Under the pieces are notes generated by a model, which had not been told where the DNA came from, did no database searches, and was given only the letters and a program-made list of their open reading frames with translations. The translations under genes and the position numbers were made by a program. Shown in pieces: positions 1 to 19,459 of a stretch of DNA of 19,459 nt (its first letter is position 1; every line of letters starts with the position of its first letter). Source of the DNA: Lenisia limosa (taxonomy: Eukaryota > Protista > Breviatea); contig LPNZ01006843.1 of the NCBI GenBank assembly GCA_001655205.1, positions 1 through 19,459 on the forward strand. The letters run 5' to 3'.

Positions 1-262
1 AACGTTATTTCGGTCCCCCAGGTTTATCATATTGACCCCTGTCATTTTTGTGGCCCGCCCCGGCACCAGGGTCACCCCCCTGCTTTAATAAGAACTAGCT
101 TGCGCAAACAGAAGCTTCTTGGCTGTGGTTGGCCGTTATCTTCTCTGAACGAACTACGCCCCTTCTTTAGCTTTCTAAAGCTCATTCGGTTATGCCAGAG
201 GCGGATTGCTTTTGCCATTGTGTATTATAATTTCCCGTACTATTACTTTTATTGCCAGATAA

Positions 263-540
263 TGGTTGGTGGTAGTGGTTACATTGTATGCATTTTCATT
301 CTCCAAACAAATCCACAATAATGATAAAAAGGTCAGTACCTTTCCTGTGGTGCAATTATTCAAAAATTGACAGGGATGGCAATGACGCAGATGAAATTTG
401 AAAGAGGTGGCGGCGCAGGAGATCTGGGAAAGTGAAATTCTGCCAAATCTCATACATGAAAGTGCTTCAGGGCCTCCACTAAAATAGCTGCTATTTCCAA
501 ACTTTTACGATTCACGAGATGCCAGCACAATCCCAGCATG
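263..540 (+). pseudogene. Possible decayed or unresolved coding fragment
   Basis: Frame WLVVVVTLYAFSFSKQIHNNDKK, a 42-nt GT-AG intron (332-373), then GWQ*RR*NLKEVAAQEIWESEILPNLIHESASGPPLK*LLFP with TGA at 383 and 392 and TAG at 485. No family recognised. Confidence 0.25.
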
Positions 541-806
541 ATCCAACACCAGGACAATCCAACAATCCAACAGCAGGTAGCTGGATTTCGTCATTGTTGG
601 GTACATCGTTTCGTTATTTTATTTGCTTGGGTGCTTGGACGATTAAAATGAATACGTTATCAATTCCCATATCAAAGAATATTTCATATTGTTGTGAATA
701 AGTAGATGTAATAACAAGCACCCTGTGTTGTGACATTTTGAACTTGTTTTGAACACAAATTGATAAACTGACACATTGATATCATAGAAGCTCAAAACAA
801 CAAATC

Positions 807-3151
807 CTATCTTTTGTGGATTTGAAGAGTCTTCGTATCAACAATCCTTGAAATGTATTTTGATCGACAAACTGCACATTTGGGTGAATGCGAAAACTCT
901 ACATGGTAAATGATACCGTATTGAAAGATAATAGTTACACTGTACTTCTCACTTTCTAAAGATGTGATGCAACTGTCATGATAAACATGCCCACAAGATA
1001 AGATGATGATCTGAATGATGAAATTGACGTCAGAGTACCCTTACCTTTCGTTTTGATATTAGCAATGAAGATAGGCAAATAGGACAGTTATTAAAACCGC
1101 GCTCCTGAGCCTAAAGAGGTCAGCCACACAATGATGTGGCATACAGTTTCTGCCAAAGAACACCAATTCGTTTGTCGTTCCAAAATCTGGTCATCGAGAG
1201 AGCTGGGCAATTAAGCAACACACAAGCCAACCTGAAAATGGCTCTTGCTGCAGTAAGGTCACTATCAAGTTGAGCACACAGCTGGTCAACTTCACATTCC
1301 CTTTTGTCTGCCTCCTTCACCAGCGCTGTTGCTCCGGTGGACACCTAATTGTAAATTATATATTGCGACTCTTTACCTTGCCTGCGGCAACTCTCATTCG
1401 TAATTCCCTGCTTTTTGGCGGGTTGACTTTCCACAATTGAAGAACCCAAACTCTGGCCTGATACCCCCTGTGATGGTAAAATAAGCGCCTAACCCCATCG
1501 GAAGATTTGAAATTTGAAAATGGAAGGAAATCCTTGAATTCCACATTAAAACGTGTATGACCGTCAAAATCTCATTCTTTGAGTCATTTCACAATGTTCA
1601 CTATCATTGTTCACATTGCGTAGTGATGTGATTCCTCATATCCACTCGTGATAATTGAACGACAAGTCTCAGATACTCTGATACACTCGGGGTGAACCCT
1701 CGGGTTATCTTATTTCATCAGTTCGACTTTGAAAGTCGGTCCTAACATAATATCATCATCGGTCCTAACATAATATCATCATAGCGCAGGTGGATAATTA
1801 TGGGAAAACATTACTTCGCATACCTAAACAACTTCTGAATCATAACAGCAGCAGACCATTTCATCCCAACTAATCCATCTGAAATCACTCTTTTCTATGG
1901 GTATGAGAAAAAGTCATACATTATCCAAATCACTGTTCCATACCTGGTAGTTTTGATGTCGACAAATAGGGCAAGCAGGAACCTATTGCGACATAACTAG
2001 GACATTGGGAAAAAATTGAAATGGTAAGATTACACCACTTACTTGAACACATTTCTCAAACGCGGAAATACAAGCCATGTGCACAGTATGGGAGCATGAC
2101 AAAAGAGCCTAGTGGTAAGGGTGAAGGGAGTAACTAGCTACTTGTTTCTTGGAACCGAGACTATCATGGCAGATGATGCAATCGTGCAAGGAATCCCCCC
2201 TGCTTCTTGAAACGGTTAACACCTGAAGATGAGCGGCACTCTTAAGATGCGTTTTATTGAAAATATTTTGAAATATCGTACCATATTCCAATCAGATTGG
2301 CTCATAGATGCTGTAGACTTCAACCCTGGTACCAATCCCATTCGCTGGGCTAACGGTTACATAAAATATCTGTATTACCTACCCAGAGTCTGCTGATTCG
2401 CATTGAAGTGAAGGCCCGTATCTGTGAACCCACCTCCCCACGGGATATCCTTGTTCAAAACAAGAGGTAAAACCTACACATGACAAACGTTACATCGACA
2501 ACAAACCTTGATTCTAACACTTGCTGGGGGTTTGAGTTCCGTTTCCACTTCAGGTACCTTGGTAGACGCAATCTTCTCTGACCCTCTCCTCATAGCTGAT
2601 GCACCACTTTTAGAAAGGGGTCCCGGAGGGGTCGAAGAAGCACGTTCACTTCGTGTTTCCGTTTTCTACAACTCTGTAATCAGGAAACCAAACACAAATA
2701 TAAACGATGGTGTTCCTTTTAAGCAAGTAATCGCCCTAACCCAGGCTGACTTTGAGTGAAGCTGATGAGGTTAATGCTCTTCTAACCCTTCGATCTGATG
2801 TCCTAGCAATCTATCAGGACAGACAAACAGTCCCTACCTCGTCACACTTGCCACTTTCGGCACATTCATTCCACCGAGCTTTCGGACATAGTGATCTTGA
2901 AGAGCTGCTGCCTGGGTACTCAGATGCCTAACCAGCTGATATTTACAGCCTCGAGTATCAACAACATATTTGCTGCATTTTGACTATCAATAGCATATTT
3001 ATAGCCTCGAGTATCATTGAGTATCAACAACATATTTGCAGCATTGAGTCCATACATTCGCAGTAAAGCATACCGTCAGAATTTCAGTGGACTTCTCGTC
3101 AGCAACTCCTTTGGTCCGCTTTGGGGTCATTGGGGAGGGACGTCGGCTCAT
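807..3151 (-). CDS. RNF32: RING finger protein 32 (two RING domains plus IQ-like motif), about 16 exons
   Basis: The spliced translation matches recalled RNF32 motifs in order: EILT|AAALQDH, TLAQRMGLV, SQSDWNM|VLTVSRSRGDSLHDCIICHDSLGSKKQ|ALLSCSHTVHMACISAFEKCVQ|VPACPICRHQNYQ|KRVISDG...MIQKLFR|GYQARVW, NNCPICLSSL...IILSCGHVYHDSCITSLEKFSHSPKCAVCRSKY. Phase-consistent GT-AG introns: 2912-3073, 2474-2506, 2350-2382, 2223-2281, 2109-2141, 1983-2042, 1895-1943, 1468-1823, 1345-1376, 1203-1231, 1111-1144, 1011-1044, 899-952. ATG at 3151, TAG at 809-807. Splicing between about 2675 and 2845 is unresolved. Confidence 0.9.
1736..1781. repeat. Perfect 23-nt tandem duplication in an RNF32 intron
   Basis: tcggtcctaacataatatcatca occurs at 1736-1758 and 1759-1781. 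Confidence 0.95.
2939..3045. repeat. Imperfect ~41-nt duplication in RNF32 intron 1
   Basis: atatttacagcctcgagtatcaacaacatatttgctgcatt (2939-2979) recurs at 2995-3045 with two substitutions and a 10-nt insertion (ttgagtatca). Confidence 0.9.
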
Positions 3152-3652
3152 GGCCTGAGGGTGGGTTGGATAGGTTGTTTAGTGGGGGGGGGGGCAATCT
3201 ATTTGATTTCACCAAACCCAAAAATACAACAACCAAACTAACTGGAATCAGGAAAGGAGTAAAACCAAAAAAAATAGACTATAAAGACTTTAAATTGGAC
3301 TTTTTCTCCGTCATTGTAGAGGTATCATGAAAACCTTAATCAAGGATTTACATGAATCCAAGGCTTTTTACTTCAAATCAAATGGGTTCTCATCACTTTG
3401 ACAAAGGCTCGGCAAAGGAATGTGTGATGACGTTGCGAGCCTGTCCAGATTCAAACCTGGACCAGTGTCCCCCATTCTATACACCTCCTAGATTCAGATT
3501 CATTCATCTATTCATCTATTCAGCATCTATTAGTATATTAGTAATTAAGTATATTTTTTTATTTATAATATACTCTTTATATGAAAATAAAAAACATTAA
3601 AAGTGTATTCTGCTTTACTCCTACGACAGAACTTTCTGTGTAATAAAAGGAT
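3152..3652. promoter_or_regulatory. Putative bidirectional promoter between RNF32 and HAP2
   Basis: 501 nt separate the divergent ATGs (3151 minus, 3653 plus). The region contains a G11 run (3184-3194), ATTC/ATCT short repeats (about 3490-3532) and an AT-rich block (about 3530-3610). Promoter function is inferred. Confidence 0.5.
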
Positions 3653-6600
3653 ATGAGTCAGGATTATCACGCCTTATCGTTCTTACTAGTAGTATTATTG
3701 TTTACTGGAGTTATTGGAACCTGGACAGTACAAAAATGTAGCGACTCGCCCACCTTGGAGTGAGTACTATGACAGTAAGCAGCCCTAACCTGTTTAGCTG
3801 TGTGGATGGCAACAAATTGGTGTTTCAGCAAGATATTAGTTCAAATAACGCGGAAATTCAGCTTGCAGAAGGTTGGCTTGGGCATTTTGATGATTTGACT
3901 TTCTCCAATCTGATAGGGGAATCCAATCTTCTTAGTTCCAGTTTTGTTCTGCTCCTCCTCCACCACGATTTGACGACCCAGGAACCTTTGTTAATGACAA
4001 TGATGGGCTGAAATGGATGGTTACATCAGATATCACCATCCACATCGCCCTCAACGGAAATGTCAAATACTGTATGTGAGGATTTTTTTGGACTTGGGGA
4101 ACAGGTATTGATCTTGTCTTTGGGAAACACTGATATTTTAAATCGGATATAGCAGGCATTAACAAATGGTGTTTTAATTAATCACAAACATGGGCATTTA
4201 TGTTGTGGAGCCCGACGACTCGTTCTGCCGCCTTGCGTTCTGCTCAAGTTCCTATCTTCCTTAACTTCTGATCTGCCAACTTATTATGCGCTAAAAATTC
4301 AATTATTGGCTTTAATTCTGCATTTCTACGTATTCTCTAATTCTCTGATGGTATATCCGCTCAAACCTCAATAACGGCCCACATAATGTCTATTCCCCTT
4401 TCCTCCTTGTACATACCAATAACCCGTTTAAGTAGTATGGTCTTTGTTTTTTGTATCTTCAGACAATAAAACTATTTTTTTATTATTTTGTGGTGTACCA
4501 TCCATGTTTGTTGTTTCTACATTCCATTCCCACCAACACCGCCAGACTTGTCAACGCGACAAATCGACACAGTCAACGAAGCTGAAGTCGTCAGAGTACA
4601 GAACTCCGCAATCTCGTGGGCTGGCTTTATTATTAGTGTAGCCTGGCTAGCTAGTATTTGTTCAATATAAGCATCAATGTTGAAGTGTTCCCTTGGAACT
4701 TGAGGGAGTCAAGGAATTCCGAAGTAACTGTTTAGGACTTGTCCTTCATCATCCATCTGTTGCACCGAAAGCGGTCTCAAATGGTGGGCTTGGTTCTTCT
4801 GTTTGCGTCCACATTTGCTCTATTTTTTTTACTTGTTGCGTTTTGCTTCCACCACATTAATCTGTTCTCTTCAGCAGTGACCCTTTTAGGGAGTACAAAC
4901 TAAACATGGGTGACGAATATGGGGTGTACATATTCCAAAATGCCCTGTTTGAGTTCTCCTCCACTGTCACCGTCAACACTTTCACCCACCAAATGAGCCT
5001 TGAAGCCACCTCGAGCCACTCCAATATGTCCTCGGTGGTAAGAGGGGGCTAAATGTCGATTTTCTTAACCAAAAACGACCACATAACATAGCGTTCTTAT
5101 TTTTTTCAAGTACTGGGAAGTTTCCTACATCATCATAACTACAATGTGAAACATTGAGTAGTGCGAGACAGTCTAACAATGAAGGAGTTCTACACAGGAG
5201 ACATAGGTCAGAATGACATCAAATTACTATGGATGAAGGGCTCTCAATCACAAGGTATGAGAGAGCAGTCGAGAGTGATATTAATTCTGTGGTGCTTATA
5301 CTTTAGCCTTCTTTGTCGAGCGGCGATATATGGGAACTGAAGTCAACAAACTTGGGGTCTCCACGGCCGGCTTTCTGTCTTCAGCAAGTTGCCAAAAGGA
5401 TAACTTTGCCCTTTCCAGGATTCTCACTGATGATGGAATGAAACTAGTATGTCACCCCTTGGCTCCTTCTGACCTTGCAGATGTCCGATTTTCTGACAAA
5501 TAAACCTGAAGACCTTTTCCTTGGCTGCTCTCGAGCCGAATCAGAGCCAGATAGCTTTATTGTATGAGGGAAATGTTGCATTTTTCAAACTACTATCAGC
5601 CAAGGTCCTCCACCTCACAACCCAGGGTTTAAGCTGCAGCCATGGCTCAGGTATCTTAAAGGCACGCATAGACGTTTCCCCTATCACCCCCCTCGTCGCG
5701 TCCTATGGGATACCTATCTTTACGGTTTGCGCAAACGCTCTGGAAGAATTTCTTGAGAACAGGGTCTGACTTTAAAGCTTGCCAATCTAGAGGAGTTCCA
5801 ACTTGGACGAACTGCGGCATCAGTTATTGTTAGCATTGAAAACGACTCTGTTTTTGATGGTGAGCGGGGGTAAAGGCCTACTTACGCGATGTACAGTGAC
5901 CAACTTCTTTCCCCTAGTTTACAAATGAACGGGCCTTCCAATATGGCTGACTCTTCAGACGACTTTGTAGTTGCAGTGTCGGAGTGTTCAGTGTCAGTTC
6001 GCACTTCTGCAGCACAAACGGTTTGTTCAATACCAAAAATAGTGATGATTTCACCAAATTACTTCCTTGTAGCTTTTTGGATTTGGGTGTTTGATTTGCG
6101 TAGGTCCATCTTGCTGCTGGTAAAAAGACCACAACTCCCCTTTTCTTCAATGTTGTTGTGATGGGTGCTCCTCAGGTAAGAAACCCTAAAGGTGCTTTGA
6201 TAACTTGGCAGAAGGCCATAGAGCCGAGCTTCTACTGTACCCTAACAGCCTCAACTGGCACAAAAGTGGGATCGGGGTGGTACCATTCCACAACACCCAT
6301 CACCTGTTGAAGCTGACCAAAAAGGTGATGGCCACAGTGACGGCAACCNNNNNNNNNNTATTGAGTCGCACGAGGCCTATGTCGCCGCCGCCATCGCCGA
6401 GCCGACTGCCGATGGCTCCTGCGCTACCGGATAGTGGGGGGTAGTTCTCAAAAGCTAGGGAAGCTGTCTTGGACATATGATTAAAAATCGAAGAGCAGGT
6501 TTCTTGTGTGAATAATAATTCTTAAATCAAATCCCTACCGAGTGAAAGCGGCAAAATTAGTGTTAATCAAATTATTATAACACACCAAAAGGAATAGCGT

Positions 6601-8029
6601 ACTTTGGACATCCACGACAAATACTCTCACCTTTGTTACTCCTCCCCAAGTGTATACGCCGACGACACTGGTACTTGCACTTGCTCCAGTCGATGCGCGA
6701 GTTGCGAGGAAGGCTTCATTTCAACAGAAACAAACTGCGCAACACCCAATCAAGGCGTAGGCATTGCAATTGTGTCGTTTCATTTGAGGCTTTGCTGAAC
6801 ACACCTTTACTACTCTGCCTCACTTTTCAGATAACCCTCAACGACAATGTGAGTCTCATCGTCAACTGGTCGCAGGGTCAATTTGCCATTCTCTCACTTC
6901 TCAGGTGACATCGCTTTTACCGGATCTGCAGAAGACAAACTCGACTACTTCCATAAATTTCACCAGCGATGTCCCCAGTGTCTCCTCTACAAGTGTATGA
7001 TGGTTTTGCTGTACTATTACTTAGCAGATTATGTGGCATTGATCTGCAATTCACCCGTTCGTACAGAAGTAATCTATTTAGGGTATCTTGTTGGCTGGAC
7101 TTGTGCTCGTGACAATCATGCTCTTCGTAAGGGGGAGGGGGGTTTGTTCAATTCAAGGAAGAAAATGGATTCCAGATTTTCTTCCAAGAACTAAGATTGT
7201 AGCGGCCTAAATGCGCGGCAAGAAAGCCGAAGAAGAAGTTCTCGATCCATGACGCTTTCCTTGAGTTCATGGAGTCTCAATCCCAAACACCAAGTACGCT
7301 GTCTTATTTGAATTCAACTCACTTTTTCAGTTCAAACCCCAATGAAGAAAAAGAAGGGTTTCACGGAACCCCAATTTGAACAATCTTACCAGGACTCCGT
7401 CTCTCAGAGGGACTTGGTTGGTACCATCGACTTTGAAAGAGCCCCTTGGTTGTCTCATTTCTTAGGAATTCATGAACCAAACCCTCTACAATCTGCGTAA
7501 TAAAGGAATGTACCAAGTACAGGTCCAAAAGCCAAGTGGGGAGGTTCAAATCTTCTTTTTACTCGCCATTTTATAACTATGATGAAATTTTGGACTTTTC
7601 CAAGACTAACTCTCTAGTTGCCAACCTGCCTCCAGCTTCACCATATGTTAGTCCGGGACTGAGAGGGTAATAAGTGTCTGATGTTACAGACGCCAAACTT
7701 CCATAAAGGCCAGGCTCCAGAAAGGCCCTCCAAGTCGGCGTGCAAGGTACTTACCGGACTTCTTGACATGGCTGACCCTTCAGATCACTCCTCGAATGCA
7801 AGGTCCTGACAGCAGCTTCTCGTCCTTTGGGAAAACAAAACGAAAACTTGACCTGACCCCATCAGTTTGGAGGATTGTTTCTATTCACACCAAAAAGAGT
7901 CCTCTAACAGCACAGGGCCTTCCAACAGCTAACGACAATATGGCTGCAGTGAACGCTATCACTGCACATGACCCCAGAATGCTTCAAATGGTGAGTTTTG
8001 AGACCTCTTTTATCAACAAAGAGGGTTGA
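3653..8029 (+). CDS. HAP2: Divergent HAP2/GCS1-like gamete fusogen (class II fusexin), more than 20 exons, crossing an assembly gap
   Basis: Signal peptide MSQDYHALSFLLVVLLFTGVIG, followed by segments collinear with recalled HAP2 motifs: VQKCSDSPTLDCVDGNKLVF; TVNEAEVV; TCPSSSICC; GDEYGVYIFQNALFEFSSTV; FQVLGSF..NEFY; FFVERRYMGTEVNKLGVSTAGF (compare MLLERVRFTLDGLECNKIGVGYEAF); domain III SVIVSIEN..DFVVAVSECS..FYCTLTASTGTKLTKKVMATVTAT; Cys-rich GTCTCSSRCASC; TM GILLAGLVLVTIMLF (7082-7126); basic tail RPKCAARKPKKK. Introns include 3760-3797, 3872-3981, 4072-4545, 4784-4874, 5038-5091, 5146-5184, 5255-5306, 5447-5480, 5562-5604, 5725-5762, 5860-5958, 6021-6103, 6176-6211, 6266-6312, 7127-7202. The stop is either TAA at 7498-7500 or, with further splicing, TGA at 8027-8029. 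Confidence 0.78.
4190..4459 (-). mobile_element. Degenerate Ty1/copia-like gag (UBN2/Retrotran_gag_2-like) fragment inside HAP2 intron 3
   Basis: A 90-codon frame TILLKRVIGMYKEERGIDIMWAVIEV*ADIPSEN*RIRRNAELKPIIEFLAHNKLADQKLRKIG resembles the copia gag pattern MW..L...EL.....EFL......QLR.IG. It has three stops (4363, 4339, 4246) and no frameshift. Confidence 0.5.
6349..6358. other. Assembly gap (10 N) inside HAP2, just after domain III
   Basis: Run of N. Confidence 0.99.
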
Positions 8030-8349
8030 TTATACATAGTATATATGATATATTATATAAATAATGGAGATGACACCCTAGGGTGGACTCAGTGACACAG
8101 GCCTTGCCGGGAACAATGAGGCCAACCTTCTCATGGACCCAGGTTTTAACATGGTATGAGCTCCTACAGCTGGTTTAGGCTTTAACTGTTTAGGGCGTTG
8201 ATTACCCCACCCACCTGACAGACATGTCAGGATTATGACACGTAATGTATCTATTGGTTGTGTATTAGTGTTTCTTAGGTTTTTCTTAGAGTATTTATTT
8301 AATTATAACCCCCCCCCCTTTTTTTTTTTTCAAAGAAATCAAAAAAATA

Positions 8350-8445
8350 NNNNNNNNNNNNNNNNNNNNNNNNNNNNNNNNNNNNNNNNNNNNNNNNNNN
8401 NNNNNNNNNNNNNNNNNNNNNNNNNNNNNNNNNNNNNNNNNNNNN
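8350..8445. other. Assembly gap (96 N)
   Basis: Run of N. Confidence 0.99.
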
Positions 8446-8499
8446 ACCGCCGCCTGTGCACTGTAACAGTCGTTGTTTGGAGTCAGACACGCTCGACTG

Positions 8500-8714
8500 T
8501 AAAGCAGCAGCATCTATGATGGTGATGGGACATTGATGATGGATGAGAACTTCAGCCACAAACTATATGAAGGTCAGCTTTGGGAATGATTTGGTGTAAG
8601 GAGTGGCGAATACAGCCAATGAGATTTGGTCTCCTCTATGGCTTATTGTCATTTTGCTAGCCAAGTGTCTTCCGCTCTTGGTTGTGCTAAAAGGTCAGGC
8701 ATTGGACCTCTGAA
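8500..8714 (+). CDS. Possible terminal exons of a gene whose 5' part lies in the gap
   Basis: SSSIYDGDGTLMMDENFSHKLYE, a 28-nt GT-AG intron, then GVANTANEIWSPLWLIVILLAKCLPLLVVLKGQALDL* with a hydrophobic C-terminal stretch. No family recognised. Confidence 0.25.
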
Positions 8715-8798
8715 ATGAAAAAAAAAAAGAAGGCATGCATCACCGTCAAGTTGGAATGATGAGAGGTATTATACACTATATGAACGCAACAATCACAG

Positions 8799-8852
8799 TT
8801 GATCCTAATTTAAGAGTGTGTGAGCATGCCCCTTGGTCCTAATTTAAAAGTG
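8799..8852. repeat. Imperfect 20-nt direct repeat, 34-nt period
   Basis: ttgatcctaatttaagagtg (8799-8818) versus ttggtcctaatttaaaagtg (8833-8852), 18 of 20 identical. Confidence 0.8.
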
Positions 8853-11380
8853 CCTTAATATGCGTTTCCTTATTGGTCCTCCCACCTCCGAGCCAGATAA
8901 TGGGTACTTTATAACCTCAAGCGGAGGATCCGTTAGCTGCGTAAATCGAGGGGCTGCGAAGTAAATAAGAATGTCATGCGCCATATGTTTATGAAATCGA
9001 CCAAGGAGCCCAGCCGACCGAGGTTCGGAATGGACCGTCAGATTGTTCCACTTTTTGGGACATCCTGGCAAGTTGCAACCACTGATGTGATAACCGAATC
9101 TTTCAGTTGCACGCTGGCGCGCAACTGTCGCGTCAGAACAGCAATATTAATCAACAAGGGGATAGACCTGACCAAACAAGACCCAATCTTTCGTCCACTG
9201 TTGAGCCTTCATATCCAGACGGGTTGCTGGTTTTGCCTCAGCCATAGCCATGCTGTCTTTTCGGATGCTTGCTGCGGCAGGTGCTCTTATAGTCTTTACT
9301 GTGTTGGGTAAGTACTCAGCTAATAAGTTTCTCAATTCGATTGACGAAGTTCAGATCGTTCTGCAGCCATATTTTCGATATCGTTTGGTAAAGGTAGGAC
9401 GGATTCACCTGAAATTGTAACTCAAAAACATGTGAAGTACAGTAATACCACATACCACTACCCACTCTCAGTTGAAGCCCTATTCGGACCGTTCTCTGAA
9501 GAAGGTCGCAATGTGCTGCTTATCGAATCCTCTGAAGCAATGAAGGCTGAAATACAATGGGAAAAAGACTGCAAAATACCCCCCCCCCCACTGTGAACCG
9601 TTTCTGTAGTTTCTGAGGAAGATGTGGCGACGACCTAATGATTAGACCCGTTGGGTGTTTACAAACATTGACATTCAGGCGAGTTTAGCTTCAGCCGCAG
9701 CTCTTCGTCTCCTCTCACTGGAACGCTCGTTTCTGAGGTTGTTAAAAGTGTGTCGGTGGTTTCACCTCTCTTCTTCAAGCCTTTCATTTTCTTCTAGAAG
9801 CGCGGCTTTAAGAATCTAAAAACGTGAGACCTTGCAGAATTGGCCCACAACAGACAAGCATTGAAACAAACCTCATTTTGCCTTTTCGAGTCAGCAAATT
9901 TATCCTGTAGCCTGTTGTATTGGCCTCTCTCGTGTTCTAACGCGATAAAAGAAGGCCACTTAAAAGACGATGGATAAATATGAGAAAATTGGAACAACAA
10001 ATTTTATCCAGTCAAAGATGTGAATACCTAACATTGATTGACTGCAGTACCTCCACCTGATAGTTGAGCACACTGAAAAAGGAAGAATCGTGGCCATCTT
10101 CACACACCTGTTTTGCTAGTCAGACAAAGTGGTCCATTATATGCGATGCTGCGTCCCAATGGCTGCGGGGTGAGGACTTGTTGATATTGTAAAATTTTGT
10201 TGTATCACCATAAGAGTGATATAATAGACTGGAACCAACTTTCTGTTCGTCATGCAGCATTCGTGCTTATTCCTCTGCCAATTTCCACTAGGAAGAATTT
10301 TGTTCAACTTCTTCAATTTGAGCTTGGACAACTGCATCCTTTGCGGCCAATTCTATGTCGTAACAATAGAAACCATAAGGTCAAATAAGTTGAAGTCCCA
10401 TCAAAAAGATAGCGATGTCGCCGAAAGAACGATTATTAAGATAATCAATCATTAAATGGAAGAACTATCATGAAATATATATACTACAACGTAGCATTTT
10501 TCTCATCTTTGCTGAGTCTCTCCAGCTCACCTTCCGAGTCGTGTCTCCCATTGCATGTCCATATCTCTGACCTGCATTTCAAAACTCTACAATATCATTG
10601 TTTTAAGTCAATTTGGAAACAAAAGGCTACTGCTAACGGAGATCCCTTATCTCTATTCTCGCTTTCAGTCCCATTGGTCACCTCAATTTCATTCACCATT
10701 GTGTTGAGAGAGTGATACCATCATGCGCCCGCAAAGACCACTCCAGAAGGCTCACTAGCTCCTCTGACCATGCCCAAACCTCGTGGTTAGATCATACATA
10801 TGCTTCCAGAAGAGGATTTGAGTTGATAATGTTGTTTCCGGACGAGTAGAACGAAATACTGTCTTCAAACACAGTTAGATACACCACTCACTTGTCTTAT
10901 AGTTTCGTGAGTGATAATTGAAAGAGAGTCGCGCTGCCGCAAGAGGGCCTCAGATTGCGCCTTCAGATCCCTTCCAGAAAGTTCATCTTCTGGTTTACAA
11001 CAACAACATAATGCTGGGAATTGGCAGCAGCTACCCACAAACACAGGGTCAGCTTTGTGTTGCCAATACTGCAAGTTTGACTGCGTTGTTAGAACCTCAA
11101 CCAAAACAAAGGTCCAATGGACTCCCCATACTGCAAAAGAAGACGGTTGAATTGATGACAAGTTGAGGAGAGTCATGCTGGGGCCGTCATAGTCGTCCGG
11201 GCCTCGAGGCGTCACATATGCCTTTTCAACGGGAGGTGATGCGGGGCGGATGGAGAGTGGTACTCAGTGAGCTGGAAGAAAGGAAAGGAAGCTGGCTGTT
11301 GGAGGACTTGTTCGGGAACCTTGACGGCTTTGTTAACGGAATGTAAGTGCTGTTTATCGTGGTTCACGTTGTCATCTCAG
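8844..11380 (-). CDS. Multi-exon gene (or two genes, or a pseudogene) of unknown function with a coiled-coil segment
   Basis: Phase-consistent exons FIALEHERGQYNRLQDKFADSKRQNE|ILKAALLEENERLEEER|NERSSERRRRAAAEAKLA joined by introns 9816-9871 (56 nt) and 9733-9765 (33 nt). Further exon-like frames include KPEDELSGRDLKAQSEALLRQRDSL and KAQQWTKDWVLFGQ|LRASVQLKDSV. There is an in-frame TGA at 9677-9675. Both ends are uncertain. Confidence 0.5.
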
Positions 11381-11754
11381 CGTCATATGGAACTTAGCTA
11401 CTTTTGGTAGATTTCGTTTTTTTCTCAATTTAATACTAATATTATCTTAGTTAGAGTATAATAAAATCAAGATAGTGGAAGACTGGGAACTTGCGTCTCA
11501 AATATTAGATCAATTAGATCCTTTTAGTGAACTTTTCTCGTTTTTTCGACCTTTTGAGGCTTCTAATAACTTTAGTATTGACGTATAAAAGTATTTATAC
11601 TTTAGCTGGTGGTTCATTTGACCCGAGGCCCGGGGTGGCGGGAAAAATTTTCGTTCTTCTGTCGTGTCTATATATATTTAGATGATTTAGCTGGGTGGCA
11701 CAGGTCCCCCCCCCCTCCACCCCAACATTCCAGGGTTGTGTGGCGAGGAGCAAA

Positions 11755-14700
11755 ATGGCTCTCATGAGGCATGGTAAACAGGATGTCAGGCCAGAAGGAG
11801 TGTTCACGAAGTTCTATGACCATCTTATCACGTAAGCTTGTGTGATGTATGTGATGTATTTATGGATTGGTTATCAGAACATCTACTGATGCTTTAGTGA
11901 TGATGTTGAGAACCACATGCTTCAGTCAAGCTTCTATCGGGTGGGCAAATGAGTATTATTCTGCTAGTTTCCTTTTCCATCTCTGATTTTTTGACTTTTA
12001 GTGTGCATCCTCGAACCTTTGCTCCGGTGAGACGCTTCCATTGGCCTATCCAGCGACTAACAAACATGACATTTTCAAGATGAGGTTTGAAGAAAATGGA
12101 GGGTTCTTTTTTGACTGTGATGGTTTGCCTTATCTTGGCAGGACTGCTGAATTACCTAAGCATCCAAACCAAAAGAAGGTAATAGACACTCTTCAAAAAG
12201 TGAATGGGTCTATTTTCGAGGGTATGAATATACACGCTTTGAGAATCTGTTGAAATCTGATTCTCATCCTGTACTTTTTATAGAGTTAAAAATCAATATT
12301 ATTTGAGAAGATACGGATTCATTTTTTGATTATGAAATCCCTTGATCTGTCTTCAATTTATTGAGCAAATCACATTTATTGCCACTGTAATTTATTTTGT
12401 AGGACCTGAAAATCAAATTTTCTGAAGATGATATGACAACTATCAATGAGTTTTTACCTGTTATCATGCATTCATGTGAGATTTCTGGGAGAAAGAATAT
12501 CTCATTTACACATCTGTAGGTATGTTTTCTTTCCGAGGTTCTGGCCTTGTGTTTAAAGCGAATATCAAGTCTTCTCCTGGTGTCTTCAAATTCTGTTCCT
12601 CCGTATGCCTGGCTCTGCTCTTATACTTATGACACATACGCAGGAATAACTGATCACCTAGGACATTTCCCTGATATATTCCGTGAAGCAGTTTCTTGGG
12701 TTCCTGACCAAACGGGTGCACCACCCTGGGGCAAAAAACAGTTGGAGGGTTTTCCTTGAAATGAGATGCAATTTATTCTTCGCACAATTGACCGTAAATC
12801 AGTATTGAGATACTAATTTGTTAGTGAACGAACGAATTAATTGGCAAAGCCATCCCAATCTGTCTGGGAGTCTTGTGACAACTATCCGTTCAGTTGCTAA
12901 GTTTTTGGCTCATTTGACATTTAAAAGCTTCAAAACTCCACAATTGATAAACTACTTCAAGACTTGGCCGCTACCGTAAGACCTTTTCCTTTTATCACGT
13001 TGCAGCCCCCTAGGCTCCAAGCCTCAGATCGACGTTATCCAAACCCTGGCTAATCCCTTTATTAACTCGGTATTACAGAGGTGATGTTAACTGTCTAGCT
13101 CCGAGGGGATTTTCTTGTTATATGCAGCTTGTTTGTCAAAAACTTATTCGACCTCGACTCTGACCGTGCAAGTAAGGCTCATCAATACGGTTGGCTGAGG
13201 CTTTGGTTCGATTTATCCTTGAACATTTTTTTCTGGTATCGTGTGAAATATGATAAAAATAAATGTATCTAATACTATGATATGTATAGTATACTATATG
13301 ATACCCTGTAATACATGTTGTATATACTACCTCTAATCCTTGTAGGTATGCAGGGGAGGTAATATCATGCCATAATCCAATATCTCTTATAAGCGATGGC
13401 GTGGACGGCTTCGGCCAGATACATCCTTATTTATTTGTCATTGCTATATATGATGATATAAATATATGATATACTACTACCTAGTCTAAAGGTAACCTCG
13501 ACAGGTAATGCGACGGAAGATGAAATTGTTGGACTGTTCTCCCAGTTAATCATTGTTGTAATGTAAGTTTTAGGTGCTGAAAGGACAGTCTCACCATTCT
13601 AGGGAACCGCACAACATCAGAGTGGACTGGCAGTCTATTGTTGGTCAGGAACAAACCAAGGAGCTTTCAATGGTCCCTCTCATTGCGACTGTCTTTGACA
13701 TTTTCCCTGAGATTTTCAGTAGGCTGAGACTGCGATATCGTTCTCTTGCGTAATATAATTGTTCCAGGTGAAGGAAACTTGAACGCAGCGTATGAGGACG
13801 TTTGGACCATGACTGCGGCTCTTACACGCGCAACGCTCAGTGGCGTGGCGTCAGGGAGCGTTGTTAACCCCAACGAGTTTACGACCTTCACCAATTGCCT
13901 CCGAACCTTCATGATTGGTTGGCACAGCGAGGTTCTGCGTTCACATTCAGCCTTCCAAGATGAACATAGCGAGTTGTTGAGAGGAATGTGCATCATGAGT
14001 TCCATGCTGTTTGGCTCTCAATCTGCTAATATCGACTTCACCCACATTTTCTTGACAAAGGAAACTGCAACCCCACGCGATCTGATTTGGATTGCACAGG
14101 AAGCTATGTACTGTATTTGTCTGAAAAATTGGAGCTCAAAAGGGTCTAGTATCGTATATGTTGGCTGGGTGTTTTATATTTGTTGACAGTGTTGGAATAG
14201 CTTTTATTGGTTCAGATCGATTCTCAAGCCTCCGCCATTTGGGTTGAACAGTGGGATAAATTCAAACATTGTTGGAGGGTTAAGATGTGCTTGCTATACA
14301 TCTTTTAATTGGTACATTCACCGTGTAGTGGTTGCCGATGATCAGTTTTACAGCAAATTCACTCCAGTTTCTTTTAGAAATCAAACAAGTAGGGTCTCCT
14401 TCCGCGTTCCTTTTACTGTAGTAGAAGCGAAACAGTCAGTACACGCACATCTTGCATATCACTTCACTTCTGTGGGTGACTGTGATTGGCTTTTTTCAAA
14501 ACGTTACAACAGTCTCTTGTTATAATTATTACACTGGAAGATTATAATGTAGGGCCTTACCCCTGCCTTGAACTACACCAGTGATCTCAATGATAAGGAG
14601 TTGTTCCTCATTCTTACAAACCTCGGGTCAAAGCTTGGTTTGTCTTTTTTGTCAAGCTTATTCCTTTAATGAGTTAGTTCCATTTCAGTCAAAACTCTTG

Positions 14701-17316
14701 AAAATGAATCCGTTAAAGGATTGTATTGCCACCCTTGCCAACAACCCTCTTTTTGTCGTAGGTTCACCCTTGTCAGTAATATCGCCAGAACGCTTGTACC
14801 CATTCCATTACCAAGCTAATTGAAACAACCCTTGTCGCCTGCGAAAATGAGTACCTCACCAACCACATTGTTGCAGGTAACAGTTTGGACATTGCAGCAA
14901 CTGTGCGAGAGTTTCAGTTTATTCGCGAACCCCAAACACTCTCCGTAAGATCTCAGTGGTCATGACATTTCAGGTTGATCAAAACGTGGAAGTCTTTGTC
15001 CACTTCAGACGTAAGTTTGACCTTGATTCTTGCGTTATTTTGTTATGTTTGATGTGAGGTCTTATTATGGCTAGACTCTTGTGCTGTTTAAAATTAATTT
15101 GGAGATACTTAGGCGGAGCATTTGACAATTTCAGCTGACATGTACCAGCAGCACTCTGAATGTGCCGTTTCATTCAAAGACCATAGGTGAGCAATTACTA
15201 AACAATTCAAAAAGACTCATAGTAACATTATATAGGTCCGCGTTCCGTGAACTTCATGGCTGGCGTATCAACACTGAGGCGCTCAACCTTTATTTGCCTT
15301 CTGTGAGCGTTCACCACGAGTTTAAAGTCTCTCTTCATCGAATATTCGTTTTGCTTACCTAACCACTGTTTAGTTTGTCATCGCGGCATTGTGCAAAGTA
15401 TGGCAGTCAAACGGTGAGACTTGTCTTTCTTTCATGACTTTGTAGAGAATATTCCCGCATCAATCAATCGACAGAACCTTTCTACCACTATCATCATGGC
15501 GCTTCAGGTAACTTGGGTCCTGTGGTAATGAGCCTTGCTTATCTATGTAGACAATCTTTGACACTGCTCTTCCGTGCACTCTCCACACCCACACGGTTAT
15601 ACCACTGATCCGTGTTTACAGTGGGCCATTATTCTTTTCTGTTATTGTGAATCTTTTCAACATAAACTTGACAATACTTATTACCTTTCTTGTCTCTTAT
15701 GTTGTGACCTTCGTTTATCATTTAAAGGCTTGATTGAGAATTGAGTAATAGTTTAAGTTATTTCCTTCCTCCCTATGGTATCTTCTTCGGGATGCAACCC
15801 TTTTGATATTCATAGTGACACTCCCCCATCGTCGTATTGACTTGAACTACGCGTTAATTGCAATCTTGGCCGACCATCCAAGTGCTACTGTGGCTAAGGG
15901 CGTTGATACCGTCACTCACATTACTCATCTTCATCTCGAATGTTGGCTCCACTTTCTGTTTCAAAAATGCACAATTCGCAAACAGAAAAAGGAAAAACTC
16001 TTTTTTTATTATCTCAAAAGGGATTTCTGCTTTACTGTTTTCAGTGTTCTATCAAGGCCTAATTGGGCCAAATGTACAACAAGACACCAGGCCGCCTAGG
16101 TGGCTCAGTCATGATATGATTGTGGGTATACTTGCACGTATATATTTATAACTATATATCATATACATAATCAGTCAACCTTATAAAAATAGAATAGCTT
16201 GATACTTTGGACGGATTCGATGTTACGAACATTTCTAATTTAGGCCACTTTTGACATTTCAGGTGGTAAACGGATATTCAAAACATGGTGCCGATTTTGT
16301 TGCAAAAGGTTTCATTAAAGCTCTGAACGTGCTTGATACTGAAAGTCTGAGGGGTCTTCTTGTTGTGTTGCATCAAATCTTACCTGCAGGTGATGAGAGC
16401 CTCATGATTGTTCCGATGGTCCAAATGGTGTCGATGGTTACCGAGTGTACCTCGTCTAATTCCGCTATTCCATTTAAACTACTGAACGCTGTGAAATGGA
16501 AGATGTTCCCTGAGAACGTTATCGGTTTGATGAAGCCATGATGTGACATTTTTAGCAAGAAAGATGAATAAATCTTTGAACTATGAGCAATGGGCGTCTC
16601 TCTTCTGCGCCAATATTGTTTGCCTAGACTTTCTTTTGTCTCTTCCTCGATTCTCTGTTACCATTTCAGGAAAACCAAAACATTCCTCACTCTATCTTGG
16701 AGATCATGAAGCATATCAGAAGGGCTTTGTTCAGAGCCGTAATTGAACAGGTTAGTTTGTGGCTTTTCTTTCTTTTTTTGGACAAAAATTAATTTAACAG
16801 ATGAATACTGCAATCAAAAGAATAAACCCAGCCTTTGTTCCCTCGATTAGCTACTTGAGAAACCCTCTCTCCCTGCTTGTCAAAGAAGGAAAGAACCTAC
16901 TAATTATGTTGGAGGGGTGTACACCTTCAAGTAAATCAATCATATTCGATTTAGAAGTTTTATTGTAATAATTCCCCTGTTTAAACGTATTTATATTCTG
17001 TTGTTAATATATTTCATTTTCACCATATTGCCTGAAAATTTTGGATCATAATTCAAGTGTGCACTCTTGGTGAAGAAATGATCATTTCAGGGTATCGGCC
17101 GCAGCTCATGCCATGTGTCCTGAGCTCGATGACATTCGTCTCATTTCACCCCTGACAAAGAAGCCTTTCAACTCTCTTCCGGCAAAAAGAACTGTGAGTG
17201 GCCCTTCTAAAAGGGATGTTATAATTACTGCTCACATTAAAGCGTGATGTGTACGAACCTCCCATCCACTACCAACACTGCTCGATACCCTATTACGACA
17301 GCGGTGCCCCCGCCGA
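11755..17316 (+). CDS. Large intron-rich gene (possibly more than one gene) of unknown family, running into the gap at 17317
   Basis: Starts MALMRHGKQDVRPEGVFTKFYDHLIT|DDVENHMLQSSFYR|CASSNLC (introns 11832-11897, 11941-12001). Many further exons are joined by short GT-AG introns, for example 14945-14973 (29 nt), 15414-15445 (32 nt) and 16525-16555 (31 nt). A long exon at about 13770-14150 reads EGNLNAAYEDVWTMTAAL... and the last visible exon reads RDVYEPPIHYQHCSIPYYDSGAPA. Several junctions are ambiguous. Confidence 0.6.
13379..13428 (+). repeat. Dispersed copy 1 of an exon-derived sequence (reads MAWTASARY), inside an intron of the 11755 gene
   Basis: The core gatggcgtggacggcttcggcca (13395-13417) matches the reverse complement of 17434-17456 at 22 of 23 positions. 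The flanking aatatctcttat is also shared. Confidence 0.85.
15236..16310 (+). other. Ulp1/SENP (peptidase C48)-like domain, apparently lacking the canonical catalytic His and Cys
   Basis: Ordered motifs AFRELHGWRINTEALNLYL (compare L.P..WLNDEIINFYL), TIFDTALPCTL (compare IFNTFF..L), LLIFIVTLPH..LNYALIAI..VAKGVDT (compare IFIPI..NHWSL.VI..YYDS) and VVNGYSKHGADFV (compare QQNGYDCGVFV). Compared by eye only. Confidence 0.4.
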
Positions 17317-17395
17317 NNNNNNNNNNNNNNNNNNNNNNNNNNNNNNNNNNNNNNNNNNNNNNNNNNNNNNNNNNNNNNNNNNNNNNNNNNNNNNN
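17317..17395. other. Assembly gap (79 N)
   Basis: Run of N. Confidence 0.99.
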
Positions 17396-17422
17396 TTTGT
17401 TGCAGTAGAGATGAGACAAAAC

Positions 17423-17526
17423 AAGGTTGTACATGGCCGAAGCCGTCCACACCATCACGCTCATAAGAGATATTGTATTATAGTATAATAATAATATCAA
17501 TTAATTCACCCGATCATTTGCCTTAC
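17423..17526 (-). repeat. Dispersed copy 2 of the same exon-derived sequence (reads VMVWTASAMY), interrupted by a ~30-nt AT-rich insert
   Basis: tggccgaagccgtccacaccatc (17434-17456) and ttcacccgatcatttgccttac (17505-17526) both match the 19374-19443 copy. Confidence 0.85.
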
Positions 17527-17646
17527 AAATCTGTGTACACAGCTTTGTTGGTACGGTGTGTCATTGTATACCTGTATACCCATGGAATGGGGTTTTCGGT
17601 ATCATTTTAAAATGACTTTTTTTTCTTTTCTAGTAGTATAGCTATA

Positions 17647-17670
17647 TAATATATCATATATGATATATTA
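17647..17670. repeat. Perfect 24-nt AT-rich palindrome
   Basis: taatatatcatatatgatatatta is self-complementary and is flanked by ctagtagta (17630-17638) and tactactag (17669-17677). Confidence 0.85.
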
Positions 17671-19459
17671 CTACTAGTAAATATAGTTCAATTTTATTCA
17701 AAATGGGGTCGATGAAACAAACCTCGTATCTGTAACCTCTGGGTTGTGGTAATGGTTTAGTCTGATGGAGAGCCGCAGTACTCCAAAGAGCCACTGAATT
17801 CCAAAACCTCCAAGAAGAAAGCTGGTAAGCCGGTCTGCCCTTGTTCACCTTTCAGCACTCATCAAAATGAAGAAGCAAATCTCTATCCAAAAAGCGGCAT
17901 CAGTTGACAAAAGTGAGTTTTGCTGCTTTCCAATGTCATGCTCCTTTAGGTTGTGAAGATGAACCGGTCAAAAAGTGCGAAAAATGTGGAAAATCCCCTC
18001 CAAAACTGAAAATTTGCAGCAGATGCTTGTTGGGGAGGGGGTCATATGGCATTATGTTCTCTTTGTGAATGAAAACCATGAGGCTCATGTTATAGGAATA
18101 CAAGATACTGTTCAGCTGAGTGTCAGAAGAATGACTAAAGTGACTACAAACGTAAATGTAAAAAATCCTAGTTATGGTAATTCATTGGTAAAAAAGGTAT
18201 TCAAATGCATGGTGTCTAGATTCCATCAGCAAAAATCACATTATCAAATAGTTGGTCAATTCTCAGGTTGTTCCAAAAACGGGCACTCCAAAAGGGGTCG
18301 GTATTCGGGTTCGTTTTCTACTGAACAGCAATCTCTCAGAAATCTGAAATATCAAATTACATCAGTTCATAAAGGTCTACCTTTTTAATCCCTCCGTCAT
18401 TTCAGGAGGGAAGTTGGGAAGAGGGCAAACATGTTTCCTGACCCGACCAATATCCACACTAATTCAGTCATATGCTGGCCTGCAGTAAGCCTACTTATAT
18501 TGATCATTGAAGTGAAGGAATAGAGGAAGGGAGTCCTTGGCAATAGCGCCCTGAAAATTCAGTGATCTAGGCAGTAACCTACCTTTTCCTTGTCTTTGCT
18601 GTTGTCGCATAGCCAGACCGAATCAGCACGTGAAGCTATCTGAAGCGTAATATTGACATCGCACATTTATACCGATTCAAAGTTGTTTTGAGAAGCCTCA
18701 CTGATAGAACGAATCACTGCATGGGGTATATACCTGATGTCTGTTAAAAATTCAGAAGAGCACGGGTTATTGATTCAAACCCGCAACATTGTAATTGCTT
18801 GATTCAATTGTAATTACTTGTCCAGGATTGATTTATCTAACCTGTAGTTTTTTTGAGCTCTAGCGTCAGCACGAGCACATAACTTGTCAACAGGCACCCA
18901 TGGGTAAAAGACCCATGTTTCATAGCCTAGCTGGACAAATTAGCGAGTAACCAAATACCATCTATGATAGACAAGTTAATGTGAAAGCATAATTATATCC
19001 CTTTACCTCCTTCACATGTCTGATAATATAAGTACACCAGGAAATATTGGCTCCCGTAGCCTCCATAATCATGTTGTATTTCTGCCTTGCTAAAAATATG
19101 AATGTCTTAGTTAAGCTGCACAACGTATGTTGCTTCGAAAAAAGATGATTACTTTTCCCACCAGCCACTTCGAGCATCAGTTCCGAGAGGACATCAGCTG
19201 ACTTCCGACAAGTGGAGTAGAGCCTTTGAATGGCTGCAGTGATCTGCAAATTATAAAGGATGATATGAAGTATTTCGCTTTAGTCTAAAAAGACTAATGT
19301 ACCCAGATACTCCTTGTATTCCGTATCGGACTTGCTACTTCAAAAATTCCTCGATAATACATGGGAAATAGACCAAGGAAATCTGGCTGAAGCCGTCCAC
19401 ACCATCACACCAAAAAGATATTTCACCCAATCATTTGCCTTACGATCTATAGATATTTT
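17654..19459 (-). CDS. Multi-exon gene of unknown family; 5' end beyond the window
   Basis: Exons DRKANDWVKYLFGVMVWTASARFPWSISH|ITAAIQRLYSTCRKSADVLSELMLEV (intron 19244-19360), and IASRADSVWLCDNSKDKEK|GAIAKDSLPLFLHFNDQYK|KHVCPLPNFPPEMTEGLKR|FLRDCC with introns 18551-18582 (32 nt) and 18344-18380 (37 nt). Some junctions are unresolved and there is a possible in-frame TGA at 17970-17968. Confidence 0.55.
19374..19443 (-). repeat. Copy 3, the open-frame (probable source) copy of the dispersed sequence
   Basis: tggctgaagccgtccacaccatc (19384-19406) lies in an open exon that ends at a GT donor at 19360. Confidence 0.8.

What the first reader, a model, noticed from the sequence alone, without database searches (positions are those of the whole stretch)
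3653..7500. Highly divergent HAP2/GCS1-like fusexin hidden among micro-introns
Seen: no ORF in the track reveals it, but manual splicing yields a signal peptide, about ten segments collinear with HAP2 domains I-III, a Cys-rich stem, one TM helix and a Lys/Arg-rich tail. Established: HAP2/GCS1 is the ancestral eukaryotic gamete fusogen, homologous to class II viral fusion proteins, and is generally described as absent from Dikarya fungi and vertebrates. Inference: this is a strongly diverged member (EVNKLGV replaces ECNKIGV). If the host is a lineage with no known HAP2 or no known sex, this would be new evidence for gamete fusion there.
Basis: partly seen in the sequence, partly recalled or inferred. 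Interest (0 to 1): 0.85.

Follow-up and report, generated by a model that had tools for sequence, protein, structure and literature searches.

The report
Spliced membrane-protein gene, HAP2 identity unproven
The window holds a real, transcribed, many-exon gene for a single-pass surface protein, but HAP2 identity is unproven: its HAP2 signature is degenerate and one other stretch shows only faint likeness.

Summary
The gene is real. Poly(A) RNA contigs prove 14 complete GT-AG introns plus the exon-1 donor on the + strand.

The N run at 6349-6358 stands for only 2 bases and is in frame.

My best model has 26 exons and 703 aa:
- signal peptide
- ectodomain of about 486 aa with 17 Cys
- Cys-rich stalk
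- one TM helix
- basic tail of 175 aa

About a third of the coding sequence (exons 2-6 and 11-14) rests on prediction only.

HAP2 identity is not established.
- The Pfam copy's HAP2-GCS1 model (PF10699, 515 positions) hits no exon. It also misses the exon that sits where the signature should be, although equal-sized pieces of four solved HAP2s score 52-76 bits.
- That exon keeps 1 of 3 signature cysteines.
- The conserved AHCL..W segment is absent in all frames.
- In favour: a small profile of the start of domain III, built from solved HAP2s, picks the expected exon as best of 675 six-frame segments (0 of 5000 shuffles reach its score).
- Also in favour: the signature-to-domain-III spacing fits (131 against 137-149 residues).

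The decisive fold test could not be run, because the spliced protein has no reference. I put HAP2 relatedness at roughly even odds.

The parts
3543..3652 (+). 5' untranslated region. It holds a 20-codon upstream ORF (3581-3643).
   Evidence: RNA contig record 8 starts at 3543 and runs unbroken to 3759. The uORF was read from the sequence.
3653..3759 (+). Exon 1: start codon and signal-peptide-like hydrophobic stretch, then the first Cys.
   Evidence: The RNA contig ends its colinear part exactly at 3759, before GTGAGT. Hydropathy is above 1.6 for residues 4-29.
3798..3871 (+). Exon 2 (predicted; encodes C-VDGNKLVF...).
   Evidence: The RNA depth arithmetic fits a start at 3798 after TTTAG. The coding score is positive in this frame only.
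3982..4071 (+). Exon 3 (predicted).
   Evidence: Only acceptor found that joins the frame of exon 2 to this open frame (hand check of the nearby acceptors; the DP search preferred 4030). In the second copy, 4034 C>A is synonymous, the indel at 4064 is 6 bases, and beyond 4071 there is a 2-base indel. Coding score +6.1.
4546..4615 (+). Exon 4 (predicted).
   Evidence: Best path of the splice-graph search. Coding score +9.7. No RNA cover.
4736..4783 (+). Exon 5 (weak prediction; encodes TCPSSSICCTESGLK).
   Evidence: Frame-compatible and optional in the splice-graph search. The coding score does not tell the frames apart.
4875..5037 (+). Exon 6 (predicted; the largest exon, 54 aa).
   Evidence: Good acceptor and GTAAGA donor. 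Coding score +7.4 against -8.6 and -11.8 in the other frames.
5185..5254 (+). Exon 7. The 3' end is proven by RNA; the start is predicted.
   Evidence: RNA contig record 9 covers 5209-5254 and jumps to 5307.
5307..5446 (+). Exon 8: the positional equivalent of the HAP2 signature segment, containing EVNKLGV.
   Evidence: Both borders are proven by RNA. Searches with this exon gave:
- no Pfam hit at E<=10;
- no PDB hit;
- no relative among 1.84 billion representatives;
- 6.0 bits in a 4-HAP2 profile, rank 2 of 675.
5481..5561 (+). Exon 9.
   Evidence: 81 bases of RNA record 9 lie between the pieces 5305-5446 and 5626-5724. That fits this GT-AG-bounded exon exactly.
5626..5724 (+). Exon 10.
   Evidence: The start is proven by RNA. 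The contig ends at 5724, directly before GTTTGC.
5778..5859 (+). Exon 11 (predicted): first part of the domain-III-like stretch.
   Evidence: Phase-0 join from exon 10. Coding score +3.4 against -0.1 and -12.6. Part of the profile match at 328-367.
5959..6020 (+). Exon 12 (predicted; encodes DFVVAVSECSVSVRTSAAQT): the core of the domain-III-like match.
   Evidence: Its open segment 5874-6158 is the best of 675 six-frame segments against the HAP2 domain III start profile: 10.9 bits, next best 4.6.
6104..6175 (+). Exon 13 (predicted). It may run on to 6265, because 6176-6211 is open in frame.
   Evidence: This is the only open frame here. The coding score favours 6176-6211 being an intron.
6212..6265 (+). 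Exon 14 (encodes KAIEPSFYCTLTASTGTK), followed by candidate intron 6266-6312.
   Evidence: The allele difference 6262 A>T is synonymous in this frame but makes TAA in the rival frame. Differences at 6281, 6283 and 6288 fall in the candidate intron (sequence). Coding score +6.4 against -4.5 for the rival reading. Against: both RNA contigs run unspliced through 6266-6312.
6313..6433 (+). Exon 15, containing the N run 6349-6358 (true length 2 bases).
   Evidence: The DNA contig and two RNA contigs span the gap with 8 letters left out. The donor at 6434 is proven by RNA.
6651..6756 (+). Exon 16: Cys-rich stalk (5 Cys).
   Evidence: RNA record 12. Translation.
6831..6848 (+). Exon 17: an 18-base micro-exon (ITLNDN).
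   Evidence: 18 bases of RNA record 12 lie between the pieces 6651-6756 and 6905-6994. This is the only GT-AG-bounded 18-mer that fits.
6905..6994 (+). Exon 18: Ser/Thr-rich membrane-proximal stretch with 3 N-x-S/T sites nearby.
   Evidence: RNA record 12..
7082..7126 (+). Exon 19: transmembrane helix GILLAGLVLVTIMLF.
   Evidence: Both borders are proven by RNA. This is the only hydrophobic window besides the N-terminus.
7203..7293 (+). Exon 20: juxtamembrane basic stretch with Cys (RPKCAARKPKKK...).
   Evidence: RNA..
7331..7416 (+). Exon 21 (tail).
   Evidence: RNA joints 7293>7331 and 7416>7466.
7466..7535 (+). Exon 22 (tail).
   Evidence: RNA joints. Translation.
7618..7646 (+). Exon 23 (tail).
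   Evidence: RNA joints.
7690..7746 (+). Exon 24 (tail).
   Evidence: RNA joints.
7784..7864 (+). Exon 25 (tail).
   Evidence: RNA joint 7746>7784. The loose end behind 7865 continues at 7916/7917.
7916..8026 (+). Exon 26: last coding exon, with stop TGA at 8024-8026 if it is not spliced again at 7987.
   Evidence: The RNA contig runs 202 bases past the joint. Translation. An AT-rich stretch follows.

Best explanation
This is one transcribed gene of about 26 exons (3653 to about 8026, + strand). It encodes a type I surface glycoprotein of about 700 aa, built of:
- a signal peptide
- a beta-type ectodomain of about 486 aa with 17 Cys
- an Ig-like module that resembles the start of HAP2 domain III
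- a Cys-rich stalk
- one TM helix
- a 175-aa basic cytoplasmic tail with a juxtamembrane Cys

My most likely reading is a far-diverged relative of the HAP2/GCS1 (fusexin, class II) cell-fusion proteins. It has lost the outer and inner cysteines of the signature segment.

If so, it would work as HAP2 does. The ectodomain inserts a tip loop into the partner cell membrane, trimerises and folds back so that domain III and the stalk pack against the core. That pulls the TM-anchored membrane onto the target. The basic tail sits on the inner leaflet.

Shown: the gene, most of its splicing, the topology, and the weak domain-III match.

Inferred: the fold, trimerisation, fusion activity and any role in gametes.
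For: Gene and splicing.

Topology, Cys count and basic tail.

Domain III start. A profile was built only from the stretches of At, T. cruzi and Chlamydomonas HAP2 that the PDB search printed.
- It ranks the segment holding exon 12 first of 675 six-frame segments (10.9 bits; next best 4.6).
- It scores the spliced model 12.4-13.3 bits. 0 of 5000 shuffles reach that score; the best shuffles score 9.6-11.5.
- The match runs ungapped across two predicted splice junctions.
- Ungapped identity around the C-S motif is 13/38 to Chlamydomonas and 12/38 to T. cruzi.

Spacing from the signature Cys position to the domain III Cys: 131 residues here, against 137, 140 and 149 in the three solved proteins.

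Domain III second Cys: it sits in a Y-C-T context, 44 residues after the first (38 in At).

Signature exon: it aligns to G.E.NK[IVL]GV....F......C.

Tail: a positively charged C-terminal domain is the functional feature of HAP2 tails (PMC2841615).
Against: - PF10699 finds no exon piece and neither of two spliced junction-spanning pieces. Like-sized pieces of solved HAP2s score 29-76 bits.
- The signature exon keeps 1 of 3 cysteines and lacks the strictly conserved Gln.
- The signature profile score is at chance level: P about 0.02, and an out-of-gene frame scores higher.
- The AHCL..W segment is absent in every frame.
- In leave-one-out tests, real HAP2s score 35-52 bits on the domain III profile, against 5-15 here.
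- The V.V.N.G / Y.C pattern may be common to Ig-like sandwiches in general.
- A third of the model has no RNA support.
Confidence: 0.45

Rival explanations
1. A lineage-specific type I surface glycoprotein (adhesion or receptor type) with an Ig-like module and a Cys-rich stalk. It is unrelated to HAP2, and the HAP2 likenesses are chance plus features common to Ig-like domains.
For: - No Pfam, PDB or Atlas hit for any piece.
- No relative of the signature exon among 1.84 billion representatives or in metagenome contigs.
- The signature cysteines are missing, and the motif score is beaten by a non-coding frame.
- Region A is absent.
- By-eye matches to HAP2 turned up in mutually exclusive frames of 4153-4260, which shows how easily such matches arise (note).
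Against: - The domain III start match is not reached by any of 5000 shuffles, nor by any other of 675 segments.
- It lies at the HAP2-typical distance from the motif, about a 1 in 20 coincidence.
- Ectodomain size, stalk, basic tail and juxtamembrane Cys all fit HAP2.
Confidence: 0.4
2. The model joins two transcription units. The 5' module (exons 1-3, signal peptide) would belong to another transcript than the body from about 5200 onward.
For: - There is no RNA cover between 4155 and 5060.
- A second, rearranged copy carries only the 5' module (3635-3676 and 3980-4240) joined to an inverted piece of 6376-6694, and it is transcribed.
Against: - Same strand, frame-compatible exons with good splice sites, and positive coding scores in between.
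- The body has no start codon with a signal peptide of its own.
- The RNA coverage is patchy everywhere, including inside proven exons.
Confidence: 0.1
3. A decaying gene copy. The transcripts keep 6266-6312, which brings a TGA (6308-6310) into the frame of exon 14, so the product would be a truncated secreted fragment.
For: Both RNA contigs over 6232-6433 are unspliced at 6266-6312. A rearranged second copy exists.
Against: - Downstream of the putative stop, the frame stays open for about 1.1 kb of coding sequence (about 300 codons) across 12 spliced junctions.
- Allele differences are synonymous in exon 14 and pile up in the candidate intron.
- All other introns are cleanly removed.
Confidence: 0.05

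Closest known systems
HAP2/GCS1 gamete fusogens (Pfam PF10699; solved: Arabidopsis 5OW3, Chlamydomonas 5MF1/6DBS/6E18, Trypanosoma cruzi 5OW4, 7S0K)
   Same: - Type I topology and an ectodomain of about 490 aa.
- 16-17 ectodomain Cys. HAP2 has 16 conserved ones (PMC5332557).
- A stalk before the TM helix, and a positively charged tail (PMC2841615).
- A weak but above-chance match to the domain III start (V.V.I.N...[FY].[LV].VS.CS..VR...A.T), with a second Cys in a Y-C-T context.
- The right spacing from a G.E.NK[IVL]GV....F......C motif.
   Different: - No PF10699 hit on any piece, while like-sized pieces of solved HAP2s score 29-76 bits.
- Only 1 of 3 signature cysteines, and the conserved Gln is missing.
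- The AHCL..W segment (Cys 9 region) was not found.
- The domain III profile score is a third or less of that of real cross-kingdom pairs.
- The stretch between the CC motif and the signature is about 40 residues shorter.
- The fold and the function are unknown.
Other class II fold fusogens (nematode EFF-1/AFF-1, archaeal Fsx1, flavivirus E, alphavirus E1)
   Same: They share only the fold with HAP2, with no detectable sequence likeness (PMC5332557, PMC9259645). This precedent shows that a fusexin can escape sequence profiles.
   Different: Nothing here was or could be compared with them: there is no structure model and no sequence hit.
Generic type I receptors or adhesins with an Ig-like domain and a Cys-rich stalk
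   Same: Signal peptide, an Ig-like Y-x-C pattern, a C-x-C-x3-C-x2-C stalk, one TM helix and a basic juxtamembrane stretch.
   Different: No named family matched any piece.

Membership tests
HAP2/GCS1 (PF10699) | A match to the Pfam HAP2-GCS1 profile (515 positions, cut-off 27.4 bits). | tested here: not met
   No hit at E<=10 for 19 exon or open-segment pieces (18 distinct regions), nor for 2 spliced junction-spanning pieces. Like-sized pieces of solved HAP2s score 29.5-76 bits, but 21-23 aa cuts score nothing.
HAP2/GCS1 (PF10699) | The signature segment (Cr 352-399), with its conserved disulfide pattern and strictly conserved Gln (PMC5332557). | tested here: not met
   Exon 5307-5446 aligns to G.E.NK.GV....F......C but keeps 1 of 3 Cys and has no Gln. 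It scores 6.0 bits as a segment and 2.3 bits in the model; 119 of 5000 shuffles reach that score, and a non-gene frame scores 8.4.
HAP2/GCS1 (PF10699) | The conserved segment downstream of the fusion loops (AHCL.F...W, Cys 9; profile positions 143-174). | tested here: not met
   A profile from At, Cr and 7S0K finds nothing in the model, nor in any + strand frame of 3600-5320. T. cruzi HAP2 also escaped the At probe here, so absence is not decisive.
HAP2/GCS1 (PF10699) | The start of domain III (Ig-like): the N.G ... Y.L.V..CS..V pattern. | tested here: inconclusive
   Custom 3-sequence profile: rank 1 of 675 segments; 12.4-13.3 bits for the spliced model; 0 of 5000 shuffles reach that score. 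However, Pfam's own profile gives no hit on the spliced 58-aa piece, and real HAP2s score 35-52 bits in leave-one-out tests.
HAP2/GCS1 (PF10699) | Collinear order and spacing of the signature and domain III. | tested here: met
   131 residues here, against 137 (At), 140 (Tc) and 149 (Cr), from the positions printed and.
HAP2/GCS1 (PF10699) | Type I single-pass topology with a positively charged cytoplasmic tail. | tested here: met
   Hydropathy shows only residues 4-29 and 514-528 as hydrophobic. The tail is 175 aa with pI 9.8 and 11 K+R in its first 40 residues. This feature is generic.
HAP2/GCS1 (PF10699) | Sixteen conserved ectodomain cysteines in the family's distribution. | tested here: inconclusive
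   There are 17 ectodomain Cys. Five of them sit in the stalk and two signature positions are empty. A full alignment was not possible.
Fusexins / class II fusion proteins | A three-domain beta-rich class II fold with a trimeric hairpin. | not testable with these tools
   The spliced protein has no reference, and the tools take no read-through of stops. The longest referable coding pieces are 54 aa (exon 6) and the 54-68 aa open stretch 6104-6307.
Fusexins / class II fusion proteins | Cell-cell fusion activity and gamete-restricted expression. | not testable with these tools
   Only one poly(A) RNA run of unknown life stage holds the transcript.

The most novel reading that the evidence does not exclude
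The protein is a true class II fusexin descended from HAP2. It has shed one disulfide of the family's signature and drifted beyond the reach of PF10699. It comes from a lineage whose proteins are absent from a library of 1.84 billion representatives. It would then mark gamete (or other cell) fusion machinery in an unsampled eukaryote, and would show that profile searches under-count HAP2.
Probability: 0.4. Interest if true: 0.7.

Novelty: new variant of a known kind. Interest (0 to 1): 0.45.

Why it matters
HAP2 is used as the marker of ancestral eukaryotic sex, and its absence from a lineage is read as loss of that fusion machinery. A member that escapes the family profile would mean such absences need structure-based checks. 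It would also give a handle on sex in the host organism, whose identity I was not given.

If the protein is unrelated to HAP2, it is one more orphan surface protein and of local interest only.

Two results stand either way. The gene model shows that 18-base micro-exons and 34-base introns occur in this genome.

Tried and rejected
Searches with this gene's own pieces that found nothing:
- Exhaustive phmmer of the signature exon against 1.84 billion representatives gave only two repeat proteins with spurious summed scores.
- Word-indexed protein search: no candidate.
- ESM Atlas: nothing.
- Metagenome contigs, searched both with a spliced junction and with the exon peptide: nothing.
- Look-up of a window ORF in public assemblies: not on record.
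- PDB phmmer with six exon pieces: only noise.

Attempts to obtain HAP2 sequences:
- Searching papers and supplements for printed HAP2 sequences: nothing.
- I therefore probed the PDB sequence search with four short strings recalled from Arabidopsis HAP2. I used only what the tool printed back.
- A search with the domain III alignment returned only plant exon fragments. These add no diversity.
- A single plant sequence for the stretch between the signature and domain III gave no signal, and Arabidopsis domain III alone gave none either.

Model readings I rejected:
- Exon 3 starting at 3936 (wrong phase once exon 2 is placed at 3798).
- The frame-0 reading of 6229-6312 (an allele would carry TAA; negative coding score).
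- Candidate exons at 4153-4247 and 4190-4261 (no frame-compatible acceptor).

I also rejected my own by-eye alignment to remembered HAP2 as evidence, after it produced matches in mutually exclusive frames.

Full report
**What is in the sequence.** The window is intron-rich eukaryotic DNA of about 42% G+C. No ORF of 110 aa or more lies in 3653-7500. One poly(A) RNA run and one run of unrecorded type (probably DNA), both from the same study, hold this stretch. Laying their contigs on 3400-7900 gave direct proof of splicing on the + strand.
- A contig from 3543 runs to 3759 and then leaves the genome at a GTGAGT.
- Another contig joins 5254 to 5307 and 5446 to 5481 (81 bases), then continues at 5626.
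- A 434-base contig is accounted for exactly by 6376-6433, 6651-6756, an 18-base micro-exon at 6831-6848, 6905-6994, 7082-7126, 7203-7293 and 7331-7356.
- A deeper contig removes 7417-7465, 7536-7617, 7647-7689, 7747-7783 and 7865-7915.
- All of these introns are GT-AG and 34-217 bases long.

**The assembly gap.** The DNA contig and both RNA contigs cross 6349-6358 with 8 letters left out. The ten N therefore stand for two bases. With two bases, the frame before the gap (..TVTAT) continues into the frame after it (IESHEAYV..). That second frame is the one the RNA-proven junction 6433>6651 carries on. The two sides are continuous and in frame, with one unknown residue.

**Where the gene ends.** With the RNA-proven junctions, the frame stays open through six more exons. 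It stops at 8024-8026 unless there is a further splice at 7987. The tail is therefore 175 aa, not about 100.

**The model.** I searched the splice graph with a small codon model, keeping the RNA junctions fixed. I checked candidate exons with a three-periodic Markov score trained on the proven exons and introns.
- The model has 26 exons, a 2109-base coding sequence and 703 aa, with a median intron of 64 bases.
- About two thirds of the coding bases lie in exons that RNA touches.
- Exons 2-6 (3798-5037) and 11-14 (5778-6265) are predictions.
- One conflict remains. Both RNA contigs over 6232-6433 run unspliced through 6266-6312. Yet the allele difference 6262 A>T is synonymous in the exon-14 frame and makes TAA in the only frame that would need no intron. 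The other three differences fall in the candidate intron, and the coding score favours the intron. I read this as intron retention in the few molecules sampled.

**The protein.**
- A hydrophobic N-terminus (residues 8-26).
- An acidic ectodomain of about 486 aa with 17 Cys and five N-x-S/T sites.
- A stalk with five Cys in 35 residues.
- A single TM helix at 514-528.
- A tail that begins RPKCAARKPKKK and has pI 9.8.

It is also the architecture of very many surface proteins.

- No exon or open segment hit any Pfam family at E<=10.
- None hit a solved structure above noise.
- The signature-position exon has no relative among 1.84 billion representatives, in the word-indexed library or in metagenome contigs.
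- Nothing related to this exon is therefore in the searched protein libraries or metagenome contigs.

**Is it HAP2? Tests against real HAP2 sequences.** I probed the PDB sequence search with four short strings recalled from Arabidopsis HAP2 and used only what the tool printed. That gave the signature segment of four solved HAP2s, the segment after the fusion loops of three, the domain III start of three and more of Arabidopsis domain III.

A by-product is that this Pfam copy's PF10699 has 515 positions, so it covers the whole ectodomain. Calibration against it:
- signature pieces of 44-49 aa from the four solved proteins score 52-76 bits;
- domain III starts score 31 bits;
- the post-loop segment scores 29.5 bits;
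- cuts of 21-23 aa score nothing.

Against that scale:
- Exon 5307-5446, which corresponds position for position to the signature segment, gives no hit.

**Custom profiles built from the printed alignments.**
- Signature: the exon's segment scores 6.0 bits, second of 675 six-frame segments in the window. The first is a minus-strand frame at 16281-16379 reading FCNKIGTMF, inside what looks like a + strand coding stretch. The spliced model scores 2.3 bits, and 119 of 5000 shuffles reach that score. The exon keeps one of the three signature cysteines and lacks the Gln that Fedry et al. call strictly conserved (PMC5332557).
- Post-loop segment (AHCL.F...W): nothing in the model or in any frame of 3600-5320. 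T. cruzi HAP2 was also missed by the Arabidopsis probe, so this absence is weak evidence.
- Domain III start: the segment holding exon 12 is first of 675 (10.9 bits; next best 4.6). The spliced model scores 12.4-13.3 bits, and 0 of 5000 shuffles reach that score (best 9.6-11.5). The alignment runs without gaps over both predicted junctions (residues 328-367). Identity around the C-S motif is 13/38 to Chlamydomonas and 12/38 to T. cruzi. In leave-one-out tests, however, genuine HAP2s score 35-52 bits and this protein 5-15.
- Spacing: from the first signature Cys position to the domain III Cys is 131 residues here, against 137, 140 and 149 in the three solved proteins. A second Cys follows 44 residues later in a Y-C-T context (38 in Arabidopsis).

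**Weighing it.** Against them stand the degenerate signature, the missing post-loop segment and Pfam's silence. All of these are conserved from plants to trypanosomes.

A caution from my own work: comparing by eye with remembered HAP2, I found matches in two mutually exclusive frames of 4153-4260. I therefore give by-eye collinearity no weight.

I put a diverged HAP2 relative at 0.45 and an unrelated surface protein at 0.40. Mis-joined transcription units and a decaying copy share the rest.

**What could not be done.** The decisive tests are the full-length protein against PF10699 or HHpred, and a predicted structure compared with 5MF1, 5OW3 and 5OW4. The organism is coded, and nothing in the window let me name it. 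Whether its lineage is thought to lack HAP2 therefore remains open.

Noticed in passing
window 3623-3676, 3980-4240 and 6376-6694: A second, 90-95% alike and rearranged copy exists in both the run of unrecorded type (X1, probably DNA) and the RNA run. The start of exon 1 is joined through 30 other letters to 3980 onward, and then to an inverted copy of 6694-6376. In the RNA, 6503-6630 is removed with GT-AG ends on the minus strand. It looks like a transcribed chimeric partial duplicate of this gene's 5' module.
   Followed up: partly
window 6266-6312: Both RNA contigs keep this 47-base stretch, although allele differences and coding score mark it as an intron. Keeping it puts a TGA in frame at 6308-6310.
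   Followed up: partly
window 16281-16379, minus strand: An open frame reads SFNETFCNKIGTMF. It scores higher on the HAP2 signature profile (8.4 bits) than the candidate exon does. It lies antisense to a 100-aa + strand open segment (16239-16538) and is most likely chance.
   Followed up: partly
window 810-1040, minus strand: An open segment with a RING finger. It is closest to the C-terminal RING of Vps8 and Vps41 (E 9e-06 and 1.8e-05, below the Pfam cut-offs). This is probably the last exon of a neighbouring gene.
   Followed up: no
window 3400-3550 and 4155-4305: Contig word depth in run X1 (probably DNA) is 194 and 103, against about 46 elsewhere. This points to repeated sequence just upstream of the gene and inside the long intron 4072-4545.
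   Followed up: no
window 3581-3643: A 20-codon upstream ORF lies inside the RNA-covered 5' untranslated region.
   Followed up: no
window 8350-8445 and 17317-17395: Two further N runs (96 and 79 letters) lie outside the gene.
   Followed up: no
Pfam library: PF10699 in this copy has 515 positions and covers the whole HAP2 ectodomain. It is not the roughly 50-aa domain described in the 2017 literature, so a hit to it no longer marks the signature segment alone.
   Followed up: yes

Follow-up and report, generated by a model that had tools for sequence, protein, structure and literature searches.

Read through its predicted exon chain, a plus-strand gene of at least 18 exons (3653-7210), which contains the interval 4546-4920, encodes a type I membrane protein that is plausibly a very divergent HAP2/GCS1 gamete fusogen. 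The explanation that fits best, and that we put forward tentatively, is a divergent HAP2 whose domain II tip would be short and encoded by three small exons, with the splice donor at 4784 in use. To our knowledge, HAP2 is the sole broadly conserved gamete fusogen; its fusion loops contact the egg membrane and are a transmission-blocking vaccine target in parasites. If the explanation is true, the gene would represent a naturally occurring HAP2 whose loop is virus-sized and whose disulfides are fewer, and would thereby mark how little the domain II tip requires to function. It would also show the appearance of a HAP2 that escapes Pfam, which bears on why HAP2 seems to be missing from many lineages.

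For the window (the whole stretch of DNA analysed, 19,459 nucleotides), the analysis shows the letters, reading phases, splice-site scores and topology features. The features of the gene are as follows; splice-site scores are from position weight matrices (PWM), in bits.

3653-3759, plus strand: exon 1, with the start codon, a signal-peptide-like hydrophobic core (ALSFLLVVLLFTGVI) and then QKC; donor GGA/GTGAGT.
3798-3871, plus strand: exon 2 (CVDGNKLVF...AEIQLAE), in frame and without a stop, its splice choice predicted; it follows an intron of 38 nt and ends at the donor AAG/GTTGGC.
3982-4071, plus strand: exon 3, ending in ...ITIHIALNGNVKY, with the donor ACT/GTATGT at 4072 (phase 1); another strong donor, TAT/GTGAGG, lies at 4076.
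4546-4615, plus strand: exon 4, the putative strand b, which carries the candidate Glu of the salt bridge; TVNEAEVV at 4569-4592.
4736-4783, plus strand: exon 5, TCPSSSICCTESGLK at 4737-4781, with three Cys and a Lys (4779-4781), ending in the TG of a split Cys codon.
4784-4789, plus strand: main donor ATG/GTGGGC; generic PWM +1.9, gene-specific PWM +5.0.
4793-4798, plus strand: candidate alternative donor TTG/GTTCTT; generic PWM -5.2, gene-specific PWM -7.0.
4872-4877, plus strand: tandem acceptor cag/cag (NAGNAG); use of the second AG would remove the Ser after the junction Cys.
4875-5037, plus strand: exon 6, with (C)SDPFREYKLNM, the putative strand d GDEYGVYIF and further strands; donor GTG/GTAAGA.
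5111-5145 and 5172-5254, plus strand: exons 7 and 8, with a predicted intron of 26 nt between them; splice choice predicted.
5307-5446, plus strand: exon 9 (...ERRYMGTEVNKLGVSTAGF...C), which by eye corresponds to the region of the HAP2-GCS1 signature (ij loop).
5545-5650, 5758-5859, 5959-6041, 6104-6175 and 6212-6265, plus strand: exons 10-14, which by eye correspond to the domain I return and domain III; exon 14 possibly runs to 6305.
6349-6358, no strand: assembly gap of 10 N inside the gene.
6651-6756, plus strand: Cys-rich exon (CxCx3Cx2C).
6831-6848, plus strand: micro-exon of 18 nt, part of the three-exon group 6651-6994.
6905-6994, plus strand: stem exon, rich in Ser and Thr, with the sequons NST and NFT.
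7082-7210, plus strand: last exon, encoding a transmembrane segment (ILLAGLVLVTIMLFV) and a short basic tail before the TAA stop.

From the ATG at 3653, a phase check carried the frame without a stop through 14 exons to 6265; four more 3' exons are phase-compatible, ending in the transmembrane segment and the stop. The modelled exons lie on either side of the stretch from about 6266 to 6650, which contains the gap. When exons were scored by leave-one-out, a codon-usage model chose the modelled frame in 10 of 12. The signal-peptide core has a mean Kyte-Doolittle hydropathy of 2.77 over 15 residues and the tail after the transmembrane segment reads RGRG...RK; a signal-like core, a long Cys-containing ectodomain, one transmembrane segment and a basic tail give a type I topology, which is not specific to HAP2. 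A ciliate genetic code was dismissed because TGA stops persist. Rfam and tRNA scans of the window gave no match, and self-comparison revealed no paralogue.

The tip is read in codons at 4548+3k. Under the chain 4546-4615, 4736-4783 and 4875-5037, 35 residues separate TVNEAEVV from GDEYGVY, and the interval from the second Glu of exon 4 (Glu codons 4578-4580 and 4584-4586) to the Gly of the putative strand d holds 37. An earlier note on this DNA had described TVNEAEVV, SDPFREY and GDEYGVY and two same-phase GTs at 4784 and 4793, and these statements hold; SDPFREY lies at 4876-4896 and GDEYGVY at 4909-4929. Its count of about 35 residues is also correct, but it needs a particular splice model that passes through a weak donor at 4616, and the other paths run into thousands. 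Toward 4736, this donor (CTC/GTGGGC) is the sole in-frame option of exon 4, and the more obvious GTs at 4590 and 4596 do not match the acceptor at 4735 in phase. The codon-usage score of exon 4 is weak (+2.9 vs +1.4 for the next frame) and that of exon 5 is -0.8, the test being uninformative for that exon, while exon 6 has the highest score among all exons (+16.2).

Four Cys fall in the tip under the best splice model (codons at 4740, 4758 and 4761, and the split codon 4782-4783+4875), out of the seven in this region of HAP2 that have been called invariant (PMC6089408). The note's minimal loop agrees with the splice model that fits best, a putative model, which leaves only these four. The note had also found the Arg of the HAP2 salt bridge not obvious, which is only partly right: in exon 6 an Arg (4888-4890, in PFREY) stands between Phe 4885-4887 and Tyr 4894-4896, and the loop also contains the Lys at 4779-4781 (GLK). 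By position, either of these basic residues and either Glu of exon 4 are candidate bridge residues. In the model, the introns 4616-4735 and 4784-4874 divide the putative b, c and d segments. HAP2 genes in intron-rich genomes carry introns between these strands (PMC6089408), so that the arrangement is supportive of a HAP2 gene and not diagnostic.

Among the competing explanations, the one that survives best, although we regard it as rather unlikely, is that the tip splice model is wrong or incomplete: extra coding pieces in 4072-4875 would restore a seven-Cys tip, or the mini-exons would be skipped, and the short loop would be an artefact of reading raw DNA. With generous thresholds, 16,944 in-frame, stop-free paths cross the region, the best-scoring of which omit exon 4 or exons 4 and 5, and in-frame skipping could join the donor at 4076 to the acceptor at 4874 (junction Ile) or to that at 4735 (junction Met). 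The weak single in-frame donor of exon 4, the weak codon usage of exons 4 and 5 and the absence of three of the seven family-invariant Cys point the same way. Very short introns (26-38 nt) are apparently allowed in this gene, which enlarges the space of possible splice models. However, no other open piece in 4072-4875 looks coding and the intron read-throughs are poor; only in the modelled chain are the Glu strand and the CC motif both retained and ordered as expected, and its introns sit where HAP2 genes usually carry them. The ORF at 4153-4371 (HLCCGARR...C) was considered as a hidden loop exon and rejected on its wrong order, hydrophobic character and codon usage (-5.6). A crude splice-site dynamic programme was likewise set aside as a gene finder, as it drops exons that have HAP2 counterparts by eye.

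Homologue and family searches were run exon by exon, on the ORF pieces. In Pfam, none of 30 single-exon ORF pieces from 3647-8026 matched PF10699 at E<=10, and 10 ORFs elsewhere in the window gave sub-threshold chance matches only. A phmmer comparison of six exon ORFs with PDB sequences (E<=10) matched no HAP2 chain. HMMER with exon 9 (5309-5446) against 1.84 billion representative proteins returned only two spurious repeat proteins (P0001, P0002), word searches with 4861-5049 and 13728-14183 gave no match, the ESM Atlas gave no usable match for exon 9 or the ORF at 13728, and two metagenome scans found no relatives. These exon-wise searches therefore brought out no detectable similarity to known HAP2. 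The exons are short (15-55 residues), and hence the family and homologue searches have little power. By eye, and as a lead only, the ectodomain is colinear with the Arabidopsis HAP2 sequence through sixteen short motif matches that span from an N-terminal KC...C..K.V block to YxCT in domain III. The Arabidopsis sequence so compared was cross-checked at E117, R163 and I171/F172/M175/I176, the residues named in PMC6089408.

PF10699 corresponds to the ij loop and spans some 50 residues, in which a disulfide pattern is conserved and one Gln strictly so; exon 9, by eye its counterpart here, has one Cys, no Pfam match and no Gln at the expected place. Such divergence has precedents, in that the HAP2 orthologues of Drosophila and Apis are without a detectable pfam10699 (PMC6089408), and HAP2 escapes sequence searches in many lineages; a HAP2 'diverged beyond sequence detection' has been postulated for lineages that seem to lack one (Fedry et al. 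2018). The identification made in the earlier note is plausible: the architecture and the by-eye colinearity fit HAP2, but every exon-wise search was blank.

It is also conceivable, though improbable, that the gene is not a HAP2 but a lineage-specific type I membrane protein with a coincidental resemblance to HAP2 motifs, which would make a cd or fusion loop moot. Every exon-wise family, structure-sequence and homologue search being blank is what such a protein would give; neither the PF10699 signature nor its disulfide pair or conserved Gln can be recognised, and the comparison with Arabidopsis was made by eye. Against this stand the many short colinear matches, in order over the whole ectodomain and joined to the right topology (six residue numbers being cross-checked with PMC6089408), as well as the little power that short exons give to the searches and the frequency with which HAP2 evades them.

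Quite improbable is a HAP2 pseudogene in decay, or else a mis-assembled copy, in which the lost Cys and signature would reflect relaxed selection. The missing Cys, Gln and PF10699 signature, several weak splice sites, the N gap in the gene and the failure of HMMER and the metagenome scans to find relatives would agree with decay, but the first 14 exons can be joined into a stop-free, phase-consistent chain, as can the last four, and codon usage is coherent across exons. The number of missing Cys is even (three in the tip and one in the ij-like exon), and therefore a coherent loss of two disulfides would fit better than random decay.

For the preferred explanation, a divergent HAP2 with a short tip, Arabidopsis thaliana offers the fullest comparison. 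Its HAP2 has about 72 residues between E117 and G190 by our count, whereas 37 lie between the Glu and the strand-d Gly here under the putative splice model. The two proteins are alike in type I topology, in ectodomain blocks colinear by eye, in the putative strand-b Glu, CC pair and G-D-aromatic strand d, and in the introns that separate strands b, c and d (5OW3; PMC6089408). Unlike Arabidopsis HAP2, the gene here has four of the seven tip Cys, no PF10699 match and no counterpart of the amphipathic helix alphaF (I171, F172, M175, I176). For the short tip, Trypanosoma cruzi HAP2 (5OW4; PMC6089408) is by analogy the closest described functional counterpart: it has three small loops at the tip and, by description, these are non-polar, lack a helix and lie at the membrane. 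It differs from the gene here in that its variable region 2 has an additional Cys pair and in keeping the invariant Cys and Arg. Large deletions in the tip region have also been described in the HAP2 of Porifera, Cnidaria, Annelida and protozoa (PMC6089408).

In Chlamydomonas reinhardtii HAP2, a salt bridge joins E126 and R185 (PMC5332557), and the same pairing of a Glu with a basic residue is proposed here. The R185K form of that protein is functional (PMC5332557), hence a Lys could serve in the bridge. Its aromatic loop residues F192 and W193 aid fusion, and aromatics are also found in the loop here. The Chlamydomonas cd loop comprises 40 residues, with helix alpha0 and two loops, against 18 here (21 with WWA). 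Closer in cd loop size are the viral class II proteins (flavivirus E, alphavirus E1, RVFV Gc), the arboviral loops having 10-15 residues (PMC5332557); those proteins are viral, whereas the gene here is cellular.

We infer a mechanism, as we do the exon chain, the HAP2 homology and the strand assignments on which it would depend. Three exons would encode the domain II tip: strand b with its Glu (NEAEVV) would be followed by a strongly shortened b-c connection (TCPSSS) and the CC pair, and then by a c-d connection of 18 residues (TESGLK-C-SDPFREYKLNM) leading into strand d (GDEYGVYIF). For membrane contact, the short loop may expose Phe, Tyr, Leu and Met grouped about a basic residue, either Lys 4779-4781 or Arg 4888-4890, which could form a pair with the Glu of strand b. 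Algae and flowering plants have long loops or an amphipathic helix; the tip here would instead follow the small-loop solution seen in T. cruzi HAP2 and in the viral class II proteins. The distinct membrane-insertion mode suggested in the earlier note is unneeded, because class II proteins ordinarily use short non-polar loops, which are also found in T. cruzi HAP2, large deletions being published as well (PMC6089408). Neither short tips nor introns that separate strands b, c and d are new, both having been described for HAP2. A fuller claim would be that of a functional HAP2 orthologue without the PF10699 signature and two disulfides, with a tip about half the Arabidopsis length and a virus-sized loop of ~18 residues, in which the choice between 4784 and 4793 might add a Trp pair in a minor isoform; taken as a whole, we think this claim unlikely. 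If true, it would supply an instance of the HAP2 beyond sequence detection that Fedry et al. 2018 proposed. The splice-dependent Trp tip is its specific new element and its weakest part.

At the GT at 4784-4785, the leftover TG and the C at 4875 rebuild a Cys codon and give GLK-C-SDPF. The GT at 4793-4794 lies 9 nt downstream in the same phase and adds TGG TGG GCT (WWA) before the same TG/C Cys codon. With the gene-specific PWM, the donor at 4784 stands in the 98th percentile among 163 GT sites in the gene and that at 4793 in the 12th; GTTCTT at 4793 agrees with the donor consensus at 0 of the positions +3 to +6. Codon usage of the read-through 4782-4877 is of non-coding type (-12.6). Most likely, judging from these scores, the mature mRNA uses the donor at 4784 and the GT at 4793 would be a cryptic site, both forming part of the preferred explanation.

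The alternatively spliced aromatic tip envisaged in the earlier note is not supported: the scores of 4793 are negative and those of 4784 positive on both matrices, and the constitutive PFREY already has Phe and Tyr. That both donors are used, the 4793 isoform placing a Trp pair (GLK-WWA-C) at the tip as a regulated or alternative insertion surface, is very improbable. In its favour, both GTs are in phase and rebuild the Cys codon, WWA would put three residues between Lys and Cys and so come nearer the four-residue Arg-Cys spacing of Arabidopsis (R163...C168) and Chlamydomonas (R185...C190), and the modelled donor at 3872 likewise has T at +3, but the donor at 4793 lacks the consensus beyond its GT and ranks low. 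Splicing changes have been proposed as a path to HAP2 loop diversification (PMC6089408), and introns as such a route are already published. Chance alone would often place an in-phase GT in the 30 nt after a donor (P about 0.44), and 4 of 13 modelled donors have one; therefore the second donor is no signal in itself. A motif scan found GTKGGCT in common among the donors at 3872, 4616 and 4784; on these letters, WW is the GTGGGCT donor motif read in frame, and read-through of the donor at 4616 yields 'WA' from the same motif.

A 14-exon chain for the HAP2-like gene was assembled by hand and then checked by script, which found it in frame and stop-free throughout. The window, AT-leaning eukaryotic DNA with a GC content of ~0.41, contains three N gaps, one of which (10 N, 6349-6358) lies within the gene. 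Downstream of this gap, four further exons with compatible phases were located.

3653-3759, +, exon 1, signal-peptide-like core (mean hydropathy 2.77)
3798-3871, +, exon 2, modelled chain
3982-4071, +, exon 3, modelled chain
4546-4615, +, exon 4, modelled chain, carries TVNEAEVV
4736-4783, +, exon 5, modelled chain
4875-5037, +, exon 6, modelled chain
5111-5145, +, exon 7, modelled chain
5172-5254, +, exon 8, modelled chain
5307-5446, +, exon 9, modelled chain, putative ij-loop exon
5545-5650, +, exon 10, modelled chain
5758-5859, +, exon 11, modelled chain
5959-6041, +, exon 12, modelled chain
6104-6175, +, exon 13, modelled chain
6212-6265, +, exon 14, modelled chain
6651-6756, +, Cys-rich exon with module CxCx3Cx2C...C, phase-compatible
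6831-6848, +, micro-exon of 18 nt, strong splice sites on both sides
6905-6994, +, Ser/Thr-rich exon with N-glycosylation sequons NST and NFT, just before the TM exon
7082-7210, +, last exon with TM segment, basic tail and TAA, phase-compatible

Modelled exons break off at ~6266-6650, and the assembly may lack some of domain III or of the stem around the gap. When a codon-usage model was trained on these exons and applied leave-one-out, it recovered the frame of the chain for 10 out of 12. Given this codon usage, the signal-like core and the TM segment with its basic tail, the modelled gene encodes a type I membrane protein whose ectodomain is large. Very short GT-AG introns occur three times in the model (3760-3797, 38 nt; 5146-5171, 26 nt; 6176-6211, 36 nt), the remainder being 52-474 nt; if real, they are an intron class of the organism and enlarge the space of splice models.

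Identity searches were run exon by exon, using single exons or ORF pieces as queries. Neither PF10699, the HAP2-GCS1 signature domain, nor any other significant Pfam family was found on 40 ORF pieces, and at E<=10 six exon ORFs retrieved no HAP2 chain from the PDB sequences. Exon 5309-5446, run with HMMER against all 1.84 billion representatives, gave just two matches, both repeat-protein artefacts, while two word searches, two metagenome scans and Atlas lookups gave no match; the gene has no detectable relatives in these exon-wise searches. The exon peptides nevertheless align by eye with the Arabidopsis HAP2 sequence as a single colinear series: an N-terminal KC...C..K.V block, then AEI..., a Glu-bearing strand, ICC, G-D-aromatic-x-V-aromatic, ER..., NK[IL]GV..[AG]F...C, [FL]E...Q.G..A..I...N, [DE]CS..V, PK...TT..F and YxCT. 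Residue counts on the Arabidopsis sequence used match E117, R163, I171, F172, M175 and I176 of PMC6089408, an indirect check of these residues only. On this lead, rather than on a tool result, we consider it likely that the gene is HAP2. The empty Pfam outcome does not disqualify it, because Drosophila and Apis HAP2 are without pfam10699 and HAP2 in many lineages has probably diverged past sequence detection (PMC6089408). A very divergent member of the family is probable.

The tip, the putative membrane-contacting end of domain II, would be encoded by exons 4 and 5 and the start of exon 6. The peptides reported in the earlier note were recovered in frame 4548+3k: TVNEAEVV (4569-4592), TCPSSSICCTESGLK (4737-4781), SDPFREY (4876-4896) and GDEYGVY (4909-4929). 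Donor 4616 (CTC/GTGGGC) is the sole option for joining the TVNEAEVV exon in frame to acceptor 4735, the GTs at 4590 and 4596 being out of phase with it. The modelled order is ...NEAEVVRVQNSAI, a split Ser, TCPSSSICCTESGLK, a split Cys, SDPFREYKLNM and GDEYGVYIF, with introns 4616-4735 and 4784-4874 separating the putative b, c and d strands. A tandem NAGNAG acceptor (cag/cag, 4872-4877) lies upstream of exon 6, and its two mRNAs would differ by one Ser codon, which is lost when the second AG is taken.

In the modelled chain, the second Glu is separated from the Gly by 37 residues, and the CC pair from that Gly by 18, against ~72 and 33 in Arabidopsis HAP2 by our count; the cd loop of Chlamydomonas is 40 residues long, and the loops of arboviral class II proteins measure 10-15 (PMC5332557). 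The tip is therefore short, as the earlier note had proposed, insofar as the splice chain behind these counts holds, and the b-c and c-d connections would both be shortened. The tip carries a Glu, and the Arg described as not obvious is present in PFREY (4888-4890). A Lys (4779-4781) falls seven residues past the CC pair, where the spacing of Arabidopsis R163 is longer by one position; in Chlamydomonas HAP2, R185K retains full function (PMC5332557). The tip has four cysteines, whereas a 38-species alignment is anchored by seven invariant cysteines, one Glu and one Arg (PMC6089408). As the putative ij-loop exon has one Cys versus two expected, four cysteines could have been lost in total and two whole disulfides with them.

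Tip length varies among HAP2 proteins, those of animals and protozoa have large deletions, and insertion motifs differ (PMC6089408). Introns between b, c and d are a consistent arrangement in intron-rich genomes, which the placement here resembles, and have been proposed to let altered splicing diversify loops (PMC6089408). What might be new is the extent of the reduction on the modelled chain, with four cysteines in place of seven and without a detectable signature.

The earlier note had made an aromatic tip depend on donor choice. A second same-phase donor does exist: with donor 4784 a leftover TG joins C at 4875 to form a Cys codon, and the GT at 4793, 9 nt downstream, adds TGG TGG GCT (WWA) and restores the same codon. 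The two differ in strength, donor 4784 (ATG/GTGGGC) reaching +1.9 bits with a generic matrix and +5.0 with a gene-specific one derived from the other 12 modelled donors (98th percentile among 163 GT sites, 3600-6300), and donor 4793 (TTG/GTTCTT) -5.2 and -7.0 (12th percentile). Donor 4793 has no consensus match at positions +3 to +6; of the 13 modelled donors, 12 carry a purine at +3 and 10 carry G at +5. The chance of an in-phase GT within 30 nt is 0.44, given f(GT)=0.057, and one was observed at 4 of 13 donors. Read-through of the intron (4782-4877) is clearly non-coding (codon usage -12.6). The unusual motif GTKGGCT is common to putative donors 3872-3878, 4616-4622 and 4784-4790, with GTGGGA at 6266; the window holds 8 copies versus 4.0 expected, a count reached in 8 of 200 shuffles. 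Translated in frame, this motif yields WWA at 4784 and WA at 4616; the two Trp residues are thus nothing but the donor signal read as codons. In favour of WWA, the insert moves the Lys-to-Cys spacing nearer the Arabidopsis and Chlamydomonas Arg-to-Cys spacing. The constitutive loop already contains Phe and Tyr, so the second donor is not needed for an aromatic tip, and functional significance of a WWA isoform is very improbable.

With generous thresholds, 16,944 in-frame stop-free splice paths connect exon 3 to exon 6. Generic site scores favour donor 4076 to 4875 (junction Ile) or 4736 (junction Met), paths that leave out one or both mini-exons. Two strong donors stand 4 nt apart at 4072-4079: ACT/GTATGT phase-matches acceptor 4545, and TAT/GTGAGG matches 4735 and 4874, making the tip exons skippable in frame. 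Codon usage lends weak support to exon 4 (+2.9 versus +1.4 in the next frame) and is uninformative for exon 5 (-0.8). The ORF at 4153-4371 was rejected as a coding piece (-5.6), and the 474-nt intron holds no other open piece of coding-like appearance. We judge the exon chain as listed slightly better than an even bet.

If the gene is HAP2, the ordinary class II mode is its most likely working. Upon a trigger, the domain II tip would put a short loop into the partner gamete membrane, followed by trimerisation and fold-back. Two disulfides, together with a Glu-Lys or Glu-Arg contact, would brace the loop, which would expose Phe, Tyr, Leu and Met. It would thus resemble the small loops that T. 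cruzi HAP2 and viral proteins use, unlike the flowering-plant helix.

Elsewhere in the window, long open frames at 13728-14183, 14780-14962 and 16239-16538 (+) resemble the HAP2-like gene in codon usage and may belong to a second gene as its exons; searches with them found no Pfam family, no homologue and no neighbour in the Atlas. A dispersed repeat of ~75 nt occurs at 13360-13432 (-), 17419-17493 (+) and 19381-19422 with 81-88% identity between copies, one of which adjoins the N gap at 17317-17395. The stretch 17871-18065 (+) weakly matches the first part of a MYND zinc finger, below threshold (E 0.13).
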